In this document: in pieces, positions 1 to 64,000 of the stretch
How positions within the stretch are numbered: position 1 is the first letter of the stretch
Layout of the letters: the number at the start of each line of letters is the position of its first letter
Source: Escherichia phage AV122
Sequence record: OR352952.1
Length of the DNA: 64,000 bases
Direction: 5' to 3' (one strand)
The notes under the pieces: model-generated
Database searches by the model: none
What the model saw: the letters and a program-made list of their open reading frames with translations, nothing else
Told to the model about the DNA's origin: nothing
Made by a program: the position numbers and the translations under genes

Positions 1-88
1 ACATGAGCATTTAGGTGGTGAATTCCCTGCATGGCCTGAAAAAGAACAGAAGCCTTGGTATAAGCGTTTATTCAAGCATTACGTATAA
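1..88 (+). CDS. 38: 3' end of upstream late gene (gene 38-like tail fibre adhesin/assembly protein); start lies outside window
   Basis: Open frame from nt 2 to TAA at 86-88 (...EFPAWPEKEQKPWYKRLFKHYV*); lies directly upstream of holin t as in T-even phages. Identity from synteny only. Confidence 0.4.
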   Translation, partial: HEHLGGEFPAWPEKEQKPWYKRLFKHYV

Positions 89-91
89 ATA
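84..91 (+). promoter_or_regulatory. T4-type late promoter TATAAATA upstream of holin t
   Basis: Exact TATAAATA at 84-91, overlapping the TAA of the upstream ORF, followed by SD AAAGGAGGG and ATG at 109. Confidence 0.5.
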
Positions 92-108
92 TCTTAAAAG
101 GAGGGTCT

Positions 109-765
109 ATGGCAGCACCTAGAATATCATTTTCGCCCTCTGATATTCTATTTGGTGTTCTAGATCGCTTGTTCAAAGATAACGCTACCGGGAAAGTTCT
201 TGCTTCCCGGGTAGCTGTCGTAATTCTTTTATTTATGATGGCGATTGTTTGGTATAGGGGAGATAGTTTCTTTGAGTACTATAAGCAATCAAAGTATGAA
301 ACATACAGTGAAATTATTGAAAAGGAAAGAAATGCACGCTTTGAATCTGTCGCCCTGGAACAACTCCAGATAGTTCATATATCATCTGAGGCAGACTTTA
401 GTGCGGTGTATTCTTTCCGCCCTAAAAACTTAAACTATTTTGTTGATATTATAGCATACGAAGGAAGATTACCTTCAACAATAACTGAAAAATCACTTGG
501 AGGATATCCTGTTGATAAAACTATGGATGAATATATAGTTCATTTAAATGGACGTCATTATTATTCTGACTCAAAATTTGCTTTTTTACCAACTAAAAAG
601 CCTACTCCCGAAATAAACTACATGTACAGTTGTCCATATTTTAATTTGGATAATATCTATGCTGGAACGATAACCATGTACTGGTATAGAAATGATCATA
701 TAAGTAATGACCGCCTTGAATCAATATGCGCTCAGGCGGCCAGAATATTAGGAAGGGCTAAATAA
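109..765 (+). CDS. t: holin T
   Basis: 218 aa, N-terminal TM segment (VAVVILLFMMAIVWY) plus large periplasmic domain; sequence matches my recollection of T4 holin T (218 aa); strong SD. Confidence 0.9.
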   Translation: MAAPRISFSPSDILFGVLDRLFKDNATGKVLASRVAVVILLFMMAIVWYRGDSFFEYYKQSKYETYSEIIEKERNARFESVALEQLQIVHISSEADFSAVYSFRPKNLNYFVDIIAYEGRLPSTITEKSLGGYPVDKTMDEYIVHLNGRHYYSDSKFAFLPTKKPTPEINYMYSCPYFNLDNIYAGTITMYWYRNDHISNDRLESICAQAARILGRAK

Positions 766-1038
766 TTATTTGTTCGTATACATCTCTAGATATCGATATA
801 CACCCTCAAAACCCTCGTTGAATTCGTCGATGAGGGTTTTCTTATCTTCTTGAGTTAATTCAGAAACAATTTTACGGAATGAATTCTGATTTAATTTTCT
901 ACCTTCATGCGTTACTCCAATCTCATTCAGAAATGCAATAAAATTAGCACGATTTTCAACAATATCTTCTCTGGAAAATTTAATCAAAATAGACGCAACA
1001 GTAATAATTTCACGAACTGTATCAATGTTTTTATTCAT
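766..1038 (-). CDS. asiA: anti-sigma-70 factor AsiA
   Basis: 90 aa, MNKNIDTVREIITVASILIKFSRED... matches T4 AsiA as recalled; stop abuts the holin stop (convergent TAATTA). Confidence 0.92.
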   Translation of the reverse strand: MNKNIDTVREIITVASILIKFSREDIVENRANFIAFLNEIGVTHEGRKLNQNSFRKIVSELTQEDKKTLIDEFNEGFEGVYRYLEMYTNK

Positions 1039-1069
1039 TAACTATACCACTCAATTAGTTGACTTTGTT

Positions 1070-1099
1070 ATAATATCATCAGACGCTTGATTTGTAAAC
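1070..1099 (-). promoter_or_regulatory. T4-type early promoter (sigma70) upstream of asiA
   Basis: Minus strand GTTTAC (plus gtaaac 1094-1099), 18-bp spacer, -10 TATTAT (1070-1075), A/T-rich upstream region. Confidence 0.45.
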
Positions 1100-1199
1100 T
1101 GGTCTGTGTTATTTTCTTCAAAAATTTTTTCTACGAATTCCTTGAACGACTTACGTTCCTGAGCTACATTATGCTCGATTACCTTTTCAAGATTATGAC

Positions 1200-1478
1200 T
1201 CATTCGAAATAATCTTCAATTTCATAATCATGGACATAAATCATTATAGTTTTTAATACATCATCAATACTTTTTCCTGGAGCTGGAATTACGTAAAAAT
1301 ACCCTGCTTTTGAGAGGTCTTTATAAGTTCCAATCAAGAAATCATTATTCTCAAGATGTAGTTCTTCAACTAATTCATTAACAATTGAATGGTATAGGTT
1401 TGGTAGAAACTTATATAGCTTTTCTAGAATATCAATTTTGATTGTGTATTGAACCACAGACTGAGAATCAATAATCAT
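1200..1478 (-). CDS. arn: acidic 92-aa protein, Arn-like (anti-restriction nuclease) by size, charge and position
   Basis: 92 aa, net charge about -10, located between asiA and motA where T4 arn (92 aa) maps; sequence identity not verified. Confidence 0.45.
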   Translation of the reverse strand: MIIDSQSVVQYTIKIDILEKLYKFLPNLYHSIVNELVEELHLENNDFLIGTYKDLSKAGYFYVIPAPGKSIDDVLKTIMIYVHDYEIEDYFE

Positions 1479-1561
1479 AGACCTTCCCCTTATGTTTCTG
1501 TTTGCGATTAGATTCTTTAAACGCTTTCTTCTTATCCTTATGAACAGAAGCTTTATTAAAA

Positions 1562-1780
1562 TTATGTTTTGCGACTAAATTGTTCATAGTGCTGAATTAC
1601 CTCTCTCAAACATTTGCATGTGAATGAAAACTTTTTAGCTACACCACATTCAAATATATGTTCTCTTAAATCACGTGTATCGGTATATCCCATCTCAACG
1701 ATAAAATGCCGTATTAGATTTTTATCTTTATCATTGAGAGAATTAAAATAATCGGATTTTGAATTAATTTCCCTGGCCAA
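1562..1780 (-). CDS. hypothetical protein (arn-motA interval)
   Basis: 72-aa ORF, same strand as flanking genes, contains C-x-C motif; no recognisable domain. Confidence 0.5.
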   Translation of the reverse strand: MAREINSKSDYFNSLNDKDKNLIRHFIVEMGYTDTRDLREHIFECGVAKKFSFTCKCLREVIQHYEQFSRKT

Positions 1781-2060
1781 ATTGAATCACCTTCAGTTGA
1801 CGTTTTAATTCTTTTATCATCTCTTCGTTCATCGCAATATAAAGATCGCGTAAAGCAGGTTTTAACATTCCATTTACTGGAGAACTAAATGGACATACAT
1901 AATCTTTTCCTACGAGCTTTTTAGTGAATTCAATATTACAGAACTGAAATGCCGGCTCATTGGTATAAATTCCCCAATTAGTTGACATCATTTTATTGGC
2001 ATATTCCAGTGCCTGGATTTGATTCATAATTCCATCAATTTGAAACTGTTTAATATTCAT
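1764..2060 (-). CDS. hypothetical protein
   Basis: 98-aa ORF tightly packed with neighbours (17-nt overlap). Confidence 0.55.
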   Translation of the reverse strand: MNIKQFQIDGIMNQIQALEYANKMMSTNWGIYTNEPAFQFCNIEFTKKLVGKDYVCPFSSPVNGMLKPALRDLYIAMNEEMIKELKRQLKVIQFGQGN

Positions 2061-2521
2061 TAGTAAAGGTCCTCAGAATAAAGTTCTTTTTCACTACCAC
2101 CACGTTCAATACGTACTTGTCCAGCGTAAGTTGCAATAATCATTGCTTCTTCACGTGTCCAATAATTACTATATTGGTCAATAAACCCTTGGTCATCATC
2201 ACAAACTTGTTGAGTAACTAATTGAGGTTTAACTACATCTAAAACTTCTGCCATATCTTTAGAATAATGACGAGCACCTGGAATAATAAGAGTTCGTCCA
2301 TCTTTTAATTTAAAACGATTAGCTGCACAGACAATTCGTCGTTGATACTTTTGGTTTTCATCCCAATACAGAGTCTGCCAACAGATTTCAGGAACTTCAT
2401 CTAAAACATTTTGTTCTGTATATTCACCACCGTAAGAAGCTAATTTAGCAGCCAGACTTTCCGGAGTCTCACGAGATAAAGCTTTATCTAACAGAGCTAA
2501 ACGTTCTTTAAAAGTTTTCAT
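2060..2521 (-). CDS. hypothetical protein
   Basis: 153-aa ORF, stop/start overlaps with neighbours typical of T-even early operons. Confidence 0.6.
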
Positions 2522-2847
2522 TTAAACCATCCTTTAATACGCTGCCACAAAGTTTTCTGTTGAGCTTTGTTGACGCCAATTGAGCGAATAACTGGTTGAG
2601 ATTCCTGGAATTCTTTATAATCAGCAAGGTAAATTTCGTAAGCTGCATCCGTAAATGAACTTATAGCTGCCATAAAATTATTGCGAATACCTACTGGAGC
2701 ATCTTTACTTTCACGAATAATCATGTATTTACCAGTCTTAATCTTTACAATAGTTCCAAGATAAGCTCCATGGTACCAAATATCCCAACCCTCTTGAGTA
2801 GGTTCTGCACAACGACGAAGTTCATTGACAATTTCTAACTTGTTCAT
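2518..2847 (-). CDS. hypothetical protein
   Basis: 109-aa ORF, ATGA-type overlap with downstream ORF. Confidence 0.6.
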
Positions 2848-2857
2848 TATTTATTCC

Positions 2858-3493
2858 TCACAGTTCAGATGCTACAGTGATTACAGCTTCAATGTTTTCT
2901 ACCGAGCGTTTAATGTCAAGATACACATTACCGTTTTTAGCGATTTTACATGACATTCCGATATCAGTAAATTTCTGAATATGATGTTCCATCATTTTGT
3001 ATCCAAAAATTCGCATATTTCCATTGTTGTTAATTTCAAAATTGCGAATTCCGTGAGTGCGTTTTTCTAAAATAGCGAGATAGTTACTGCGATAAGTTTC
3101 AACCTTTTTAAGAACAAATCCATTTTCATCTAAAAGTTTTAACATGAAGTCTTTATCTTCTTCCATATCAGAAGTAATCTCACGAGCTTTACGAGTTGCT
3201 CGTTTTTTCAGCAGTTCCGGAGCATTTTCTTGTGCGTATAAAGTTGCTGCATTTGAAATAATATCCTGAGCTTCACCAGTAATGATTAATCCATCACCAG
3301 ATTTCTCCACCAGGCCTTTTTTAATCAATACCCCAATATTACTATTAACTACTGCGTTACCTAAATCTGGATGCACCTCACGAACTTCTGCAGCTGTAAT
3401 GAAATCTTTCTTAGCAATAGTAATTAAAATCGCAGCAGTTTTTTCATTCAGAACATCGTTAGAAGCTTTGATGATGTAAGTTACTTTAGACAT
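2858..3493 (-). CDS. motA: middle-transcription activator MotA
   Basis: 211 aa, MSKVTYIIKASNDVLNEKTAAILITIAKKDF... matches T4 MotA as recalled; ATG verified at 3493. Confidence 0.92.
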   Translation of the reverse strand: MSKVTYIIKASNDVLNEKTAAILITIAKKDFITAAEVREVHPDLGNAVVNSNIGVLIKKGLVEKSGDGLIITGEAQDIISNAATLYAQENAPELLKKRATRKAREITSDMEEDKDFMLKLLDENGFVLKKVETYRSNYLAILEKRTHGIRNFEINNNGNMRIFGYKMMEHHIQKFTDIGMSCKIAKNGNVYLDIKRSVENIEAVITVASEL

Positions 3494-3534
3494 TTTCTAA
3501 TCTCCGTAATTCTGTATCAGTAGTTGATAGTTGT

Positions 3535-3564
3535 ATAGTACCACAGTATGCTTTGGTTGTAAAC
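3535..3564 (-). promoter_or_regulatory. T4-type early promoter upstream of motA
   Basis: Minus strand GTTTAC (3559-3564), 18-bp spacer, GG-TACTAT -10 (3535-3540), A/T-rich upstream block (plus ttttgtgaaaaaatttt). Confidence 0.6.
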
Positions 3565-3594
3565 CGTTTTGTGAAAAAATTTTAAAATAAAAAA

Positions 3595-3614
3595 GGGAGA
3601 GCCGAGGCTCTCCC
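3595..3614 (-). terminator. stem-loop terminator after gene 52 / 52-distal ORF
   Basis: 8-bp GC-rich stem gggagagc/gctctccc with 4-nt loop; U-run on the minus-strand transcript immediately 3'. Confidence 0.5.
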
Positions 3615-3619
3615 TAAAA

Positions 3620-3769
3620 TTACTGCATGAATGTGATAACTATCATGATAACACGTTGAATTCCGAACGCAAGAAGACCTCCTGCTACGGCTGGAACAAC
3701 GCCTAAACCCGCCAGTAAAATGCTACCAGATACTAATGCAGCGCTTGTAATACCAATGAATGGACTCAT
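3620..3769 (-). CDS. small hydrophobic membrane protein (49 aa)
   Basis: Not in ORF track (<60 aa). ATG at 3769 overlaps gene 52 TGA (ATGA); translation MSPFIGITSAALVSGSILLAGLGVVPAVAGGLLAFGIQRVIMIVITFMQ. Confidence 0.45.
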   Translation of the reverse strand: MSPFIGITSAALVSGSILLAGLGVVPAVAGGLLAFGIQRVIMIVITFMQ

Positions 3770-5094
3770 TTGATTTCCTCTAAATCTTTGGTGTATTCGG
3801 TAACTACATCAGTAGTTTTCCAATATTCGTTTTCTTCTTTTTTAGCTTTAGCTTCTTCATCAAGTTTCTTTGCTTCATCGGAAGTCATATGAAAAATATT
3901 CATTCCAACTAGTTTATCAACATAAGAAGAATACATCTCAATTTTAGAAAGTTCTTCAGTCAGTTCTTTACGAGTTTTACCCTGTACAACAATTTCACCT
4001 GAAATTACTTTCTTAATGAAATGCGCCTTGGCAAAGGCTAAACGAAATGCTGATTCAGTTTCTTTGATTTTGTTATCAATTCGTTTTTGGACATAAGTTT
4101 TACGAACTTCAACGAAGTCTTTGATTAAATCAACTACGTTATCGTAAACTTGCAGCTTTCCTTTCTCATTAATAACAGTAATATTCTGTGAACGACGCTC
4201 AATCAACCCGAAGTCTTTCATAATTTTAGCGTGACGTTCTTCTTCATTATCGCTCAAAGAGTATTCTTTGCGGAATTTAACTTTGAAGCCAAAACCATGC
4301 TCACCACAAGCATCATCCCACGTAATGAAGCCTTTATCTTCAAGCGGGTCTAAGATTTTACTCACATAAGTTTCACGATCATACTTATACGGAATCTCAG
4401 TGATATGCATTTGAGTTCGTGAAGTAAACTTATATGTTCCACGAATTTCATACTGCCCATCAATTTCAACAACTTCACCACGAAATTCTGGGAATTCTAC
4501 CTTCGGTTTAGTTACTTTCTTTCCTTGAAGAGCTTGTAATACAGCTTTCCTGACAGAAGAAACACTATGAGGAAGAATGTAAGTTGCATAACCAGTTGCA
4601 ATACCGGAAACACCATTAAGAAGAACAGTAGGAATAATAGGCAAATAGAAAGCAGGCGGAATGTGTTCTTTATCTTGATGTACCGGAGCATATTCAGTAT
4701 CTTTATATACGTTATAGAAATTTTTACTTACACGAGCAAAAATATAACGACTTGCGGCTGCCTTTTGGACAGTACGAGAACCGAAGTTTCCTTGGCCATC
4801 TAACAGAGGAAAGTTATTATTCCAAGTATTAGCCATCAAAGCACCTGCGTCTTGCGCAGAGTTTTCACCATGATGATATCCAAGGTCCGCTACACCACCT
4901 GCAATAGAAGCGAGTTTGTGAAACTTATCTTTATTTCCTCGTGCCAAATCAAGAGCTCGAGCAATAACAAATCGTTGAACTGGCTTAAATCCGTCAATCA
5001 TATTTGGGATAGCACGATTTTCAACCGTGTACATAGCATAAGCCAATGCTTCATTATCAATGATACTTTTTAAATCGCGATTATTCAGTTGCAT
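3766..5094 (-). CDS. 52: DNA topoisomerase II medium subunit (GyrA-like)
   Basis: 442 aa; GyrA-like N-terminus (...RALDLARGNKDKFHKLASIAGGVADLGYHHGE...) matching T4 gp52 as recalled. Confidence 0.92.
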   Translation of the reverse strand: MQLNNRDLKSIIDNEALAYAMYTVENRAIPNMIDGFKPVQRFVIARALDLARGNKDKFHKLASIAGGVADLGYHHGENSAQDAGALMANTWNNNFPLLDGQGNFGSRTVQKAAASRYIFARVSKNFYNVYKDTEYAPVHQDKEHIPPAFYLPIIPTVLLNGVSGIATGYATYILPHSVSSVRKAVLQALQGKKVTKPKVEFPEFRGEVVEIDGQYEIRGTYKFTSRTQMHITEIPYKYDRETYVSKILDPLEDKGFITWDDACGEHGFGFKVKFRKEYSLSDNEEERHAKIMKDFGLIERRSQNITVINEKGKLQVYDNVVDLIKDFVEVRKTYVQKRIDNKIKETESAFRLAFAKAHFIKKVISGEIVVQGKTRKELTEELSKIEMYSSYVDKLVGMNIFHMTSDEAKKLDEEAKAKKEENEYWKTTDVVTEYTKDLEEIK

Positions 5095-5098
5095 AAAT

Positions 5099-5239
5099 TT
5101 ACCATACTAGTGAATGTAGTGCCATAATAACATCAGAAATGAAAAGCACGACTTGAATTAATCCGAACATTATTCCGTAATATAATGCTATCAATAAAAT
5201 AGCAAGGGCTAATGAATAGCCCAAGATTTTCTTAATCAT
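5099..5239 (-). CDS. small hydrophobic peptide (46 aa)
   Basis: Not in ORF track. MIKKILGYSLALAILLIALYYGIMFGLIQVVLFISDVIMALHSLVW; start overlaps stop of the next peptide gene. Confidence 0.4.
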   Translation of the reverse strand: MIKKILGYSLALAILLIALYYGIMFGLIQVVLFISDVIMALHSLVW

Positions 5240-5390
5240 TAGTAGATAACAACACAAATGTTAAATATGCACACATACCCTGAGCTAAAGCTTGCGAAAA
5301 CACACTGCTGGCATCAATACAGATAGTTAAAACACATGCTACTATCCAACAAATAAATGAAATAACTCCTAATAATTTTGCAATATTCAT
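5232..5390 (-). CDS. ac: small hydrophobic peptide (52 aa), Ac-like (acriflavine sensitivity) by size and position
   Basis: Not in ORF track. MNIAKLLGVISFICWIVACVLTICIDASSVFSQALAQGMCAYLTFVLLSTND; T4 ac is about 51 aa and maps between 52 and stp. Confidence 0.4.
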   Translation of the reverse strand: MNIAKLLGVISFICWIVACVLTICIDASSVFSQALAQGMCAYLTFVLLSTND

Positions 5391-5397
5391 ATTTTCC

Positions 5398-5478
5398 TCA
5401 CTGGCGTCCGAAGACGCCTTTGGTTTTAAGATTGTTACGATAGAACTGCATCACGTGTTCGTTGTGGAAATTACTCAT
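5398..5478 (-). CDS. stp: Stp peptide (activator of host PrrC anticodon nuclease)
   Basis: Not in ORF track. 26-aa translation [26 protein letters not shown] matches T4 Stp as recalled; ATG shares one nt with ndd stop (TAATG); contains an internal CUUCGG-type hairpin (5403-5418). Confidence 0.8.
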
Positions 5479-5936
5479 TAATATGCCTGCAAAACAAATT
5501 TAAAGTTATCAGCCAACATACGGTTCATTTCTTCAAGTGTTTGATACTCAGAATGATGATTACGAGTAAACGCTAAAGCTAACTGACCTTTACCAAATCC
5601 CGTCGTCAGAGGTTTCATCTTAGAAGCAGGCAGATAAAATACTGTGTATGGAACATTGTTATTTGCAATAGTACGCGCAAGCTGAGACCGACGCTGACGA
5701 ATATGACTTAGAACCGCACTGAATCCTTGCTTAGAACGCTGATTACCTACATAAAATCGTGCAGACACGCACGGATTACTAAATGGACGACCATCTAATT
5801 TACACACTAAAAAGTAAAATCCAGGTTTAGATAAAATATCTTTATGTGGAACTCCCAAAAACCATTCACCGTTCTTGATTGTACCAATAACGGTAGCGCC
5901 TGCGTTGTTCAGATCAGTAACAGTCATATATTTCAT
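5478..5936 (-). CDS. ndd: nucleoid disruption protein Ndd
   Basis: ORF-track ORF trimmed to ATG at 5936 ([18 protein letters not shown]...), about 152 aa, matching T4 Ndd as recalled. Confidence 0.8.
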
Positions 5937-5996
5937 ATTAATTTCCTCTAAATTATTTTCTACTCCAAGGCCGCATGAATACACACGGCCATTAAA

Positions 5997-6212
5997 TTAA
6001 TCGTCGCAGTCGACGCTCAATTCCCAGAATTCTTCTACGGTATAAGTTTCAGTATCATTTTCAATACAGAAACGTTCATTACTATTATTTGCTAAAGTAG
6101 CATTAACTGTCGGTTTCTCGCTAGTGCTCTTAAGAGGTGAAATACGAATTAACTGATCACCGTTATCTAAACAAAAAATTTCACCAACTTTTACATCTTT
6201 AAAACTTTTCAT
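5997..6212 (-). CDS. hypothetical protein
   Basis: 71-aa ORF between ndd and denB. Confidence 0.55.
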   Translation of the reverse strand: MKSFKDVKVGEIFCLDNGDQLIRISPLKSTSEKPTVNATLANNSNERFCIENDTETYTVEEFWELSVDCDD

Positions 6213-6327
6213 AATTCACCTCAAGGAGTATAAAATCCAAATGCAGTTGTTGACCATCCCATCCAATATGGGAAATTTGCACCAATGTAAAACATAAGAA
6301 TATAAAACCAAATGCTTAGTAAATTCA

Positions 6328-6546
6328 TCATTTTACACCATTCCAAATTGTTTCAACCACAGATTTTAAACCATTTTGATGAATATCAATTCCGACTACT
6401 GTCATCAAATAGATTCCAACTACAACTGAACCTAAGGCAAAAATCAGCATGAAAATGAATAAAGCCGGAAAAATATTATCGAAAAACCATTCAATAAATG
6501 TAAAAGCACTGCGTTTACGTTTCATATTTTCCTCACATAAATCCAA
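6328..6546 (-). CDS. small membrane protein
   Basis: 72-aa ORF with a central hydrophobic helix; exact start uncertain. Confidence 0.5.
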   Translation of the reverse strand: MDLCEENMKRKRSAFTFIEWFFDNIFPALFIFMLIFALGSVVVGIYLMTVVGIDIHQNGLKSVVETIWNGVK

Positions 6547-6646
6547 AGTAAGCGTTTAATACATCAATCATTAAAACGATTGGGAATATACTCAAAACTA
6601 CTAGTATTATAACTACATTCCATATAGCTTTAACAATCTTTTTCAT
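6533..6646 (-). CDS. small membrane protein (37 aa)
   Basis: ORF-track 82-aa ORF trimmed: its 5' part overlaps a promoter; internal ATG at 6646 is preceded by SD GGAGG. Confidence 0.4.
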   Translation of the reverse strand: MKKIVKAIWNVVIILVVLSIFPIVLMIDVLNAYFGFM

Positions 6647-6674
6647 TTTCTGTTCCTCCGTAGTTGATAGGGTA

Positions 6675-6704
6675 ATAGTACCACGGAAGAACAGTCTTGT
6701 AAAC
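6675..6704 (-). promoter_or_regulatory. T4-type early promoter
   Basis: GTTTAC (6699-6704), 18-bp spacer, GG-TACTAT (6675-6680). Confidence 0.55.
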
Positions 6705-6889
6705 AACTTTTTTAAAAATATTCGTAATAAATGTGAATACCAACTACTACCGCTGAAACCTGTGCAACCCACCACGCACAAGCAATAAGTACAGAATTCA
6801 AAATTTTCATAATAACCTCATCACAAAAGTAAATGTTAAACAAATTAATGGAATACTAATTAACCAAACAAAACACCACCATAATGAAC

Positions 6890-7153
6890 TCATAGTTCAA
6901 TCTCAATGATTTCCAGGTGTTTTTGTTTTATTGCCTTTTTAACACAATCATGGACTAAATATGACCATGAATCATTATATTCTCCATTAACTAATCGTTG
7001 GAGATCTTCACGTGATGATAAGTAAGGTTGATCTGATTCCCATTTTGATAAAAATACTGCAGTAAAAATATCTCCTTCACCTGTAGTTGAAGTCGTAAAT
7101 GCAATAAATTCACCGGTAATTTTATGTTTAGCGTAATAAAATTTAAATTTCAT
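6890..7153 (-). CDS. hypothetical protein (87 aa)
   Basis: Trimmed to ATG 7153 (MKFKFYYAKH...) with SD GGAGG; the longer track ORF would run into the promoter. Confidence 0.55.
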   Translation of the reverse strand: MKFKFYYAKHKITGEFIAFTTSTTGEGDIFTAVFLSKWESDQPYLSSREDLQRLVNGEYNDSWSYLVHDCVKKAIKQKHLEIIEIEL

Positions 7154-7180
7154 TTTTACTCCTCCGTAGCTGATAGTTGT

Positions 7181-7210
7181 ATAGTACCACGGTCCTTGTG
7201 GTATGTAAAC
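7181..7210 (-). promoter_or_regulatory. T4-type early promoter
   Basis: GTTTAC (7205-7210), 18-bp spacer, GG-TACTAT (7181-7186). Confidence 0.55.
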
Positions 7211-7228
7211 CATTTTGTGAAATTTTTT

Positions 7229-7786
7229 TTAAATGGAAAGATACCATCCGTTGTAGTTGCTTTTTCTTACAACCTTACGAAGGTCTTCTCTGTCACCGAT
7301 GAACTTCGGAGTGTACTGGATGACACCTGGATGAATTTCTTTAGTGTTGAATATAATTATACAGTCAGCGACTTGATGATTTAGAATGGGCCCTAGATTT
7401 ATTCCAGAACCGTATGGATACTCTCCGCTGCATCCTGTTGTTACAGAAATCCAACGTGAGTCAGTTTGATGTGTTTTGACTTCTACACGAAGCCCGCAGT
7501 ATCTTGGATGCGCCAATACATCCCATGCGTATGTATACGGGTCATTAACATCCTCTTGGCCTTTATTAACATACCCGCTTAACCAATCTGCTACAAAAAA
7601 TTCTGCGTACACAGCGATACGACATCTTTCAATAACTTCTGCTTTATCCTGGTTCGGGTTTTGTTTTAAAGAGTATCTTGCTGTATCAGCAATTTTGACC
7701 TTCATTTCACTAGTCAAGTCACTGTTCGATAGGGTAAATGTCGGAATCTGAAATAGTCTCTGTAAACCCGGATTCGTTTTCTGCAT
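7229..7786 (-). CDS. denB: endonuclease IV-like protein (DenB) by size and position
   Basis: 185 aa, between ndd and rIIB where T4 denB (185 aa) maps; sequence not independently verified. Confidence 0.6.
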   Translation of the reverse strand: MQKTNPGLQRLFQIPTFTLSNSDLTSEMKVKIADTARYSLKQNPNQDKAEVIERCRIAVYAEFFVADWLSGYVNKGQEDVNDPYTYAWDVLAHPRYCGLRVEVKTHQTDSRWISVTTGCSGEYPYGSGINLGPILNHQVADCIIIFNTKEIHPGVIQYTPKFIGDREDLRKVVRKSNYNGWYLSI

Positions 7787-7849
7787 TTAGACTTTCCTTT
7801 ATGTTGGAATCACTGATATTCATATAAATCATAATTTCTCTTAAAACAA

Positions 7850-7865
7850 AAGGGCCGAAGCCCTT
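7850..7865 (-). terminator. CUUCGG-tetraloop hairpin / intrinsic terminator
   Basis: aagggc-cgaa-gccctt (transcript loop UUCG), U-run 3' on minus transcript. Confidence 0.5.
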
Positions 7866-7868
7866 ATT

Positions 7869-8063
7869 TTATTTGAATTGTGCAATTCTTTTCTCTAAAC
7901 ATTCAGCATAAGATTTCATTGAGATAAACTGCGAAAGTAGCAGTTCTTGCTCAACTGCGTTAACTGTTAGAAACTTTGCGCTTTCTAAAAATTTACTCAG
8001 TGCATTAATTTTGAGCATTAATTGATCGTATTCTTCTTTTACTCGTGCTTGATAACCTAACAT
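7869..8063 (-). CDS. hypothetical protein (64 aa)
   Basis: ORF immediately downstream of rIIB and upstream of the hairpin. Confidence 0.5.
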   Translation of the reverse strand: MLGYQARVKEEYDQLMLKINALSKFLESAKFLTVNAVEQELLLSQFISMKSYAECLEKRIAQFK

Positions 8064-8081
8064 AATTTTCCTTAATGTGAT

Positions 8082-8097
8082 AAGGGCCGAAGCCCTT
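8082..8097 (-). terminator. CUUCGG-tetraloop hairpin overlapping rIIB stop
   Basis: aagggc-cgaa-gccctt; second copy of the same hairpin 230 bp from the first. Confidence 0.45.
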
Positions 8098-9034
8098 ATT
8101 TAAATTGTTCTGTAACGTCTTCAACTACTTCGTATTGGCAGGTACGCATTTTAGCATCGTTGTAATCAATCGGAATTGATACTACATCGCGAGGATGAAC
8201 TTTAACTTTTACAACTCGGCTGGTTGAACTGCCAAAGTGACGAATATAAGATTTAGAACACACATGCAGACCGCGAGAACAAGTTTGTGTATCATCGTCA
8301 TTCACACGAGTACGTGGCATTTTAACTACTTTACCCGGACTGTTATCAAAGGTGTTTGAGTGACAGTCAAAGTAATTGCTGCGAACTACTTTCCAAGCAT
8401 AGAAGTAACCATCTTCGGTGATTTCAATATCGTTTGCTACCAAGAAATCAAAGAGTCGAGATACCGCTTTTTGGCTTGGGTTTTCCAGCAGATTTTCCAA
8501 GAACGGAAAATAAAATTCAAAGTTTTCACCTTTTTCCATCGAGTCAAGAATACGATCAACCAAACCAGACCGCAATTCAATATTTTGATAGAACAAGCTT
8601 CCACCTTCAATTCGAACATCGCCGGAAATATATTTTTCAACAGCACGACGAACATTAATTTTTTGTGCCGCTTCTTCCAGCTTATCCGCTACAAGCAGAT
8701 TAAGAATTTCCTGGAAGTTTGAATGAGTATTAGGAGTTGCGTTATAAGTTACACCGTCAACAGTAATTGAAATGAATTTTTTAGATGCATTCCAAATAAT
8801 GTCAGATTTAGCAACTGGAGCAATAACTGCATCGCTATTAACTTTAACTGTAATGTCACCGCTAATAGTAACTTTAGGGCGTTTAGCTTCTTCAGCATTT
8901 TTCAAAACACGACGGATTGTGTCAACCGATACATCCTTCCAATAAGCCAATTCCTGTTGAGTGTAATTACCGCTTGAATACAGTTTAACAATTTCAGCTT
9001 GTTCGTTTTTGGTCAGGCATTTAATATTGTACAT
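8096..9034 (-). CDS. rIIB: rIIB protein
   Basis: 312 aa (same as T4 rIIB), directly downstream of rIIA; ATG verified at 9034. Confidence 0.88.
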   Translation of the reverse strand: MYNIKCLTKNEQAEIVKLYSSGNYTQQELAYWKDVSVDTIRRVLKNAEEAKRPKVTISGDITVKVNSDAVIAPVAKSDIIWNASKKFISITVDGVTYNATPNTHSNFQEILNLLVADKLEEAAQKINVRRAVEKYISGDVRIEGGSLFYQNIELRSGLVDRILDSMEKGENFEFYFPFLENLLENPSQKAVSRLFDFLVANDIEITEDGYFYAWKVVRSNYFDCHSNTFDNSPGKVVKMPRTRVNDDDTQTCSRGLHVCSKSYIRHFGSSTSRVVKVKVHPRDVVSIPIDYNDAKMRTCQYEVVEDVTEQFK

Positions 9035-9045
9035 AATTTTCCTTA

Positions 9046-11223
9046 TTAGGCCGCAAGGGCCTTCATAGTTTTAGCGATTTGGGAAACTTCATCATCACTT
9101 AAAGAGTTGCGATAACCGATGAAGTCGGAAACAATACGGAATTTCTTGGTAAACTCAGCAACCATTTTATCACTATTTTTTGAAGCATTACGTGATAATT
9201 CATCAAAGAGATTAGTTACTGTCCAGATGTCATGACCGATGGTATCTTTTCCACCATTAAAATATACACCCTGTAATGAACTAACCATATTAGCGAGTCG
9301 TGTATATTCTTCAGAAACTTCATCTACACTGAAGTACTTCATCATAAAATCTAGCTCAGGATACTTGATAATTTTATCAATATATCGTTTAGCTGAACTT
9401 GAATAACCTACATACTTATCATAATCTACATCATCAAAAGCATCTACATATAAATCACGCAAAGCTTCAAAAATACATTGGCACTGACCGAGCTCTTTTA
9501 CCTTTTTCTGTAAAAGCGGACGAATAACATAAAATTCATTAATGCCAATAAGATTAGCCATACGAATCAAAATATTCATAGATGGATGACAAAGAGATGT
9601 AGTACCATCCATAGAGAAAATATCAGAACGATGCATATACGCTACATAACCAGTAATTTCATCTGCTTCTGATGTGAGCGTAAATAGTTCCTCTTTTTCC
9701 CAACGTCCGTCTTTAATTTCAAACTTAAATGCTGTAGCAGCTTTAGGACGAGGAGCTTTACTTTTAACTACCTTTGGAATATAACTTTTAACTAAAGCTT
9801 CAATTTCTGACAAATAATGAATGTTAACTTCATCACTTTCAAACATCGCCATAATATCAGGGAGTAAATCAATCTGCGATTCTACTTCTGGATTAATAAA
9901 CAGAAGACGCTCATTATGATGAATATTCAAAGTGTTATTAAATTCACTATCATCTAACGCACGTGCTAATCCACGAACAATATTAACACGATTTTTAATA
10001 TTATCAATAACGATATTAATTTTTGTTGTATTAATACCAAACAGACGATAACTTGATGCAACGGCTGAAGTTTCATGACTTTGCTTAATTCGCTTCAGTC
10101 GAGGGTCAAGATTTACTTCATACACAACTCCTGCATTACATAACTTACTGTCAGGCTCAAACATGCTCTGCATCTTTTTATATGACAGATTTTTAGTCGT
10201 GAATTTGACTGAATTACTAATCATATAATCTCGAGCAGAATATCCCATCTTCATCAATTCACGATATGTGTGACGAGGAGATGTAGATTCTTTAAATCGT
10301 TTTACATCTTCATTAAATGCTTTCTCACTGAGTTCTTTAACTCGTTCAATGATATTTTTACGAGTGCGATCATCTAATGAAAGAGCCTCGCGAGATGGAG
10401 CAATATCCAGTGAACCCATTGGAAACTTAATGTAATTCACTTCATTGCGAATGCTTAGCCAGTTACGGTCTCTAATAACACCATCGATAGGATAAACAAT
10501 ACCGCCATAGATAGCATATAATCCGCCGCGATCAGGCCAGTATCTTTCTGGATTTACACCGTAATAGTCATCAAAATCCGGAAAATAATCAATTTCGCGG
10601 TCAAGGCCATTAATGATAGCCAAATCTTTGAATGGTCGCATGATATAAGAAACTTCATAAGCAAAGTTTCTAAAGTCTTTTTCTTCAACTGGAACTACGA
10701 TTTCAATACCAGTTTTATCATCTGGACCCATTTCTTTTACGAATGTAGGTTTAATCTGTGGACCATCACCATCCATATAAGCTACATAACCACGAATTTC
10801 ACCTTTATGATACGAAGTAATACTAAATGTATCAGTATAACTAAACGGAGATTTAGAACCTAAACCAAATCCGCCAATGAAATCGTTAGATTCAGCCTTA
10901 GATGAACTAAAGTATGAATTATACAACCCAGGAGAATTATCATCACCTTGAATATCAAAATCGCTCATACCCGGACCAAAATCTCGACAAACAAATCGTG
11001 GATCTAAACGTCCAGGAACTTGTATGATAAATTTTTCAGGATTTCCATTGAGAGCATGGGCATCAATCATGTTGGTAATCAATTCACGGACTACTGCGCG
11101 AATTTTGTTTGTATACAAATCAGATGACAGAATTTTAAATACTTTAGGAGATGCTGTGATGCTAAATGCTTTTGATTTAGAACCATTACCAAGAATTGTT
11201 TCTTTTTCAGTGGTGATAATCAT
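9046..11223 (-). CDS. rIIA: rIIA protein (HATPase_c-like N-terminal domain)
   Basis: 725 aa (same as T4 rIIA); GHKL-type ATPase motifs ([21 protein letters not shown]) in N-terminus. Confidence 0.9.
9048..9062 (-). other. GC-rich hairpin in rIIA-rIIB junction
   Basis: aggcc-gcaag-ggcct inverted repeat between rIIA stop and rIIB start. Confidence 0.35.
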
Positions 11224-11233
11224 AATTTCCTCA

Positions 11234-11437
11234 TTAATTCATATTACGCTTAATAACTTCAGCAACTTCTAGTAGTTCATCTTTAGTTGCAGTGTCGGAT
11301 TGAATTTTATCTCTAATATCCTTAAAGCGGTTTTTAAATTCTTCGGCTTCTCCCATATCGAAAAAGCGTTGAATGATTCTATATTCTCGATGAACTGCTT
11401 TATCAAAAAGTTCTAAATTTACTTTATATGATTTCAT
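11234..11437 (-). CDS. hypothetical protein rIIA.1-like
   Basis: 67-aa ORF between gene 39 and rIIA. Confidence 0.6.
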
Positions 11438-11462
11438 TTCAATATCCTCATTTGCCCAATTA

Positions 11463-11492
11463 ATTATACCACATCCTTGTGGTAAAGTAAAC
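11463..11492 (-). promoter_or_regulatory. T4-type early promoter
   Basis: GTTTAC (11487-11492), 18-bp spacer, consensus -10 TATAAT (11463-11468); 28/30 identical to the promoter at 56988-57017. Confidence 0.6.
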
Positions 11493-13309
11493 TACTGACT
11501 CATCCATTCTTTGCGAAGGTCAGCATTATCTCCCATGAGCATTTCAAAAAGCTCTTTCCAATTCTCAGGAAGTTTAACAACATCATATACTGGGTTTTGA
11601 ATCATCTCACGATATTCAGATTTTTCCAAAGAGCCAAGTCCCTTAATATAACGGATGCTATGTTTAGGTAGAGCATCTTTGGCACTCTCATATTCAGCGA
11701 CTGTATAAAACCATTCTTGTTTTTTACCGACCTGAGCGATGATTACAGGAGTTTTGACGAAACGAATTCTTCCTTGTTCAAACAGTTCTGGCCAATTACT
11801 AAAAAATCCGAGCAGAGAAGGATAAATGCTCCCTAGACCATCATGGTCAGCATCAGTCATAATAGCAATATTATGATAATTCAAGTTTTCAGCTTTTTCA
11901 CCAAGAACTAATCCAGTGATTGCGCAAATGTCAAACAGTTCTTTGTTTTTAAGCATATCGGCATATGACATACCCCAACTGTTGAGAACTTTACCACGCA
12001 ATGGATAACCACCATGAAGTTCTTTATCACGAACATCAATAAGATATCCGATAGCAGAATCACCCTCAGTCAAGAAAAGAGTAGTGTCAGCGTCTTTACC
12101 ACAAAGATTCGCTTTAATATGTTTATGAACCTTAGCTTTAGAAGCCTTTTTAGCTGCTTTAGTTTCTGCTGCTTTTTCTGCCGCCAATTTACGAGCCAAG
12201 GCAGCTTCAATAATTGGCATCAGAATTGCTTCATTATTTAGAATAGCGCGTGAAATCTTTTTAGCGTCAAGTTGAATATGACTACGAATTTCGCCAAATG
12301 GAGAAGTCAAACGCTCTTTAGTTTGAGAATCAAATCGCATGTTTTTCATATCACGAACAAACATAACGATAGTCAAACATTCTTTAACACGCGCTTTAGT
12401 TACATCAATTTTGAACTTACGTTTGATTTGTGGAATAAGGTCTTCACAAATATCATCCATAACACAGTCAATGTGATGGCCACCATTCTTAGTATGAATG
12501 TTATTGACGTATGTTAATTGACGAAAACCATCCGGTGAACGACCAACCGCAATAGAACAATTTTCTTGTTCTTGAACAATAGCATGCTCATCATATTGGC
12601 GTGCATATTTCTTAAAATTACCCTGAACCTTTTTACCATTAAAGGTAAATTGAATATCAGGATAAACTACTGCAAGTGTCTGGAGGCGATCTAATGTAAT
12701 GTCAAGATAAACTTGAGATAGCTCATTAGTTTCAAATGACATAAAATCAGGAATGAAAGTAACACGTGTTCCTTTCCATTTTCCAGGAATAGTTTCCCAT
12801 GATTTATTTTCCATGCCATTTGAACAACGAACTACAATATTATTTTGACCGTCGCCAGTTTCACCGACAAACATCACAGAAAAAATGTTTGTCAAACTAG
12901 AACCAACACCGTTCATACCGCCGGTGACGCGTTCTTTATCATCACCGAAGTTACCACCTGCTTTTGGAATAGTCCACGCAGCAACAGGACCAGGAATTTC
13001 TTCACCTGTAGGTGTTTTAACCATCGCCTGTGGAATACCACGACCGTTATCTTCAACTGTTACTTGATTGTTTTTAATAGTAACATTAATTTTATTTGCG
13101 AATTTAAACTTAGTACGAATACCTTCATCTACTGAGTTATCGATAATTTCATCAATAAGCTTAACAAGACCAGGTACATACTGAACACTTTCCCATTTAC
13201 CAAACAGAAAGCGCTCATGCATTTCATTAGCAGAAGAGCCAATGTACATGCCGCTACGCTTTTTGATATGTTCAATATCGCTCAGAATTTTAATTTCATT
13301 CTTAATCAT
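11492..13309 (-). CDS. 39: DNA topoisomerase II large subunit (GyrB-like ATPase), uninterrupted
   Basis: 605 aa from ATG 13309 (track start is GTG one codon upstream); GHKL ATPase plus TOPRIM in one continuous frame. Confidence 0.9.
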   Translation of the reverse strand: MIKNEIKILSDIEHIKKRSGMYIGSSANEMHERFLFGKWESVQYVPGLVKLIDEIIDNSVDEGIRTKFKFANKINVTIKNNQVTVEDNGRGIPQAMVKTPTGEEIPGPVAAWTIPKAGGNFGDDKERVTGGMNGVGSSLTNIFSVMFVGETGDGQNNIVVRCSNGMENKSWETIPGKWKGTRVTFIPDFMSFETNELSQVYLDITLDRLQTLAVVYPDIQFTFNGKKVQGNFKKYARQYDEHAIVQEQENCSIAVGRSPDGFRQLTYVNNIHTKNGGHHIDCVMDDICEDLIPQIKRKFKIDVTKARVKECLTIVMFVRDMKNMRFDSQTKERLTSPFGEIRSHIQLDAKKISRAILNNEAILMPIIEAALARKLAAEKAAETKAAKKASKAKVHKHIKANLCGKDADTTLFLTEGDSAIGYLIDVRDKELHGGYPLRGKVLNSWGMSYADMLKNKELFDICAITGLVLGEKAENLNYHNIAIMTDADHDGLGSIYPSLLGFFSNWPELFEQGRIRFVKTPVIIAQVGKKQEWFYTVAEYESAKDALPKHSIRYIKGLGSLEKSEYREMIQNPVYDVVKLPENWKELFEMLMGDNADLRKEWMSQ

Positions 13310-13363
13310 CACTTATCCTCGTTTGGTTTCGGGAATATTATACTCCAATAATCATAAAGCTAG

Positions 13364-13377
13364 AGGCCCGAAGGCCT
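13364..13377 (-). other. CUUCGG-tetraloop hairpin
   Basis: aggcc-cgaa-ggcct just upstream of gene 39 start. Confidence 0.4.
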
Positions 13378-13378
13378 T

Positions 13379-13648
13379 TTATTTAAAACGAATAGTCGAA
13401 TCCTTGAAGAATAGTCCAGAACATACTGTTCCTTCTACTTTCTGCCCAGTAGGTCCAATAGCACGAAATCCAGTATGCTGGAAATCATTTTCAGAGCAAC
13501 CGAACCAATTATATCCAGTGATTTCAATATTAGTAAAACCACTTGAAGACAAAACTTTGGTTGCATTATCAGCATCAGTACATCCTATTAAAGACACTGC
13601 TAATACTAATGCTGCAATAGAACGATTAATATATTTCATAATTTTCAC
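13379..13648 (-). CDS. putative lipoprotein
   Basis: 89 aa; signal peptide with lipobox (LAVSLIGC). Confidence 0.6.
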   Translation of the reverse strand: MKIMKYINRSIAALVLAVSLIGCTDADNATKVLSSSGFTNIEITGYNWFGCSENDFQHTGFRAIGPTGQKVEGTVCSGLFFKDSTIRFK

Positions 13649-14016
13649 TTAAATTTAATGGCTTGAAGAAGACTAATAATTCTTAAACGGCTTCTTTCAT
13701 CTTTAACTGTAAAGGAAAGAGGGTCGCCAGATTTCATGGTAATAGTGCATTCAAAATCAAAATCTTCTGTGACTTCTTCGAAGAAGTCAAATTCTTCAGC
13801 ATAAATTAGAACATTACTCTGACAACTATGAAGAATTTTTCCATCATTTCCAGATGCTGTACTAATCATTGTAACATTATGACCTTTCATATCTTCAACG
13901 ATAAATTCACTAGTCAATATTACAGCATTAATAGAACTATTCCTATTACTAGCAGAAAGTAGATATTTCTGTTCTTCACCTTCACGAATGCGATATTTCT
14001 TACCGATTTTAAACAT
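13645..14016 (-). CDS. hypothetical protein
   Basis: 123-aa ORF, 4-nt overlap with downstream gene. Confidence 0.6.
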   Translation of the reverse strand: MFKIGKKYRIREGEEQKYLLSASNRNSSINAVILTSEFIVEDMKGHNVTMISTASGNDGKILHSCQSNVLIYAEEFDFFEEVTEDFDFECTITMKSGDPLSFTVKDERSRLRIISLLQAIKFK

Positions 14017-14018
14017 AA

Positions 14019-14195
14019 TTACCCTTTAAGTAAGTCGTAAAATCCACCATTCACATGCTTAGGAGCAGAAGGCCGACGAGTAGACAAACGATGACATTTA
14101 GGGCAAACATCATTTTCTCGTTCAGAAATCTTTTTAATTTTTTCATATTCATGCCCGCAATCTTTAGATTGGCATTTATAATCATACATCGGCAT
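14019..14195 (-). CDS. zinc-ribbon micro-protein (58 aa)
   Basis: Not in ORF track. MPMYDYKCQSKDCGHEYEKIKKISERENDVCPKCHRL...; two CxxC pairs. Confidence 0.45.
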   Translation of the reverse strand: MPMYDYKCQSKDCGHEYEKIKKISERENDVCPKCHRLSTRRPSAPKHVNGGFYDLLKG

Positions 14196-14197
14196 AA

Positions 14198-14623
14198 TTA
14201 TTCCTTAAAATGTGCTTTCAACATCTGATACAAGGACCATGCCTGTTCATTATTTTCAATAGTAACTTTCATGACCGGGAATTCTGTGAAATCTTCTATC
14301 TGTTCTTGCTCTTTCTCTTCCTGCTCTTGCTCTTCGGCTGCCTGGTATGGATTTTCCACTTCATTAAAGAACTCAGCTTCGCTCGCTGAAAGCCAGATAA
14401 AATCTTCATCCAAAATATCTTTACCAGAAGATAACGCCAATTTTCCACTAGATGTCACAAGTTTAGTAGGACGACCAAGATAGTCAATATCTGTAACTCT
14501 AAAAGGTTCCATACCTAAACGTCGTGCATAAATTCCGTTTTCAGTATGATATTTAATAAATTTTTCTTGAGCTTGTTTATTTTTAAATTGATACCATTTA
14601 TTAACTTCAAATTTAATAGCCAT
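14198..14623 (-). CDS. hypothetical acidic protein; goF-like by size and position
   Basis: 141 aa with poly-Glu tract ([12 protein letters not shown]); T4 goF is 141 aa in the equivalent slot. Assignment tentative. Confidence 0.4.
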
Positions 14624-14838
14624 TAATAAATTTCCTTCCAGTAAGTTGTTCCATCTTCAGTAATTTCACGAAATACACCGTAAATTGGTTGTTTATCACC
14701 GACTTTCTCATACACATAAACTGAAGTCAAGTGAGTAAACTTGACAGTGTGTTCCTTTTGAACTACTACCAAATTTGGATCAAATAATACATCTTCAAAT
14801 TCATCATTAGTGCAGTTCTGAACAATTTTACGTTTCAT
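14623..14838 (-). CDS. hypothetical protein; cef-like by size and position
   Basis: 71-aa ORF; T4 cef is 71 aa at this relative position. Tentative. Confidence 0.4.
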
Positions 14839-14851
14839 TACAATTTCCTCA

Positions 14852-15121
14852 TTAATTGAACAGTGGAGCGATGCGTTTCAGAAGAGTAGCAGCACCTTTG
14901 GCAAATTTTACATCATGAAAAACAGTTTCTTCTTCCGTTACAACACGAGCTTTAATGTTTTCACAATCCCAATTTTTGCGAACAATCTTCAAAAGCTGCA
15001 GTAAATCTTTACATTCAGCAATATCGATAACACATCCACGAGAATCTTCCATTATCGCACGATAACCGTAAGCCATACCATAATCATTGAAAGATTGCTC
15101 GATGATAATTAAATTTTCCAT
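14852..15121 (-). CDS. hypothetical protein (89 aa)
   Basis: Trimmed to ATG 15121 with SD GGAGAA; the upstream part of the track ORF overlaps a promoter-like element. Confidence 0.5.
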   Translation of the reverse strand: MENLIIIEQSFNDYGMAYGYRAIMEDSRGCVIDIAECKDLLQLLKIVRKNWDCENIKARVVTEEETVFHDVKFAKGAATLLKRIAPLFN

Positions 15122-15162
15122 TTTATTCTCCAAGTTTTTCTGTATCAGTAGTTGATATTGAT

Positions 15163-15192
15163 ATAGTACCATAATCAACTACTGATGTATAT
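15163..15192 (-). promoter_or_regulatory. promoter-like element (T4 early type, degenerate -35)
   Basis: GG-TACTAT -10 context identical to other copies, but -35 is ATATAC rather than GTTTAC. Confidence 0.3.
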
Positions 15193-15217
15193 AGTTTTAT
15201 GAAAAAAATTTTAAACT

Positions 15218-15709
15218 TTATGCATAGCGAGCTTTGCTGTAGTGTTTAATCCAACTTTCAGGAATGACTTTGTATGTTCCTAAAAATACCGCGTTGTATA
15301 ACTTAACGCCATCTTCTACCCATTGATCAGTAATGTATGCACACATAGCGCGAGTACGGTTAACAACACCTTCCTCACCTTCAGTAAATTCAAACTCATA
15401 AGGAGCAACGAACTTGATAGCTTGACCGAGTTTCCACTTAAAGTCTACACCTACATGCGAAGTATCAATCGTTTCAATTCCTTTAGCGGGAACAGCTTTT
15501 AAAAACGCAGACTCAAGAAATTTCGCACGAACATAGCCAAACTGGGGTTTAGACTTTCCATCTTTAGGAATGATACGCACTTTTACTTCAGAATCTTCAT
15601 CTTTAACACCGTGTTTAAGCTGAATGCTTACAACTTCAACCAATTTTCCTGCTGCTTTAGAACGGGATTTATCAGATACACGAGCAATTTCACCGATATT
15701 AATAATCAT
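15218..15709 (-). CDS. hypothetical protein, paralog of 15786-16328 (motB-region)
   Basis: 163 aa; C-terminus ITDQWVEDGVKLYNAVFLGTYKVIP aligns with VTDQWIEDGVELLNVVHAGDFSVVP of the upstream ORF. Confidence 0.55.
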   Translation of the reverse strand: MIINIGEIARVSDKSRSKAAGKLVEVVSIQLKHGVKDEDSEVKVRIIPKDGKSKPQFGYVRAKFLESAFLKAVPAKGIETIDTSHVGVDFKWKLGQAIKFVAPYEFEFTEGEEGVVNRTRAMCAYITDQWVEDGVKLYNAVFLGTYKVIPESWIKHYSKARYA

Positions 15710-15753
15710 AGTTATCTCTCACTTGTTAAAAAGATTTTATACTCCACGGGACC

Positions 15754-15783
15754 ATTATACTCTGGTCCCAAGAGTTTGTAAAC
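15754..15783 (-). promoter_or_regulatory. T4-type early promoter
   Basis: GTTTAC (15778-15783), 18-bp spacer, TATAAT (15754-15759). Confidence 0.55.
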
Positions 15784-15785
15784 TA

Positions 15786-16328
15786 TTAATTCAAAATAGC
15801 TACCACTGCACTACGAGGTACTACGCTAAAATCACCTGCATGAACAACGTTCAGAAGTTCAACACCATCTTCAATCCACTGGTCTGTTACCCAACCACAG
15901 ACCGAAATAAATGGGGTCTTGATAGCTACTGCACGAGTCAAAAGGTCAGTAGGATCAACTTCTTGGAAGAGGATAATCTCTGCTTCAAAGACTATAGTTT
16001 TAATTACTTCATCATTATCTAAGCGATGTGCTCGAATCACGTAAGCTTTATTCTTATCATGCCAATTACTTTTTGAAAAACTTTTAACCACAAACTCACC
16101 TTCACCAAAAACACTGGTCAATGCTTTATAACCCAAATTTAGTTCAGTAGTTTTAATTTCAGTTTCAACCAGTTTGTAGGTTTTGCCAGTTTCGATGGTC
16201 CGAGCAGTCATAAATGTTTCCTTAATTTCTAATGGTTTAACAAGAGTGCCGTACATGCTTGCTATATCCATATCAAACGGTTTATCTACAGGATTCGGTG
16301 TGTATTCAGGATTATAATTAAATTTCAT
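15786..16328 (-). CDS. hypothetical protein, paralog of 15218-15709
   Basis: 180 aa; shared C-terminal domain with downstream ORF. Confidence 0.55.
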   Translation of the reverse strand: MKFNYNPEYTPNPVDKPFDMDIASMYGTLVKPLEIKETFMTARTIETGKTYKLVETEIKTTELNLGYKALTSVFGEGEFVVKSFSKSNWHDKNKAYVIRAHRLDNDEVIKTIVFEAEIILFQEVDPTDLLTRAVAIKTPFISVCGWVTDQWIEDGVELLNVVHAGDFSVVPRSAVVAILN

Positions 16329-16330
16329 AA

Positions 16331-16843
16331 TTATCTCATTTCAATAAAATCTACAAGTTCAGCATGGGATTTACGGAACATTACTTGATGCCCACCAATG
16401 ATAACTTGGTCATCTGGCACTTCATAAATCGCAATGTACATTCCACGATCTTTTAAGTCTTCACGCTCTTCTCGGGTGAACCATCTCATCATATCATATT
16501 CAGTAGCGAAAGCAAAATGATATAATGCAATAAACCACAATGGAATATAATTTTCAATTCGTGAATAATCTTTATTCCATTTAGTTTTAATAGCATCATT
16601 AGCATTTTCAACTAATAACTTATCATCGTGCGGAATAGGAATACTTTCATGACTTTCATAATTATCGCTATGATGATGAAATGACGATGAATTAATACCG
16701 CAAAATTTTAGCCAAGTTCGAGTTTTCATAGAATCAAATCCACGATAAGGAGTTGATTGAACGCATAACTCTTGCCTAATTTTCATTATACCACTATCAT
16801 CATTTAATGCGCTAAACGATGATTCAACACGATAAATTTTCAT
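16331..16843 (-). CDS. hypothetical protein (170 aa)
   Basis: Trimmed to ATG 16843 (MKIYRVESS...) downstream of promoter; His-rich stretch SSFHHHSDNYESHE. Confidence 0.55.
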   Translation of the reverse strand: MKIYRVESSFSALNDDSGIMKIRQELCVQSTPYRGFDSMKTRTWLKFCGINSSSFHHHSDNYESHESIPIPHDDKLLVENANDAIKTKWNKDYSRIENYIPLWFIALYHFAFATEYDMMRWFTREEREDLKDRGMYIAIYEVPDDQVIIGGHQVMFRKSHAELVDFIEMR

Positions 16844-16870
16844 TTTATTATCCTCAGTAGCTATGGTGTT

Positions 16871-16900
16871 ATAATACCACAACTGACCGAGGAAGTAAAC
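16871..16900 (-). promoter_or_regulatory. T4-type early promoter
   Basis: GTTTAC (16895-16900), 18-bp spacer, TATTAT (16871-16876). Confidence 0.55.
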
Positions 16901-16906
16901 AACTTT

Positions 16907-17590
16907 TTATCGTTTTGTTGGAAGAGATAGAGGATCGCACTCTTCCTCTGACGGAGCATCTTCAAGACCCATAGCATAGCGCAAAGCATACTTCATCATC
17001 AGGATGTCTTTCGCACAGTCATGAATAGAATCATGCGCAACGAATCCATCTAAGGTTCCCTTTGGAAGAGGACATGTTGTCATATCACGAACAAGCAGAA
17101 GTGCTTCAATTCTAGTACGAATATCACGCTGATTCCAGAATTTACATGGTTCTAACTTAAATGTATCAAGCTCATTCTCGGAAACGCCGTTAAGACGTTG
17201 AATATCGCGAATGAGATCGACTAAAATTGGAAAATCAAACGACATTCCACGGCACCAGCCTTGAGATTTCCAAGGATCGATATTATGCGCATTGATGTAA
17301 TCATTAAATTTTGCAATACCATCGATAGTGCTTACATCTTCATCGGATGGTGCAATATTTTTTCGAGCTTCAGGAGACTGATTTTTCCACCATTCGATAA
17401 TGCTTTTAGTAAAAAGACGATGTCCTTTTTGGCTTTTTAAATCAAATTTGATTTTAATGCCACGTGAAACTAGTTCATCGAATGATTCAACTACTTCTGG
17501 ATTAGGGTCAAAAGCAATTACAGCCAAATCAATAACAGCTGCTTTTTCACCGCTTCCCATTGTTTCAAAATCTATAATAAAATCAAACAT
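16907..17590 (-). CDS. dexA: exonuclease A (DnaQ-like 3'-5' exonuclease)
   Basis: 227 aa, MFDFIIDFETMGSG... (DEDD exonuclease motif I); matches T4 DexA length and N-terminus as recalled. Confidence 0.88.
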   Translation of the reverse strand: MFDFIIDFETMGSGEKAAVIDLAVIAFDPNPEVVESFDELVSRGIKIKFDLKSQKGHRLFTKSIIEWWKNQSPEARKNIAPSDEDVSTIDGIAKFNDYINAHNIDPWKSQGWCRGMSFDFPILVDLIRDIQRLNGVSENELDTFKLEPCKFWNQRDIRTRIEALLLVRDMTTCPLPKGTLDGFVAHDSIHDCAKDILMMKYALRYAMGLEDAPSEEECDPLSLPTKR

Positions 17591-17847
17591 TAAATTTTCC
17601 TCGCTAAATCACGAATTTGGCCTACAGTATAGTCTTGAATATAAACTTTATTAATAGGCTCATCAATAAATTTTGCCATAGATTCAATATCTTTTTGCAT
17701 CTCTTCAAGACTGTATACTATCTTTAAAGCTTTTTCGCGAATAGTAACATTATCAGGTCCTGAATTTTCTTGAATGACAGCTTTAACATTTGCCATAAGA
17801 GATTTAAACTGGTACCAACTCAACTCAATCATTAATAATCGCCTCAT
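17590..17847 (-). CDS. hypothetical 85-aa protein, member of tandem paralog trio
   Basis: Similar length and sequence pattern to 17825-18085 (MRRLL.../MRKLF..., LEEMQKDIE/LEEIERDLI). Confidence 0.55.
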   Translation of the reverse strand: MRRLLMIELSWYQFKSLMANVKAVIQENSGPDNVTIREKALKIVYSLEEMQKDIESMAKFIDEPINKVYIQDYTVGQIRDLARKI

Positions 17848-18085
17848 AAAGATAGCTAATTTCGCCTAAAACGTAATCATTGATTGTAACAGTTTTCACT
17901 TCACCACAAAAGAATTCTAACGCAATTAAATCTCGTTCAATTTCTTCTAATTGAAGCATCAACTTACTAGATTCAATTTTTACAGTTTCACGATTTTTAC
18001 CATGAGCAATTTCATAAATTTCGCTAACTTTATCCTGAAGAAGATAAAACTGATCTTTAGTTATTTCCACGAATAGCTTCCTCAA
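17825..18085 (-). CDS. hypothetical 86-aa protein, member of tandem paralog trio
   Basis: See 17590-17847. Confidence 0.55.
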   Translation of the reverse strand: MRKLFVEITKDQFYLLQDKVSEIYEIAHGKNRETVKIESSKLMLQLEEIERDLIALEFFCGEVKTVTINDYVLGEISYLYEAIIND

Positions 18086-18317
18086 ATTTAATTAGTAATT
18101 TACAGACACTTTCATCTAGTGTAATTACCGTATCTGTATTACTGTGATATGATTGTTTTTCAATTCGTTTAATTGCTAATATAGTATCACTTATAAGATA
18201 AAGCTTGTGAAGGAGCTCAGCTCCTGTTACCATAACATCGAGATTATCTTGCTTATTAGTATGCTTCCTTATACCATCTATTAGACGATTTAAATATTTT
18301 GAATTGATGTTAATCAT
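18057..18317 (-). CDS. hypothetical 86-aa protein, possible third paralog
   Basis: Same length class and helical pattern; weaker similarity. Confidence 0.5.
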   Translation of the reverse strand: MININSKYLNRLIDGIRKHTNKQDNLDVMVTGAELLHKLYLISDTILAIKRIEKQSYHSNTDTVITLDESVCKLLIKFEEAIRGNN

Positions 18318-18323
18318 ATAGCC

Positions 18324-19643
18324 TCACACATAAAACACATCATAACGACCACGGGTAACACCAACATAAAGAAGTTGTTGGGCCAATTCAGCATCTGCAT
18401 AATGAATACAAGGCGTATAAATGAAAGCACGGTCTACAGACATACCCTGAGCTTTATGGAATGTTGATGCAGGAAGTGCTTTCACTTTACTAAACTGTGA
18501 TTTAGCATCCCAAAAATCACTCCACGGAGCTTTTCCGCCTTTGTTCCAATTTTTATAAGTTTCTGCCGTTTTACCTAAAAATAGGTTAAACTTATATAGC
18601 TCTTCATCAGATGAAATTATTTTAATCTTTTCACGATAATATTCATCATCGCCGTAAGTTTCTACTGTTAAATCCCAATGACGAATTAAGTATTCTCCAG
18701 GAACACCACGAGCTTTAACAAACGTTGATGTATACTCTGCTTCTATAATACGAACTAATTGTCCGTTATTAAAAATAATTTCTGACACAGGCTTTCCATC
18801 AATTTTATATGTTTTAATTAATGGTTCCTGCATTACAATAATTTCACCGACAATAAAATCTTTATCAGTTTCAAAAATCTTTTTACGAATAATGCTATTT
18901 AACTTGTCAACAGATTTATTCGTAAATGCCATTACGCGATTTTCAAACAAATCATCTAGTGATTTGACGATTGAAAAATAATTTACCATAAAATCGCGTA
19001 AAGCGGTATCACCAGTAAATCCACGTACTCCGTGCCCGTCAATGATTTTATCATAAATCCATTTACCATTACGAACATCAGTAGCTACATCAATAATAGG
19101 AGCATTACTGCGTTTAACTTCAGTAAGTTCACATTGATAAAAATCTTTATGTGTAAAGAATGGACTGATATAAGCAGTATTTTCTCCTGGATCAACAGGT
19201 CTAATTTGCTTATTATCACCTATTCCAATTATTGTGCACCACGGTGGAATAGTTGAAAGCAAAATTTTGAAGAGCTTTCTATCATACATTGACACTTCGT
19301 CGCAGATTAATACCCTGCATTTAGCTAAATCTGGTACTTCTTTTTGTTCAAAAAGAACGTTTTCTTCATACGTAACTGGGTTAATTTTAAGAATACTATG
19401 AATAGTACTTGCTTCTTTCCCTGATAGTTTTGAAAGAATCTTTTTAGCTGCATGAGTAGGAGCTGCTAAAATAATACCAGTTTCACCCGTAGATATTAAA
19501 GCTTCAATGATGAACTTAGTAAGAGTAGTCTTACCGGTACCGGCAGGTCCATTAATAGTTACATGGTGTTTCTTTTCTTTAATAGCCTTCATAACAATGT
19601 TAAAGGCATTTTTCTGGCCTTCGGTCAAATCATCAAATGTCAT
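18324..19643 (-). CDS. dda: Dda DNA helicase (SF1B)
   Basis: 439 aa; Walker A GPAGTGKT, Walker B CDEVSM; same length as T4 Dda. Confidence 0.9.
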   Translation of the reverse strand: MTFDDLTEGQKNAFNIVMKAIKEKKHHVTINGPAGTGKTTLTKFIIEALISTGETGIILAAPTHAAKKILSKLSGKEASTIHSILKINPVTYEENVLFEQKEVPDLAKCRVLICDEVSMYDRKLFKILLSTIPPWCTIIGIGDNKQIRPVDPGENTAYISPFFTHKDFYQCELTEVKRSNAPIIDVATDVRNGKWIYDKIIDGHGVRGFTGDTALRDFMVNYFSIVKSLDDLFENRVMAFTNKSVDKLNSIIRKKIFETDKDFIVGEIIVMQEPLIKTYKIDGKPVSEIIFNNGQLVRIIEAEYTSTFVKARGVPGEYLIRHWDLTVETYGDDEYYREKIKIISSDEELYKFNLFLGKTAETYKNWNKGGKAPWSDFWDAKSQFSKVKALPASTFHKAQGMSVDRAFIYTPCIHYADAELAQQLLYVGVTRGRYDVFYV

Positions 19644-19951
19644 CGTAAATTCCCTGCAATTGGTATACTAACAATACGCCCAGTATCTAGAATTCGTTGA
19701 TATAATCTTTGTGTATCTACATCAGGCTTAACATGTTTAACTTCTATTTTATTAAACCAAAACTTGCGTGGAGTCTCAACTAGTCTTGGAATTCCCATAC
19801 CTAAAGCTAGTTTATATTGGTCTTTGAGAGTAGTAAAAACTCTATCAGCAATCTCTCTTTCAAAAAACACAGCAGGACGATGTTCATCAAGTGGAACTGG
19901 CGCCGTAAATCCGTCTTTGTCTCGGTAAACTATCGCATATACATAAACCAT
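19640..19951 (-). CDS. hypothetical protein dda.1-like
   Basis: 103-aa ORF with ATGA overlap to dda. Confidence 0.6.
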   Translation of the reverse strand: MVYVYAIVYRDKDGFTAPVPLDEHRPAVFFEREIADRVFTTLKDQYKLALGMGIPRLVETPRKFWFNKIEVKHVKPDVDTQRLYQRILDTGRIVSIPIAGNLR

Positions 19952-19952
19952 A

Positions 19953-20708
19953 TTATCCTCGGATAAGTTTAAAAATTGAACAATTTAGCGGGTATCCTCT
20001 TTTCAGTTTAAGTTTATCAATAAAAGACAAATTTTGATACCGCTCTACACCTTGAATAATTTTATCACACATATCATATTGCATTTCTGCTTCTGACAGC
20101 TTTTTCACAATTTTCCAATCCGAGCCTTTAAGAAGAACGTTCAGTTTAACAACTTCAGCGCCTTCTGCTATGCGAGAACCATCAATACGAGCTTTAAGTG
20201 CTATAATCCTTAGCTTAATGTCAGAGGTCTGTTTTGATTTAGAAAGCTGAGAAATGTGTTCAATTCGATTTTCACGTTTTTTCTGTATAGCTTTAATTTG
20301 ATTATAAGTCTTTTTGATTTTAGCCCATTTCTTTTCATCTAAATTTAGTTTATGAACTTTTTTCGCAGATGAACGACCAATTCGCAAAGCAAATAAATCC
20401 CGTTTTTCAATCAACTCTTCTAAAGTATAATCAGAACGAAATGTATTATACTTTTTCTTTACTGCAATAACATTCCCTTTAATGTATCCAATGTTATTAT
20501 CAAAACGTTCTAATGATAATTTCTCTCCTTCAATACGATTATCAAAAGGTTCTCCTGAATAGGCACAAACTTTTTGATCTAAAATATTCTTAATGTAATT
20601 GAAGTCTAAGTTAAAATCTTTAGAACGTCTTTTTGCAGATGCCTGAGTATGCTCTAAACGACGTTTAATTTTACGAATTTGATTATTAGACATATTATGC
20701 AGTTTCAT
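19953..20708 (-). CDS. srd: Srd-like protein (position and size)
   Basis: 251 aa, basic; sits where T4 srd maps between dda and modA. Assignment by synteny. Confidence 0.5.
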   Translation of the reverse strand: MKLHNMSNNQIRKIKRRLEHTQASAKRRSKDFNLDFNYIKNILDQKVCAYSGEPFDNRIEGEKLSLERFDNNIGYIKGNVIAVKKKYNTFRSDYTLEELIEKRDLFALRIGRSSAKKVHKLNLDEKKWAKIKKTYNQIKAIQKKRENRIEHISQLSKSKQTSDIKLRIIALKARIDGSRIAEGAEVVKLNVLLKGSDWKIVKKLSEAEMQYDMCDKIIQGVERYQNLSFIDKLKLKRGYPLNCSIFKLIRG

Positions 20709-20743
20709 ATTTTTCTCACATCTTACGGACGATTGACTACTAT

Positions 20744-20773
20744 ACTATAACATTTTTACCTTGGCTTGTAAAC
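20744..20773 (-). promoter_or_regulatory. T4-type early promoter
   Basis: GTTTAC (20768-20773), 18-bp spacer, TATAGT (20744-20749). Confidence 0.5.
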
Positions 20774-20829
20774 AATTTTATGAAAAATGCTTTAAAAATT
20801 TCATGGTATAATGAATCTAAGTCCTTCCA

Positions 20830-21432
20830 TTATAGATTAAATCCTTCAAAATCAAGAGTATAGATAGTGTATGTTGAATACTTTTTGTACTCATATCTAT
20901 CTGCAATTCTAAATACACTTCCAGCTGGTATCATTACTTCTTGTTCATCTGAAACTAATTCCATATTACGATAACGATGACTATCCGGAAACTTAAAGTT
21001 TGGATTGTATTCTTTACAGCGTAGAGCTTTTATAGCATACTCCTGGAAATTGAATACCATAGGAGCTTTGAATTCAAAAATAACCTGTGTGTTATACTCT
21101 AAACCGGAAGCAAAATGTAGAGCTATATTTTTATCATATGAAGCTGATACGACTTTATCAAATGTAATAATATCAATTCCTTGATTTAATACTTGCTTAG
21201 TCTCAGCTGGAACACCTCTCCAAAGAGGTTTATCGTTTGGAACCAAACGAGATTTGATTATTTCATTTAACCAAGTATGGTCATCTGGCTTATTAGTAAT
21301 ACAATGAATTAAAAGTTCAATTTCAGATAAATTAAACCCTTCAGAAAGTAATTCTTCACGAATAGAAGCACGCACCGATGCATCCATTGATTTTATTTTA
21401 AAATCTTTTAGTTGCATTACTGAGTATTTCAT
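20830..21432 (-). CDS. modA: ADP-ribosyltransferase ModA
   Basis: 200 aa (T4 ModA is 200 aa); R...S...E-x-E-like ART motif elements; tandem with paralog modB. Confidence 0.7.
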   Translation of the reverse strand: MKYSVMQLKDFKIKSMDASVRASIREELLSEGFNLSEIELLIHCITNKPDDHTWLNEIIKSRLVPNDKPLWRGVPAETKQVLNQGIDIITFDKVVSASYDKNIALHFASGLEYNTQVIFEFKAPMVFNFQEYAIKALRCKEYNPNFKFPDSHRYRNMELVSDEQEVMIPAGSVFRIADRYEYKKYSTYTIYTLDFEGFNL

Positions 21433-22052
21433 TCAACTACCTCAATATCATAAACTTTAAATGTTCCAAATGAATCGTGTAATTTTTCTTTTGAAATAGA
21501 AGTTATTCTATACTTTCCAATTGGAATCATCCATTCTTGTTCATGTACAATCATCATTAAGTTATCAGTACGCTCTGAATCTAATCCATCAGTGTCTTCA
21601 TACGTGTACTTAAACTCAGTATTAGGAGAAGAAAGTATAATATCGCTGATATGGTCAGAGTAATTAAAAGCTTTATTAGTTTTTAAGCGAAGTATTATTT
21701 TAGTAAAATATTCAGCGTAAGAAAAAGAACACGCTGTATGCAAACTAGTAGTAAATGAATCTACCCTGTTCGTTGAAAACACTTCTCCAACTTGTAAATC
21801 TTTAATGAGTTCTTTTGTCGATTTTGATATACCACGATATAACTGATAAGGCGATTTAGTTAAATGCTTTTTAATGATTTTATTCAACTGTCTGTGAAGA
21901 GCTTCATTCTTTTTGGCTTCCATACATTGCCAAAGAACAGACTGCTCAAAGTCAGTAAATTTTTCACAGACTTTTTTATACATATCATATTGAAAATCAA
22001 CGCTTTCAGCTTTTATAGATAACTGTTCAACATCTGCAGGATTAATAATCAT
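21429..22052 (-). CDS. modB: ADP-ribosyltransferase ModB
   Basis: 207 aa (T4 ModB is 207 aa); YRG...STN...EQEW motif pattern of R-S-EXE ARTs. Confidence 0.7.
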   Translation of the reverse strand: MIINPADVEQLSIKAESVDFQYDMYKKVCEKFTDFEQSVLWQCMEAKKNEALHRQLNKIIKKHLTKSPYQLYRGISKSTKELIKDLQVGEVFSTNRVDSFTTSLHTACSFSYAEYFTKIILRLKTNKAFNYSDHISDIILSSPNTEFKYTYEDTDGLDSERTDNLMMIVHEQEWMIPIGKYRITSISKEKLHDSFGTFKVYDIEVVE

Positions 22053-22078
22053 GATAGCCTCCGTATACTTCAGAAGCT

Positions 22079-22108
22079 ATCATATCATCGTTAGAAAGGA
22101 AAGTAAAC
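22079..22108 (-). promoter_or_regulatory. T4-type early promoter
   Basis: GTTTAC (22103-22108), 18-bp spacer, TATGAT (22079-22084). Confidence 0.5.
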
Positions 22109-22119
22109 AACTTTTTGAA

Positions 22120-22302
22120 TTATTTTGCCCAGGGAGCCCAAGGCGGAGGGTCAAGATGGTATGAAGCTAGTTCTTCTAGAAGAGCATCTGGGGCTTCAAT
22201 TCCATAATTCTGTAATACTATACGGTACTCTTTCTTATAATCACTAGAATCATTCTGGATATTCGTAGAATGATTATCTTCTAACATCTCAAATAAATCC
22301 AT
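22120..22302 (-). CDS. hypothetical protein (60 aa)
   Basis: Short acidic ORF downstream of promoter. Confidence 0.45.
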   Translation of the reverse strand: MDLFEMLEDNHSTNIQNDSSDYKKEYRIVLQNYGIEAPDALLEELASYHLDPPPWAPWAK

Positions 22303-22310
22303 ATTAATTC

Positions 22311-22781
22311 CTAGCGATAAAAACCAAATTGACGATTAGTTTCAATGATCTTTCTTTCTTCTTCGGACATTCTCCAGCGTAGTCCAACATCAAAATGAGC
22401 CCAGACCATCCTAACAAATGCATTTATATCTTTAATATCTTCAATAATGAATGTTTTACTTTTAGAAGGTTGACTCGCTAATTTAACTTTATCGTCTTCA
22501 AACATGTCAAAAAGACCATATTCATGAGCTCTTTTATAGCCTTTAATAGTTAAAGCTTCAGAAGAAGAAAATGGTGAATCTGTATTCTGCAAAATATCTT
22601 CAGTATGCTTTATAATTAGAATAACATTTTCTGGATATTTTCTTTCTTTTATATCTTTAATTAAAATATCCGGATTTTCTGCTAAAGGAATAATTAACGA
22701 GCATTTTTTATCAAGTGTATTTACTGATTTACCTTCTTTAGACATAAATCCTATTGAATACAGTTTTGCTACTTCAATCAT
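22311..22781 (-). CDS. hypothetical protein
   Basis: 156-aa ORF. Confidence 0.55.
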
Positions 22782-22934
22782 GTGATTTCCTCTTGCCTAC
22801 TAATGGACCATCAGGAATTTTGTTTTCCTGAATGTATTTCTCATTTTCTTCCATCATTTTACTACCGATTTTAAGAAGCAAATCTAAGGCTTCATTTGCT
22901 TTATCCTTAGCCTCTTCTAACGTCATATCTTTGG

Positions 22935-23138
22935 TCATGATTTATCACCATAGATGTCTCTCATCAATTTAAGCGCTGAGCGTTCTAATTTCTTTTCTTT
23001 CTCAGCACTAATCATTGATTTCATCCATTCTTCTGACTCGTTCTGTATTTCTTTATTTGCCTGTTCAACCCAACCATCATCAATATACATTGAGTTTGGT
23101 CTATTGAACCATTCAAGCATTTTCTTCAGAACTTTCAT
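22935..23138 (-). CDS. hypothetical protein
   Basis: 67-aa ORF. Confidence 0.5.
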
Positions 23139-23598
23139 TTGTTTTACCTAAAACGATAGTATGGACACCGTCAAATTCATGAATTTTTAGCAAATTTGGA
23201 TTTAAATTATTCCATAAAGAGGTAATAAAATATGATAGCGCACTTTCGTCCGTAATTATAAATTTATTTCCCTTATCAATTTTCCAGTCATATATTGAAT
23301 CATATGAATAGAAGGATAACGGTTTATTATTATAGTATGCTTCAGCAACATCAATATAGTTAGATTTAGTAAATGCTTGAATTGCCATAAATGGAGAATT
23401 TTGTACAGTTTCAATAATTCCGATCTTTTTAAGTTTTATTTCAACATCTTCTGGAACTGGCATTGAAATAAAATCTTCTACTAGATACATGTCATTGTCA
23501 TATCTTTTATCAATCATTACTGCTACTGTAATTGGAACATCCTTGACAAACGCCATACTAATACTATTGATAGACATTTCAAATAAAATCGCTTCCAT
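23113..23598 (-). CDS. hypothetical protein (about 161 aa)
   Basis: Track ORF trimmed to internal ATG (MEAILFEMS...); size matches T4 mrh but not verified. Confidence 0.5.
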
Positions 23599-23606
23599 AA
23601 TTTTCC

Positions 23607-23948
23607 TCAATCACAAGATGTAGATGAACAGCCAGAATCACAAGAACTTCCACATGAATCACCTGCCCATACATGAACAGGAACATTGGTGTCATATGAA
23701 TCAGAACTAGACTGTGTATTCTGTGCATTAGATGATGTAGTAGGTACTGACCAGCGCCAAGGATTTTTATAATATTCTTGGGCTTCTTCATAAGTCATAG
23801 TAACTGCTTCTACTGTTCCATCTCCCATATAAACATACTCAACTACAGTTAAAGGAAGGTAGTCATTTGAAATAGGAACTACACCTTCTCCCGGAGTTGT
23901 AGAGAAAAAATCTGTAAAGAAATTTTTAAACCAATTAAAGATAAACAT
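23607..23948 (-). CDS. hypothetical protein with Cys/Ser-rich C-terminal tail
   Basis: 113 aa ending ...[20 protein letters not shown]. Confidence 0.55.
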
Positions 23949-24154
23949 TACAAAAAGCCTCTTTTGAATTCGACTTGCTTATCGCCATAATCATATCGAA
24001 TCTCTGCATTAAATTCGACAGAACCATCTGCGTACATCATAAATGAATGCACAACAACTTCTGTGGACCATGGCTGCAGTTCATATTTCTTCATTACATG
24101 CCGTGAAATGATAATATCTAAATCTTCATTTGGTTTAATCCAACGATTTAACAT
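23948..24154 (-). CDS. hypothetical protein
   Basis: 68-aa ORF downstream of promoter at 24181-24210. Confidence 0.5.
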   Translation of the reverse strand: MLNRWIKPNEDLDIIISRHVMKKYELQPWSTEVVVHSFMMYADGSVEFNAEIRYDYGDKQVEFKRGFL

Positions 24155-24180
24155 AGTGCTCTCCTCTATAAGATAATTCT

Positions 24181-24210
24181 ATTATACCATACTCATTTTG
24201 ATATGTAAAC
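24181..24210 (-). promoter_or_regulatory. T4-type early promoter
   Basis: GTTTAC (24205-24210), 18-bp spacer, TATAAT (24181-24186). Confidence 0.5.
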
Positions 24211-24226
24211 TGCAAAAACGAAAAAA

Positions 24227-24244
24227 GGAACCCCGAAGGATTCC
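24227..24244 (-). terminator. intrinsic terminator after soc
   Basis: Imperfect GC hairpin followed by U-rich run on minus transcript, 8 nt past soc stop. Confidence 0.5.
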
Positions 24245-24251
24245 TTAAATT

Positions 24252-24509
24252 TTAACCACCAATACCTGGAGTTGGCGTAACAGTCCAAAGACCTTCATTA
24301 GCAGTGATCCATTCAGTACGCTGATTTTCTTCATATACTGTAGAATATGCTGCTTTTTCAGAAGGGAATGTCTGATAATGAGCACCAGAAATTTTGTGAA
24401 CATCAGAATAAAGAGGGAAAGCTACAGAAATTTCTTTACCCTGAATTGTACCACCATCAACTGCTTGGTCAAATGTTTTGATATTAACATAACCGCGAGT
24501 ACTAGCCAT
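24252..24509 (-). CDS. soc: small outer capsid protein Soc
   Basis: 85 aa; MASTRGYVNIKTF...GKEISVAFPLYSDVHKISGAHYQTFPSEKAAYSTVYEENQRTEW matches T4 Soc as recalled. Confidence 0.88.
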   Translation of the reverse strand: MASTRGYVNIKTFDQAVDGGTIQGKEISVAFPLYSDVHKISGAHYQTFPSEKAAYSTVYEENQRTEWITANEGLWTVTPTPGIGG

Positions 24510-24525
24510 GTAATTCTCCTTTTAT

Positions 24526-24735
24526 TTAAATTACATGATTATTTATAATAAATTCTCGCGGAACGTTAAAATATCCGATTTTAGTTAATATAACAACATC
24601 ACCGTTAATAATTACCGGAGAATAATCTTCTGGAGCATTAAATTTCCAATGGGCTCTAATATTATATCCATCAGAACCAAATGCTCGAGTAGCCGGTCTC
24701 CCGGCTTTTTGCCACGCGTAGAAATCAAATTTCAT
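24526..24735 (-). CDS. hypothetical protein
   Basis: 69-aa ORF. Confidence 0.5.
   Translation of the reverse strand: MKFDFYAWQKAGRPATRAFGSDGYNIRAHWKFNAPEDYSPVIINGDVVILTKIGYFNVPREFIINNHVI
24540..24547 (-). promoter_or_regulatory. T4-type late promoter TATAAATA upstream of soc
   Basis: Exact TATAAATA on minus strand about 30 nt upstream of soc ATG, within 3' end of upstream ORF. Confidence 0.5.
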
Positions 24736-24932
24736 TTTGAATGCTCTATAATTAATTTTAAGGCTTCTTCGCTGACAAAAATTTCGTCAGGACCTTCTTC
24801 TATAACCCAATCAACCATACGAAGTTGATTAGTTAAGAGCTCACATACGAGCTCCTTGTTATAATCTTTAAATAGCTGGTTAATACGTTTCTTATGGGCT
24901 TTCTTAAGCTGACGCTTATTTAAACGAGCCAT
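24732..24932 (-). CDS. hypothetical basic protein
   Basis: 66-aa ORF, Lys/Arg-rich N-terminus. Confidence 0.5.
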   Translation of the reverse strand: MARLNKRQLKKAHKKRINQLFKDYNKELVCELLTNQLRMVDWVIEEGPDEIFVSEEALKLIIEHSK

Positions 24933-25450
24933 TAATAACCTCGGTCTTGACGAGCGAAGTTTTCAGCATTTTTCAGGTAATAAAGTTTAAAGATTTCTTC
25001 AGCTGACATTCCAAGAGCAATAAATTTATTCATGAAAAAGTGAAATTGGTCAATCAGTTCAAATTTAATTTCAAGCTGATCTTCGGGAGATAAATCTTGA
25101 ATTTTCTTGGATTGCATTTCAGAATAACGTTTCTTCCAAGGTTTCCATACAGCAGAAGCTTCTTTTTCACCATTACTCATACCACCAAGAGAAGTATATA
25201 GTTCGCGAGTTTCATCTGCGATATAATCGTCTTGGTTTCGCAACCAAGCAAGAACTTCTCCTGCGGTTTCAAGTGAATCAGGATGACGATTTGTTTCTGG
25301 TTTATCATTAGCCAAACGAATCTGTAAATGCCGCTGCATATCAAGCATAACCTGCAGTGGGTCAATATTGTGCATAATATTCTCAGCATATGCACGATTT
25401 GCTTTATCAACACCTTCGATCAAATGAGCACATTCATTAAAGTAAGCCAT
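24932..25450 (-). CDS. 56: dCTP pyrophosphatase (dCTPase/dUTPase)
   Basis: Trimmed to ATG 25450 (MAYFNECAHLIEG...), 172 aa (T4 gp56 is 171 aa); the upstream hydrophobic extension in the track ORF is probably not translated. Confidence 0.85.
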   Translation of the reverse strand: MAYFNECAHLIEGVDKANRAYAENIMHNIDPLQVMLDMQRHLQIRLANDKPETNRHPDSLETAGEVLAWLRNQDDYIADETRELYTSLGGMSNGEKEASAVWKPWKKRYSEMQSKKIQDLSPEDQLEIKFELIDQFHFFMNKFIALGMSAEEIFKLYYLKNAENFARQDRGY

Positions 25451-25521
25451 TATTTTTCCTTTCAATTCATGGGTTAGTAGATTAATTATACAATAAATAT
25501 ATAAAGCAATAAGGAGGACAT

Positions 25522-25722
25522 ATGGTACAAAAATTAATGGCACTTGTTAATGCCATAAAAGGTAATAAAAAACGTATAGCTTTTACTATTTCTGCTATGG
25601 TAGGAATTTTACTCTGGAACTTTATTCTATCACCTGTTGCAATTGCGCATGGTATTAATATTCCAGTAGTTACTCTTGATACATTTGTAGATTTAGCATT
25701 TGCTTTAGTTGGGTTGATTTAA
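25522..25722 (+). CDS. small membrane protein on opposite strand (66 aa)
   Basis: Plus-strand ORF with strong SD AAGGAGG 4 nt before ATG; two hydrophobic helices; lies in the 56-61 intergenic space. Confidence 0.45.
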   Translation: MVQKLMALVNAIKGNKKRIAFTISAMVGILLWNFILSPVAIAHGINIPVVTLDTFVDLAFALVGLI

Positions 25723-26747
25723 ATCTTAGCATATTTAGATAGCCGCATTTTAGCCATCAACCCCTGGGCAATATTATTTTTCATATATTCCATAATTTGT
25801 TCAGGGGTTGCACCTTCCTTTCTAATCATATCATTGACATCTTTTGATTTCCAGGGAGATTTATCCCAAAACATAACCCTTTCTCCTGCATCAACTAATT
25901 TAGTCATTCGTTTGATAGTGTCAGGGTGACGAGGTTCATTATCTAAAACCCACACTCGTCTATCTTTAAATGGAACAACTTCTAGGTCTAATTGACCACC
26001 TGTAATAGCTATACCATTTTCAATAAAAAGTGAATCTATAGGTCCTTCTAGAACATATACATCACCATCTTTAACTCGTTCAACACCGTAAATTTTTGTT
26101 GCCTCAGGATAAGCTTTAATGGTGATATATTTTTGAGGAGCATCTTTCTTTAATGCACGTCCTTGAAAAGACTCAGCTTTTCCATTAGCATTATAAATTG
26201 GAATAACAAGACGAGGCTCAGAAATTTCCTTTTTGTATGTTCCCGGTGCTATGCTATTAACTAATTTAGGCCATTCGGTTGTAAACCAAAGATATTTCCA
26301 TTTATCCTTTGGAATACAACGAGCTTTTACATATTTTATAATTGGATGGTCTTCCGCCAGTTTATCTAATCTAACACATGACGGAAGAGATTTAATTATT
26401 TTCTTCTCAGGTTGCTTAGGAAGTTCTTTAGGTTTTTCTACTGGACGACTTTTACCTTTTTCTTTTCTTATTTCAAAGATATACTCACGATATAAATCGG
26501 GTTCAAACTCCTTTAAATATATTCCGATTGGTGCATGATAGTTACAGTTATAACAATGAATATTTCCTTCATTGTTATCACCATAATACCATCCACGAGC
26601 TTTATTCTGGTCGGTTTTTGAATCTCCACAAACAGGACATCTAAACCGCAATTTAAAAGTTGAACTATTATTTACTTGTGTGAATTTAGGTAAATGAGCT
26701 AATGCACGGTATGCAAACTCATTATCAATCCAAGGTATTGATGACAT
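25719..26747 (-). CDS. 61: DNA primase
   Basis: 342 aa (same as T4 gp61); N-terminal zinc ribbon CPVCGDS...CYNC plus TOPRIM core. Confidence 0.9.
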   Translation of the reverse strand: MSSIPWIDNEFAYRALAHLPKFTQVNNSSTFKLRFRCPVCGDSKTDQNKARGWYYGDNNEGNIHCYNCNYHAPIGIYLKEFEPDLYREYIFEIRKEKGKSRPVEKPKELPKQPEKKIIKSLPSCVRLDKLAEDHPIIKYVKARCIPKDKWKYLWFTTEWPKLVNSIAPGTYKKEISEPRLVIPIYNANGKAESFQGRALKKDAPQKYITIKAYPEATKIYGVERVKDGDVYVLEGPIDSLFIENGIAITGGQLDLEVVPFKDRRVWVLDNEPRHPDTIKRMTKLVDAGERVMFWDKSPWKSKDVNDMIRKEGATPEQIMEYMKNNIAQGLMAKMRLSKYAKI

Positions 26748-26749
26748 TT

Positions 26750-26914
26750 TTACTCTTCTTTTTCTTTAGATTCCTCTTTCTTCTTTTTAGGAATCTGTTC
26801 AGGACCTTTATTTACTACAGCACCTGACGTTGTTCCAGTAGAGATATTTTCAGGATTACCACCTGAATCTCCAGCGACCATATCTTCTTTAATAAATTCT
26901 TTATATGTTTTCAT
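26750..26914 (-). CDS. hypothetical protein (54 aa)
   Basis: Not in ORF track. MKTYKEFIKEDMVAGDSGGNPENISTGTTSGAVVNKGPEQIPKKKKEESKEKEE. Confidence 0.4.
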   Translation of the reverse strand: MKTYKEFIKEDMVAGDSGGNPENISTGTTSGAVVNKGPEQIPKKKKEESKEKEE

Positions 26915-26960
26915 ATTAACCTCTATTCATAAAAGCATTAAAAATTTGGTCATCAATAGA
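26913..26960. repeat. 48-bp direct repeat, copy A (gene-junction repeat)
   Basis: 45/48 identical to 27271-27318; covers start codon, intergenic base(s), stop and last 14 codons (...DDQIFNAFMNRG). Confidence 0.85.
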
Positions 26961-27272
26961 TGGCGCAGTAATATTTTCTGCATCATTTAGCAAATCATTA
27001 ATTTCATCAGATAGCATAACACATGTACCTTTATTTCCTGTAATTGTTACTGCACAATTACGAACGTTTTCTTTATCAAATTTTAGGTTAATATTTTCGT
27101 AGTGAAAATCCTTTAATGCCGAATATATCTTTAAAATGAAATTGTCTTTTACTACAATAAACCCAACCTCACTATTAAAACGCGGTTCATGGAAACTGTA
27201 ATAAACCTTTTCATCTATAAAATCGTATGAAATTTTTTCCATTTTTAAATATGAAAATTCAGAACTATACAT
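26916..27272 (-). CDS. hypothetical protein, partial paralog of 27274-27900
   Basis: 118 aa; VGFIVVKDNFILKIY... and C-terminal SIDDQIFNAFMNRG align with the C-terminal half of the upstream 208-aa protein. Confidence 0.55.
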   Translation of the reverse strand: MYSSEFSYLKMEKISYDFIDEKVYYSFHEPRFNSEVGFIVVKDNFILKIYSALKDFHYENINLKFDKENVRNCAVTITGNKGTCVMLSDEINDLLNDAENITAPSIDDQIFNAFMNRG

Positions 27273-27318
27273 ATTAACCTTTATTCATAAAAGCATTAAA
27301 AATTTGATCGTCAATAGA
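27271..27318. repeat. 48-bp direct repeat, copy B
   Basis: See 26913-26960. Confidence 0.85.
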
Positions 27319-27900
27319 AACTTTTACTTTAGGCTGTTCTTCAAACGGTAATTCATATCCACATATTACAATTTTGTGATCGATACCAAAATACACAGAA
27401 GCAATATTATTAATATTATTTTCAGTGAAATCTAAATCAACATCAATATCTTTTTGACCACAGCCCAAAGGATAAATAATGCGAGTAATTCGATTATCTT
27501 TAACAAATATTCCACCGACATACTCTGTGCTGCGTTTAAAGTCTACACGCCGACGAAATGAAAAATATTCAGGCTCTTTATGAGCTCGGCTCATAGGACA
27601 CAACGAGTAACTAGAATAAGAGATGTCAAATCCTACACCTTCGATATGAGCCAAAGTGTCATGATTAAACCAATTATAATCGTACGCCAAATCCATTAGA
27701 TTATAATATGTAAAAGGCACCGGATTAACATCATTAGTCACAAGCATGTAATTAGCAACTGCTATAATTTCATTGTTTTTAACGAATACAAACCGTGATT
27801 GATGCGAATGACCTGGACCCGCGTTTTCACGATTAATGATATAACACTGGGCACCTTTATATTTGTATGTATCTTTGCACTTGTGCATTTGATAGAGCAT
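27274..27900 (-). CDS. hypothetical protein (208 aa)
   Basis: 208-aa ORF; C-terminal half duplicated in the downstream 118-aa ORF. Confidence 0.6.
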   Translation of the reverse strand: MLYQMHKCKDTYKYKGAQCYIINRENAGPGHSHQSRFVFVKNNEIIAVANYMLVTNDVNPVPFTYYNLMDLAYDYNWFNHDTLAHIEGVGFDISYSSYSLCPMSRAHKEPEYFSFRRRVDFKRSTEYVGGIFVKDNRITRIIYPLGCGQKDIDVDLDFTENNINNIASVYFGIDHKIVICGYELPFEEQPKVKVSIDDQIFNAFMNKG

Positions 27901-28193
27901 TATTCACCTACCACTTCAGCGATGATATTTTTATTATTAAAGTTTTTATCGCAATACAGAACATAATTATACTGCATTACACCACCAGACTTAAGCTGTT
28001 TTTGCACTTCAGCTTTCATTTCAGGGCGATCGCGCTCAACGATATTCATAATATCTGCTTCAATTTGAGTTTCAACCTCAGTCTGATCAGCAGTCATAGA
28101 CCATTCGCACAAATCTTTATCATAACCTGCCATAGCAGGCTGAGCAGCACAAGAAGCTAAAGCAAAAATTGTGGCAAAGATAAATTTTTTCAT
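27900..28193 (-). CDS. sp: Spackle periplasmic protein (inhibitor of gp5 lysozyme, superinfection exclusion)
   Basis: 97 aa with signal peptide MKKFIFATIFALASCAAQPAMA; matches T4 Spackle as recalled. Confidence 0.8.
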   Translation of the reverse strand: MKKFIFATIFALASCAAQPAMAGYDKDLCEWSMTADQTEVETQIEADIMNIVERDRPEMKAEVQKQLKSGGVMQYNYVLYCDKNFNNKNIIAEVVGE

Positions 28194-28221
28194 GATAATC
28201 TCCTCAGTAGTTTATGTTTAT

Positions 28222-28251
28222 ATAGTATCTCAATTTCCAACAAAAGTAAAC
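28222..28251 (-). promoter_or_regulatory. T4-type early promoter
   Basis: GTTTAC (28246-28251), 18-bp spacer, TACTAT (28222-28227). Confidence 0.55.
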
Positions 28252-28253
28252 AG

Positions 28254-28565
28254 TTATTTTAAAACTTCTGCGTAATCACATGTTACAAACTGTTTCTCTA
28301 GCTTAACGATCTTACGAAAATACCTTTTACACTGACGAATCTGTCGCTTCGTAGGACGTACAGCAAACTTAATAAATTCCACTCGACCAAATGGAGGACT
28401 TTCTTCTGCTGGAATATCTAACACCAATTCCCACGTATCTGCAATAAGTGCTTTAAATTGTGTATTTTTCCTGACGTTATACGGAGTAGGTTTAAATAAA
28501 ACAATATGCATATTATCCTCGGCAATCCACTTCACATACTTTCTTGTCATCAATGAAAGCTTCAA
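28254..28565 (-). CDS. hypothetical basic protein (61.4-like position)
   Basis: 103-aa ORF overlapping dmd by 52 nt in another frame; true start probably internal. Confidence 0.45.
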   Translation of the reverse strand: MKLSLMTRKYVKWIAEDNMHIVLFKPTPYNVRKNTQFKALIADTWELVLDIPAEESPPFGRVEFIKFAVRPTKRQIRQCKRYFRKIVKLEKQFVTCDYAEVLK

Positions 28566-28695
28566 CTAATGCTTTATTAACTTCAGCATATTGAGTAGTA
28601 GCCCATTGAACGTCATCTTTCATCATTGTGATTTCTTTAGTAAACATGCTTTCATTCTTAAACCACCCCATAAAAACTACCTTTACCAATTCCAT
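28513..28695 (-). CDS. dmd: Dmd-like antitoxin (inhibitor of host RnlA/LsoA RNases)
   Basis: 60 aa (T4 Dmd is 60 aa, gene 61.5), immediately downstream of gene 41. Confidence 0.6.
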   Translation of the reverse strand: MELVKVVFMGWFKNESMFTKEITMMKDDVQWATTQYAEVNKALVEAFIDDKKVCEVDCRG

Positions 28696-28753
28696 AACAA
28701 TCTCCTCATTTAACCAACAAGACTACTATACCATAGTCTTGTCAGCTTGTAAA

Positions 28754-30181
28754 CTAAAATTTTAATTCATTTGCCAAAGCATCTAACTGAGCTCGAGCTG
28801 ATTCGTTTCTTTGATAGCGATTCTGTTCAGCCTGAATCTGTTGTGAACCTGCTACTTCACTCACTTCAGTTGGAGTAGAATCTTGTTCAATTTCTACCCA
28901 TTTCTGATTTCCCTTTTGAACACCCATTAAAAACTTATTCCACTTATTCTTATCGCCATATCGTGATTTGATTTGCTTAATGAGTTGTTGTTCAGCAGCT
29001 GCTAGCTCCTCGGTTTCAATGACCGCAAGCATAAAATCAGCTGTTGCTGGAAGACCAGCAGATTCTGCAATATCGCTCATGTTAACATCGGAAGAGTCCC
29101 AAGCTTGTTTACCGACCTGTGCTGCAGTCCAAAGAACAGTTTCGGTTTCAACAGCCAGAGCACGCAATTCCTCTGCGATAGCTTTAACAGTTGTGTAACT
29201 ATTTTCTGAGTAAACTCTGATGCGGCAAGATTTACAAATACCTAGATAGTCGACAATAATGATTGTTGGAACAAAATTCTTCTTGAGCTTTAATTCATTT
29301 AAAAGTGATCGAAATGTATTAGCGTCTGCTCCACCAGTAGGATATTGCTTAACGATTAAACGACCAAGGGTAGATTTCTCACGCCATTTTTCCATTTTTC
29401 CTTTATATTCAGCGTAAGAAATATGCCCATCATCAATGTCATCAAGAGAAACATCAAGCATGTTAGCGTCAATACGCTTAGCACAGACTTCTTCTGCCAT
29501 TTCCATGGAAATGTAAAGAACATTATGTCCGAGCTGTAAATAATCTGCCGCTAATGAACACAATCCTAATGATTTACCAACGTTAACGCCAGCCATTAAA
29601 ACGTTCAGTGTTCCAGTCTCAGCTCCGCCTTTAGTAATTTTGTTTAGAATTCTGAGTTTAAATGGAACCTTACGAGCTTTATTCATATAAGATAGCCAAC
29701 GCGCTTCATAGTCATCCATCCAATCATGACCAACGTAGCTATCAAATGAAATTGATAATGCTTGGCGCATGATGTCAGGAATAGCACCTACATCTGGCAT
29801 TTTCTTATTTCGTTTTTCCGGAGGAAGCTCAGCATTAGTTTGAATTTCGATTATTTTAGACGTAGCATTAAACATCGCCCTTTGCTGAACATATTTTTCT
29901 GTTTCTTTTACTAACCAGCTGTGGTCTTCTGGAGAATCAGCCAGTTTTGAAATAAGTGTTTTTACACCAGAATATTCTGTTTCAGTAAATGAACTATTTT
30001 CTAATGCAACATTTAACGCATTAATAGATGGAACGCTATGATACTCATTAACATGAGATTTAATTAATTTGAACGTATTTTTAGCTGGACCACTTTCAAA
30101 ATATTCTGAATCCATATATGGCCAAACTTTTGAAAAATAAGCTTGATCAAATATAAGATGAGAAAGAATAATTTCTACCAC
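28754..30181 (-). CDS. 41: replicative DNA helicase (DnaB-like)
   Basis: 475 aa, MVEIILSHLIFDQAYFSKVW...; Walker A GVNVGKS; start is GTG preceded by SD AAGGAG. Confidence 0.92.
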   Translation of the reverse strand: MVEIILSHLIFDQAYFSKVWPYMDSEYFESGPAKNTFKLIKSHVNEYHSVPSINALNVALENSSFTETEYSGVKTLISKLADSPEDHSWLVKETEKYVQQRAMFNATSKIIEIQTNAELPPEKRNKKMPDVGAIPDIMRQALSISFDSYVGHDWMDDYEARWLSYMNKARKVPFKLRILNKITKGGAETGTLNVLMAGVNVGKSLGLCSLAADYLQLGHNVLYISMEMAEEVCAKRIDANMLDVSLDDIDDGHISYAEYKGKMEKWREKSTLGRLIVKQYPTGGADANTFRSLLNELKLKKNFVPTIIIVDYLGICKSCRIRVYSENSYTTVKAIAEELRALAVETETVLWTAAQVGKQAWDSSDVNMSDIAESAGLPATADFMLAVIETEELAAAEQQLIKQIKSRYGDKNKWNKFLMGVQKGNQKWVEIEQDSTPTEVSEVAGSQQIQAEQNRYQRNESARAQLDALANELKF

Positions 30182-30190
30182 ACTTACTCC

Positions 30191-30547
30191 TTAAAAGAAT
30201 TTAAACTTTTTCTTTGATCTTTTATTAAATGCATCTTGTAGTTGCATTGTAATACATTTTTCTACATGAGGAGCTAACTCAGCTTTTCTTTCTTGGTCAA
30301 GAACAGCAAAGTCCATTACGACTTTTCCATCAACCCAATCTAATTTTGTCACATACACAATGTGTGTAGAACCATCTTCTAGTTTAATGACAATCTCCTG
30401 GATAACATTTTCCATGGCAGATTTAATTATCTTAAGAGATTCATTAAAAAGACGTTCTTTTCTTTCTTCTTCCCCCTCCGAAGAGGGGGATTCATCGATA
30501 ATTTCTAGATCTAAATCATCTTTATTCATTAAATTCTTCCATATCAC
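30191..30547 (-). CDS. 40: gp40-like protein (head assembly) by position
   Basis: 118-aa acidic ORF between uvsX and 41; start may be the internal MNKDD. Confidence 0.5.
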   Translation of the reverse strand: MIWKNLMNKDDLDLEIIDESPSSEGEEERKERLFNESLKIIKSAMENVIQEIVIKLEDGSTHIVYVTKLDWVDGKVVMDFAVLDQERKAELAPHVEKCITMQLQDAFNKRSKKKFKFF

Positions 30548-31703
30548 TTAGCTGATCTAGGTCAGTTTCTAAATCAGCAGCTGATTTACTTTTACTTTCT
30601 GGAGATTTAAATTTTTCAACTTTTGAGTTAATTAATTCATCAACTTCCGCTTCAACAATTTCATTACTATCAATAGCACCTAACTGATAAGCACGCTTAA
30701 TAGCATCACGGAATGGTTGATGCTTAAATAAAGGACCCCAGAATGTAGTGCAGTTGGTATCTTTTGCACGCCAAGATTTTTCTTCGCGAATCATCTCGCC
30801 GGTTTCTTCATCAAGAAATTCACGAGCATACCAACCATTTTTAGGTTTTACCACGAATCCTAATTCTAGAGCCATATCTAACAATCCAGAATAAGGATCG
30901 ATACCACCGTCAAATTTAACATCAATAAAGAATTTACTTTTTTCTTTAACGGTACGAGATTTTTCTACATTTAGAACAAATTGATACCCCTGAAGATCAG
31001 AACCATCTTTAATTTGACGTTTACCGATAATGAATACAGTATCAGCCGAATACATTACGCCTGTACCACCTGTCATCACGGTTTTACTAAACATTTCAAT
31101 TGTTTCAATTGTATGGTTAACCGCAACGCATGGAATATTTTTAATGCTAAAGTAAGGAGTAACAATACGGAATAATGACTTCAGCGATTTAGCACGAGTC
31201 ATATCTGCCACAGATTTTTCATTCAAGGCATCTTCAGTTTCTTTCTTAGAAGCCATATTACCGATTGAGTCGATGAATACAATAACTTTTTCACCGCGCT
31301 CAATAGCTTCAAGCTGATTCACCATATCAATTTTCAGCTGTTCAACTGACTGGATTGGCGTATGAATTACTCGTTCCGGGTCAACTCCCATGGATCGCAA
31401 ATAAGCTGGAGTAATACCAAATTCGCTATCATAGAATAGACAAACCGCGTCAGGATATTTGTTCAAATACGCCGCAACCATAGTCAAAGACATATTTGAT
31501 TTAAAGTGTTTAGAAGGACCTGCAAAAATAGTTAAACCAGACTGCATGCCGCCATCAATCGCACCAGAAATAGCAATATTAAGCATTGGAATTTTTGTAC
31601 GAATTACATCCTTTTCATTAAAGAATTTAGATGTAGTCAGTTCAGCAGTCATTTTAGAAGTGGAAGCTTTAATCAAACGGGATTTTAAATCTGCAATAGA
31701 CAT
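30522..31703 (-). CDS. uvsX: UvsX recombinase (RecA-like)
   Basis: 393 aa; Walker A GPSKHFKS; C-terminal acidic tail; very close to T4 UvsX as recalled. Confidence 0.92.
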   Translation of the reverse strand: MSIADLKSRLIKASTSKMTAELTTSKFFNEKDVIRTKIPMLNIAISGAIDGGMQSGLTIFAGPSKHFKSNMSLTMVAAYLNKYPDAVCLFYDSEFGITPAYLRSMGVDPERVIHTPIQSVEQLKIDMVNQLEAIERGEKVIVFIDSIGNMASKKETEDALNEKSVADMTRAKSLKSLFRIVTPYFSIKNIPCVAVNHTIETIEMFSKTVMTGGTGVMYSADTVFIIGKRQIKDGSDLQGYQFVLNVEKSRTVKEKSKFFIDVKFDGGIDPYSGLLDMALELGFVVKPKNGWYAREFLDEETGEMIREEKSWRAKDTNCTTFWGPLFKHQPFRDAIKRAYQLGAIDSNEIVEAEVDELINSKVEKFKSPESKSKSAADLETDLDQLSDMEEFNE

Positions 31704-31780
31704 TCATTTTTTCCATAGGCATCATTATATTTTCCTCACTGGTTAAAGATAGAGTAATTATAACACAATAAATTTAGGCA

Positions 31781-32629
31781 TTAATCAACTGCTATTGGAT
31801 GAATAGCATTAAACTTATGAAATGCTTCTGATTTTTCTTTACGCGAAACACACATGCGAAGAACCTTTAATGGCTCGTCTTCTTCACCCAACGATTTTCG
31901 TTTTTCAATATTCGACGTTTTCCAACGAGCTTGCTCTGGAAACTCTCTATTGATTTGCTCAAGCGCTCTATTATGTTTAGAATTACTACGAATTGAACTA
32001 CACCCACCAGGAGCTTGCGCTTTACCTGATACAACCAGATATTTGAACAAGGCCAAATGCGGATAACCTTGATTAATTAAATTGAGAAATGCATACATAT
32101 CTTCGCACAAATCAATTTTTCCATACCCAATTTGTTCTGTCGTAAGTTTTCCAAGGTCATACCATGTATTCGTGAATCCATATGAATTTTCACGATAATT
32201 ACCCCAAGATGAAGTAATTTTAAAAATTGGTAGGCGAGCATGACCGTGATAATACCCGCAATCCATGGCATCTTCGACGTATTGAATCAATTCATAGAAC
32301 TGTTCACGGGTTAATTGATTGACTTTATCCACACAACGACGGTCATCTCTTTTTCGCATTGAACTCATACGAATAGTAGTATCATCGTCAATCATCCAGA
32401 TTCGTTGGCCTGCATACATATCAGTAATTGCTTTACGAGTACCAGCAATTCCATTTACATCATCAGGAATAGTTATAATTTTAGCTCTAGACCCATAGGC
32501 ATCATAATAAGCTTTTTCTTCGTGTTCACGTACTACAATATGTGGTTCATAATCAGTCGGAAACATATCAAGGGCAGAAACTGCCCCGACACGCTGATAA
32601 CTTGGAATTACGAATTGAATCATTTCCAC
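31781..32629 (-). CDS. putative GT-A-fold glycosyltransferase (candidate DNA hydroxymethylcytosine sugar transferase)
   Basis: 282 aa; N-terminal IPSYQR and WMIDDDTT (DxD) motifs; occupies the uvsX-42 slot that holds beta-gt (351 aa) in T4. Confidence 0.5.
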   Translation of the reverse strand: MEMIQFVIPSYQRVGAVSALDMFPTDYEPHIVVREHEEKAYYDAYGSRAKIITIPDDVNGIAGTRKAITDMYAGQRIWMIDDDTTIRMSSMRKRDDRRCVDKVNQLTREQFYELIQYVEDAMDCGYYHGHARLPIFKITSSWGNYRENSYGFTNTWYDLGKLTTEQIGYGKIDLCEDMYAFLNLINQGYPHLALFKYLVVSGKAQAPGGCSSIRSNSKHNRALEQINREFPEQARWKTSNIEKRKSLGEEDEPLKVLRMCVSRKEKSEAFHKFNAIHPIAVD

Positions 32630-33360
32630 TCACCTTTATAGTCTTTTTTCACAATATGAGTTTCGCCAGTATTCCACCAATGATCAACCAAGTAAAAATG
32701 ACGAGAATATACATGAAGACTTCCAACATTCCATATAATAGAACCTGCTTTATACTGACGAGTTGAATCGCCTGCATTCAAATCAGATACTAATTTATCT
32801 AATACGTATTTTTGCCATGCATAATCATTACGGAATCCGAAGACCACGTCATTTGAGCGCATGCTTACTACTGCATTGACTTTCTTATCACGAATCAGGT
32901 ACTGTACTGTATTAGTACACATGAAATCTGACATACCATCTTTATTGTAGTCAAATTGCATGGATGGACGAGTATAAATCATGATACCACGTCGAGAATC
33001 AGGATTTTGACCAAGTTCAGCTAAACACATATCATACTGGGCATAGTTATCTTCTGACCAAATAGCCCAACCATAATTCGAGTTAATTTCACCTTTAGAA
33101 GATGCTACCTGCTGCCAAATTTTCGGTGTTTCACCTGGAATATCTTTAACAAACAAGCTCTTAGATTTATACCATTCAAGTTCACGCTGAATGTATTCAT
33201 CATTAAGAGCGCCAAAAATAAACGGTTCATCTGCTACAAATGATGCGCCAATAATTTCAATAGTTTTAACGCCAGTTTTATCAACTACGAAATCTTTTTC
33301 TTTTAATGCAGTTCCCAAATAAAAACGGATTTCTTCAACTGTCATAGAGTCATTAATCAT
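32620..33360 (-). CDS. 42: dCMP hydroxymethylase
   Basis: 246 aa (same as T4 gp42); thymidylate-synthase-like sequence. Confidence 0.9.
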   Translation of the reverse strand: MINDSMTVEEIRFYLGTALKEKDFVVDKTGVKTIEIIGASFVADEPFIFGALNDEYIQRELEWYKSKSLFVKDIPGETPKIWQQVASSKGEINSNYGWAIWSEDNYAQYDMCLAELGQNPDSRRGIMIYTRPSMQFDYNKDGMSDFMCTNTVQYLIRDKKVNAVVSMRSNDVVFGFRNDYAWQKYVLDKLVSDLNAGDSTRQYKAGSIIWNVGSLHVYSRHFYLVDHWWNTGETHIVKKDYKGEWK

Positions 33361-33513
33361 TTAAACCTCAATTGATGCATTCATATTTAAATTGTAACAG
33401 TAATAAACCCCACCCTATGATAAGAGTTGGAATCATAGCAGGAACTGTTACGCTATAGTATATACTTATTATAACCATCAAGATTAAAAGCAACACTGCT
33501 ATAATTTTGCTTT

Positions 33514-33765
33514 TCATTCCTTCTCTCTGATGATAATTACCTGATTTGGTTGTGCAGACTTTTTAGTTTCACCCGCAATTGACCAAATAAATGTAATAAA
33601 CCAACCAATAATTGACCAGTTAAACAGTAAAGATGTGAAAAAGATTCCTACTGTCGATTTTGACCCACGCATCAAGGCGATAAACCATGGAAGCATGTAT
33701 ATAATAATAGCCAACACGCCTGAAACTAAAACCATAAAAATTGAACCTGCTACTAAAGTTTCCAT
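33514..33765 (-). CDS. imm: immunity protein Imm (superinfection exclusion)
   Basis: 83 aa (same as T4 Imm), two TM helices, directly downstream of 42. Confidence 0.7.
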   Translation of the reverse strand: METLVAGSIFMVLVSGVLAIIIYMLPWFIALMRGSKSTVGIFFTSLLFNWSIIGWFITFIWSIAGETKKSAQPNQVIIIREKE

Positions 33766-33772
33766 GTTTTCC

Positions 33773-34153
33773 TCACTTAGTCAAATTTTTTACACATGAA
33801 TTATAAGAATTCACTACATACTCCATCGGAGCATTTTTACCAGTACGCCATTGGTAATTATTAGCCCAATTAGCCCAAAGCTCGGCGCAGTAGTTTTCAA
33901 TTTTTTCTTCGCGTGTAATTACATCCGAATTACGATATGCTTGAGCAGATTCATCTGGACGAATAGCTTCGTCAAAATTCGCCTGCATTTGTTCTACTGT
34001 TTGCTTTGGAGCTTCTTTATAACACTTGACATTAGGATTATAAAACTTGCTTGAACAGTTTACAATTTTTCCTACATCAGACTGATTTACTACCGGTCCT
34101 TGAGCTACACAACCAGTAAGACCTAATGCAATAACCAAAATAGCGATTTTCAT
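33773..34153 (-). CDS. putative lipoprotein
   Basis: 126 aa; signal peptide plus lipobox LTGC. Confidence 0.6.
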   Translation of the reverse strand: MKIAILVIALGLTGCVAQGPVVNQSDVGKIVNCSSKFYNPNVKCYKEAPKQTVEQMQANFDEAIRPDESAQAYRNSDVITREEKIENYCAELWANWANNYQWRTGKNAPMEYVVNSYNSCVKNLTK

Positions 34154-34163
34154 AATAATTTCC

Positions 34164-34400
34164 TCAAATGCAAGTAGTAATTACTCCAGTAGTGCTTATG
34201 CAGGTATTACCCATTTGCACACCTAAAGATCCATTTGTATTCACATGAAGATTATCATCAATTTTAACTGATATTTTACCATTAGTGTGAATAACGGTGC
34301 TAGATTCAATCACAGGTTGAGTATCATTTTCAACACTAACAAATGGAACTGCTGCTAATGCAACTAAACAAACTGCTAAGCATCCCATAACAATTTTCAT
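34164..34400 (-). CDS. small secreted protein (78 aa)
   Basis: Trimmed to ATG 34400 (MKIVMGCLAVCLVALAAVPF...), signal peptide. Confidence 0.5.
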   Translation of the reverse strand: MKIVMGCLAVCLVALAAVPFVSVENDTQPVIESSTVIHTNGKISVKIDDNLHVNTNGSLGVQMGNTCISTTGVITTCI

Positions 34401-34434
34401 TTTATTCTCCAAATCCGTATTAGTTGATAGTTGT

Positions 34435-34464
34435 ATAGTACCATGGAGGAACAGTCTTGTAAAC
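34435..34464 (-). promoter_or_regulatory. T4-type early promoter
   Basis: GTTTAC (34459-34464), 18-bp spacer, TACTAT (34435-34440). Confidence 0.55.
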
Positions 34465-34552
34465 AGTTTTGTGAAAAATTTTTTAGGGAATTCTAAAGGT
34501 CCAGAATCATCTGTTTTTCATAAGTATAGATTTATATTACTTGTATGAAAAA

Positions 34553-34568
34553 GGGACCCGGAGGTCCC
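34553..34568 (-). terminator. intrinsic terminator after gene 43
   Basis: gggacc-cgga-ggtccc hairpin followed by U-run on minus transcript. Confidence 0.55.
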
Positions 34569-34581
34569 TAGATTTATTCTA

Positions 34582-37278
34582 TCAGCCAAACAGGAAGTCT
34601 AACGAAGCTTTTTCTTCATAGTCCATACCAGCCGATTCACACATGCCTGCAAGCGGTTTAACAAACGATTTTTGGAACAAAGTTGAGTAGTCAATCCAAG
34701 ACAGTACGTCAGAACGAATTTCTTTTGGAAGTTCTGTACCCGACGGCCAAGCAATGCATTTGTCACCAAATGGATTTCCTTCACGCAATGGAAGAACCAT
34801 TACTTTATTTCCATCCAAAATTGGAGCTACACCTAAACCGCTAACAGCTCGACGATAAGTTAGCACACCACGAATATGGAACGGACATTTAAATCCTGGC
34901 CAACCTTTATCATCATATTTCGCTATATCGTTCGCAGTTTTTACTTCAGCAATAACTTTATAGTCAAGTTGACGATATTCTTTCTCGAAGTTCTTGTAAT
35001 ATTCTTGGACAGACTCTTCACCTTCCTGAAGAATACGACGAATACTTTCTTCGAGAGCTTCTTGGACCGCTTTAGGCGTTGAACTCTGCTGAGTTTCCAT
35101 ACCCATGATTTTTAGATGCGGTTCAGCAAATCGCTTATCTTCCATATCATATACGTTCAGAGCATAACGCTTTTTCGCTTTCCAAAATCCACCAACGCCC
35201 TTTGAACCAAGTGGAGGGCAAGAAATAGCTTCACGGTCCATATGCATCAGATGCTCGCGGTTATTCATATAATCACATAACTCACGATATGCAACATCAA
35301 TCATAGGTTCCATCTTTTTCTTACCGAACTGATTCATAAATTCAACTAAATCGTTCTGCTCTTTGAATCGGTCAAGACCAACTTTTTCAATAACTTTATC
35401 TACGCAAACATATACCGAATCAGTATCACCTGCTGCAATGAAATCTTCGCCATTAGTTCCGCATACTTTATTCAGATATTCATTAATTTTACGAGCAATC
35501 CACTGAATACCAACTTGGCCGAAAATTGTGATAGCAGTAGCATTTCGCAAATCATAGTAACGGAAATGAATATTACCAAGAGCACCATAAAGACTGTTAA
35601 TAAGAATTTTACGGTTCAGCTGATTTGTATTAGCGAGTGTAGCTGCTTTTTCACATTCCTCAATCAGACTATTGAGAACAGATTCGGTGTAATTCGATAG
35701 TTCATTTAAGAAATCATCACTGAACTTAACATATCGTTCAACTTCTGGTTTAGTTGAACAAGACCCTGCGCCTTTCATAATAATCTTTTTAATAGCTTCG
35801 GCATTCATTTCTTCAGCGAACATTTTCTTTTTCCAGTCTTTACGCTGGAAAAATACTTTAGCGATTTCCTTTGGAATGATACCTTCTTGATGCTTATCAT
35901 ACATCCATCCATTCGGAGAACAAGAATATTCATCACTCGGTTTAGGAGCTGTTCCTGCGATATATTCATGAATTGGATGAACTTTAAACTGTCCACGAAT
36001 AGTCTCAGGACTAATGTTAACCTGACGAATAATGCTCGGATACAGAGACGTCAAGTCAAAACTCATAATATATCGACGAGCAATTGGTTTAGGTTCAAAC
36101 ACAAATGCACCCGGAAAACTCTGTTTAACGTGCGAACCTTGTTGAGGAATAACCTTGTGTTCACTTTTCAGTGAGTTAAAAATAATAGCATCCCAAGTTT
36201 TAATAGGACTCATTACACCAGAAAAAGGCATTTTAGCGTAATAAGACATACTTAAAACTAGATCGATAAACCCGCGAATTTTATCAATTGCTTGAACTGA
36301 TTCTACGTCAATGATGTTATAACTGATGTATCGTTGATGATTAGTCTCACGAAGTTTATTAATAGGACCGTCGTATGGTAATTTGCCCTTTTTGGTTTCA
36401 TGTTGAGCAACTGATTCCAAAGAGAATGACGGCAAATTAGTAAATGCGAATTTCTTGTACAAATCTAAATAATCAAGAATAGATACGCCATCAATAGAAT
36501 AAATTTCTTTGCTACCGTACACATTTTGAATTAGTTTAGATTTTACCCGACCGATTGGAGAGAAGCGTTTCATACTGCGTTCACCAAGAACCATTTTAAC
36601 GCGATTCATGATATACGGAACGTCAAATCCCTCAATATTCCAACCAGTAAAAATAGCAGGTCGTTTCTGTTCCCAGAGATTGATATATTCCATGAGCATA
36701 TCACGCTCATTATCGAATGGCATATAAATTACTCGGTCAAGAATTTCTTGAGGAACTTCATCACCACCTTCACAGTCGAGCTTAGCAGCTAACTTTGCAT
36801 CCCATTTTGATACTGAACCGTACATTGAATTCAACAAATCAAAGACGTAAAAACGATCGTCAATTGAATCGTAATGAGTGATAGCATCAATTTCATATTC
36901 TGCTTTCATTGGGTCAGGAAATTTATCACCAGTAACCTCAATGTCACAGTTAGCTACACGAACAAATTTTCGGTCATAAACAATTTCTGAACCATATGTA
37001 TCACTGATATAAGCGAGTTTAAAATCGTTCATACCGAGAGCTTCGAGACCGATGTCTTCCATTCGCTTCATCCAGTCTCGTGCATCTTTCATTGATGGAA
37101 ATTTTTGAGGAGCACAGTTTTTACCATAGATGTCTTTGTATTTTGACTCTTCCTTACAATGCCTAAACATAGTTGGAAGATATTCTACTTCACGAGTACG
37201 TTCCTTTCCGTTTTCATCAATATAACGTTCAACAATGTTATTTCCGACTGTTTCAATAGAGATATAAAATTCTTTCAT
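34582..37278 (-). CDS. 43: DNA polymerase (family B)
   Basis: 898 aa (same as T4 gp43); exonuclease and polymerase motifs (YGDTDS at ...AAGDTDSVYV). Confidence 0.93.
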   Translation of the reverse strand: MKEFYISIETVGNNIVERYIDENGKERTREVEYLPTMFRHCKEESKYKDIYGKNCAPQKFPSMKDARDWMKRMEDIGLEALGMNDFKLAYISDTYGSEIVYDRKFVRVANCDIEVTGDKFPDPMKAEYEIDAITHYDSIDDRFYVFDLLNSMYGSVSKWDAKLAAKLDCEGGDEVPQEILDRVIYMPFDNERDMLMEYINLWEQKRPAIFTGWNIEGFDVPYIMNRVKMVLGERSMKRFSPIGRVKSKLIQNVYGSKEIYSIDGVSILDYLDLYKKFAFTNLPSFSLESVAQHETKKGKLPYDGPINKLRETNHQRYISYNIIDVESVQAIDKIRGFIDLVLSMSYYAKMPFSGVMSPIKTWDAIIFNSLKSEHKVIPQQGSHVKQSFPGAFVFEPKPIARRYIMSFDLTSLYPSIIRQVNISPETIRGQFKVHPIHEYIAGTAPKPSDEYSCSPNGWMYDKHQEGIIPKEIAKVFFQRKDWKKKMFAEEMNAEAIKKIIMKGAGSCSTKPEVERYVKFSDDFLNELSNYTESVLNSLIEECEKAATLANTNQLNRKILINSLYGALGNIHFRYYDLRNATAITIFGQVGIQWIARKINEYLNKVCGTNGEDFIAAGDTDSVYVCVDKVIEKVGLDRFKEQNDLVEFMNQFGKKKMEPMIDVAYRELCDYMNNREHLMHMDREAISCPPLGSKGVGGFWKAKKRYALNVYDMEDKRFAEPHLKIMGMETQQSSTPKAVQEALEESIRRILQEGEESVQEYYKNFEKEYRQLDYKVIAEVKTANDIAKYDDKGWPGFKCPFHIRGVLTYRRAVSGLGVAPILDGNKVMVLPLREGNPFGDKCIAWPSGTELPKEIRSDVLSWIDYSTLFQKSFVKPLAGMCESAGMDYEEKASLDFLFG

Positions 37279-37336
37279 AGATATTCCTTAGTTTATAGCC
37301 CGAGTTATTAGGCTCTTGATATATTATACTCCAAAT

Positions 37337-37354
37337 AAGGGGCCGAAGCCCCTT
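37337..37354 (-). other. CUUCGG-tetraloop hairpin upstream of gene 43
   Basis: aaggggc-cgaa-gcccctt; followed by TATAAT-like element before gene 43 ATG. Confidence 0.45.
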
Positions 37355-37356
37355 GC

Positions 37357-37578
37357 TTAAATTAGTACTATTTGTCGGTGAAAAATTGTCATTCCATCTG
37401 CATTAATTGACTTAACGACTGCAGTAAAGTGTTTTTGTTCTGGGTGAATTAATTTTTGAAATTCTACCTGAAATTTTAGTTGAAGGTTTTCTGGTAAATC
37501 AAAAAGTGTTTCTGTTGCAGAAAGATTATATTTTTCTTTAAGAGACGCCATGTATTCTTGCGGAGTTATAGCAGTCAT
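37357..37578 (-). CDS. hypothetical protein (73 aa)
   Basis: Trimmed track ORF; small ORF between regA and 43. Confidence 0.45.
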   Translation of the reverse strand: MTAITPQEYMASLKEKYNLSATETLFDLPENLQLKFQVEFQKLIHPEQKHFTAVVKSINADGMTIFHRQIVLI

Positions 37579-37579
37579 A

Positions 37580-37948
37580 TTAATTACCAATCGTATATTT
37601 AGGAACGAGTTTCCATTCATGTTTTTGTTTAAAAGAAATAACTCGGAAGTTATTAGTTAAATCTTTCATAAAAGTTCTTTGACCAGGAACGATTTCAATC
37701 AGTCCCCAATCTTCTAACAGCCATGCAATCGAATCACGACGAACTTCATCTTCTTCTGTCATTTCAACCTGGCGACCATCCATACGAAGCATTTCTTTAA
37801 AATGAACGATATAGTATAGTCCTTTTTTCTGAAGAATATGACAGGACTGATACAGAACTTTATCTTTATTATTAGCAATTCCCATACGAGTCAAAGTTTC
37901 TTTTACTTTCAGAAAATCTTCAGGTTTTTTAAGAGTAATTTCAATCAT
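37580..37948 (-). CDS. regA: translational repressor RegA
   Basis: 122 aa (same as T4 RegA); in the 45-44-62-regA-43 cluster. Confidence 0.88.
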   Translation of the reverse strand: MIEITLKKPEDFLKVKETLTRMGIANNKDKVLYQSCHILQKKGLYYIVHFKEMLRMDGRQVEMTEEDEVRRDSIAWLLEDWGLIEIVPGQRTFMKDLTNNFRVISFKQKHEWKLVPKYTIGN

Positions 37949-37949
37949 T

Positions 37950-38513
37950 TTACCATTCCAATGCTAGTTTTTTGAGTTGTTTCTGTTCTTTTACGTTCTT
38001 AGTCACTTCTTTCAAAAAATCATCCGTGACTAAACCTTTTAGTTCTTTTAATACTAAAGGAAGTTTTCCATTTTTAGTAAGAATTGATTTATAGTTAATT
38101 GCATCATTTGTATTAACTTGATACCGTTTAGCAAGTAACTTAATAATCAATACTTCGGTGGAATCTTCAACCAGTTTTGCCCATTTACCATATCTTTTAC
38201 CACGAGGAACTGCAGCCATTAGATAATTAAAATGAGCTTCATCACTTAAGCCTGATCCAATTAAATTCATAGCATATACAGCTGGCATGCACTCTGGAAA
38301 TTGTGACAATGCATTTTCAACCATGAATTTTGAATAATCTTTTTGAACAATAGAGCATTTAGTTTTATTATTAATAGCTCCAATTATTTCAAAAAATTCA
38401 TTTTCAGCTTTTTCTTTAAAAGAATCAGCAGCGGATTGGACAGCTGTCCAATCTTTTGAATACCAAGCAACTTGATGCTCGTTTAATTGAATATCATCTT
38501 CAAATAAGCTCAT
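37950..38513 (-). CDS. 62: clamp-loader small subunit
   Basis: 187 aa (same as T4 gp62). Confidence 0.85.
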
Positions 38514-38514
38514 A

Positions 38515-39474
38515 TCACTTCCACTGCATTTCGCATGCTAATTGAATGAAAAGATAAGCTAAATGCAATTCAGTATTAGCTGCAATACCATGATACTGAT
38601 TATTTTCGCCGACAATTTCGTACATACGAATAATACTCTGTGGAGTTACACGTGAATAGATTTCTTCGGCAAGTTTACCTACGAACCACGAATAATCGGC
38701 TGCATATTTTGGTGCTAAAGCTCTGAGTTGTTTAACATCTTTATTTTTGAGAGACTCAAGAACATCATCAATAGCACCACGATCGTTAGTAACCAGTGAT
38801 AAAATACCAGCATCCAAAACACCTTTAGATGAATAACTATCGAGCTCGCCAATAGTTTTACGAAAATCAGGAAAATTCTTTTTAACCAAAGCTGCTACAA
38901 CTTTCATATCAGCTATAGCAATTCCTTCATGCTTGCAGATTTCAGTCAATCGACGAATCATCTGCTTCATCATTTCAATTTTATCTTCATCGGTCGGTTG
39001 ACCGAATGTGATAACTCGGCAGCGTGACTGAAGTGGTTTAATAATACCATCAATATTGTTAGCAGTAATAATAATACTACAGTTTGAGCTGTAAGCTTCC
39101 ATAAAGGAACGAAGATGTCGCTGAGATTCTGCTAAACCTGAACGGTCAAATTCATCAATAACGATTACTTTTTGACGACCATCAAATGAAGCGGCGCTGG
39201 CAAAATTAGTCAAAGGACCACGAACGAAATCAATTTTACAATCTGACCCATTCACAAACATCATATCAGCATTTACATCATGACACAATGCTTTTGCTAC
39301 AGTTGTTTTACCTGTTCCTGGAGAAGGAGAATGAAGAATAATATGTGGAATCTTACCTTTACTTGTAATAGATTTAAAGGTTTCTTTATCAAAGGCGGGA
39401 AGAATACATTCATCGATAGTAGATGGACGATATTTCTGTTCAAGAATGTGTTCTTTTTCATTTACGGTAATCAT
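38515..39474 (-). CDS. 44: clamp-loader ATPase subunit (AAA+)
   Basis: 319 aa from ATG 39474 (track start is TTG 5 codons upstream); Walker [11 protein letters not shown], Walker B VIVIDEFD. Confidence 0.9.
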
Positions 39475-39508
39475 AATTTCCTCATTCAAGTTTTAGTGTA
39501 AATTATAA

Positions 39509-39522
39509 AGGGCCGAAGCCCT
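39509..39522 (-). other. CUUCGG-tetraloop hairpin between genes 45 and 44
   Basis: agggc-cgaa-gccct. Confidence 0.45.
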
Positions 39523-39525
39523 CTA

Positions 39526-40212
39526 TTAAAAATCGTGGGTGGAATCAGCTTCAAGAGCTACTACATAATTCGCATGTTCACCTTCAAATTTAGCAGCACC
39601 TTGTTTACCTTTTGCCCAAAGCAGAAGTTTATAATTTCCTGGTTGCATTTTCATATTTGCCATATTGATAATGAAATTAAATGTATTTTCACCATCGTAA
39701 TCACCAAGAGTCAAAGAATATTTAACACGGGTCAGAGCAGAATCTTCTACTTTATTAAAACCGTTAATTACGATTTTACCTTCTTTTACTGTGATAGCAA
39801 TTGTATCAATCTGCAGACCACGAGATACACGCAACAGTTGTTGAAGGTCTTCAGCTTTAATTTCAGTAACAACAGATGCTACCGGGAATGGAATTGGTTT
39901 ATTAGGAGCAACTACTGTACTCGGATCGGCTGCTGGCCAAAAAATTGTTGAACGGGCATCAGCAATTTTAATATTTCCATCTTCTGACTGGGAAATTTCT
40001 GCATCATCATTAACTAGAGACAGAATACCGAGAAAACCGTTCAAATCGTAAATTGCTACATCAAAATCAATAACGTCAGAAATATTTGCTTCCGCATAAG
40101 TTGTACCATTAACTGCGCGAGTCATAATAAATTGACCGGATTTAAGCATAATACCGGAGTTAATAGTAGCGAAATTTTTAAGCAGAGCAGTAGTATCTTT
40201 AGACAGTTTCAT
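39526..40212 (-). CDS. 45: sliding clamp
   Basis: 228 aa (same as T4 gp45). Confidence 0.9.
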   Translation of the reverse strand: MKLSKDTTALLKNFATINSGIMLKSGQFIMTRAVNGTTYAEANISDVIDFDVAIYDLNGFLGILSLVNDDAEISQSEDGNIKIADARSTIFWPAADPSTVVAPNKPIPFPVASVVTEIKAEDLQQLLRVSRGLQIDTIAITVKEGKIVINGFNKVEDSALTRVKYSLTLGDYDGENTFNFIINMANMKMQPGNYKLLLWAKGKQGAAKFEGEHANYVVALEADSTHDF

Positions 40213-40267
40213 GTAATTTCCTTCAATTCAAATGAGATTTAATTTTATAACTAATTTAATAAAGCAA

Positions 40268-40657
40268 TTAACGATTAAAATCAGCCGCAATTGTTTCCGC
40301 AACAATTTGAGCAGCAACAATTAGACGTTCATCTGCATTACCACAATAATCATCTTCAAGGCGTTCACCACATGAAGTCATAATAAATTTAGCACCGGCG
40401 TTTAGGGATTCTGTAGTATGTTTGCGCATTAGTTCAATCCATTTATTACTTACTTCACGATCGATAGCTTCATAATACGCATGACGAGCAGGTGCAGATT
40501 TAATTTTGTTCTGAATAACTTCCATTGCGTTATCAGAAAGAGACAAAACCCATGCGCGACGAATTTTATTTTGGTTTTGCGGATTTGAGTCAGAACGCAC
40601 GTGTTTTGGCTGAATATCTTTTACATCAACAGTATAATTCACAGTAATTTTAGTCAT
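40268..40657 (-). CDS. rpbA: RNA polymerase-binding protein RpbA
   Basis: 129 aa (same as T4 RpbA) between 45 and 46. Confidence 0.7.
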
Positions 40658-40666
40658 AATACACCT

Positions 40667-40855
40667 TTAGTCATAATAATCAGTAACAGTCCAAGCTTCA
40701 TTTCTATTGGACATTATTTTTGTATATTCTGATTTAAATGCATTCCTAAGCATAGATTCAGTAACTATATGCTCTTCATTAGAAAAATTATTTCTCAGAA
40801 TATATCGTTTTATTTCCGGAATAGTTAATAGATGCTGTCCAGTTGAATATTCCAT
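40667..40855 (-). CDS. hypothetical protein
   Basis: 62-aa ORF. Confidence 0.5.
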   Translation of the reverse strand: MEYSTGQHLLTIPEIKRYILRNNFSNEEHIVTESMLRNAFKSEYTKIMSNRNEAWTVTDYYD

Positions 40856-40910
40856 GTTTTTCCTCCATAGAGATTATACTCTAATAAATTAAAGCATAAT
40901 CTCTTATAAA

Positions 40911-42593
40911 TTAAACCATTACAGTAAATCGACCAACTTTCTTCATTTGAAGATGCTGACCGTATTCTTGCGGGTCATGGTCTTTATGCGAAATTATAAA
41001 AACATTAGTGTTTTTCATTGAATTTATAATATTAGCTACACCTTTAATACCTTCAGCATCAAATGACCCGTCAAACACTTCATCGAGTATTAATGTACTA
41101 ATACTAACACCAGATACAATAGAAGCAATATCACGCCAAGTAAATAAAAGAGCAATATCAATTCGCGCTTTTTCACCTTCACTAAATGAAGCATAACTAA
41201 AATCTTCGCGACCGCGGGATTTAATTGTCTCATTAAATTCTTCATCTAATGTAAACACATAATCCGCTTCCATTATTTTAAGATAATGGTTAATCTGCTT
41301 ATTGAATAATGGAATGTACTTTTTAATAATAGCACCTTTAATACCAGAATCTTTGAGCATATCAGTCAAAATTCCTCTATGGTATTTTTCCATTACTAAA
41401 TTAGTTTTTGTCTTAACAATTTTATCAAGTTCTTCTTGAAGCAGTGCTATTTCATCAGCATGGTCAATAAACTCGGATGATGCTTTTTCTATAGCTGCTT
41501 TAACTTTTTTAGCTTTATCTACTGTCGTGATTAGAGATTGCTTTTTATTGCGAATATCATTTGCCAATGATTGTTGAGTTTTAATATTATCTCGGTATTC
41601 ATCAACAAGAACTTTTAAATTATCACGATGTGTTGAAAGCTGTTCAAATGAATGCGTACATTCAGAAACTTTATCTTTAATTTTAGAAACAACTTTATCA
41701 CCGGAACTTAATTGTGACAAACAGGTTGGACATAATCCACCTTCGTGATACATATTAATGACTTTATTATATGAGTCAATTTTTGATTTAATTAAAACTG
41801 CTTCTTGACCGATTTTATTAAATGCATCAGTCGGGTCTTCATCCAAAACAATATTAACTAATCTTTCATTAGCTTCTTCTATTTCCGATTTTAGCGTTCT
41901 AGCTTCTTTTGCCAAATCATCGTACATATTTTGCAGACGAGTAAGGTTGTCACCCGTTAATTTTTTCTGGCGTTCAACGTTATCATTATATATTTTAATT
42001 TGTTGGATAATACTATCTTTTTTAACATCAAGCACTTGGTTTTGTGAATTTAATTCACGTATTAGCGCTTTATTAAGCTTATCCATTTCAGCTAATGTTC
42101 CTACCTCAAGCAGGTCTTCCACAAGCTTTCTTCGTGCAGGGGTCGACAAACCCATGAAAGGGGTATACCCTGCTGTACCAAGGACAACAATCTGCTTGAA
42201 ACTGGCATATGACATTCCGATAAGCTGTTCAAATTCTGCTTGGAAATCTTTACTGCTGGCAGATTCATTAAGACGTGTACCGTTAACGGTGATTTCGAAA
42301 ACGTTTGGTTTTTGTCCTCTTTTGATATAGTACTTTTTCTCATCATATTCCATCCACAGTTCAACTAAAAGTTCTTTCTTATTTGTGCTGTTTATTAATT
42401 GACCTTTCTTTACATCACGAAATGGTTTGCCAAAAAGCCCAAATGTGATGGCTTCTAACATAGTAGACTTACCACCGCCATTTCGGCCAGTAATAAGAGT
42501 TTTTTGAACCTTATCTAATTGAATGTCAATAGGATTTCCACCTACTGACATTATATTTTGATACCTAACTCGGTTTAGTTTAAAATTCTTCAC
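40911..42593 (-). CDS. 46: recombination nuclease ATPase subunit (Rad50/SbcC-like)
   Basis: 560 aa (same as T4 gp46); Walker A GRNGGGKST, long coiled coil, signature/D-loop at C-terminus. Confidence 0.9.
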   Translation of the reverse strand: MKNFKLNRVRYQNIMSVGGNPIDIQLDKVQKTLITGRNGGGKSTMLEAITFGLFGKPFRDVKKGQLINSTNKKELLVELWMEYDEKKYYIKRGQKPNVFEITVNGTRLNESASSKDFQAEFEQLIGMSYASFKQIVVLGTAGYTPFMGLSTPARRKLVEDLLEVGTLAEMDKLNKALIRELNSQNQVLDVKKDSIIQQIKIYNDNVERQKKLTGDNLTRLQNMYDDLAKEARTLKSEIEEANERLVNIVLDEDPTDAFNKIGQEAVLIKSKIDSYNKVINMYHEGGLCPTCLSQLSSGDKVVSKIKDKVSECTHSFEQLSTHRDNLKVLVDEYRDNIKTQQSLANDIRNKKQSLITTVDKAKKVKAAIEKASSEFIDHADEIALLQEELDKIVKTKTNLVMEKYHRGILTDMLKDSGIKGAIIKKYIPLFNKQINHYLKIMEADYVFTLDEEFNETIKSRGREDFSYASFSEGEKARIDIALLFTWRDIASIVSGVSISTLILDEVFDGSFDAEGIKGVANIINSMKNTNVFIISHKDHDPQEYGQHLQMKKVGRFTVMV

Positions 42594-42853
42594 AAAAGAT
42601 TCCTTTTAATGTATCTTTTAGACCATTCTATCATATCATCATAATCTAAAAAGTATTCATCAAATTCAGCCATGCAAACAACACCTTGTACTGTTTTTGA
42701 TGTAATATAAATTATTCCAACATATCTGGAATCTTCTTCAGTATAATCAATATTTGCTATGAATTCATCATTAATGTCAAATGTCGAAAACTTCACAGTA
42801 TGCATCCTTAATACAAGATACAGCCATATCTCGTAATGATTTAGGTGTGTCAT
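42590..42853 (-). CDS. hypothetical protein
   Basis: 87-aa ORF overlapping next ORF; start uncertain. Confidence 0.45.
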   Translation of the reverse strand: MTHLNHYEIWLYLVLRMHTVKFSTFDINDEFIANIDYTEEDSRYVGIIYITSKTVQGVVCMAEFDEYFLDYDDMIEWSKRYIKRNLL

Positions 42854-43040
42854 TATCTAAAATGTTGAAGTTAAAAGATACAGCCCAGTCAGTGCAGACT
42901 GTAACCTTTTTAATACAATTATCTTCAACTTCTAGCGGTTCAAACCAATATTCAATAATTTCTTTATGCCCAATATCATCTTTTACTTCGCATTCAAAAT
43001 GCTGACTCATCATAACATTTTTAAATTCATCAAAAGTCAT
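42777..43040 (-). CDS. hypothetical protein
   Basis: 87-aa ORF, ATGA-type overlap with gene 47. Confidence 0.5.
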   Translation of the reverse strand: MTFDEFKNVMMSQHFECEVKDDIGHKEIIEYWFEPLEVEDNCIKKVTVCTDWAVSFNFNILDNDTPKSLRDMAVSCIKDAYCEVFDI

Positions 43041-44056
43041 TGTGTTGCCTCTACATATAGCTGATTCGCATATTGAATAAGTGCTTCACGGTCAGAATCA
43101 GTGATGTCTGGAATTGCATTAATGTATTCTTCCATCAACGTCTGAAGAGATTGAACTTCAACTTCTTCACTTTCATCTGACTCGACAGAGTTATCAATTT
43201 TTGACACAACTCGTAATGAATGCACAACTTTTTCTAGTTCAGATTCGAACTTCGTTAGATTTTTGTCTACTTCAGTTACTATAACACGTACTGATAGATT
43301 TGTAAAATCTTTATAGTCAATTTTTCCTTTAAATGGATAATGAATTCTACGATGCCAGGTAGTATTGTTTGGAATAAATTCCATTCGTTCTGTTTCTGTA
43401 TCAAACATCCAGAACCCACGAGGGTCATTCTCGTCACCTGCAGTTAGTGTCCATGGTGTCCCAATATATCTGACGTTAGCAGCCTCAGAGATAGTATGGA
43501 AGTGACCAGACCACACTTCTTTATAAGTCTTAAGGAAATCAGGTTCAAGACCGTGAGATTTCATTCCTTTATAAAAATAAAATCCATTCAGTTCCCAGTG
43601 ACCAACACAAAAAGAAGCAGATGAAGTTTTGATGTGTTCAAGAATTTCACCAGTATTTTCTTCACACATCCAAGGAATTAAATCAATTAAACATCCGTCA
43701 AAATCTACTGTAGTAGGCTTATCATATACTTTAACATTAGGATATTTAGCCAAAAGCTCAGTAGAGGCATTTGGATGCATTACATTTTTGTAGTGGAGAT
43801 CGTGATTTCCTACAATAGTATGTAATGTGATTCCAGCGTCATCAAGCATTTGAACTATTTCACGGGCAAACTCCATAGTTTTATGTGTGATTGCTTTTCG
43901 CACATCAAAAATATCACCGTATTGAATCCATACCGTAATTCCATTTTTCTTAGAATATTCTATCGCTTGCTTAATTCCATCAATTTGAATACCGCGAATC
44001 CACTCATCATCAGCTTTAACGCCTAAATGCCAATCACCCAAGTTTAGTATTTTCAT
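43037..44056 (-). CDS. 47: recombination nuclease subunit (Mre11/SbcD-like)
   Basis: 339 aa (same as T4 gp47); calcineurin-like phosphoesterase motifs GDWHLG, GNHD. Confidence 0.9.
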   Translation of the reverse strand: MKILNLGDWHLGVKADDEWIRGIQIDGIKQAIEYSKKNGITVWIQYGDIFDVRKAITHKTMEFAREIVQMLDDAGITLHTIVGNHDLHYKNVMHPNASTELLAKYPNVKVYDKPTTVDFDGCLIDLIPWMCEENTGEILEHIKTSSASFCVGHWELNGFYFYKGMKSHGLEPDFLKTYKEVWSGHFHTISEAANVRYIGTPWTLTAGDENDPRGFWMFDTETERMEFIPNNTTWHRRIHYPFKGKIDYKDFTNLSVRVIVTEVDKNLTKFESELEKVVHSLRVVSKIDNSVESDESEEVEVQSLQTLMEEYINAIPDITDSDREALIQYANQLYVEATQ

Positions 44057-44657
44057 GGTGTCTTTTCCATCCTAATTTAGCTGCTTTTGAAACCAGTTCT
44101 TTAATTTTTCCTTTTGTCCATTCAGGACCAGGAGGTTCATGACATAACATTTGCTTAACTCCGTTATTATACCATTTTTTACCTTTATTATGTGATGAAG
44201 CTTTAAATTTATTTGACCTTCCTTTTACATAACCTTCTGGAATATAAGGCAAAAAGGCAGATTTTCCTGTTAATGGATCATGTGAATGTATATTTCCTTT
44301 ACAATTATGAGAACCATATAATGGATGATTTTGTCCTTTATTATCTCTTCCAAATGAACCTTTTGGAGCAGCATATGACATATTAAAGAATAATGGATTT
44401 TTAACTGCATCATGCAATCGTTGATAATATAACTCGCATTTAATAGCTTCTTCACGCGTATCAAATTCAGCTAAAATGCATGAATCAAATAAGTGAGGAT
44501 TATCTGAAAGCTCTTTATTATAAATTTTCTTATACTTTTTAGATAAAACTGAACCATGATATCCAGCTAAATGCCTATCTAAAGACGTAGATCCAATATA
44601 AAAAGGAGGAAGTTTATCTCCGCTATATATTGTTAAATAAGTTATATATTTTTTCAT
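44034..44657 (-). CDS. GIY-YIG homing-endonuclease-like protein
   Basis: 207 aa; TIY...(8)...FYIGST...R...CILAEFDTREEAIKCE... parallels I-TevI GIY...YVGSA...CSILEEIPYEKDLIIERENFWIKE; also a G-x-NHP-x-YG motif as in Seg proteins. 3' end overlaps gene 47 start. Confidence 0.6.
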   Translation of the reverse strand: MKKYITYLTIYSGDKLPPFYIGSTSLDRHLAGYHGSVLSKKYKKIYNKELSDNPHLFDSCILAEFDTREEAIKCELYYQRLHDAVKNPLFFNMSYAAPKGSFGRDNKGQNHPLYGSHNCKGNIHSHDPLTGKSAFLPYIPEGYVKGRSNKFKASSHNKGKKWYNNGVKQMLCHEPPGPEWTKGKIKELVSKAAKLGWKRHHENTKLG

Positions 44658-44817
44658 ATATCAAGAACCGTCATTGAAATGCAAAATAAAATTATTGAAA
44701 TAAACCCATCTGGTGTGCTAAAGAACCCAATCCAACATGCTCTAGTGAATAGATAAAATGCAAGAAAAAGTATCACATATCCAAGAAATATCATTATATC
44801 AAACTCCGTATAAAGCT

Positions 44818-44835
44818 AAAGGGCCGAAGCCCTTT
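44818..44835 (-). other. CUUCGG-tetraloop hairpin overlapping a-gt stop
   Basis: aaagggc-cgaa-gcccttt. Confidence 0.45.
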
Positions 44836-46036
44836 ATTTTGTAATAATGTCAAACTGTTCTTTAAAGCAGAAGCTTGAATCTTGATGCTGATACAAAAAT
44901 TCATACGCTTTTTCTCGCTCACGGTCATAAAGAGCTCGGTCAGATGACAGTTCTTTAATACGCTCGAATGTTGATTCCATATCATTTTCATCAAACCAAA
45001 TGATACCGCTATCATGTGAGGTCAAAGGAGTATTATCAACACGGAATTTTAAATTTTCGCCAGTAGATTTCCAAAATACCGGAATTGTTCCACATGCACC
45101 AAGCTCGAGATGAGTATATTCTAAAGAACGTTGTAAATATTTTTTATCCAACTTACTCAACTGATAACCAAATCCGGATTTACTCATACGCTCAAGCATT
45201 TCGCTATTTACATAACGGTCAAGAATTTGCGTTGGCAAATTAGGAGCAATTTTAATTTGGTCTACTTGATGAAGACGATAATACTCGTATGGAATTCCTT
45301 TTTCTTTAATAGGAATGAATGCTGGAGAACGTTCCAGACCTTCCATAATAGTACTTAGTCCTGCAGGTTTAAGATGTTTTTCGTGAAAATCAAACATCTG
45401 ATAAAACCCCTTCCATGTAGTCGTACGACCAATCCAACGGTTGACATTCATGTTAATTTCAGAAACATCTTTCCAGTAGGTTGACCGAACCTTCGCAATA
45501 TCCATAGGAGGCTGAAAGTTATATACGGTCGGCGCTTCTTCAATATCATCAAACAGAGAAACAGTTTCTGGATACCATTCTTTCATCAGAACTTTATTAA
45601 AATCACCATTATCAGAATGGCTAAAAATAACATCAGCTCGACGAACAGTTTCTTCTAATCCCAAATTTCGGCGCAAAGAAAGAGAAGAATGGTCATGTTG
45701 ATAAACTACAACACGAACCGAAGGTTTAATGTTATCAATAATTTTTTTATAGTTATTAATAGTGTCTTCTTCAACTGAAGTAGCAGGAACTGAATTGATA
45801 ATTAGAATATCACAATCATTTACCAGCTTAAGTGTTTTATCGTATTCTTTTGCCAATAAAACCGGAATTGAAAATGATTTATAATCATGCGCACAGTTAC
45901 GAGTAAATGATTTATCTTTGGCATAAACCAAAGTTACTTCATGACCATTTTTAATAAACCAATCACGTTGCTCAAGAGAAAATTTAGTTACACCGCAACC
46001 TTCAAGACCTCGAGCCATAAAAATACATACTTTCAT
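44834..46036 (-). CDS. a-gt: DNA alpha-glucosyltransferase
   Basis: 400 aa (same as T4 alpha-gt); MKVCIFMARGLEGCGVTKFSLEQRDWFIKNGHEV... matches T4 alpha-gt as recalled. Confidence 0.9.
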   Translation of the reverse strand: MKVCIFMARGLEGCGVTKFSLEQRDWFIKNGHEVTLVYAKDKSFTRNCAHDYKSFSIPVLLAKEYDKTLKLVNDCDILIINSVPATSVEEDTINNYKKIIDNIKPSVRVVVYQHDHSSLSLRRNLGLEETVRRADVIFSHSDNGDFNKVLMKEWYPETVSLFDDIEEAPTVYNFQPPMDIAKVRSTYWKDVSEINMNVNRWIGRTTTWKGFYQMFDFHEKHLKPAGLSTIMEGLERSPAFIPIKEKGIPYEYYRLHQVDQIKIAPNLPTQILDRYVNSEMLERMSKSGFGYQLSKLDKKYLQRSLEYTHLELGACGTIPVFWKSTGENLKFRVDNTPLTSHDSGIIWFDENDMESTFERIKELSSDRALYDREREKAYEFLYQHQDSSFCFKEQFDIITK

Positions 46037-46060
46037 TTAATATCCTCATTGTTTTGGTTT

Positions 46061-46086
46061 ATTTTACCAAAAATTTATAAAGCAAT
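46061..46086 (-). promoter_or_regulatory. possible MotA-dependent middle promoter upstream of a-gt
   Basis: Minus strand ATTGCTTTA (MotA-box-like) followed about 11 nt later by TAAAAT; spacing not checked against a reference. Confidence 0.3.
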
Positions 46087-46106
46087 ATAGGAGCCGAAGC
46101 TCCTAT
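46087..46106 (-). other. CUUCGG-tetraloop hairpin
   Basis: ataggagc-cgaa-gctcctat. Confidence 0.45.
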
Positions 46107-46279
46107 CCGCATAATACGCCATACAAAGGCTCATTAGAACTTCTAAATTTTATGCGCTTATATGTTATAGTTCCTTCTGCTTTAGCTTTATCATAAGACT
46201 CTTTAAAGAGTCTCATCATTTCCTCTTTAGAGGAACGAATTTTATTATAATCTATTTCAGAAGTCTGGGTGTTCATCTT

Positions 46280-46486
46280 TCATAACTGCCACCATTTTTT
46301 GACTTGATAAGAATCAACCCACACTTTCATATTAGGGTCTGCTCTTACAATAGGAGGATTAACTTCTTTAATTGAACTATCATGGTATTCTTTTTCAGAA
46401 ATTTTCACACAAAGATGACCATTCAAAGATTCAGTAAATCCTGCATTAATTTTAAGACGCTTGAATTTTACGTGTGTAAGCATCAA
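46280..46486 (-). CDS. hypothetical protein
   Basis: 68-aa ORF. Confidence 0.45.
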   Translation of the reverse strand: MMLTHVKFKRLKINAGFTESLNGHLCVKISEKEYHDSSIKEVNPPIVRADPNMKVWVDSYQVKKWWQL

Positions 46487-46769
46487 TCATATCCTCAATT
46501 TGCGATCTAGTAGTCTTCCAAAGAATACTGATGAGTTCATCGTTATATGGCTGTTTTAGAATATCCCGACTTTTCTTGATAGCATATTCGTATTGAGCAA
46601 AATTATTGTTTTCAGCTGCGATCTGAGCGTGCTTATAAAGACGATTCAGTTCGCGTTTGTTTTTAGACAATAACTTATTTGCTTTTCTTTCTGCTTCAAG
46701 ACGGTTCTTTTCTTCAATAGAAGAAATAAGCTTTTCCACTTCATCATTAATTTCGGGTTTATCAGTCAT
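46452..46769 (-). CDS. hypothetical protein
   Basis: 105-aa ORF, helical/basic. Confidence 0.5.
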   Translation of the reverse strand: MTDKPEINDEVEKLISSIEEKNRLEAERKANKLLSKNKRELNRLYKHAQIAAENNNFAQYEYAIKKSRDILKQPYNDELISILWKTTRSQIEDMIDAYTRKIQAS

Positions 46770-46770
46770 A

Positions 46771-46989
46771 TTATTTCTCTAATATAAAATAAAAATCATC
46801 ATCTGTTAAATGATACCTGTAATTTAATTCTACACCATTAGATTTAAAAGCGGTATCATACGGATTTTCTGGATCAATATCAATGTCAAGAGCTAAAACT
46901 TCCCTGAGATACATTTTAAGTAAATAGGGAATAGCTTCAACTTCAGGTATTTCTTCCAAGAATCCGGAGAGGTTAATCGTTAGCCTCAT
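46771..46989 (-). CDS. hypothetical protein
   Basis: 72-aa ORF. Confidence 0.5.
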
Positions 46990-47530
46990 ATAAAAAATCC
47001 AAACTAGGAGAATCGTCTACAACACTTTTCTTTTCAGCCCCCGGTGTTCTATAGGTTGATTCTTCGTAATGCGTCATTTTATCATAGATGTCTTGAATAA
47101 AAGTTTCATCTACTAACGCAACCATATCGTCGTCACGACTGTCATAGACATTGTGAACGAAGTAACTATATTTCTTTGCAACTTCCTTACGTTCTTTTTT
47201 AATACGCTGGACGAATGCATTAAAACAAGCTTGAGTTATATATGCATGTGGGTTTTTATATTTCGTTTCATCAAAATTATGAAGCCCCTTAATAGAAGCT
47301 TCTATACCATCTGCAATCATTTCTTGTTTCCAAGACTGGGTGTATCCTGAAAAGTTGAAACGTTTAGATAAGCCTTCTGCAATAAGCATAATGGCTAATC
47401 CGATAGTATCATTTTGACGAACTACTTTATTTGGGTCTTTATTATTTGCTAATTCTGTTTTCCAATCAATAATAGCTTGTAAAAGCTCTTTATTGTTTAC
47501 GTAATTATATTTAGGCTTAGTTTCTGACAT
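46973..47530 (-). CDS. 55: late sigma factor gp55
   Basis: 185 aa from ATG 47530 (track start is GTG two codons upstream); SD GAGGTG; matches T4 gp55 length. Confidence 0.85.
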
Positions 47531-47608
47531 TTTCACCTCTTAGCTCAATTCATAGATCTATTATATCATAATATTTGAAGATCTATCTTAAAGCATAGAG
47601 AATATCAG

Positions 47609-47878
47609 TTATCTAAGTAAACAGTATGCTTGGAATACTTTCTCCATCATCTTTTTAAATTCATGAATATCTATATAATGACTAGTTAGATCAGCATGAT
47701 ATAAAAAGTCTAAAAACTTTTCATGTGTACTAACATATTCACTTTCATTTAATTCAGAAACATGACTTTCCCAATATCCAACACCAGTCTTATTTGGGAA
47801 AAATGAAATTTTCATGTATTGGTCAACATAGAAAATGCCATAATTTTCAATAGTAATAGAAATATTAATAAATTTCAT
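47609..47878 (-). CDS. hypothetical protein
   Basis: 89-aa ORF. Confidence 0.5.
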   Translation of the reverse strand: MKFINISITIENYGIFYVDQYMKISFFPNKTGVGYWESHVSELNESEYVSTHEKFLDFLYHADLTSHYIDIHEFKKMMEKVFQAYCLLR

Positions 47879-48090
47879 ACATTCATCAACTTAGCCGCTT
47901 CAAGAGCTGCATCTAGTGAATCAAATTGGTCAACGTATTCAATCAATTCGCCATAATTGGCATATAACCACCATTGGCTAAATTCATACTCAAGGATGAA
48001 TCCGTTTCCTTCAATTTGAGTTAAACCAATGCCATTTGTATTTACTTCATATCCAGCAAGACGCAAATCGTTAATAAGAGCTTCGTTCAT
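47875..48090 (-). CDS. hypothetical protein
   Basis: 71-aa ORF, ATGA overlap. Confidence 0.5.
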   Translation of the reverse strand: MNEALINDLRLAGYEVNTNGIGLTQIEGNGFILEYEFSQWWLYANYGELIEYVDQFDSLDAALEAAKLMNV

Positions 48091-48092
48091 AA

Positions 48093-48419
48093 TTATACCT
48101 TAGTAATTTTCAGGTCTGCAAATTTTTTCTTGCGTTGATTTTTCATGCGACGAATAGTTTTATCGGAAATTTCATGCTTTTGATAAGCTTTAGATTCTAC
48201 ACCAAAAGCTTTAACATCAAATTCTGACAAGATATATTGAACCAACAATTCACGGACAGTATTGCGTCCAATCTTCTGATCATTCTGTTTCATCGTTTGA
48301 TGAAGCTCTTTTTCCCATTTATCCAAACTTTGAGGAGTTACAATATCGCCTTTTTCTAGCAAAGAAACTACTTTATCATATGCGTAAGAATTGATGGCGT
48401 TTTTAATTTGAATAGTCAT
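48093..48419 (-). CDS. hypothetical protein
   Basis: 108-aa ORF. Confidence 0.55.
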   Translation of the reverse strand: MTIQIKNAINSYAYDKVVSLLEKGDIVTPQSLDKWEKELHQTMKQNDQKIGRNTVRELLVQYILSEFDVKAFGVESKAYQKHEISDKTIRRMKNQRKKKFADLKITKV

Positions 48420-48457
48420 ACATTATCCTCAATTGCGTTAAAATTTTATTATCCAAA

Positions 48458-48473
48458 AAGGGCCGAAGCCCTT
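48458..48473 (-). terminator. CUUCGG-tetraloop hairpin / terminator
   Basis: aagggc-cgaa-gccctt, U-run 3' on minus transcript. Confidence 0.5.
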
Positions 48474-48672
48474 AGCTAAACTTTTTGGCACCCTTCCAGC
48501 CTTCATACATCATTGCGGCTGATATTAATATTGCTCCTGAGCAACTTGAATATTTGTGATTCCAAAACCAGTTTAGAAAAACTTCATCATCAATACCTTG
48601 GGCTATCATATTTTCAAAGAACTGACGACGAGATTCGGCAATTCGTTGTGATAATTTAGATTCAGGATTCAT
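48472..48672 (-). CDS. hypothetical protein
   Basis: 66-aa ORF. Confidence 0.5.
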   Translation of the reverse strand: MNPESKLSQRIAESRRQFFENMIAQGIDDEVFLNWFWNHKYSSCSGAILISAAMMYEGWKGAKKFS

Positions 48673-48888
48673 TTAAATTTTCCAGTTACCGTTTTCATCA
48701 ATAAATTTAATCCAGTCATTTACTGACCACTTAGTTGTATCACCTTTTGGAGTAACATTTAAAGTGTATAACCCCTGCTTAAAAAGCATTCGTTTGATAT
48801 TCATAATTTCCTCAGCTGTAACGATAACACTCGTTTGATTTACGTTTAGCAACTCGTTGAGAAGTATTATAATCAAAATCATCGTCAA
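48673..48888 (-). CDS. hypothetical protein (start uncertain)
   Basis: 71-aa ORF whose first 28 codons overlap the next ORF; likely begins at internal MNIKR. Confidence 0.4.
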   Translation of the reverse strand: MTMILIIILLNELLNVNQTSVIVTAEEIMNIKRMLFKQGLYTLNVTPKGDTTKWSVNDWIKFIDENGNWKI

Positions 48889-49144
48889 TGTAAACTGATT
48901 TTTTCAACTTTCTTACTTCACCACGTAATTGGCGATTTAGCTCATCTTTAACTTCTGAATCAATACCTTTCATTCTACGCCATTTATCTGAGCGAAAAAT
49001 GTTTTCAACCATATCTTTATGACTTACACCATCAGGAGCTTTACGCTTTCCGAAATAGTCATAATCACGTACTTTTAAATCTTTACGACGATACGTTTTA
49101 CCCATGGAGTTTAATTTCCTTAGCAACTGAACTAAATGCAGCAC
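48812..49144 (-). CDS. hypothetical basic protein (start uncertain)
   Basis: 110-aa ORF, Lys/Arg-rich; likely begins at internal MGKTYRR. Confidence 0.5.
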   Translation of the reverse strand: MLHLVQLLRKLNSMGKTYRRKDLKVRDYDYFGKRKAPDGVSHKDMVENIFRSDKWRRMKGIDSEVKDELNRQLRGEVRKLKKSVYIDDDFDYNTSQRVAKRKSNECYRYS

Positions 49145-49280
49145 GATCGCAAATCATGCGTTTATGTAACTTGAGTATAATATAGCAAACTTCAAAACTA
49201 TTTACATGAGTAACACGAACAGCATTACCATTAATGAGATAATACTGTCCCTTTTTAATTTCTTTATCAACCACAACCAT
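49098..49280 (-). CDS. hypothetical protein
   Basis: 60-aa ORF downstream of promoter. Confidence 0.5.
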   Translation of the reverse strand: MVVVDKEIKKGQYYLINGNAVRVTHVNSFEVCYIILKLHKRMICDRAAFSSVAKEIKLHG

Positions 49281-49310
49281 ATCAATTCCTCAAAGGTAAT
49301 TCATATGTTA

Positions 49311-49340
49311 ATAATACCACGGTTTGAACTTGTTGTAAAC
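49311..49340 (-). promoter_or_regulatory. T4-type early promoter
   Basis: GTTTAC (49335-49340), 18-bp spacer, TATTAT (49311-49316). Confidence 0.55.
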
Positions 49341-49421
49341 AACTTTGTGAAAAATATTTTAGGGAATGATAAGAAAGGAATGATAGCTTAAAATGGTAAT
49401 ATACAGAATGTGAGAAAGAAA

Positions 49422-49434
49422 GGCCCAGAGGGCC
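49422..49434 (-). terminator. short GC hairpin after nrdH
   Basis: ggccc-aga-gggcc, 5 nt past nrdH stop. Confidence 0.4.
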
Positions 49435-49438
49435 CGTC

Positions 49439-49747
49439 TTAATCTTCTATGATATCTCTATCATATCCAAGTGAAATGAGAGTTTCTTTGAAGTGTTTAA
49501 TGTTCTTTTGTCTAGAATCATTAATGAAAATGACTGGATAACGAATGTTAAGAGATGTGAATCCAGCGCGTTTAGCAAGAGATACAATCAGTGGACGATC
49601 ATACTCAATCTTACCGTTATTTGTAAGAACTTTATAGAAAGTAAAAGGAGCATTGAGCTCCTTTAGAAGTTTTGTAACTGATTGACATCCAGGACAACGA
49701 CCTACTTCATCTGGAATTCCATAGACTTCAATCTTATTTTGTTTCAC
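49439..49747 (-). CDS. nrdH: glutaredoxin-like protein NrdH
   Basis: 102 aa with CPGC redox motif; precedes nrdG/nrdD in transcription order; GTG start with SD AAGGA. Confidence 0.65.
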   Translation of the reverse strand: MKQNKIEVYGIPDEVGRCPGCQSVTKLLKELNAPFTFYKVLTNNGKIEYDRPLIVSLAKRAGFTSLNIRYPVIFINDSRQKNIKHFKETLISLGYDRDIIED

Positions 49748-49749
49748 AA

Positions 49750-49962
49750 CTATTCCTTACTAAGAGCAGCATTCAGCTTGTTAGTAATTTTATCCAGACG
49801 CTCATTGAACTCACTAGAAGATAAGCCCTTTTCTGGAGAAATTAAACTAATCACGAAAAATATAGCAATAAAAGGAATAAGGAAAATAGCTCCAACTGCC
49901 ATAAACAGAAAGAATGTTACAGTTGTAAGAAAATCAGCTAAACCTTTACGAAATTTATACAT
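49750..49962 (-). CDS. small membrane protein
   Basis: 70 aa, one long hydrophobic segment. Confidence 0.5.
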   Translation of the reverse strand: MYKFRKGLADFLTTVTFFLFMAVGAIFLIPFIAIFFVISLISPEKGLSSSEFNERLDKITNKLNAALSKE

Positions 49963-50077
49963 ATTTTACCCTTAATTAATTAACCAAGCATTGATAAGCA
50001 CTAAACTATACTGCGAATAAAATTCTGGACCAAAATGAAAAATCATATCATTTATAGTGTCCATAATATAATTCAAT

Positions 50078-50548
50078 TTAATCATGTTTCCACACCCCAT
50101 CGGTATTTGACCAAAGTCGCTGATTATCTGATCCTCGCCACAGCTTTTTAGTCGGAAGATTTTTCTCATACTTCCCATCAATAATAACATCAACATATTT
50201 AAGCATTTCTAGTTGTTTAATATCTTCAAACTTATATCCTGTCCACAACCAAATGCTTTTATTGGGATAAAGATTTTTTACTGTTTGAACCACAGAGTGA
50301 ATAACATCTCGGTTATCAGGATAGAGAGGGTCACCTCCGGTTATAGTCAATCCTTCTATATAATCATTATTCAAACATTCAATCAATTGTTCTAGTGTTT
50401 CACCAGTGAATGGAATACCATTTCTAGCATTCCATGTTGATTTATTATAACACCCTTCACATTTATGCAAACAACCTGTAACGAAAAGAACGACCCTACA
50501 ACCAGGGCCATTCACAAAATCGCAAGGATAAAATCTATCATAATTCAT
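50078..50548 (-). CDS. nrdG: anaerobic ribonucleotide reductase activating protein (radical SAM)
   Basis: 156 aa; CLHKCEGCYN radical-SAM cluster motif. Confidence 0.88.
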   Translation of the reverse strand: MNYDRFYPCDFVNGPGCRVVLFVTGCLHKCEGCYNKSTWNARNGIPFTGETLEQLIECLNNDYIEGLTITGGDPLYPDNRDVIHSVVQTVKNLYPNKSIWLWTGYKFEDIKQLEMLKYVDVIIDGKYEKNLPTKKLWRGSDNQRLWSNTDGVWKHD

Positions 50549-52362
50549 TGGTGTTTAACCCTATGCATGATTTCTTTATTTTTACCGAGATTAAATCCGC
50601 GCTCGTTCGGATTTCCCAAATAACCACATGTTCTTCTTATTGTATTCATCTTTTTAGGATCAGTTTCTCCACAAATAGAACAAACAAATCCGTTTTCAGT
50701 AGGAGTCATTTCATGGGTACTTCCGCATGTAAAACACTTATCTACTGGCATATTAACACCAAAATAATCTAAATGCTGTGCAGCATAATCCCACACGGCC
50801 TCAAGACCTTTTAAGTTATTTTTCATATCAGGAAGTTCAACATAAGAAATGTGACCACCTGTCGCAATGAAATGATATGGCGCTTCACGAGAAATCTTTT
50901 CAAACGGAGTAATATTTTCTTCTACTGAAACATGGAAACTGTTAGTGTACCAACCTTTATCGGTAACATCTTTTACGCTTCCATATTTTTCTGTATCGAG
51001 TTTACAGAAGCGATAACAAAGGTTTTCAGCAGGAGTCGAATATAAACTAAAAGCAAATCCGGTTCTTTCAGTCCACTGTTTAAGATGAGCATTCATTTTA
51101 GTTAAAATTTCTTGTCCAATGTCACGACCAACAAGAATATTCAATTCATGAATACCTATGTATCCTAAAGACACTGAACTTCTGCCGTTTTTAAATAACT
51201 CAATTATATCATCATCGGGTTTAAGACGAACCCCGAATGCACCTTCTTGGTAAAGAATAGGAGCAACAGTAGCTTTAACTCCTTTTAATGAACTAATTCT
51301 ACACATCAATGCTTCAAAACACAAATCCATTCGTTCATTGAACAATTCGGCAAATTTCTGTTCATTGAACTGTGTTCCAATATAAGAATCTAATGCAATA
51401 CGAGGAAGATTCAGTGTTACAACGCCAAGATTATTACGTCCATCAAGAATTTCATTACCAGTCGAATCTTTCCATACGCTCAAGAAACTGCGGCAACCCA
51501 TTGGAGAAACAGGAATAGATGAACCTGTGATAGCTTTATTGTTCTTAGCTGAAATAATATCAGGATACATTCTTTTGCTTGCGCACTCTAGAGCAAGCTG
51601 TTTAATATCATAGTTCGGATCGTCTTTATAAAGATTAACACCTTCTTCAACAAACATAACAAGCTTAGGGAAAATAGGAGTTATCCCATCACGACCAAGA
51701 CCTTTAATACGATTTTTCAGAATTGCTTTCTGAATCATTCGTTCAGTCCAGTCAGTTCCTGTACCAAATGTAATTGTTACAAAAGGTGTTTGTCCGTTTG
51801 AACTAAAGAGAGTATTTACTTCATATTCATAAGCTTGGAATGCATCGTATACGTCTTTTTCTGTTTTAGACTGGGCATAATTCAACGCATCAGCGATTTG
51901 CCATTTTTCTGCATCCTCAATATGTTTTGCATAGGTGCGTTTAACATAAGGAGAAAGTACTTTATCTACATTAGCAAAAGTCGTTCCGCCGTATTGATGG
52001 GAAGCAACCTGTGCAGTAATTTGTGCCATAATTGCAGTAGCAACACCGATTGATTTAGGAGTTTCAATCTGTGCATTACCAAGCTTAAATCCATTCTCAA
52101 GCATTCCTTTTAAATCTACTAAACAACAATTAGTAAATGGAAGAGCAGGGGAATAATCAATATCGTGAAAATGGATAATTCCGCTTTCATGCGCTTTCAT
52201 AATAAAAGACGGGACCATATTTTTGGCAATGTGTTTAGACACAATACCAGCCATAAGGTCCCGTTGAGTTGGAAAAACACGAGAATCTTTATTAGCATTC
52301 TCGTTTAAAAGGTCTTTATTAGTTTTATGAATCAATCCTTCAATTTCTTTTTCAATTGTCAT
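50545..52362 (-). CDS. nrdD: anaerobic ribonucleoside-triphosphate reductase (class III), uninterrupted
   Basis: 605 aa; C-terminal glycyl-radical motif RRTCGYLG and Zn site CFTCGS...CSICG; single continuous frame. Confidence 0.92.
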   Translation of the reverse strand: MTIEKEIEGLIHKTNKDLLNENANKDSRVFPTQRDLMAGIVSKHIAKNMVPSFIMKAHESGIIHFHDIDYSPALPFTNCCLVDLKGMLENGFKLGNAQIETPKSIGVATAIMAQITAQVASHQYGGTTFANVDKVLSPYVKRTYAKHIEDAEKWQIADALNYAQSKTEKDVYDAFQAYEYEVNTLFSSNGQTPFVTITFGTGTDWTERMIQKAILKNRIKGLGRDGITPIFPKLVMFVEEGVNLYKDDPNYDIKQLALECASKRMYPDIISAKNNKAITGSSIPVSPMGCRSFLSVWKDSTGNEILDGRNNLGVVTLNLPRIALDSYIGTQFNEQKFAELFNERMDLCFEALMCRISSLKGVKATVAPILYQEGAFGVRLKPDDDIIELFKNGRSSVSLGYIGIHELNILVGRDIGQEILTKMNAHLKQWTERTGFAFSLYSTPAENLCYRFCKLDTEKYGSVKDVTDKGWYTNSFHVSVEENITPFEKISREAPYHFIATGGHISYVELPDMKNNLKGLEAVWDYAAQHLDYFGVNMPVDKCFTCGSTHEMTPTENGFVCSICGETDPKKMNTIRRTCGYLGNPNERGFNLGKNKEIMHRVKHQ

Positions 52363-52832
52363 TTTAAACTCTTTCTAAGCTGCTTCTTAAATGAAGCTAT
52401 TAATTGTGTTTTAGTGTCAGATTCATTATATTCAAATCCTCTTTGAAGCATCTCAGCCATCATTTCCTCTTTTCCTAAACGAGAAAATTCCTTTGATTTA
52501 TCTCCAACGAAGTTAGGGTGAATATTATTTTGGGTGTAATCGGATTTTAAATAAGTAAGTAAATTTTCTAACCATTCAAGATAATCAACACCTTGTCCCT
52601 TTAAGCCAGAACGATTAAATTTATGCTTCATTTGACCTTCTGCGGCATTGCAGAGATTACAAAGCAATCCACGCACCTTTCCTGCTTTTGGTCCATTTAA
52701 TTCATGGTCATGGTCGAGGTGATTAGCTTGAACGTCAGGATTTAGTTCTCGTTGGCAAATTAAGCATTTACCGTTTTGTGCATTATAAAATTTTTGTTTT
52801 TCTTCTTTGTATAATTTGCCAGTCAATAACAT
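52359..52832 (-). CDS. 49: endonuclease VII (Holliday junction resolvase)
   Basis: 157 aa (same as T4 endo VII); zinc motif CLICQ...HLDHDH...CNLCN. Confidence 0.88.
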   Translation of the reverse strand: MLLTGKLYKEEKQKFYNAQNGKCLICQRELNPDVQANHLDHDHELNGPKAGKVRGLLCNLCNAAEGQMKHKFNRSGLKGQGVDYLEWLENLLTYLKSDYTQNNIHPNFVGDKSKEFSRLGKEEMMAEMLQRGFEYNESDTKTQLIASFKKQLRKSLK

Positions 52833-52881
52833 AATAAAATCCTTACCTTAAATAGATAAGGGTATTTATTATTTTCAAGTA

Positions 52882-53328
52882 TTAAAATGCTCGGTCAGAA
52901 AAAGAAATTTGAGTTTCAAGCCATTCAATATATTCTGCCGCAGCTTGCATCAAATTTCCTTCGTAATCATCAATATCTTTTTTCAACGCCGATTTAGCTA
53001 ATGCGTATGAAATACGTTCACCTTGAAAACCGGCTTTAGGCTTCTGAACAACTTGATTAGTTCGCTCTACAACTTCTTCAATTTCGCCATTTTCTACTGA
53101 TTCAGTATTCCACAAGCACCAATACGTAATTGGCTTATCGTAGATGTTAATAATCTTTCCATCAGAAAGTTCAATTTCAATAATTCCAGTATCAGGCTCT
53201 ATATCATCTTCACATTCTTTTGCAAGTTCACGAACTTTAAAGACAGTACCTGCACTAAGTTCCGGCCAGTAATTACACAGCCCTGTATCAGCACGATTAA
53301 TTCTAAACCACTTATCTACTGTAATCAT
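52882..53328 (-). CDS. hypothetical protein; pin-like by position
   Basis: About 148 aa from ATG 53328 (track start is TTG); first ORF after gene 49 where T4 pin maps. Tentative. Confidence 0.4.
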   Translation of the reverse strand: MITVDKWFRINRADTGLCNYWPELSAGTVFKVRELAKECEDDIEPDTGIIEIELSDGKIINIYDKPITYWCLWNTESVENGEIEEVVERTNQVVQKPKAGFQGERISYALAKSALKKDIDDYEGNLMQAAAEYIEWLETQISFSDRAF

Positions 53329-53368
53329 GTCCCATCTCCATATCAATTAAGTCATTTATCGTTGGTTC

Positions 53369-53398
53369 ATTATACACCGTTTCTTCATCAGTGTAAAC
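53369..53398 (-). promoter_or_regulatory. T4-type early promoter
   Basis: GTTTAC (53393-53398), 18-bp spacer, TATAAT (53369-53374). Confidence 0.55.
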
Positions 53399-53451
53399 CG
53401 GTTCTTCCGGCTCTGGCTCTACAGTTTCCCATCTAGCCGCCCACCAAGGTT

Positions 53452-53772
53452 TTATAGCGTAATCCATTCTCGTACTATCTGAGTTACTACACGTTCACGG
53501 GGCTCGACTAGTTCAACAGTCGGAACTGCATAATACCAGTCAGAATGATAAGAACCTGACCGAGATTCATTTACCGCTACATGTACATTATGTTTTGGAC
53601 TAAAGTAAACACACTGACGATATTGGCATTTACCATCTTGCACCCAGTCTTCTATTTCGATAGGTTTAAGATAGTCGGAAAAATCGAAATCATAGTTTTC
53701 TGAAAATGCATCATGGTCTTCAATGATTTCACTCAGAACTGCATCAACATCTAATTTATTTTCAATAGTCAT
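53452..53772 (-). CDS. hypothetical acidic protein
   Basis: 106-aa ORF. Confidence 0.5.
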   Translation of the reverse strand: MTIENKLDVDAVLSEIIEDHDAFSENYDFDFSDYLKPIEIEDWVQDGKCQYRQCVYFSPKHNVHVAVNESRSGSYHSDWYYAVPTVELVEPRERVVTQIVREWITL

Positions 53773-53782
53773 TTTTCACCAA

Positions 53783-53992
53783 TTAATTTCGCAATTTATT
53801 AAGTTCTTCATAATCAATCCAGGATTCTAATCCTGATGGCAAATCAGATTCAATTTCCCAAAGAAGTTCTTCAATTTTATGAAGACGATCTAGTTCTTCA
53901 GCAGGAATAGTAACCATTGACGGAGCTCTTGCTACATTAATATCGTAAATCATATTTACCCCAGTTTGACCATACAATCGCCGTATTTCCAC
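53783..53992 (-). CDS. hypothetical protein
   Basis: 69-aa ORF. Confidence 0.5.
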   Translation of the reverse strand: MEIRRLYGQTGVNMIYDINVARAPSMVTIPAEELDRLHKIEELLWEIESDLPSGLESWIDYEELNKLRN

Positions 53993-54171
53993 TTAGAAAT
54001 AGACTTTTCACCGTTAGAATAATAAACTTCAAGTTTAGCACGATTATTTTTAATTTGAATAACCTTTGCTGTCATCAAAGTTCCATACCCATAATAAACT
54101 GCAACTTCATCACCTACATATACCGCGCTTCCGCGGTAATCGTGAATATAGTCAGTTCCTTCGAGCATCAT
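53956..54171 (-). CDS. hypothetical protein
   Basis: 71-aa ORF, ATGA overlap with nrdC. Confidence 0.5.
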   Translation of the reverse strand: MMLEGTDYIHDYRGSAVYVGDEVAVYYGYGTLMTAKVIQIKNNRAKLEVYYSNGEKSISKWKYGDCMVKLG

Positions 54172-54431
54172 TTAAAATATTCTCGCAGTTGGTCAAATCC
54201 ACCAATATGACTTCCATCAGGAGCAAATACTTGTGGCATTGTCAAACCAATTTGAGTATCACGACCTAGTTTAGTCAGAAGCTCAGCGATTTTCTCATCA
54301 TCAAAAACACCTTTTTCCGGCATAATGTTGATAAATTCAAACGGCTGTTTCTTCACGGTCAAAAGACGTTTTGCATTATCGCAATACACACATTTATGAA
54401 TGTTGCTATCATAACCATATACTTTAAACAT
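54168..54431 (-). CDS. nrdC: thioredoxin/glutaredoxin NrdC
   Basis: 87 aa (same as T4 NrdC); CVYC active site. Confidence 0.85.
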   Translation of the reverse strand: MFKVYGYDSNIHKCVYCDNAKRLLTVKKQPFEFINIMPEKGVFDDEKIAELLTKLGRDTQIGLTMPQVFAPDGSHIGGFDQLREYFK

Positions 54432-54432
54432 A

Positions 54433-54678
54433 TTATTCCTTAATTCCTAGTACTTGTTTAAAAGTCTCGTCGTAATCAAGACTTTGGCCCGTTTGTTCTT
54501 TATGTTTGTATATAATATCACTTACTTCTGATAGCATATTTTTATATGAACGAGTTAAAGCAGATTTAAGCACGCTGTATCTATCAGGAAATTTACCATG
54601 TTCATTATAATAAGCTATTGCTAATTCACGGACTGCCTTTTCAGCAGTCTCCATATATTCTTTACGCTTGGTCATTTT
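54433..54678 (-). CDS. hypothetical protein (81 aa)
   Basis: Trimmed to internal ATG (MTKRKEY...) to reduce overlap with the zinc-ribbon ORF. Confidence 0.45.
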
Positions 54679-54979
54679 CTTCTCGGTCAAATCGGTGTTT
54701 ACAATGGCGACATTTATAACGAAGATTACTAGTCTGCCAATGGACCAATTGCACCTGTTCAGTTCCACATTCAGGGCAATTAGGAACGTTTTTAGAAGCC
54801 CTTTCACGACGCTTAACCATAGCCATAATGGCATCCCATGCTGGAGGTTTAAAATCTAAATCGTCACAACCATGAATCTTTCCACGCATTTCCATATCAT
54901 CTTCCTCACCAGCCATAATAATTTTAATTAAACTGGAATTACTTGAAGCTGCAATGTCTTCTAATAGACGCTTTTTCAT
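54662..54979 (-). CDS. zinc-ribbon protein
   Basis: 105 aa; CPECG...CRHC four-Cys motif. Confidence 0.55.
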
Positions 54980-55905
54980 TTCAATACCTCAATAGCATTA
55001 CGTAAACCATTTGCTTTTGCATTAAGAGCTTTTAACAATTTGGTGTGTTCTGCAATTTGGGCTTCAACTTCAATCAAACGAGCATTGAGATATTCGCGTT
55101 CTTCACTCAGATTATCAACCTTTTCTACTTTAGGCTCTTTTACAACTGTCTTATATGTATTAGGGTTCTTCAGTTTAATTAGAATGCGTGAACTGTATAA
55201 CATTGAACCATTATCTTCGGTTTCGTCATACATTTCTACTACATCCATAATTTTTAACATCATGCGGAGTTTATAAGACAACGAACGAATAGTTTTGTTG
55301 TGCTTATTAATTTCTTTAGCTGTCATGGTGCCGAGATTACGTGAGTAATAATAAGGAACCTGGATATTAATTAATACTGATGAACCACCTGGCTTGTGTG
55401 TTACTTCATCAGCAATAACCCAATCCTTAACATGAACTGTATTTGTACGGTCATCGCCCGCGGTAAATAGTTTGCGAGCATGCTTAAAAAGCATATTCAC
55501 TTGGTCATTGAATTGACAAGCAAATTTATCAGCAAATTTAGTTTCAGGAATGGTAGATAACCAATCAGCCAAATGGGTCTTTTTAACATCGTTAACAATA
55601 GTAAATTCAACCAAATCAGTTATAGATGTCTCAGATTTAATAAAGCTCGGCTTCATAAAGTTTTTAATGTTATCGCGAGCTACAGTAGAAGATAACATAC
55701 GAGAACGTTTAAACCATTGAAGCAAATTGCCCAACGAATGAGAATAAGCGTTTTGAGTATCTTTACAGATATGATTTTCCTGGCCAACATATTGAAGGAA
55801 ATCACGAAGAATATTATTGATTACTGCTCTGTGTCCGATCTGATAATTACGGTGTTTAGTAATAAGACTGTCAAAATAATCAATATAATGTTTACGAGTT
55901 TTCAT
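54976..55905 (-). CDS. tandem paralog 1 of 4, coiled-coil-tailed protein
   Basis: 309 aa; C-terminal heptad-rich coiled coil ([39 protein letters not shown]); shared central motif with neighbours. Confidence 0.6.
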   Translation of the reverse strand: MKTRKHYIDYFDSLITKHRNYQIGHRAVINNILRDFLQYVGQENHICKDTQNAYSHSLGNLLQWFKRSRMLSSTVARDNIKNFMKPSFIKSETSITDLVEFTIVNDVKKTHLADWLSTIPETKFADKFACQFNDQVNMLFKHARKLFTAGDDRTNTVHVKDWVIADEVTHKPGGSSVLINIQVPYYYSRNLGTMTAKEINKHNKTIRSLSYKLRMMLKIMDVVEMYDETEDNGSMLYSSRILIKLKNPNTYKTVVKEPKVEKVDNLSEEREYLNARLIEVEAQIAEHTKLLKALNAKANGLRNAIEVLK

Positions 55906-55957
55906 ATTCTTCTCACTTGGTTAATGATTTATACTCCGAGCCATCCTTGGCTTTAAA

Positions 55958-56959
55958 TTACTTAATTAACTGTAAAGCTTGTTCAAGACGATCAAGACGA
56001 TTAACGGATTCTTCCCAAATCTTTTTAGCCTGCTCATATTCTTTCTGCGCTTTATTAGAAATTTCTAGAACTTCTTTATAAGCTTTTTCTAGTGCAATAA
56101 CTTCTGGACGAATTTCTACCGGTTCAGGAGAATCATCAAGATTATCCATTAGTTCCTCAAGGGTAGTTTCTTCTTTAGGAGTATTCACAATTTCATCACA
56201 TTTTTGTTGGTAAATTTCTTTATCAGTCGGTGAGTACGCACACTTTACTTCACGAAGACTAACTACAATTTTATATCCTTCCCAACCGCATATATTCTTA
56301 AAAGGATATGTATGAATATTTTCTACTGTTTCCATACAAAGTAATGCGGTCTCTAATTGACGAGTTATAGTGCTAGCAATTGAGAAAAATTTATTAATGT
56401 TCTTTTGGTTAGTTTCTGGTGTAAAAAATCCATAATTCACAAAAATAGCTACTTTATTTTTATCAAGTTCATATTCTTTTATGATAATCATATCAGAAGC
56501 CAAAGGATGAATTTGACGATAATCACCATAACATAATTTAGAAGCTGATTTTAGAATTTGCTTCTTAAAAAGTCTGAAATTACTAATCCAACGACGAGTA
56601 AAAATATTCTCAGGGTCTTCTTTATTATTAAGATGATAAGAATTAACATCACCGAACCAATTATATCCTACTACATCTTTGGTTCGTTTAATTTCTTTCC
56701 CAAAATTACCAAGAATATCCCGATTAACCAAATATGAAAGAAGACGAGACTCTTTAAAGGTTTTCTTGATAACATCTTTATCTACACGGCTAGAAATTTT
56801 ACGAATTTCATGAATAAATTTAGTAGAAGAAACAATACTTGCATCAACACTATTGAGCCATTGATTGATAATAGAAAGAACGATATTTTGACCAAACATC
56901 GGTATAGCTTTATCATCAATAACGCTATTGAATGATTTGATATATTCGTTACGAGTCAT
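55958..56959 (-). CDS. tandem paralog 2 of 4, coiled-coil-tailed protein
   Basis: About 333 aa from ATG 56959 (SD GGAGA); C-terminal coiled coil. Confidence 0.6.
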   Translation of the reverse strand: MTRNEYIKSFNSVIDDKAIPMFGQNIVLSIINQWLNSVDASIVSSTKFIHEIRKISSRVDKDVIKKTFKESRLLSYLVNRDILGNFGKEIKRTKDVVGYNWFGDVNSYHLNNKEDPENIFTRRWISNFRLFKKQILKSASKLCYGDYRQIHPLASDMIIIKEYELDKNKVAIFVNYGFFTPETNQKNINKFFSIASTITRQLETALLCMETVENIHTYPFKNICGWEGYKIVVSLREVKCAYSPTDKEIYQQKCDEIVNTPKEETTLEELMDNLDDSPEPVEIRPEVIALEKAYKEVLEISNKAQKEYEQAKKIWEESVNRLDRLEQALQLIK

Positions 56960-56987
56960 ATTAATCTCCTCATTAGAAAGTAAGAAC

Positions 56988-57017
56988 ATTATACCACATC
57001 CTTGTGGCGAAGTAAAC
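56988..57017 (-). promoter_or_regulatory. T4-type early promoter
   Basis: GTTTAC (57012-57017), 18-bp spacer, TATAAT (56988-56993); 28/30 identical to 11463-11492. Confidence 0.55.
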
Positions 57018-58042
57018 TAGTTTAGTGCATTTAGTGCATTGTTCAGTTTAGAACGTTGCTTTGTCAGATTTTGAACCCTTGACTGAGCTTGTTCTAACAC
57101 CTTTTCAGCTTCTAGCACTTCATTGGTCGCTTTAACGAGTTCATCATCTACTGCCTTAAGAGACTTCTCAATCGCGTCAGCGTGCCATTTTTCTACAGGT
57201 TTAAGACTCGGATTTTCAACAGGAAGAAAATTCACTTTATTGAATTTCCATGCATCATTATTACCTGAACTATACATCCAAAATTTAGAATCGTTTGATG
57301 AGCAATTGGATAAATTTAAATTTAAGTTATCTTGCACTTCTTGCTTTTTCTCTTGCGGGACTTCGTCCTTTCTCAAAAAATCGTATTTAAATGAAACAAT
57401 CATATCAAGTTCATATGTTGTCGTATCTAACTTAAATCGTTCAAAACGAGGTAAAATCTTAGAATGAACAGCGGCAACAACATCCATATACTTAAATGCT
57501 TCTGTCAACTGCGATTTAAGGCATTCGCAAATTGAAAGAGAATTTTTTGTATTAGGTTTAAAGCTAATTCGTGCAGTTCTATTATTTTCTTTAAATGGTC
57601 TTACTTCCATCTGAAGAGTATAACCATCAAATTTCAGATTCTTTAAGTTAATATCAGAACCTTTTAATCGACTAGCCGTCGACAAAATTTGCTTTAATTG
57701 TTTACGGAATAGAGCAATAAATCTCCATTCAATACGATAATGATTTGGATTGAAAAATCCTGTTGATAAATCGACCTTACTTTGACCAACGCCTTGAACA
57801 AATAGAGGATTTTTATAATCAATAGTTTTACAGAAATCGGTGAGCTGCTCACGAGCAGTCATTTGTGTAATATATCCCGCTTTACTAAAATGACGTAACC
57901 ATTCACTGCTATTCATATACTTAAAGTGAATGGAACTATTAACTCTATCAGGGTCTAAATTATTTTGGCACAAAAATGTCATAACATTACGGGTATAGCT
58001 GGCATTACGAACCATATCTTCAATTTGAGAACGAGTTTTCAT
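57017..58042 (-). CDS. tandem paralog 3 of 4, coiled-coil-tailed protein
   Basis: 341 aa; C-terminal coiled coil. Confidence 0.6.
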   Translation of the reverse strand: MKTRSQIEDMVRNASYTRNVMTFLCQNNLDPDRVNSSIHFKYMNSSEWLRHFSKAGYITQMTAREQLTDFCKTIDYKNPLFVQGVGQSKVDLSTGFFNPNHYRIEWRFIALFRKQLKQILSTASRLKGSDINLKNLKFDGYTLQMEVRPFKENNRTARISFKPNTKNSLSICECLKSQLTEAFKYMDVVAAVHSKILPRFERFKLDTTTYELDMIVSFKYDFLRKDEVPQEKKQEVQDNLNLNLSNCSSNDSKFWMYSSGNNDAWKFNKVNFLPVENPSLKPVEKWHADAIEKSLKAVDDELVKATNEVLEAEKVLEQAQSRVQNLTKQRSKLNNALNALN

Positions 58043-58050
58043 AGTGTTCC

Positions 58051-58965
58051 TTAAGATTTAAGTAAATCAACAATTTTAATTAATTTTTCACGCTCAGATT
58101 TAGCTTTACTACTCAATCCAGATAATCTGAAAATTTCATCGTCATATTGTTGAATAGAAATATTCAGCTCTTCAATTTGCTTATTAAAATAATCAATTTG
58201 TTCAGAATGTTTTTCGTTACTACGAACTGGTACAAGTTTTGTAGGCAATTTAGTTGAACTGGATTCATCCGGGCGATAAATTAAAATACAACTTGAACCA
58301 ATAGGGCATTTAGCACCAGATGAATATTCTAATGTTCCGGCTTCTTTTAAAACTTCAAAAGCTAAACAGAGATGATGCCCCATATTAACATAATCTGTAG
58401 AGTGAGCTCTGATATAATAATCATCGCCGCGAATACTAAATTTAAAGCATTTAAGGTCTTCTGTATTATTGGTCTTAAAAATCATTTGTTTATCTAGACC
58501 TTTAGCTAATCGAGCGCCTAATGCTAATAATCGTCGTTGATTTTCCCACAAATCCGCAATCATTTGATCGAATGATAATTTCGGCATTAGTCGACCATAA
58601 AGGTCATATCCTTTATTATAATTACGAAGGATTTCACTCGCGTTAATACGAGACAATGCTCCAATTTTATTAAGGGCTTTCATGATGCGATCAGATAAAC
58701 TCATTCCAGACCCGTTTGTTCGCTGTAAATGTTTTTCTAATCCAAATCCAATATCAACTTTAAATTTATCTAAAATTTCAGCATGAACATCTCTGTCAAT
58801 AACACTCAAATCCAAAGTTGTGTTAAATCTATGAAAAAATTTATCTGGCTCTCCACGACGAAATACAGTCCATTCATTCATCATTTTTTTTTTATTAACT
58901 AAAGATTTAATTACTGCATTGACATTATTAATTGCTACTGACATATTTTCCTCACTCAATTTCAA
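58051..58965 (-). CDS. tandem paralog 4 of 4, coiled-coil-tailed protein
   Basis: 304 aa; C-terminal coiled coil; weakest similarity of the four. Confidence 0.55.
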   Translation of the reverse strand: MKLSEENMSVAINNVNAVIKSLVNKKKMMNEWTVFRRGEPDKFFHRFNTTLDLSVIDRDVHAEILDKFKVDIGFGLEKHLQRTNGSGMSLSDRIMKALNKIGALSRINASEILRNYNKGYDLYGRLMPKLSFDQMIADLWENQRRLLALGARLAKGLDKQMIFKTNNTEDLKCFKFSIRGDDYYIRAHSTDYVNMGHHLCLAFEVLKEAGTLEYSSGAKCPIGSSCILIYRPDESSSTKLPTKLVPVRSNEKHSEQIDYFNKQIEELNISIQQYDDEIFRLSGLSSKAKSEREKLIKIVDLLKS

Positions 58966-59359
58966 TTTTACTAAATATACAGAATAAGATAGAACAGACT
59001 ATATAAGCACCACACACAGATTGAACTAATACCATTCCAAAGAACCAAACAATATTATCAAACAATGTCTGTTTTACGTCGAAAGGACGTAAACTTACAG
59101 TAATATTATCGCCTTTTTCTATTGATGAATACATCTCTGGGGAAATATATTCACTAAATCTATAACCGTCTTTGAGTTCATATACGGCAATAAACGATAA
59201 ACTAGACCCCTTTCCTTGAGTTCCTGTAAGGGTATTAACTACAGTAACATCATAATCTTTATAATGCATATAATCATTAATTGCGTAATAACCATATGCA
59301 ACTACTACACATAAACAACATATCAATAAATTCAATCTTTTAATTATCAACTGTTTCAT
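58952..59359 (-). CDS. membrane protein (two TM segments)
   Basis: 135 aa; N-terminal and C-terminal hydrophobic helices. Confidence 0.55.
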   Translation of the reverse strand: MKQLIIKRLNLLICCLCVVVAYGYYAINDYMHYKDYDVTVVNTLTGTQGKGSSLSFIAVYELKDGYRFSEYISPEMYSSIEKGDNITVSLRPFDVKQTLFDNIVWFFGMVLVQSVCGAYIVCSILFCIFSKIEIE

Positions 59360-59414
59360 AATAATCTCAATTAAAAGGGCTTAGAACCATTATACCATCC
59401 TTGGTATAAAGCGG

Positions 59415-59942
59415 TTATGCGAGTACCGTCTTTAACCGTTCTTCAAACTTCCGAAGAGTATTCTGGCGTTCAGCTCTTTGCTTTTTGTAAGTTTCAATAC
59501 GCTCTGAAATGAGAGTGTATCGTTCATTTACTGATTCTTTCATAAAATCAGGAATTTCACGAGAAGCTTTAATCTCATCAAATTTATCAATAACAGCTTG
59601 CTCTTCAGCAATTAAGTTATCATACATCAAAATATCTTTCTTGATGAACTCAATATCTTCTTGAGTTACACGAGATAATTTAGATGCTTTATCCTTTTTG
59701 TACTGTTCGTTAGTATCACGAGACCAGTGTAATGTACGATTTTTATTCGTATTTTTGTAAATTTCTACAATACCAATCTCATCAATAATAACGATCCAAT
59801 TCCAACGGGATTTGTAAATTTGTCCTCCATCAACCGTGATTTCACCTCCGATTGAGATGTCATTAAAGAACTTGCTTTGTGCTTCTGATTTAAATTTACC
59901 ATCATTGTAATTTACCAGGTTGAAAATATCTTTAGCGTTCAT
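59415..59942 (-). CDS. hypothetical protein
   Basis: 175 aa, C-terminal basic/helical region; SD GGAGG; downstream of promoter. Confidence 0.6.
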   Translation of the reverse strand: MNAKDIFNLVNYNDGKFKSEAQSKFFNDISIGGEITVDGGQIYKSRWNWIVIIDEIGIVEIYKNTNKNRTLHWSRDTNEQYKKDKASKLSRVTQEDIEFIKKDILMYDNLIAEEQAVIDKFDEIKASREIPDFMKESVNERYTLISERIETYKKQRAERQNTLRKFEERLKTVLA

Positions 59943-59970
59943 TTTCTGTTCCTCCGTAGTTGATAGTTGT

Positions 59971-60000
59971 ATAGTACCACAGAGGAACAGTCTTGTAAAC
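59971..60000 (-). promoter_or_regulatory. T4-type early promoter
   Basis: GTTTAC (59995-60000), 18-bp spacer, TACTAT (59971-59976). Confidence 0.55.
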
Positions 60001-60002
60001 CA

Positions 60003-60317
60003 CTAAAAGAAACTTCTTTCACAATTTTTTCCACTGAACCATGCGCTCACTGCTTTCTTAGTCTCAGGAGCAGTGTTATCCATAAACCATTCAAAGGCAG
60101 CCTTTTTATGATTCTGGAGGGCTTCTCGGGCTTTAATCTGCTCACGGTCTATTAACACTAACATATGAGCCTTTCTTGTCACCAAGGGCTTCTTATGATT
60201 CTTGGAGTATTCCCAGTCATTTGTCCAACGCATTGTCGTTGCGAACTGAAATACTGCTTCTTTAATTTTAGTTTCGTAAATTTCACGAGCCTTTGAGTAT
60301 AACATCATTACCTCCAT
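60003..60317 (-). CDS. hypothetical protein
   Basis: 104-aa ORF. Confidence 0.55.
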   Translation of the reverse strand: MEVMMLYSKAREIYETKIKEAVFQFATTMRWTNDWEYSKNHKKPLVTRKAHMLVLIDREQIKAREALQNHKKAAFEWFMDNTAPETKKAVSAWFSGKNCERSFF

Positions 60318-60406
60318 TTATCAGTTTAATTCTAGTCATCTTTTTGATGGCAGTCCATATAATCTATTTCTGAACTGCCTTTTTATCTTAGAAGGCCTCT
60401 TATGAA

Positions 60407-61375
60407 TTATTTCAGAAGAGTAACCTCAGCGATTTCTTCCCAACCGTTTTTGTCGGTCATAATAAAGTCAGCAAGATAAAGAGCAGTACGCAGTGAAACA
60501 TTGCGTAAACGATTAACATTGACTTTCATCCATGATAATGCTTTATAAGTTTCTTCATCAGAAAGACCACGCTTTTGCATCATGTCAGTTGAAAGAATAA
60601 CATCTTCAACCCTGACCATAATTTCTTCATTAGTGTGAACACCCAAATCCAAATAAACTGAGCGGGACACTAATGCTTGTAAATGTGGAGCAAGTTTAGT
60701 ACCACGGTCTAATTCGCGGTCAATGTCAACGTTTGTGATAAAAACAATCGTTCCTTTAAATTCAAACTCACGCTCAATGCCTTTTTCTTCTAAGTAAGAA
60801 GATGCAGTGCTCCAGCAGACTTTACGGGTCTCTCCAGTGTCCAGAGCAGCTTTCAGAAGATTAAGAATGTCCATATCAGAGAAAACATCCACATCATCAA
60901 TCAAAAGGACAGAATTCTCTTCACGATTATTCCAAAGTTGTTCATAAAGACCGATACCGGAGATTTTACCGTTAATGCTTTTATATTCAATGTATCCATT
61001 ATCATTTGCTTTATTTAAAGCTTTATCTAAAGAATACGTTTTACCAATACCCGCCGCACCAGAGATAATTAATGAACGAATATTTCCGTTAATAATACCA
61101 TTCGTCATCATTCCCATAACATTAAATCTTTTATTAATGCGGGTTTTCATATCTTCATACGATTCTTTAACTTCTTCAACTTTTACACCATCATATGAAA
61201 TGTCTGATTTGTAAACCCAAACACCACGACGTTTACCGTCAATTTCAACAAAAACTTTACCATCTCCTTGTGCATCTACCGGAGCATTATCTGGGAACCA
61301 TTCACCTAAGAGCTCAAAAGTTCCAGAGATTTCTTTACCGAAGTAGATACCCTTATTGATAGTTACAGTTTTCAT
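60407..61375 (-). CDS. P-loop NTPase (AAA-like ATPase) with N-terminal extra domain
   Basis: 322 aa; Walker A GAAGIGKT, Walker B LLIDDVD. Confidence 0.65.
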   Translation of the reverse strand: MKTVTINKGIYFGKEISGTFELLGEWFPDNAPVDAQGDGKVFVEIDGKRRGVWVYKSDISYDGVKVEEVKESYEDMKTRINKRFNVMGMMTNGIINGNIRSLIISGAAGIGKTYSLDKALNKANDNGYIEYKSINGKISGIGLYEQLWNNREENSVLLIDDVDVFSDMDILNLLKAALDTGETRKVCWSTASSYLEEKGIEREFEFKGTIVFITNVDIDRELDRGTKLAPHLQALVSRSVYLDLGVHTNEEIMVRVEDVILSTDMMQKRGLSDEETYKALSWMKVNVNRLRNVSLRTALYLADFIMTDKNGWEEIAEVTLLK

Positions 61376-61432
61376 TTTATTCTCCTTTGATTTGATAGGA
61401 CTACTATAACATAGTCCTATCAGTTTGTATAC

Positions 61433-61633
61433 TTATTTTGACATTTCTTCGATGTCACGACGATACCCATCACGAACTTCACGAAGAGCTTCAAGGCCAC
61501 ACACAGGCTCGATACCAGTAATGTGAACTTGATTAATCTGATACTCTACATCTTCTAACTGAGCGAAAACATAACGACGTTCAGCTGCGCACCCAGATTT
61601 AGCTTTACCGAAACGTTTATTCAAAGTAGTCAT
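61433..61633 (-). CDS. hypothetical protein
   Basis: 66-aa ORF downstream of promoter. Confidence 0.5.
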   Translation of the reverse strand: MTTLNKRFGKAKSGCAAERRYVFAQLEDVEYQINQVHITGIEPVCGLEALREVRDGYRRDIEEMSK

Positions 61634-61671
61634 TTTGTATCTCCAATTTACTCATTTGTTTTGATAGTTGT

Positions 61672-61701
61672 ATAGTACCATAAAGCTTTATGCTTGTAAA
61701 C
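61672..61701 (-). promoter_or_regulatory. T4-type early promoter
   Basis: GTTTAC (61696-61701), 18-bp spacer, TACTAT (61672-61677). Confidence 0.55.
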
Positions 61702-61732
61702 AGTTTTGTGAAAAATTTTTGAAATAAAAAAA

Positions 61733-61750
61733 GGGAGCCCGAAGGCTCCC
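61733..61750 (-). terminator. intrinsic terminator after nucleotidyltransferase gene
   Basis: gggagcc-cgaa-ggctccc hairpin followed by a 7-U run on minus transcript. Confidence 0.55.
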
Positions 61751-61752
61751 TA

Positions 61753-62766
61753 TCATTTATAATAACTTCGGTGGTTTTCAAGATAGACCTTCTCAAGGAA
61801 GTCATCCCAGAAACCCATGTCTACTGTTTTAGGCATACCGTTCTTAGAAGCTTCAGTAGATGCTGCTTCTACTTGATCGACCACATCTTCCAAAAACTCT
61901 TGAACTGTTTTAAATGGATGTTTACCCAACTTCACGTCGAGAATAAATGGAGCATCTTGAAGTGGATAGACTAAGTCACCAGTTTTGTAAATTTCCAATA
62001 GTTGAAGTCCACCACGACAAGCATGACTTAGTGCTTTCCAATCAATGCCTTCATTGGCTTCGGCCTTACGAGCACGTTCACCGTATTCAGCATCTAATTT
62101 GTTCAGTGACTGCTTAAGCTCAATAAGAGAAAGCGTTGTCTGATATTTACGACCCAACACAGTGTAGAACGTTTGTGGGCCTGTTTTCTCATGATTATGG
62201 AACACCCATTCACAGAATTCGTTTTCTGGAAGACGATGCTTAATATCTTCAACTTTAGTACGACGCTGCTTAATGGAACCGTCTTCTTGGTAATCAACCC
62301 ATTGCTCAGGGATTTGATTAACTACTTTCAATACATCACGTAATGCAGCCAAACGAGAACCCTTGACGCCGTATTTAGAAGCTTGCTTGCGGACATATCC
62401 TAAATATGATTTCATGTTAGTCGTATAAAAACGAGAACGGTTGTCTTGAATAAACTTCCACACATCAGGCAAATCGGATTTAACCACTAGTTCAGGTGGA
62501 GTGTGAAGCATATCCAACGCTACAGTTTCACCATCTGCTGCTAATTTAAAGAAATATTTAAGACTGTATAGTTCATGGTCAATATCATCTTTAGTGTTTT
62601 TAGATGATGTATTGTTAGTATTTTTACTCATATGCTCTTTAACATTTCCGATAAGAATATCGCGAGCAGGAGGAACAAAGATTTCTTTAAAATCTACATC
62701 AGATTCTGGGGTAGAAGTTCCATAAAGATGACTACCAAAATAGCTTTTCATTACTGTTTTCATCAT
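61753..62766 (-). CDS. predicted Pol-beta-superfamily nucleotidyltransferase
   Basis: 337 aa; N-terminal GS-x10-DVD motif (YFGSHLYGTSTPESDVDF) characteristic of the NTase fold; downstream acidic residues. Confidence 0.55.
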   Translation of the reverse strand: MMKTVMKSYFGSHLYGTSTPESDVDFKEIFVPPARDILIGNVKEHMSKNTNNTSSKNTKDDIDHELYSLKYFFKLAADGETVALDMLHTPPELVVKSDLPDVWKFIQDNRSRFYTTNMKSYLGYVRKQASKYGVKGSRLAALRDVLKVVNQIPEQWVDYQEDGSIKQRRTKVEDIKHRLPENEFCEWVFHNHEKTGPQTFYTVLGRKYQTTLSLIELKQSLNKLDAEYGERARKAEANEGIDWKALSHACRGGLQLLEIYKTGDLVYPLQDAPFILDVKLGKHPFKTVQEFLEDVVDQVEAASTEASKNGMPKTVDMGFWDDFLEKVYLENHRSYYK

Positions 62767-63224
62767 TCAGCCTTATATTCAATAACAGGACATACTTTAA
62801 CTTTACGAGCTTTTAAAAATTCAACGATAACCGATTTCTTGGGTTGAATAGGAGGTAAACCTTTATACGCCCTATCAATATTTTCTACGTGTAAAGCATA
62901 ATCCTTTTTCCATTTATAATCTTTATATTTTTCACGCAAATGTGCAGGAATAACAAATGAACCGATAATAAGTAAAACAACCAAAAGCGCAAGTATAAAT
63001 GCTGATGGAAGCAAAGTCCATAAACTACCAAAAATAATCCAACGTTGTAGGCTTTCTGCACAAATAATTGTTAGCCCTACGAGTATAGCACATCCAAAAA
63101 TAGAAACGAAAAATGTAGGAATGGCAATAGACCAAAAATATGCGCACAGTGTCTTAGGTCGTTGCCATTCATCGTTAAACATTTTGAATAATTTATAGTG
63201 CCAAGAGTTTTCATTAATAATCAT
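62763..63224 (-). CDS. integral membrane protein
   Basis: 153 aa; three to four predicted TM helices; ATGA overlap with the NTase gene. Confidence 0.55.
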   Translation of the reverse strand: MIINENSWHYKLFKMFNDEWQRPKTLCAYFWSIAIPTFFVSIFGCAILVGLTIICAESLQRWIIFGSLWTLLPSAFILALLVVLLIIGSFVIPAHLREKYKDYKWKKDYALHVENIDRAYKGLPPIQPKKSVIVEFLKARKVKVCPVIEYKAE

Positions 63225-63226
63225 AA

Positions 63227-63748
63227 TTATCCTTTCATTGAAGGCGTAACAGTTGTTAAATACTTAATCATAGCTTCAGCTTCTGATTTTGATAGTGAAA
63301 TTTCTTCACCGTTTTGGCGAATAGAAACAAAATCTGGATGACGATCACCACCAGCTTTTAAAACACACATATAAGTATCAGCTTCGCCTTCAATATTTGA
63401 AATGATTGAAGCAGTTCCACATGAATGCGGTTTTTGATAAATCAATACAGCTTTTCTTCCACCATTTGACTGTTCATAGGCTTTTAATACATCAAGCAAA
63501 TCAGTTCTTTTATCAATAGCTAAGATGTTATTTTCATCTTCAATATTAAATCCTTCGGATACTTCATAAAGAGTTACCCATAAATCACCGATGTCAATAA
63601 CAGCATTTACTTTTCCACGGCTTTCAAGAGTATGACAAATTTTCTTGATTTCGTCATAACTCATTTTAATAATATCATCTCCTTGACTAAGGAAGATGTC
63701 ATTTTTAAATTCAACACGAATTAAACCACTTTCACTTGAAATAAACAT
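63227..63748 (-). CDS. hypothetical protein, paralog of the partial ORF at window end
   Basis: 173 aa; C-terminus ...VSIRQNGEEISLSKSEAEAMIKYLTTVTPSMKG aligns with ...VSIRQIDDFRSHIITLNKDEAIALKTYLDSVIPTMISK. Confidence 0.6.
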   Translation of the reverse strand: MFISSESGLIRVEFKNDIFLSQGDDIIKMSYDEIKKICHTLESRGKVNAVIDIGDLWVTLYEVSEGFNIEDENNILAIDKRTDLLDVLKAYEQSNGGRKAVLIYQKPHSCGTASIISNIEGEADTYMCVLKAGGDRHPDFVSIRQNGEEISLSKSEAEAMIKYLTTVTPSMKG

Positions 63749-63754
63749 ATTTCC

Positions 63755-64000
63755 TCACTTTGAAATCATAGTTGGAATGACAGAATCAAGATAAGTCTTT
63801 AGCGCAATAGCTTCGTCTTTGTTTAATGTAATGATATGTGATCGAAAATCGTCAATTTGACGAATAGATACTACATCTCCCTCTTCATAGCATTTTGACA
63901 CATTTAAAATAGTTTCATCATTCTGATTGCAAGCGTTAGTAATAATAGCATTGCAATTTTTAAACCATTTTAAACTGTGTTTTCTTTCATTAGAATAATA
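63755..64000 (-). CDS. partial CDS (C-terminal 81 codons), paralog of 63227-63748; start beyond window
   Basis: Minus-strand frame open from window end to TGA at 63755-63757. Confidence 0.5.
   Translation of the reverse strand, partial: YYSNERKHSLKWFKNCNAIITNACNQNDETILNVSKCYEEGDVVSIRQIDDFRSHIITLNKDEAIALKTYLDSVIPTMISK

Follow-up and report, generated by a model that had tools for sequence, protein, structure and literature searches.

In Escherichia phage AV122 (OR352952.1), a short open reading frame lies between genes 56 and 61 on the strand opposite to its neighbours, raising the question of whether it is a gene and, if so, when it is expressed and what its product does. Within the window, i.e., the whole stretch of 64,000 nucleotides analysed here, the ORF listing places this micro-ORF at 25522–25722 (+), with an ATG start, 66 codons and the stop codon included in these coordinates. 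A Shine-Dalgarno (SD) sequence, AAGGAGG, is located at 25511–25517 (+), 4 nt 5' of the ATG. Both elements had been pointed out in a first-pass annotation of this DNA, and both were confirmed. The micro-ORF is flanked by gene 56, encoding dCTPase (24932–25450, −), and by the primase gene 61 (25719–26747, −), and the tetranucleotide TTAA at 25719–25722 contains the convergent stops of both the micro-ORF (TAA, plus strand) and gene 61 (TAA, minus strand). Beyond these two genes lie 61.1, 61.2, spackle, 61.4/tifA, dmd and the helicase gene 41, all on the minus strand.

Positions 25300–25950 of the window are 100% identical to several Tequatrovirus phages, e.g., vB_Eco_NR1, and 510 phage records match this segment by megablast. 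In the near-identical phage NR1, the micro-ORF carries a CDS annotation. The record of this phage also bears out the opposite-strand setting proposed earlier: over ~50 kb of it, there is only one other plus-strand CDS (40703–41419) besides the tail-fibre gene and the holin gene t at the left end of the window. The suspicion that the long N-terminal extension of the gene 56 ORF is not translated proved correct as well. The true start of gene 56 is at 25450, giving a product of 172 aa compared to 171 aa in T4, and the GTG-extended ORF of 203 aa reaching up to 25543 is therefore an artefact. In shuffles of the 272-nt stretch with the same composition, an ATG-initiated ORF of at least 66 codons arose in only 0.6–0.9% of cases; the comparative evidence for the micro-ORF is far stronger than this statistic.

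The protein matches the profile phrog_2024 over practically its full length (E 1.4e-31; residues 2–66 against profile positions 1–65 of 65), a family that PHROG labels as 'unknown function' and that is also matched by the copies in Mosigvirus and Kanagawavirus. By tblastn, homologues were found in 696 phage records, 686 of which cover at least 80% of the micro-protein. Its identity is >90% within Tequatrovirus, about 50–55% with Mosigvirus and Gaprivervirus, 33–39% with Kanagawavirus, and 25–29% with Gelderlandvirus and Jiaodavirus. Homologues appear in older records as RB69ORF029w and RB32ORF030w, in the Gelderlandvirus phage S16 as gp16.1 and in Jiaodavirus as KpV477_031. The exact protein of the window occurs on 259 contigs and is called 'hypothetical protein' in every source. 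The window copy is thus an ordinary member of an already catalogued family of hypothetical genes: it shares with RB69ORF029w, RB32ORF030w and S16 gp16.1 the full-length profile, the position, the orientation and the W-N-[F/Y]...P...G core, and differs from them in nothing essential.

The place and orientation of the gene are constant in the six Tevenvirinae genera that carry it, all infecting Enterobacteriaceae: it is encoded opposite to its neighbours, and its 3' end faces that of the primase gene 61. The 4-nt stop overlap with the primase gene recurs in Mosigvirus and Gelderlandvirus; in Kanagawavirus the two genes overlap by 24 nt, and in Jiaodavirus they are separated by 18 nt. Conservation of the ORF and its SD in related phages had been suggested as a check on the reality of the gene, and both are kept across the six genera: besides the essentially full-length coverage in most records, the ATG is retained in all six, and the SD core, (A)GGAGG or AAGGAG, occupies the same place in each of them.

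The pattern of substitutions is that of a protein-coding sequence. Within-genus pairs gave dN/dS values of 0.08–0.28 (Nei-Gojobori), with a single exception of 0.40 for T4 versus OE5505, and the sense frame, with values of 0.08–0.22, had the lowest dN/dS among the six frames in 6/6 pairs tested. Variable sites in Tequatrovirus are distributed over codon positions 1, 2 and 3 as 10, 2 and 16, and a deletion within the micro-ORF of phage OE5505 removes 9 nt in frame. Between genera, synonymous sites are saturated, yet the core amino-acid motif persists. Within genera, values nearly as low are obtained for the antisense frame with shared wobble positions (dN/dS 0.15–0.43), and the frame assignment therefore rests mainly on the between-genus data, the start codon and the SD. 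On this comparative evidence, the micro-ORF is a genuine gene, conserved and under purifying selection.

The gene was not found at this position, where positional analogues were sought, in Winklervirus, Krischvirus, Slopekvirus or Biquartavirus. This makes it an accessory gene of T-even-type phages (Tevenvirinae) rather than part of the T4 core, and one dispensable for the basic T4-type life cycle. No bacterial homologues were detected, every match being on a phage-sized contig or a short fragment, and an exhaustive profile search of 1.84 billion representatives returned only about four clusters at 50% identity, all from T4-like phages. Pfam and NCBIfam gave no match up to E = 10. A sequence search of the PDB and a fold search of BFVD yielded nothing credible outside the family, the sole significant fold match being a family member labelled 'Holin'. 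Searching the family profile against the six-frame translation of the window, imm included, revealed no paralogues; the same comparison, with imm placed by homology with the NR1 record, found no relatedness to the T4 superinfection-immunity protein Imm. Text searches of the literature found no paper naming RB69ORF029w, RB32ORF030w or the family, and the locus is not mentioned in the text of the CRISPRi-ART and HIDEN-SEQ papers.

The sequence just upstream of the gene suggests when it is expressed. A candidate gp55-dependent late promoter box, AATAAATA, lies at 25492–25499 (+), with a predicted transcription start near 25505. The T4 late promoter consists of TATAAATA at −13 to −6 without a −35 element (PMC2988020), and the box in the window matches it at 7/8 positions, carrying A instead of T at −13. 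This is the commonest late-promoter variant, found in 9/50 listed T4 sites (PMC2988020), and T at −13 is poorly conserved among T4 relatives (PMC1524935). In five of the six genera (Tequatro-, Mosig-, Gapriver-, Kanagawa- and Jiaodavirus), the heptamer ATAAATA is found 16–22 nt 5' of the ATG. Farther upstream the sequence is unrelated, and the neighbouring gene varies: it is gene 56 in the window, dam in T4, and in other phages a homing endonuclease gene or a different one. What is conserved is thus a block composed of NATAAATA, 7–13 nt, the (A)GGAGG or AAGGAG core, 4–7 nt and the ATG. The box reads AATAAATA in Mosigvirus and Jiaodavirus as in the window, CATAAATA in Gaprivervirus, and the perfect TATAAATA in Kanagawavirus. 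In T4 it is GATAAATA, with a G at −13, a deviation rarer than A, and in Salmonella phage S16 it is degenerate (TATTAAATA).

Such boxes are scarce in this DNA. ATAAATA is depleted ~6-fold in the window, with 7 occurrences where 40 would be expected, and TATAAATA is present at two sites instead of the 10 expected; this depletion fits selection against stray late promoters in the early-gene region. The seven ATAAATA sites are at 85–91 (+), 230–236 (−), 2848–2854 (−), 24540–24546 (−), 25493–25499 (+), 27472–27478 (+) and 52863–52869 (−). The two perfect TATAAATA boxes precede soc (24547–24540, minus strand) and holin t (84–91, plus strand), both of which are established late genes. In gene t, the layout is TATAAATA, 7 nt, AAGGAGG, 4 nt and ATG, and the combination of box, AAGGAGG and ATG occurs at only two places in the 64 kb, namely gene t and the micro-ORF. 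The micro-ORF thus shares with these T4 late genes with a minimal gp55 promoter the [T/A]ATAAATA box, an AT-rich spacer, a strong SD and an ATG, at a box-to-ATG distance of 22 nt compared to 18 nt for t and 30 nt for soc. It differs from them in the A for T at −13, and in that its late status is a prediction of the present analysis. As a separate observation, AAGGAGG is present three times on the plus strand of the window (98–104, 25511–25517 and 44603–44609) and not at all on the minus strand, though nearly all genes are on the latter; two of the copies serve holin t and the micro-ORF with an identical 4-nt spacer, and no start codon follows the copy at 44603.

Other sources of plus-strand transcription were considered. 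A promoter scan found no sigma-70-like promoter on the plus strand upstream of the micro-ORF, and inspection by eye of the T4 and window upstream sequences revealed no MotA box at the right spacing; a sigma-70 or MotA-type plus-strand promoter was accordingly rejected. In T4, early and middle transcripts are all of the other polarity, and late transcripts are the only ones known to have the polarity of the micro-ORF, i.e., to come from either strand (PMC2988020). The in silico list of late promoters of RB69 (Nolan et al. 2006, additional file 5) contains no site near RB69 16,030 (+), upstream of RB69ORF029w. A dRNA-seq study of T4 gives 150 start sites, 22 of them antisense (bioRxiv 10.1101/2024.04.04.588121). 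On balance, we regard late, gp55-dependent transcription of the micro-ORF as quite likely. RNA polymerase with gp55 would start ~6 nt after AATAAATA, giving a leader of ~17 nt with a strong SD, as in gene t, and a late-gene status would explain why the gene lies on the strand opposite to the surrounding early genes.

The encoded product had been described as a two-helix hydrophobic peptide. Its hydrophobic, membrane-type character is upheld, but only one of its helices is of transmembrane (TM) length. Hydropathy shows one strong hydrophobic span at residues 19–41, preceded by KGNKKR. The AlphaFold2 model (24-sequence alignment, mean pLDDT 78) has helices at residues 2–12, 16–42 and 52–63, with a loop at 43–51. 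The TM-length helix (codons 16–42; 25567–25647, +) contains the invariant residues W32-N33-F34 and P38, with Tyr in place of Phe in part of the family according to the W-N-[F/Y] core; in the alignment of 24 sequences W32, N33, P38 and G44 are invariant, and P48, G64 and an acidic residue at position 53 nearly so. Codons 43–66 (25648–25719, +) encode a probable periplasmic tail comprising the loop HGINIPVVT and the short, acidic and amphipathic helix 52–63. This C-terminal segment, which ends in ...DLAFALVGLI, is less hydrophobic, forms a helix of only 12 residues with two conserved acidic positions, and in Gelderlandvirus and Jiaodavirus is shorter, still less hydrophobic and interrupted by Lys or His. 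Since the C-terminal helix is short, acidic and weaker in distant homologues, the model and alignment point to a single membrane span and not to a two-span hairpin. One TM was likewise predicted for RB69ORF029w, at residues 21–41 (Nolan et al. 2006, PMC1524935, supplement 2). The net charge is +5 before the TM helix and −2 after it, from which, by the positive-inside rule, we infer that the protein is probably oriented N-in/C-out.

Taken together, the most convincing explanation, and one that we hold to be likely as a whole, is that the micro-ORF is a real T-even accessory gene encoding a late-expressed, bitopic inner-membrane micro-protein. In this architecture, a protein of 63–69 residues would place a basic, amphipathic N-terminal helix in the cytoplasm, cross the membrane with a helix in which a mid-membrane W-N-[F/Y] triplet is followed five residues later by a proline, and expose a tail of ~24 residues, probably in the periplasm, with the motif (H/Y/Q)G-x2-(L/I/V)P-x3-(L/M)-(D/E). 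An Asn in the middle of a membrane helix is a classic driver of helix–helix association. As a working guess for its mode of action, the micro-protein may oligomerise through its W-N-[F/Y]...P helix, or use it to bind a phage or host membrane protein late in infection, possibly in the setting of envelope or lysis-timing functions. The T4 antiholin RI and holin T (type II, N-in/C-out) resemble it in general architecture only, i.e., in a single N-proximal helix, a probably periplasmic C-terminus and late expression, the last of which we infer for the micro-protein. On the other hand, no sequence or fold similarity to either was found, its periplasmic part of ~24 residues is not a folded domain, and it has no known genetic link to lysis.

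Among the specific roles offered in the first-pass annotation, i.e., a small membrane toxin, a holin-like peptide or a regulator, none gained support, although the broader claim of a small membrane protein encoded opposite to its neighbours did. On one view, the protein would act in lysis like a holin or pinholin, or regulate holin T directly, and in this way permeabilise or prime the inner membrane at a late stage of infection. This would agree with the size and hydrophobicity of class II holins, with a probable late promoter whose box, SD and ATG are laid out as in gene t, and with the type II topology found in T4 T, RI and i-spanin; the TM helix has a polar Asn that could contribute to the lining of a pore or promote oligomerisation, and one UniProt entry of the family is named 'Holin'. 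That name appears unsupported, as text searches found no paper on the family, and neither Pfam, NCBIfam nor PHROGs assigns the protein to a holin or toxin family, phrog_2024 being the sole significant PHROGs match. Holins typically carry a charged cytoplasmic C-terminal tail, whereas the C-terminus here is hydrophobic and acidic, without such a tail, and follows one TM-length helix, the second segment being the 12-residue one that Lys or His interrupts in Gelderlandvirus and Jiaodavirus. Besides, the phage already has holin t (110–766 of the window), and the gene is absent from related genera, all of which makes a holin function improbable. A type I toxin-like membrane peptide restrained by a complementary early transcript is more doubtful still, and we rate it as very unlikely. 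The product is indeed a small hydrophobic peptide, and if the gene 61 transcript ended at the hairpin at 25537–25556, its 3' end would be fully complementary to codons 6–66, but the ribosome-binding site is strong and exposed, with no fold-back leader, and neither a dedicated antitoxin promoter nor an antitoxin RNA was found; minus-strand promoter-like matches within the micro-ORF are weak (9/12) and no more numerous than in shuffles. The lack of bacterial homologues and the fixed position of a phage accessory gene also argue against it. Overall, the micro-protein is like class II holins and pinholins (e.g., phage 21 S68) and type I toxins (Hok, TisB) in its size of 60–70 aa and its overall hydrophobicity, and unlike them in having one TM-length helix and no charged tail, family match or antitoxin RNA.

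Two further readings shift the weight from the protein to the nucleic acid. The micro-ORF could be untranslated and owe its conservation to signals of the opposite strand, such as a primase 3' UTR or terminator, or promoter or origin elements upstream of gene 56. A terminator scan did detect a terminator-like hairpin with a T-run on the minus strand (25527–25556), within codons 2–12 of the micro-ORF, where transcription of gene 61 might end; the record of phage fPS-90 has a terminator and a middle promoter there, and the T4 reference annotation treats the stretch as intergenic. The hairpin is kept in T4 and other Tequatroviruses and not in the other genera, whereas the protein is. Read in phase with the primase stop, the antisense frame stays open over 65 codons, which could be taken to favour this explanation, but it is open because the protein has no Tyr and few His or Gln, i.e., as an effect of composition, and in Kanagawavirus it contains five stops; it also lacks a start codon, and a read-through extension of the primase was rejected for the same reasons. 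With amino-acid motifs that outlast the saturation of synonymous sites, second codon positions that vary least, an indel that is a multiple of three, and the ATG and SD maintained in all genera, it is hardly conceivable that the micro-ORF is not translated. Alternatively, the main product could be RNA: a late plus-strand transcript antisense to gene 61, and to genes beyond it, that helps to shut off early replication genes, the ORF being a secondary passenger or the transcript a dual-function leader. The terminator scan found no intrinsic terminator on the plus strand for 4.5 kb, the first being at 30268, and a late transcript would therefore run antisense through gene 61. The tail-to-tail arrangement with the primase stop is present in all genera, and T4 is known to have several sites at which the two strands are each transcribed, but not at the same time (PMC2988020). 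On the contrary, the protein sequence is under purifying selection, which shows that the peptide itself matters, and we consider RNA as the main product to be unlikely. This reading is compatible with the late-expressed membrane micro-protein and does not exclude it; the transcript that encodes the protein may also act as an antisense RNA to the primase mRNA.

These results also bear on T4, the best-studied phage. It has an intact micro-ORF at 17738–17938 of NC_000866, whose product differs from that of the window by two conservative residue changes. In the T4 records NC_000866 and AF158101, the interval from dam to gene 61 appears as a gap of 309 bp in which the micro-ORF is unannotated, and no NCBI accession for the T4 version of the micro-protein was found in the protein collection. 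The T4 reference annotation thus omits a conserved small membrane protein, though it is catalogued as a hypothetical protein in hundreds of relatives. Annotating the T4 copy would admit the gene to annotation-based screens, as the guide library of the CRISPRi-ART phage study targets annotated CDSs only. A bolder proposal, which we put forward as unlikely but worth stating, is that T4 harbours an unannotated late gene whose micro-protein, by oligomerising through the mid-membrane Asn or by binding a membrane protein of phage or host, tunes lysis timing, lysis inhibition or envelope integrity, while its run-on transcript silences the primase gene in antisense late in infection. If either lysis control or the antisense shut-off of primase were true, it would be a small addition to the late physiology of T4.

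Several minor observations were made in the window and its relatives. The space between gene 56 and the micro-ORF (25451–25521 of the window) is an insertion hot spot. It is empty in the window and contains dam in T4 and phage F1, and in other Tequatroviruses it accommodates either a homing endonuclease gene or a different hypothetical gene; among Tequatroviruses of the T4/dam type and those with the third type of content, homology resumes just 3–4 nt 5' of the ATAAATA box. In Escherichia phage 212, a fragment at 2529–2624 (−) of its locus, VPIAATQGVHLPQVTIEHIHSIIGYFTGIPS, lies 3' of a Gaprivervirus-type copy and resembles the C-terminal half of the Kanagawavirus-type protein, apparently as the remnant of a gene that was replaced through recombination. 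In Krischvirus KFS-EC, the 590-bp 'gap' between the primase and dUTPase genes holds an unannotated ORF of 187 aa on the primase strand (2544–3107, +, of the locus) with the HNH-like motif IDHIDGNPENN, and this ORF probably encodes a homing endonuclease. Finally, within the stretches 26916–27272 (−) and 27274–27900 (−) of the window, a gene of 118 aa adjoins 61.2 and shares with it the C-terminal motif (SIDDQIFNAFMN[RK]G). This gene is a partial duplicate of 61.2 that is absent from T4 and is annotated in RB51 as RB32ORF033c, 'similar to gp61.2'.

Follow-up and report, generated by a model that had tools for sequence, protein, structure and literature searches.

The region of phage T4 that contains dmd, tifA and adfA has been called an anti-TA island, and T4 is known to rearrange it via short homologies (PMC9391042). 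The product of its adfA gene, gp61.2, is anti-DarT factor A (LeRoux et al. 2022, as cited in PMC11825919 and PMC9391042), and T2 is described as naturally lacking an adfA homolog (PMC11825919). In the dmd-tifA amplifications of T4 the units are recent and identical, with microhomologies of 6-10 bp (PMC9391042). Gene shuffling at repeated regulatory motifs is also documented in T4-type phages (PMC2839356): in this PeSL-mediated shuffling, the motifs are intergenic and consist of sigma-70-type early promoters plus a terminator stem-loop. Another class of T4 signal, the middle promoter, has a MotA box with the consensus wwwTGCTTtA near -30 and a -10 element, TAnnnT, at a spacing of 12 +/- 1 (PMC2988021). 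One of these, P61, is listed with its start site at 19122 in Table 1 of Hinton's review (PMC2988021, citing Marshall, Sharma and Hinton 1999).

Here, we describe a pair of direct repeats in a 64,000-nucleotide stretch of Escherichia phage AV122 (OR352952.1), the whole of which we call the window, and which over the 1.5 kb tested has 100% identity to the Tequatrovirus PhiZZ6, a Citrobacter phage. The genes of the region are all on the minus strand: 61, 61.1, an ORF of 118 aa, an ORF of 208 aa and sp, then 61.4, dmd and 41. The repeats are identical at 46 of 49 bases and lie 358 bp apart. The genes and repeat copies are the following.

25719-26747, minus strand: DNA primase gene 61, which P61 serves
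26750-26914, minus strand: gene 61.1 (54 aa), downstream of copy A
26912-26960, minus strand: repeat copy A, made up of the end of the 118-aa gene (14 codons, SIDDQIFNAFMNRG), its stop TAA, a single base, then the start codon ATG of gene 61.1
26916-27272, minus strand: 118-aa gene (phrog_4122), an apparent one-domain relative of AdfA
27270-27318, minus strand: repeat copy B, made up of the end of adfA (14 codons, SIDDQIFNAFMNKG), its stop TAA, a single base, then the start codon ATG of the 118-aa gene
27274-27900, minus strand: adfA (T4 gene 61.2, anti-DarT factor A), 208 aa, Pfam PF23813
27900-28193, minus strand: sp (spackle), the upstream boundary of the variable slot

A preliminary description of this DNA had claimed a repeat of 45/48 nt at the ends of both genes, and it is present as placed, with 46/49 bases over its 49-base span; the coordinates then given for the two ORFs (26916-27272 for 118 aa and 27274-27900 for 208 aa) are likewise correct. 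A search of the whole 64 kb allowing three mismatches returns these two copies only, and 100 shuffles of the sequence returned none, such that none is expected by chance. On the coding (minus) strand each copy runs through 14 codons (SIDDQIFNAFMN-K/R-G) and the stop TAA, and after one further base reaches the start ATG of the following gene. The copies differ at three bases: GAC GAT in place of GAT GAC, which makes two synonymous changes, and AAA in place of AGA (Lys/Arg). In T4, the end of 61.2 together with the start of 61.1 has exactly the sequence of copy A.

We hypothesize that the repeat is a module under overlapping constraints, ending paralogs of the adfA family that are old or have been reshuffled, and that its two copies allow exchange of the 358-bp unit; we consider this explanation probable. 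What the sequences establish is the repeat, the paralogy of the two genes, their three natural arrangements, and the identity of copy A to the mapped promoter P61.

The correspondence with P61 is base for base: copy A has the T4 MotA box (TAATGCTTTT), a 12-base spacer and the -10 element TAATAT, and in T4 this hexamer ends at 19129, exactly 7 bases before the start at 19122. The window differs from T4 in having a second copy 358 bp upstream with one spacer base changed, and both copies satisfy the MotA box consensus and the spacing of 12 +/- 1. In the record of phage Lutter, a 27-base promoter is annotated in both copies. The signals in the window are the following.

26931-26940, minus strand: MotA box of the P61 ortholog (TAATGCTTTT), 9/10 to wwwTGCTTtA, inside the codons Asn-Ala-Phe-Met
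26913-26918, minus strand: -10 element TAATAT of the P61 ortholog, formed from TAA, one base and the AT of ATG; spacer 12 bases
27289-27298, minus strand: putative second MotA box (copy B), same sequence as in copy A, 9/10 to consensus
27271-27276, minus strand: putative second -10 element TAATAT (copy B), spacer 12 bp
26920-26923, minus strand: Shine-Dalgarno GAGG for 61.1, within the Arg-Gly codons AGA GGT, read from the sequence
27278-27281, minus strand: Shine-Dalgarno AAGG of copy B, weaker, read in the same way

The start predicted for copy A (26906) is inside 61.1, and its transcript would therefore serve the primase gene 61; that predicted for copy B (27264) is inside the 118-aa gene, and this second promoter copy may be active. 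The ribosome-binding site in the Arg-Gly codons is retained irrespective of the gene downstream. More distant genera have imperfect MotA boxes (TGCCTT, TGCATT), and for this reason the promoter constraint may be specific to Tequatrovirus. A scan found no sigma-70-type promoter and no terminator-like site or stem-loop inside the repeat, and promoter and terminator signals across the region were in no excess over shuffles.

The match of the 54-aa gp61.1 (window 26750-26914) to a 156-aa family (phrog_2086) is limited to the C-terminal third of that family, and 61.1 is thus also modular, as versions of 155 aa or 92 aa are found in Mosigvirus-like loci (L016 3079-3546 and L043 1818-2096, respectively). 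The tail is followed in Dhakavirus-like genomes by a 73-aa paralog of 61.4 (TifA) in place of 61.1, with the same GAGGTTAATATG junction (L008 2859-3080, L009 2811-3032, L013 2565-2786). The 61.4 (tifA) ORF of the window itself (28254-28565, minus strand) has 103 aa when read from a TTG overlapping dmd; T4 61.4 is annotated with 85 aa, and the true start is probably an internal ATG. On the far side of the primase gene, T4 has dam between genes 56 and 61; in its place the window has a 66-aa ORF on the opposite strand (25522-25722, plus) that converges on the primase gene and is also present in T2 and phage Lutter.

Three kinds of gene close with the peptide that the repeat encodes, namely AdfA (208-216 aa), the 118-aa family, and a third family of 143-148 aa (phrog_8539; phages JS10, Bp7 and WG01). 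Within this peptide, DDQIFNAFM is invariant in all three families at the locus, across genera, while synonymous sites vary between genera (GCT/GCC/GCA, TTT/TTC, CAA/CAG, AGA/CGA), from which we conclude that the peptide itself is under selection. In IMG/VR the tail motif is confined to 16 contigs, always at this locus directly downstream of sp, with one or two per genome. The tail does not seem to fit the PIP-box or the beta-clamp consensus sequence. In two Dhakavirus-like contigs (L008, L009) a third-family gene stands next to a 118-like gene, the third-family gene coming first; an origin of AdfA by fusion of the two is unsupported. Without its tail, a third-family HMM gave AdfA and the 118 family scores of 3-9 bits, a range that shuffles also reached (maximum 9.4). 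Sequence thus gives no support for homology of the third-family body, and hhalign did not tell the N and C halves of AdfA apart in the fusion test.

The 208-aa protein is a full-length member of AdfA: it scores 455.6 bits against Pfam PF23813 over profile positions 1-211, it is named AdfA in the record of one relative, and it has the ~210 aa and, in its AlphaFold model, the two domains of the full-length protein. That model is of moderate confidence (pLDDT 68.5) and has one strand-rich domain in two tandem copies followed by the tail helix. Residue 165 is Asn (NNINNIAS; window 27406-27408, minus strand), at the position of RB69 R164, where T4-type proteins have His and RB69 has Arg, such that the DarT1-active His is absent from the AdfA of the window. 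The change R164H in RB69 creates DarT1 neutralisation, and the Asn allele carried at this position by the window recurs in a cluster of 94 sequences (P0010). The N terminus of AdfA is of two types, one of 208 aa starting MLYQMHKCKD and one of 210 aa starting MIYYMHKNPPFKYGKFPDAQ; the 5' end of adfA is mosaic over ~166 bases (window 27735-27900), and for tail-less adfA 255 of 486 phage records match the 3' 416 bases only.

The 118-aa protein, a member of phrog_4122, scores 31.9 bits against PF23813 (gathering threshold 27), over profile positions 113-211 only. [quoted passage not shown] Independently of the tail, the homology of the two bodies is weak, and we rate it as real but distant. An HMM of the 118 family without the tail matches all 17 AdfA sequences at two places (around residues 35-74 and around 120-175), at 10.6-24.9 bits versus a maximum of 8.6 in 960 shuffles; profile positions 19-115 of the full family align with AdfA residues 112-210 (E 3.6e-8); and in a HMMER search of 1.84 billion representative proteins, the full profile found its own family, AdfA and one odd repeat protein only. 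The probability assigned by hhalign to the match between the 118 family and AdfA is 2-15%. Six tandem stretches of a 968-aa protein of the representative library (P0065) match positions 52-82 of the 118-family profile, with E 4e-5 for the whole representative library.

Structure prediction points in the same direction. For the 118-aa protein, AlphaFold predicts (pLDDT 83.6) five strands followed by helix, strand and helix, with a detached, poorly packed helix at the C terminus, and each half of the AdfA model has its elements in the same order; judging from these models, AdfA looks like two copies of a domain and the 118-aa protein like one. The AdfA helix with the DarT1-specificity residue (F-D/T-x-x-N-V/I-x-x-x-A) is conserved in the 118-aa protein, but this protein differs from AdfA in having a single domain in place of two, and hence not the full-length architecture of ~210 aa, and its body has ~33% amino-acid identity to the C-terminal half of AdfA. 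No NCBIfam models were found for the three proteins, and all Foldseek matches in BFVD were relatives encoded at this locus (a 118-like protein, AdfA, VR25 of 145 aa and fPS-65 of 157 aa). The 118-aa protein may be a binder of the AdfA type, directed at a toxin or defence protein with another specificity.

The preliminary description had suggested comparing T4, T2 and T6, and the comparison reveals that the two genes occur separately as well as together: T4 and T6 have adfA only (sp-adfA-61.1), and T2 has the 118-aa gene without adfA (sp-118-61.1). Junction-specific searches of the phage collection found the adfA-to-118 junction in ~157 records, sp-to-118 in ~141, and adfA-to-61.1 in ~172; the first two (both genes, and the 118-aa gene only) add up to the 298 records in which the 118-aa gene occurs. 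The 49 bases adjoining 61.1 do not differ between T4, where they close adfA, and T2 and the window, where they close the 118-aa gene; T4 therefore equals the window minus exactly one 358-bp unit. Homologous recombination between direct repeats of ~49 bp would excise or insert this unit exactly, and we propose that phages with adfA alone, the 118-aa gene alone, or both have arisen through such excision or insertion. The earlier suggestion of a recombination site beside the primase gene is plausible, and the copies bracket precisely the unit that T4 lacks; the notion that the repeat is a neutral scar of a junction did not hold. The T2-type sp-to-118 junction is not a simple product of recombination between tails. 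A simple microhomology deletion of adfA does not reproduce it either, and in the intergenic stretch between sp and the 118-aa gene of T2 (TTAGAGGTTAGT; L004 2358-2369, minus strand) only the ribosome-binding part of the tail is kept.

How the repeat came about can be explained in other ways. That collapsed or duplicated reads produced the repeat, the outcome which by the earlier account would have undone its claim, has only the general assembly risk of repeats in its favour and can be considered negligible: the same arrangement, with its adfA-to-118 junction, is present in 157 independent records from many laboratories, and the unit between the repeats is a distinct ORF, with dN/dS of 0.16-0.35 for the 118-aa gene indicating a protein-coding gene under purifying selection. 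The preliminary description had itself favoured a recent segmental duplication, in which the 3' half of adfA was copied in tandem and the 48-bp stretch is the junction, still identical. The genes are indeed neighbours on one strand, their homology covers the C-terminal half of AdfA, and T4 readily forms tandem duplications between short homologies (PMC9391042). However, the units are not near-identical throughout: codon-aligned identity is 93% over the 14 tail codons and falls at a sharp boundary to 42% for nucleotides and 33% for amino acids over the 86 aligned body codons, which makes the duplication of adfA and the 118-aa gene ancient. Moreover, members of the 118-aa family are found at 75%, 46-49%, 37% and 33% identity, those at 46-49% (dS ~2.8) being orthologs in other T-even genera, on Dhakavirus-like contigs with a primase ~60% identical to that of the window; the 118-aa gene occurs without adfA in T2 and ~141 records; and a third gene family ends with the same tail. 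A recent duplication is accordingly rejected as very unlikely.

Neither can the likeness of the tails easily be ascribed to selection on a 14-residue peptide combined with AT-rich codon bias, with no function or exchange at the DNA level. This explanation draws on the invariance of the peptide in three families and several genera and on the change of synonymous sites between genera, but in simulations with the peptide fixed and the codon usage of the window, 6.8 synonymous differences between the tails were expected versus 2 observed (P = 0.014), and both of these are upstream of the MotA box. The low synonymous divergence fits overlapping constraints, the invariant part coinciding with the mapped P61 promoter and ribosome-binding site. 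Tails within one genome also share synonymous choices (3/49 bases differ within L009, versus 8 between the third-family tails of L009 and L014), which suggests gene conversion, although concerted evolution of the tails and lineage codon bias are not separable on present data. We thus regard peptide selection plus codon bias as improbable on its own. A better candidate, possible though we do not favour it, is that the 118-aa gene did not arise in place but was inserted as a cassette from another T-even lineage by recombination at the tails, the repeat marking its boundaries. Consistent with this, the three arrangements are at similar frequency among close relatives, the 5' part of adfA is itself mosaic, the tail beside 61.1 is identical whichever gene ends there, and shuffling of this general kind has precedent in T4-type phages (PMC2839356). 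Against it, the direction of change, insertion or deletion, is unreadable from the sequences, and a donor lineage with a distinct flank signature is not identified; such an insertion would furthermore bear on how the arrangement came about recently, and it does not conflict with a module under overlapping constraints.

In the explanation that we favour, namely such a module ending old or reshuffled paralogs, the slot between sp and 61.1 of T-even phages would hold a family of small accessory genes that all end in the same module, adfA and the 118-aa gene being old paralogs, or genes reshuffled between phages, and not a fresh duplication. The module would have to satisfy four constraints at once: it would encode the invariant C-terminal helix DDQIFNAFM; hold the MotA-dependent middle promoter P61, starting inside 61.1 and feeding the primase gene; provide, in its Arg-Gly codons, the ribosome-binding site of the next gene; and link two reading frames through TAA-N-ATG. 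We propose that these overlapping constraints, probably with occasional gene conversion, have kept the copies near-identical while the bodies drifted. A striking repeat is in this way explained without a recent event, 49 bases being shared by a peptide, a promoter, a ribosome-binding site and a stop-start junction, and the direct repeats offer a simple mechanism for the presence and absence of genes in the anti-TA island.

A more speculative extension, which we put forward tentatively and think rather doubtful, is that the 14-codon tail is a portable 3' module and the slot after sp a cassette site that diversifies AdfA-like inhibitors. If so, any frame recombining in-frame upstream would gain a conserved C-terminal docking helix and leave intact the promoter, ribosome-binding site and start codon of the following gene; T-even phages would diversify their toxin or defence inhibitors in this way (adfA, the 118-aa gene and the 143-148-aa third family), and the 118-aa protein would be an uncharacterised counter-defence factor, present in T2. 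As a feature of a variable region the repeat is ordinary; the 118-aa gene is an uncharacterised member of a known family in a known variable region, and the understanding of T4 biology is unchanged, the result being a modest refinement.

Relative to the known systems, T2, described as having no adfA homolog (PMC11825919), carries a 118-aa relative of AdfA, and since studies of counter-defence to DarTG have regarded T2 as devoid of adfA, the 118-aa gene becomes a candidate in screens for anti-toxins. The locus shares its genomic neighbourhood and recombination machinery with the dmd-tifA amplifications of T4 (PMC9391042), but in place of recent, identical units at short microhomologies it has ancient paralogs and a 49-bp functional module. 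By analogy, the closest concept for a recombination role would be PeSL-mediated shuffling (PMC2839356): in both cases, accessory genes of a variable region have short, conserved regulatory repeats on either side, and these repeats coincide with insertion, deletion and replacement differences among close relatives. Different from the PeSLs, the module of the window is inside coding sequence, has a promoter of the MotA-dependent middle type, is without a stem-loop, and encodes a conserved peptide.

Follow-up and report, generated by a model that had tools for sequence, protein, structure and literature searches.

Phages T2 and T6 lack a beta-glucosyltransferase (beta-gt), and their beta-glucosyl-HMC-alpha-glucosyltransferase (ba-gt, also named ggt or TAGT) produces gentiobiosyl-hydroxymethylcytosine (gentiobiosyl-hmC) by attaching a beta-1,6-linked glucose to alpha-glucosyl-hmC (PMC6024577; PMC13160076). 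The presence of gentiobiose in T6 DNA is traced in PMC13160076 to Kuno and Lehman (1962). Gentiobiosyl-hmC accounts for ~5% of the hmC in T2 and ~72% in T6 (PMC6024577; PMC13160076), and deletion of the T6 g-gt gene converts gentiobiosyl-hmC into alpha-glucosyl-hmC, at ~75% (PMC13160076). A TAGT is also described in Tequatrovirus phages of the Durham Collection (QOTSP, TB37, NR1 and CP; PMC13390438). HPLC/MS of QOTSP and TB37 DNA revealed approximately two-thirds alpha-5-gentiobiosylmethyl-dC and one-third 5-hmdC, with a trace of the alpha-glucosyl form and no beta-glucosyl form, and the authors credit the TAGT with the second glucose (PMC13390438). The discrimination of TAGTs between alpha- and beta-linked first sugars is not settled (PMC13216743).

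In phage T4, the corresponding region is organized as uvsX - segA - b-gt - 42, with segA beside b-gt. The beta-gt of T4 (PF09198) occupies the same slot between uvsX and gene 42 as ba-gt, uses the same UDP-glucose donor and likewise forms a beta linkage on hmC DNA. The two enzymes differ in fold, GT-B in beta-gt and GT-A in ba-gt (PMC13216743), and in acceptor, which is bare hmC in DNA for T4 beta-gt and the glucose of alpha-glucosyl-hmC for ba-gt. Among 753 phage genomes that encode glucosyltransferases, just 6 were reported to combine alpha-GT and beta-GT (PMC13216743).

We analysed a stretch of 64,000 nucleotides from Escherichia phage AV122 (OR352952.1), referred to here as the window, which shares 97.8% DNA identity over 24 kb with the Tequatrovirus phage vB_EcoM_G4507. 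The gene found between uvsX and gene 42 of this window encodes, with a probability of about 0.93, a T2/T6-type beta-glucosyl-HMC-alpha-glucosyltransferase. An earlier sequence-only reading of the locus had proposed a GT-A-like glycosyltransferase in the place where T4 encodes its 351-aa beta-gt, and both statements hold, although segA, which also lies there in T4, had gone unmentioned. The window protein matches PHROG 842, whose name designates the same enzyme, with E = 6.4e-89, and Pfam PF20691 (TET-associated glycosyltransferase, TAGT) with 38.9 bits against a gathering cutoff of 27.5, covering profile positions 2–205 of 205. It is 100% identical to a protein of phage vB_EcoM_G29 and identical at no fewer than 279 of 280 residues to the QOTSP and TB37 proteins. 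At the DNA level, the genes of the Durham phages are ~98% identical to the window gene, with only silent or near-silent differences.

Comparison with the T2 protein (MH751506) showed 99% amino acid identity over 280 aa, with R11H and P251S (window residue first) as the sole substitutions. In the annotation of MH550421, the T6 protein is identical at 258 of 261 residues, the three substitutions being Y40N, D55G and R106H (window residue first, T6 residue last), and a second T6 record (AP018814) gave 99% identity. No further difference from the T2 and T6 enzymes was found. The order uvsX - ggt - 42 is common to T2 (MH751506) and T6 (MH550421), and the synteny extends likewise to AR1, QOTSP and TB37. 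Position, 99% amino acid identity, the alpha-gt partner, the conserved motifs and the predicted GT-A fold are thus shared with the T2/T6 enzymes. The window protein is the T2/T6 enzyme proper and no variant of it, and every testable defining feature is present. No observation argues directly against this assignment.

The coordinates of the gene, its neighbours and its motifs are given in Table 1. On the minus strand, gene 42 adjoins ba-gt on the 5' (upstream) side and uvsX on the 3' (downstream) side. No segA is present between uvsX and ba-gt in the window, where only a 77-nt intergenic spacer was found; this spacer is identical in T6 and AR1. Between gene 43 and uvsX, the window encodes nothing other than imm, imm.1, gene 42, ba-gt and two small ORFs. 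With this gene content, and in a Tequatrovirus genome, an arabinosyltransferase of the Mosigvirus (RB69) type, which would go with a UDP-arabinose gene module in the same interval, is unlikely. The two small ORFs encode hydrophobic products without a Pfam match; AR1, T2, QOTSP and TB37 have counterparts listed as hypothetical proteins, whereas the T4 reference record carries no annotation for them.

Table 1. Features of the ba-gt locus and of the alpha-gt region in the AV122 window (residues in 280-aa numbering).
Feature	Coordinates	Strand	Remarks
uvsX	30522..31703		downstream neighbour of ba-gt
Intergenic spacer	31704..31780		77 nt
CDS ba-gt / ggt / TAGT (beta-glucosyl-HMC-alpha-glucosyltransferase)	31781..32623	-	280 aa + stop codon
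E174-D175 ('CEDxY')	32099..32104	-	D175 and Y177 invariant, E174 nearly so
DDD (DxD motif)	32381..32389	-	residues 79–81; end of strand E74-78 in model
IPSYQR	32591..32608	-	residues 6–11; just past first beta-strand
Gene 42, dCMP hydroxymethylase	32620..33360	-	ORF list; annotated at syntenic position in AR1, T2, T4, T6
Shine-Dalgarno-like AGGTGA	32630..32635	-	6 nt upstream of ATG 32623; read from sequence
Small ORF	33368..33517	-	49 aa; gene 42/imm gap
Small ORF	34164..34412	-	82 aa; imm.1/gene 43 gap
Seg-like ORF	44034..44657	-	207 aa; directly downstream of alpha-gt
Alpha-glucosyltransferase (a-gt)	44834..46036	-	Pfam PF11440, E = 3.9e-237

The ORF from which the sequence-only reading started (31781..32629, minus strand) is genuine. 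Its length of 282 aa was counted from a GTG start in the window ORF list, 6 nt upstream of an ATG at 32623, which is the likelier translation start and gives a product of 280 aa with the N-terminus MIQFVIPSYQR. The ATG is preferred because of the spacing of the Shine-Dalgarno-like element and because the homologues in AR1, T2, G29, QOTSP and TB37 are each annotated at 843 nt. The GTG at 32629 sits flush against this element and was rejected as a start on the same two grounds. The placement of AGGTGA and ATG is conserved in T6 and AR1. As read from the sequence, the ATG shares the tetranucleotide ATGA with the gene 42 stop codon, an overlap that suggests translational coupling of gene 42 and ba-gt.

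The motifs IPSYQR and DDD, on which the proposal of a GT-A-like enzyme had been based, are both present in the protein. In an alignment of homologues down to 32% identity, residues I6, P7, S8, Y9, R11, D79, D80 and D81 were invariant. An AlphaFold2 model built from a 10-sequence alignment reached a moderate mean pLDDT of 69.5 and a pTM of 0.71, with residues 1–125 confidently modelled and a poor C-terminal tail. In this model, the protein displays a predicted GT-A fold with a DxD motif, and not the two-domain architecture of a GT-B fold. Strand E3-7 precedes IPSYQR and strand E74-78 ends at DDD. These are the canonical positions of GT-A enzymes, in which the DxD motif binds metal and diphosphate and an N-terminal motif following a strand binds the nucleotide. 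By analogy with GT2-like GT-A enzymes, IPSYQR would bind the nucleotide (UDP), DDD would coordinate a divalent metal and the diphosphate of UDP-glucose, and E174/D175, comparable to the GT2 ED motif, would be a candidate catalytic base. A GT-A fold, sister to GT2, was likewise deduced for the T6 enzyme from an AlphaFold3 model published in 2026 (PMC13216743), in agreement with our reading of the window model.

The putative acceptor-binding part of the protein was poorly modelled, as residues 126–151 and 203–211 showed pLDDT values below 50 though strongly conserved. Residues 126–151, HGHARLPIFKITSSWGNYRENSYGFTNT, are among the most conserved stretches of the family, with a pLDDT of 30–50 and without modelled secondary structure. 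They may represent an acceptor (DNA/glucose)-binding loop that becomes ordered only upon substrate binding. A phmmer search against PDB sequences returned no solved structure of a family member by sequence, yielding only chance matches (E > 1).

Homology to T4 beta-gt was considered and rejected. In BLASTP, the window protein showed no significant similarity to T4 beta-gt, the best match having E = 2.2 over 8 residues, and a tblastn search with T4 beta-gt detected no counterpart anywhere in the 64-kb window (best E = 1.4, with nothing below E = 1). The two enzymes are thus unrelated, as had been proposed. Besides PF20691, the window protein has no Pfam match, and the Pfam GT2 models were not reached. 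Cellular GT2 enzymes with a GT-A fold, such as the bacterial cellulose synthase BcsA, TarP and AvpGT, share only 6–17% sequence identity with it, and they act on polysaccharide or lipid-linked glycan, whereas the acceptor of ba-gt is a sugar on DNA.

When 50,697 phage records were searched by megablast with the ORF, 474 were found to contain ba-gt full-length at 90–99% DNA identity (counted as full-length matches with an identity of at least 90%). Nearly all belong to T4-like phages of Escherichia, Shigella, Yersinia, Salmonella or Citrobacter, and in most of them the gene is annotated as “beta-glucosyl-HMC-alpha-glucosyl-transferase”. The T4-type beta-gt was present in 29 phage records, mostly T4 stocks. 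The novelty that the sequence-only reading had implied is therefore not upheld: in Tequatrovirus, ba-gt is what this slot commonly carries, and the T4 pair of alpha-gt and beta-gt is the rare exception.

The annotation of these genes is not uniform across records. In RB55 (KM607002) and RB59 (KM607003), the label “beta-glucosyl-HMC-alpha-glucosyl-transferase” is attached to a gene that shares 100% identity with T4 b-gt, and in AR1 (AP011113) the ba-gt gene bears the gene name “b-gt”. Transfer of annotation by name only would consequently mislead.

Both enzymes needed to make the acceptor of ba-gt, gene 42 and alpha-gt, are encoded in the window. The T4-like alpha-gt that had been reported at 44834–46036 was confirmed by its Pfam match (Table 1) and by 503 matching phage records, the best of which is the annotated alpha-gt of phage vB_Eco_CP at 99.4% DNA identity. 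Separately, the ORF directly downstream of alpha-gt has an N-terminus resembling GIY-YIG homing endonucleases (seg-like), and its match to Pfam PF01541 (21.4 bits, E = 3e-4) lies just below the curated cutoff of 22.6.

In the proposed pathway, gene 42 would provide hydroxymethyl-dCMP, so that phage DNA would be replicated with 5-hydroxymethylcytosine, and alpha-gt would place an alpha-linked glucose on hmC. The GT-A enzyme ba-gt would then use UDP-glucose to add a second glucose, beta-1,6-linked to the first, generating gentiobiosyl-hmC. Such an activity of the window protein is predicted from the literature on proteins at least 99% identical to it. With an alpha-linked donor and a beta-linked product, ba-gt would therefore be an inverting transferase.

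The TAGT family of Pfam is a broad one, and in many phages a solitary TAGT of undefined specificity is present (PMC13216743), which leaves room for a sugar or an acceptor other than those of T2/T6, for example bare hmC or another nucleotide sugar, and hence for a modification unseen in these phages. We consider this very unlikely for AV122, since the window protein is 99–100% identical to enzymes of phages with measured gentiobiosyl-hmC (PMC13390438), shows just 3 differences from the T6 enzyme over the 261 positions compared and is accompanied by its alpha-gt partner. Of the second sugars that had been suggested for this phage, the T2/T6-type gentiobiosyl linkage is thus supported by the 99% identity to the T2/T6 enzymes, while the suggestion of another sugar finds no support.

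A different question is how much of the hmC would be gentiobiosylated. The gene of T2 is 99% identical to that of the window, yet T2 DNA contains only ~5% gentiobiosyl-hmC (PMC6024577; PMC13160076); therefore, the presence of the gene alone cannot predict the level, and AV122 might resemble T2, with DNA that is mostly alpha-monoglucosylated. However, the window protein has neither R11H, which in T2 alters the otherwise invariant IPSYQR, nor P251S, the second T2 substitution, and it is nearly identical to the proteins of QOTSP and TB37, whose DNA is about two-thirds gentiobiosylated. A T2-like low level in AV122 thus appears very unlikely. That the window allele produces an undescribed pattern, such as glucosylation past the disaccharide or a different ratio, is scarcely credible, and the sequence gives no hint of it.

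A T6-like pattern is instead expected for AV122, in which most alpha-glucosyl-hmC would be converted into gentiobiosyl-hmC, approximately a quarter to a third of the hmC would remain bare and no beta-glucosyl-hmC would be formed. This expectation follows from the retention of R11, as in T6 and the Durham phages, in place of the H11 of T2. The same pattern as in QOTSP and TB37 is expected because of the near-identity of the proteins (at least 279 of 280 residues) and the shared gene order.

In T2 (MH751506, 6289–7128), codon 11 of the gene, within the IPSYQR motif, encodes H; the equivalent codon in the window is 32591–32593. An exact match to the first 121 nt of the T2 gene was found in 8 records, comprising 7 of T2 and SV76, all of the T2 lineage, while G29, one of the next-best records with 1 mismatch in 121 nt, encodes R11. 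R11H, together with P251S, is a plausible candidate explanation for the difference between ~5% gentiobiosyl-hmC in T2 and 72% in T6.

Lesions were also observed in the two T6 records, which are independent of each other. In MH550421, codon 10 of ggt (~4951–4953) is an amber TAG, compared with CAG (Q10) in the window and in all other phages compared, and the gene is annotated from the internal Met20 with a length of 261 aa. In AP018814 (931–1767), Q10 is intact, the invariant DDD motif is one codon short and the product has 279 aa. Either mutation of laboratory stocks or sequencing error may account for these different lesions. The lesions matter since T6 provides the reference value of 72% gentiobiosylation.

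The presence of ba-gt in this slot is already known and belongs to textbook T-even biology. Gentiobiosyl-hmC withstands the glucosyl hydrolase BapA (PMC13160076), and susceptibility to type IV restriction (e.g., GmrSD) and to DNA glycosylases (e.g., Brig1) varies with the sugar pattern (PMC13216743). For annotators, AV122 is a T6-like and not a T4-like modifier, and its DNA should be handled as gentiobiosyl-hmC DNA in the choice of restriction enzymes, sequencing chemistry and host strains.

Follow-up and report, generated by a model that had tools for sequence, protein, structure and literature searches.

A 207-aa open reading frame in the genome of Escherichia phage AV122, here called ORF207, is with little doubt a gene for a Seg-type GIY-YIG endonuclease, and our preferred reading, to which we give a probability of roughly 0.6, is that this endonuclease is active in homing and has its target at the junction of genes 47.1 and 47. 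We analyzed a stretch of 64,000 nt (sequence record OR352952.1), referred to as the window, and the coordinates of all features are collected in Table 1. The frame is intact in the open reading frame call and was found on the minus strand, with an ATG start, at exactly the coordinates of the original prediction, and its 3' end overlaps the start of gene 47 as had been claimed. The TGA stop is built from codons 7-8 of gene 47 (GGT GAT), which encode the G-D of phosphoesterase motif I, and the start codon shares the sequence ATGA with the stop of 47.1. Because the frame ends inside gene 47, translation of gp47 may depend on that of ORF207. The placement between 47 and a-gt holds only loosely, the direct upstream neighbour being 47.1 and not a-gt.

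Table 1. Features in and around ORF207 (positions are those of the window)
Feature	Position	Strand	Basis or remark
ORF207, free-standing, very probable Seg-type GIY-YIG homing endonuclease gene	44034..44657	-	207 aa, ATG to TGA
N-terminal catalytic domain, residues 1-105, GIY-YIG fold	44343..44657	-	Y7, Y20-I-G22, Y33, K40, R68, E75, N92
C-terminal half, residues 106-207, presumed to bind DNA and recognize the target	44037..44342	-	
Overlap of ORF207 3' end and gene 47 5' end, 23 nt	44034..44056	-	
601-bp insertion relative to the T4 47.1/47 junction	44057..44657	-	Alignment with T4
Four insert-linked synonymous sites (44048, 44047, 44042, 44039), gene 47 codons 3-6	44039..44048	-	Candidate immunity or target-site polymorphism
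Gene 47, SbcD/Mre11-like recombination nuclease subunit, adjoining ORF207; predicted target gene	43037..44056	-	Metallophos match, T4 annotation
47.1 homolog, 46-aa predicted membrane protein	44654..44794	-	phrog_6693, 1.5e-31
MotA-box-like GCTTTA, 12-nt spacer, TATAAT	44816-44811, 44798-44793	-	Consensus matches only; stretch identical in T4
Terminator-like hairpin past a-gt	44817-44836	-	Identical in T4; function inferred
a-gt	44834..46036		One gene further upstream than 47.1

ORF207 stands alone between conserved genes, outside any intron or intein, and gene 47 itself is uninterrupted in the window. An Rfam scan of the whole window returned no family, intron families included, and therefore gives no intron context for ORF207. 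Searches of the window found no homologs of the T4 Seg, Mob or I-Tev proteins and, with the ORF207 family profile, no paralog. The GCTTTA and TATAAT stretch is a possible middle promoter for 47.1-ORF207-47; a sigma-70 promoter scan gave no excess over shuffled sequences, and the late promoter TATAAATA does not occur in 43900-45100.

The assignment as a nuclease draws on profiles, fold and conserved residues. When the 56-member ORF207 family was compared by HHalign with an alignment of T4 SegA-E/G, the match had a probability of 98.5% (E 2e-15, 171 columns), and ORF207 matches phrog_10820 (1e-94) and phrog_314, 'homing endonuclease' (5e-18). The Pfam GIY-YIG domain (PF01541), proposed as a check of the original prediction, is matched at an E-value of 3e-4 but with a score of 21.4 bits, which narrowly misses the gathering cut-off of 22.6; 17 of the 56 homologs match it at E <= 0.01, and the profile-profile and fold evidence carries more weight than the below-threshold score. 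The AlphaFold2 model (pLDDT 87.4 overall and > 94 in the N-terminal domain) has a three-stranded sheet with flanking helices (beta-beta-alpha-alpha-beta-alpha), the topology of the GIY-YIG superfamily, and its best structural neighbours are I-TevI, UvrC, Eco29kI and EndoII. Searches of the PDB by sequence, whether started from the protein or from the family profile, gave nothing relevant, NCBIfam gave no match, neither a zinc finger nor a helix-turn-helix domain was recognized in ORF207, and the C-terminal half yielded no fold assignment.

The GIY...YIG...R...E pattern read earlier from the sequence is present in its Y20-I21-G22, R28 and E75 elements, accompanied by N92, but the first motif is I5-T6-Y7 and not literally GIY. 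Conservation across the 56 homologs is 90% or more for residues Y7, Y20, I21 and G22, while E75 and N92 are invariant in all of them and align with E75 and N90 of I-TevI and with the Glu and Asn of the Seg proteins. The equivalence of R28 to R27 of I-TevI is unproven because its column varies among K, R, N and E across the family; T4 SegA-E have no Arg in this column, and I-TevI R27 falls within an alignment insertion. K40 and R68, both nearly invariant in the family, are alternatives for the canonical catalytic Arg. The stretch FDSCILAEFDTREEAIKCE, said to parallel FECSILEEIPYEKDLIIERE of I-TevI, does match it column for column in a MAFFT alignment (I-TevI taken from NC_000866). Besides the GxNHPLYG motif, the C-terminal half contains a terminal helix and a pair of small beta units, both of which end in P-E-G/W-x-K-G. 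The G-x-N-H-P-x-Y-G motif that had been noticed is real and nearly invariant in close homologs; since it aligns with the NUMOD3-like segment of the I-TevI DNA-binding region (residues 171-196) and with SGETHPAK of SegG, it is a linker or DNA-binding-module motif outside the catalytic domain.

RefSeq and PHROG 10820 label ORF207 as an HNH endonuclease, and these database labels are the only argument for that identity. No HNH-type Pfam family was found even at E up to 1, the profile and fold matches are to GIY-YIG and not to HNH, and relatives of ORF207 have been named 'GIY-YIG homing endonuclease' by other depositors. We regard the HNH identity as refuted by the Pfam null at E <= 1 and the GIY-YIG fold and profile matches; the analysis corrects a widespread "HNH endonuclease" mislabel.

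The gene is under purifying selection. Its dN/dS is 0.03-0.17, with nine synonymous and one nonsynonymous differences from the PhiZZ23 copy (dN/dS 0.03) and a value of at most 0.17 against the Mosigvirus copy, and because it is also conserved in 68 records it is more than a chance open reading frame. These values speak against the highly improbable reading that ORF207 is an inactive, decaying remnant, for which one can cite a nonsense codon at position 184 of the GEP001 copy, frame disruptions in two or three records (ESh36, ZCEC15 and ERS-1, by tblastn) and the variable canonical Arg column of the family. The disruptions in ESh36, ZCEC15 and ERS-1 are possibly sequencing errors, the active-site Tyr, Glu and Asn are conserved in the family, and the copy in the window is intact and has the same protein sequence as many others, 50 records being at least 99% identical. 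A dN/dS of 0.32 obtained for the GEP001 copy cannot be relied on, since its in-frame stop upset the protein-guided alignment (a direct count gives 24 nucleotide differences). KNP1 and KNP5 were rejected as internally deleted copies; what looked like a deletion is a stretch of N in a record marked UNVERIFIED.

The original prediction held that this position is none of the T4 seg loci, and T4 indeed carries no gene there, its 47.1 and 47 overlapping directly by ATGA. Relative to T4 the window has a clean 601-bp insertion, whose placement is ambiguous within a 7-bp repeat, ATGAAAA, found at both ends (44651-44657 and 44050-44056). Comparison of the junction among related phages, which had been suggested as a check, showed it to be polymorphic: ORF207 is present at 90% or more amino acid identity in 68 of about 533 GenBank T4-like records, while the 47.1/47 junction is uninterrupted in about 465, so that the gene is not a conserved non-nuclease gene of all T-even phages and the endonuclease reading stands overall. 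Loci checked by alignment comprise seven that are occupied (the window and six further genomes) and 13 that are empty. No confirmed copy of ORF207 was found in the IMG/VR viral contigs. In the literature searched, no endonuclease gene at 47.1/47 is described and no biochemical or genetic test of ORF207 cleavage or homing is reported, and a 2010 review of T4 mobile DNA gives no endonuclease gene at this junction.

The insert is in complete linkage with a small cluster of silent changes at the start of gene 47. Codons 3-6 read ATA CTA AAC TTG in the window and ATT TTA AAT TTA at T4-type empty sites, and among seven occupied and eight T4-type empty genomes, across about 3.3 kb of flanking sequence, fixed differences are confined to positions 44048, 44042 and 44039; site 44047 is fixed as well except in RB14. 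The right junctions of all 68 occupied records are at least 97.5% identical to that of the window over 120 nt, the T4-type codons occur in about 454 empty records, and the variant codons without the insert occur in about nine. Mosigvirus repeats the pattern independently, with five synonymous differences in codons 3-6 followed by 23 identical nucleotides. Flanking haplotypes are fully shuffled relative to the presence of ORF207. With no other fixed difference within about 1.6 kb on either side, any self-immunity acting there comes from the insertion itself or from the four sites. The four linked substitutions could also be plain donor sequence carried along with the insert.

The homing we propose would proceed as follows. 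ORF207 would be co-transcribed with 47.1, 47 and 46, and upon co-infection with a related phage the enzyme would bind and cut at or close to that phage's uninterrupted T4-type 47.1/47 junction, at a site that probably includes codons 1-8 of gene 47, which encode the conserved MKILxxGDWH of phosphoesterase motif I. The break would be repaired by phage recombination with the insert-bearing genome as the template, so that the recipient would acquire a copy of the 601-bp gene along with the bases directly bordering it. The donor's own genome would be protected both by the split that the insertion makes in the site and by the four synonymous substitutions in codons 3-6.

The position next to gene 47 is shared with relatives in other genera. 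We examined ten full-length homolog loci, from Tequatrovirus, Mosigvirus, Winklervirus, Biquartavirus, an Erwinia phage and metagenomic contigs; in every one of them gene 47 follows immediately downstream, and a Klebsiella phage provides an eleventh by annotation only; full-length homologs thus occur at this place in at least five genera. The identity of the endonuclease tracks that of gp47 (50/50, 70/70, 73/74 and so on), a co-divergence compatible also with vertical inheritance plus losses. The best explanation is that the ORF207 lineage lives specifically at the 5' end of the gene for this SbcD/Mre11-like nuclease subunit. The catalytic domain is also found in relatives with different, NUMOD3-type C-termini (for example Yersinia phage TG1 gp009, IME281 and Bp7), which are 45-70% identical to ORF207 over the first ~115 residues; NUMOD3 repeats take the place of the ORF207-type C-terminal half in 27 of the 56 family members. 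The TG1 relative, the one NUMOD3-type context examined, lies upstream of topoisomerase II and not of gene 47, and the joint difference in C-terminus and locus fits a role of the C-terminal half in setting target specificity.

T4 Seg enzymes often cut tens to hundreds of bp away from their own genes, and the ORF207 cut therefore need not fall at the junction. An active Seg-type enzyme whose cleavage site lies deeper in gene 47, in 47.1/a-gt or at some other place is the alternative that we take most seriously, though we consider it distinctly less probable than cutting at the junction. The four synonymous changes would then be a remnant of donor gene 47, hitch-hiking because they lie no more than 18 nt from the insert; complete physical linkage would by itself keep sites at a distance of 8-18 nt, the variant codons 3-5 (ATACTAAAC) are also found at the Mosigvirus empty site L022, identical to those of the window, which suggests import from a diverged donor, and there is the precedent of SegF and SegG, which cut roughly 200-300 bp from their genes. 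What tells against a distant site is that occupied and T4-type empty genomes have no other fixed difference within that distance of about 1.6 kb, and that the independent Mosigvirus lineage shows the same synonymous cluster in codons 3-6.

It is unlikely that ORF207 is instead an old nuclease gene that is passed on mainly by vertical descent, has ceased to be a selfish mobile element and owes its patchiness to repeated loss. On this reading, domestication could have turned it to the exclusion of competing phages, or to the coupling or control of gp47 translation. Its divergence tracks gp47 across genera, it is under purifying selection, and it overlaps gene 47, to which it may be translationally coupled. 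One paper (PMC13096335) reports that SegB promotes the segmental amplification of anti-defence loci, and on that account a Seg enzyme can act beyond homing. Precise loss is expected, however, to leave the variant codons, and the empty records are overwhelmingly T4-type; the shuffling of flanking haplotypes and the modular exchange of C-termini among relatives, typical of mobile endonucleases, also argue against this reading, and an element whose homing is limited to close relatives should likewise co-diverge with gp47. Homing at the junction remains our preferred reading. We tentatively extend it, with less than even confidence, to an ancient lineage with a single target, the gene 47 DNA for phosphoesterase motif I (GDxH), which would have co-diverged with it in at least five genera; in Tequatrovirus susceptible empty (about 454), occupied (68) and resistant empty sites (about nine) would coexist, and the element may tie the translation of gp47 to its own. 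Precise deletion between the two ATGAAAA repeats may have given rise to such resistant sites.

Free-standing GIY-YIG homing genes are well known in T-even phages, and ORF207 is for that reason not conceptually new. It would add to the T-even set a new, well-delimited Seg endonuclease with its target, the predicted recognition site lying within the first part of an essential gene for a recombination nuclease. Nature already offers alleles of the occupied, susceptible-looking and resistant-looking kinds, separated by no more than four silent bases, which makes target recognition and immunity readily testable. If the proposal is true, ORF207 explains a hotspot of recombination and marker exclusion at gene 47 in T4-like phages now in use for therapy.

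Among T4 proteins, SegE and SegG are nearest to ORF207 (about 27-28% identity), and I-TevI is recognizable at the level of the fold only. I-TevI is encoded in the td intron of T4, whereas ORF207 lies outside introns, and no sequence-level homology is detectable between their catalytic domains. SegE, a free-standing GIY-YIG homing endonuclease encoded next to uvsW, shows full-length similarity to ORF207, with 28% identity over 193 aa; the two are similar in size (205 and 207 aa), both stand between conserved genes, and they have in common the GY(H/L)GS motif and the catalytic Glu/Asn, to which their C-terminal halves add PEG(Y/F)VKG and W(Y/V)NNG. SegE lacks the extended K-L-P-P-F-Y-I-G-S-T-S motif and the GxNHPLYG linker of ORF207, and its locus differs (the uvsW region as opposed to gene 47), as presumably does its target. 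SegG, a free-standing GIY-YIG endonuclease encoded between genes 32 and 59, is the best match for the catalytic domain, at 96.5% in HHalign (E 9.5e-10) and with 27% identity over 109 aa, its TPPYYYIGS corresponding to LPPFYIGS of ORF207 and its SGETHP to GQNHP, whereas there is no alignment between the C-terminal halves and the two genes occupy different loci. SegG mediates the marker exclusion of T2 gene 32, which is the same kind of intronless homing as we propose for ORF207.

On the minus strand the gene order is a-gt, a homolog of T4 47.1, ORF207 and gene 47 (table), with the stop codon of 47.1 and the start codon of ORF207 overlapping as ATGA. The final 23 nt of ORF207 overlap gene 47, the start of which lies within the 3' end of ORF207, and the ORF207 stop codon TGA forms part of gene 47 codons 7-8 (GGT GAT). 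The coordinates, length and gene 47 overlap originally proposed for ORF207 all match the sequence. In the T4 reference 47.1 directly overlaps 47 with no gene between them, and alignment of the junctions reveals a clean 601-bp insertion in the window. Because ORF207 and gene 47 both start with Met-Lys, ATGAAAA is found at either end of the insertion, and the translational start context that serves gene 47 in T4 is therefore now used by ORF207. A hairpin after a-gt, then a MotA-box-like GCTTTA, a 12-nt spacer and TATAAT just ahead of 47.1 make up a stretch that is identical in T4, while the late-promoter TATAAATA is absent from 43900-45100. ORF207 probably shares a transcript with 47.1, 47 and 46; its translation is probably coupled to that of 47.1, like that of gene 47 in T4, and translation of gene 47 may be coupled in turn to ORF207.

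Features of the ORF207 locus and of other endonuclease sites and neighbors, in window coordinates unless a related phage is named
Feature	Position	Strand	Description
ORF207	44034..44657	-	ATG start, 207 codons
a-gt	44834..46036	-	Pfam AGT, E 4e-237
T4 47.1 homolog	44654..44794	-	46 codons, phrog_6693
gene 47	43037..44056	-	Metallophos
Four synonymous sites in gene 47	44048, 44047, 44042, 44039	-	alignment with T4
46.1/46 endonuclease gene	L043:3808-3901 (Citrobacter phage PhiZZ23), L047:3116-3306 (Shigella phage SHFML-26), L046:3116-3306		record annotation
ORF between uvsX and gene 42	31781-32623	-	280 aa, Pfam TAGT (TET-associated glycosyltransferase), E 1e-9
gene 39 homolog	11495-13312	-	within ~605-codon open reading frame
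ORFs downstream of nrdC.11	62763-63748	-	153-aa ORF with no Pfam match; 173-aa y05I-like protein (PF24449/PF24448)

The evidence for the family of ORF207 from the single sequence is weak. The Pfam search for GIY-YIG matched residues 4-84 (E 3e-4), though its 21.4 bits are just below the gathering score of 22.6 bits, and neither NCBIfam nor a PDB sequence search returned a match to the protein. PHROG 10820, labelled "HNH endonuclease", matches at 1e-94 and phrog_314, "homing endonuclease", at 5e-18. A search of a large protein collection gave 170 homologs, the nearest of them full-length; many others match ORF207 over the first ~115 residues alone, with NUMOD3 repeats in place of the remainder. 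In an alignment of 56 of these sequences E75 and N92 are invariant, Y7, Y20, I21, G22, G35, K40 and R68 are at least 90% conserved, and Pfam GIY-YIG is matched by 17 and NUMOD3 by 27 of the members. The T4 comparison used the real protein sequences from NC_000866: profile-profile alignment with SegA-E and SegG gave a probability of 98.5% (E 2e-15, 171 columns), and with SegG alone 96.5%, which shows the Seg homology; an alignment with the T4 Seg proteins was one of the checks named in the original prediction. Pairwise, the nearest T4 proteins are SegE (28% over 193 aa) and SegG (27% over 109 aa). The conserved residues and the profile match to the T4 Seg proteins thus identify the N-terminal half as a GIY-YIG nuclease domain of the Seg type.

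The sequence motifs first pointed out are correct, except that the first catalytic motif reads I-T-Y and not G-I-Y. In the sequence comparison with I-TevI the sole segment that aligns is GxNxPxY/FG, which falls on I-TevI residues 171-196 in the DNA-binding region; the I-TevI catalytic domain gave no sequence-level match. R28 stands at the place expected for the catalytic Arg, in a column that varies among K, R, N and E in the family, and it pairs only ambiguously with I-TevI R27. The "HNH endonuclease" label is unsupported, since Pfam found no HNH family in ORF207 even at E = 1. PHROG 10820 and RefSeq records (for example NC_054911 and NC_054933) systematically apply it to this family despite a GIY-YIG fold and no HNH motif, and the wrong annotation spreads through RefSeq phage genomes.

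Residues 106-207, the C-terminal half, have no Pfam match, and this half modelled separately gave no structural neighbor. The models contain two alike small beta units, both ending P-E-G/W-x-K-G, and then a helix, and PEG(Y/F)VKG and W(Y/V)NNG are common to SegE and ORF207 by sequence. Because I-TevI is modular and this half is exchanged among relatives, we take it, by analogy, as the putative DNA-recognition part.

Comparison of the gene 47 junction among related phages, as the original prediction suggested, uncovered a presence/absence polymorphism. The 1.5-kb region matches 525 phage records, only 68 of which contain the insert (occupied loci), and 465 records match a 106-nt probe spanning the uninterrupted T4 junction over its whole length (empty loci), both counts including GenBank/RefSeq duplicates; roughly 13% of the T4-like genomes in GenBank thus have the insert at this locus. 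A protein at least 90% identical to ORF207 is encoded in 68 GenBank records, and in 50 of these the identity is at least 99%. The PhiZZ23 copy differs by 9 synonymous changes and 1 nonsynonymous change (dN/dS 0.03); for a Mosigvirus copy of 61% identity dN is 0.34 and dS is saturated (ratio <=0.17). ORF207 is under purifying selection, and it is intact in the window. Frame breaks occur in a few records, where sequencing errors are possible, and an internal deletion in KNP1 is only apparent, being an assembly gap. The most divergent Tequatrovirus copy (L045:1651-2274, Escherichia phage GEP001; 24 nt differences) has a nonsense codon at residue 184, a GGA-to-TGA change, is annotated as a 183-aa 'HNH endonuclease', and may be decaying.

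Full-length homologs of 50-73% identity are found in three Mosigvirus loci, Serratia phage LC53 (Winklervirus), Aeromonas phage L9-6 (Biquartavirus), Erwinia phage FBB1 and two metagenomic lineages. The endonuclease gene lies immediately upstream of gene 47 in 10/10 loci examined, with an overlap of 23, 14, 4 or 1 nt or a 121-nt spacer; a Klebsiella phage is an eleventh case by annotation only. In Mosigvirus it stands in place of 47.1, not after it, and close relatives of these loci have 47.1 and lack the endonuclease gene. The relative in Yersinia phage TG1 has the catalytic domain in common with ORF207 but a NUMOD3 C-terminus, and lies upstream of the topoisomerase II gene instead of gene 47. 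Endonuclease/gp47 identities to the window copies are 61/71, 64/69, 65/76, 70/70, 50/50, 73/74, 61/66 and 64/67% (r ~0.86, calculated by hand from these eight pairs and partly driven by the Aeromonas pair). Because endonuclease identity tracks that of the neighboring gp47, we regard ORF207 as long established beside gene 47, not as newly acquired from a different genus. In another Mosigvirus phage, vB_VIPECOMC06 (L033:1458-1556), 47.1 is missing and the first 35 nt of gene 47 are those of T4, not of other Mosigvirus loci, a pattern suggestive of recombination between genera with its endpoint exactly where gene 47 begins.

Next to the insert, four synonymous changes set the first eight gene 47 codons apart from those of T4 (ATA CTA AAC TTG against ATT TTA AAT TTA), and the 90 nt beyond are the same as in T4. 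In an alignment of ~3.3 kb of flanks from 7 occupied, 8 T4-type empty and another 5 empty genomes, the occupied and empty classes have dozens of polymorphisms in common, among them two strongly diverged a-gt haplotypes. Fixed differences between occupied and T4-type empty genomes are confined to 44048, 44042 and 44039, with RB14 the single exception at 44047. All 68 right junctions of occupied records are at least 97.5% identical to the window over 120 nt, above the 96.7% expected of a T4-type junction; direct inspection of the least similar record, GEP001, confirmed the four variant bases. An endonuclease must spare its own genome, and nothing besides these bases separates occupied from susceptible genomes within ~1.6 kb either side; the most economical reading is a predicted recognition site spanning the 47.1/47 junction and the first gene 47 codons, which encode the conserved MKILxxGD(W/L)H phosphoesterase motif I. 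The insertion together with the four silent changes would render an ORF207-bearing genome immune.

The four changes could instead be donor sequence, linked to the insert merely through lying 8-18 nt from it, and variant codons 3-5 are indeed identical to one Mosigvirus empty site. Mosigvirus provides an independent replicate of the pattern: between the occupied locus L023 and its empty relatives there are five synonymous differences in codons 3-6, followed by 23 identical nt. In nine records, from eight phages, the junction is empty although the four variant bases are present; these records also share C at 44762, a private base in 47.1. Such an allele is just what a precise deletion between the two ATGAAAA repeats would leave behind.

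A second polymorphic endonuclease site lies ~1.3 kb from ORF207, where the records of three relatives annotate a 'homing endonuclease' gene of 855 nt that separates 46.1 from gene 46; in the window no gene intervenes, and 46.1/46.2 abut gene 46 at 42590-42593. T4 segA, segF, mobA, mobB, mobD and I-TevII have no homolog in the window at E < 1e-5 (tblastn with T4 proteins) though the flanking genes 56, uvsX, a-gt, 55, nrdG and nrdC.11 are present, so ORF207 is the only Seg-type gene detected in the 64 kb. The TAGT-domain ORF between uvsX and gene 42 takes the place of segA and beta-gt in T4; since the window has no T4 beta-gt homolog, the second glucosylation enzyme of AV122 probably differs from that of T4. 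T4 gp39 aligns to the window only over residues 1-473 of 516 and mobA is absent; the topoisomerase large subunit may be unsplit in AV122 (39 fused with 60), unlike T4. The two ORFs downstream of nrdC.11 occupy the position of mobD in T4.

ORF207 is not among the seven seg genes of T4, and no element at 47.1/47 appears in a 2010 review of mobile DNA in T4, which bears out the initial view that this is not a T4 seg locus. Full-text literature searches found no paper describing an endonuclease gene at 47.1/47, and depositors call it "putative homing endonuclease", "HNH endonuclease" or "hypothetical protein". Its interest is moderate and lies chiefly in the natural alleles, which allow direct tests of its target and immunity. 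Apart from the catalytic Arg, for which R28 is an ambiguous candidate, and a Pfam score that narrowly misses the threshold, ORF207 has every computable feature of Seg/GIY-YIG membership. Judged from its sequence, it groups with T4's free-standing Seg endonucleases and is predicted to work as they do.
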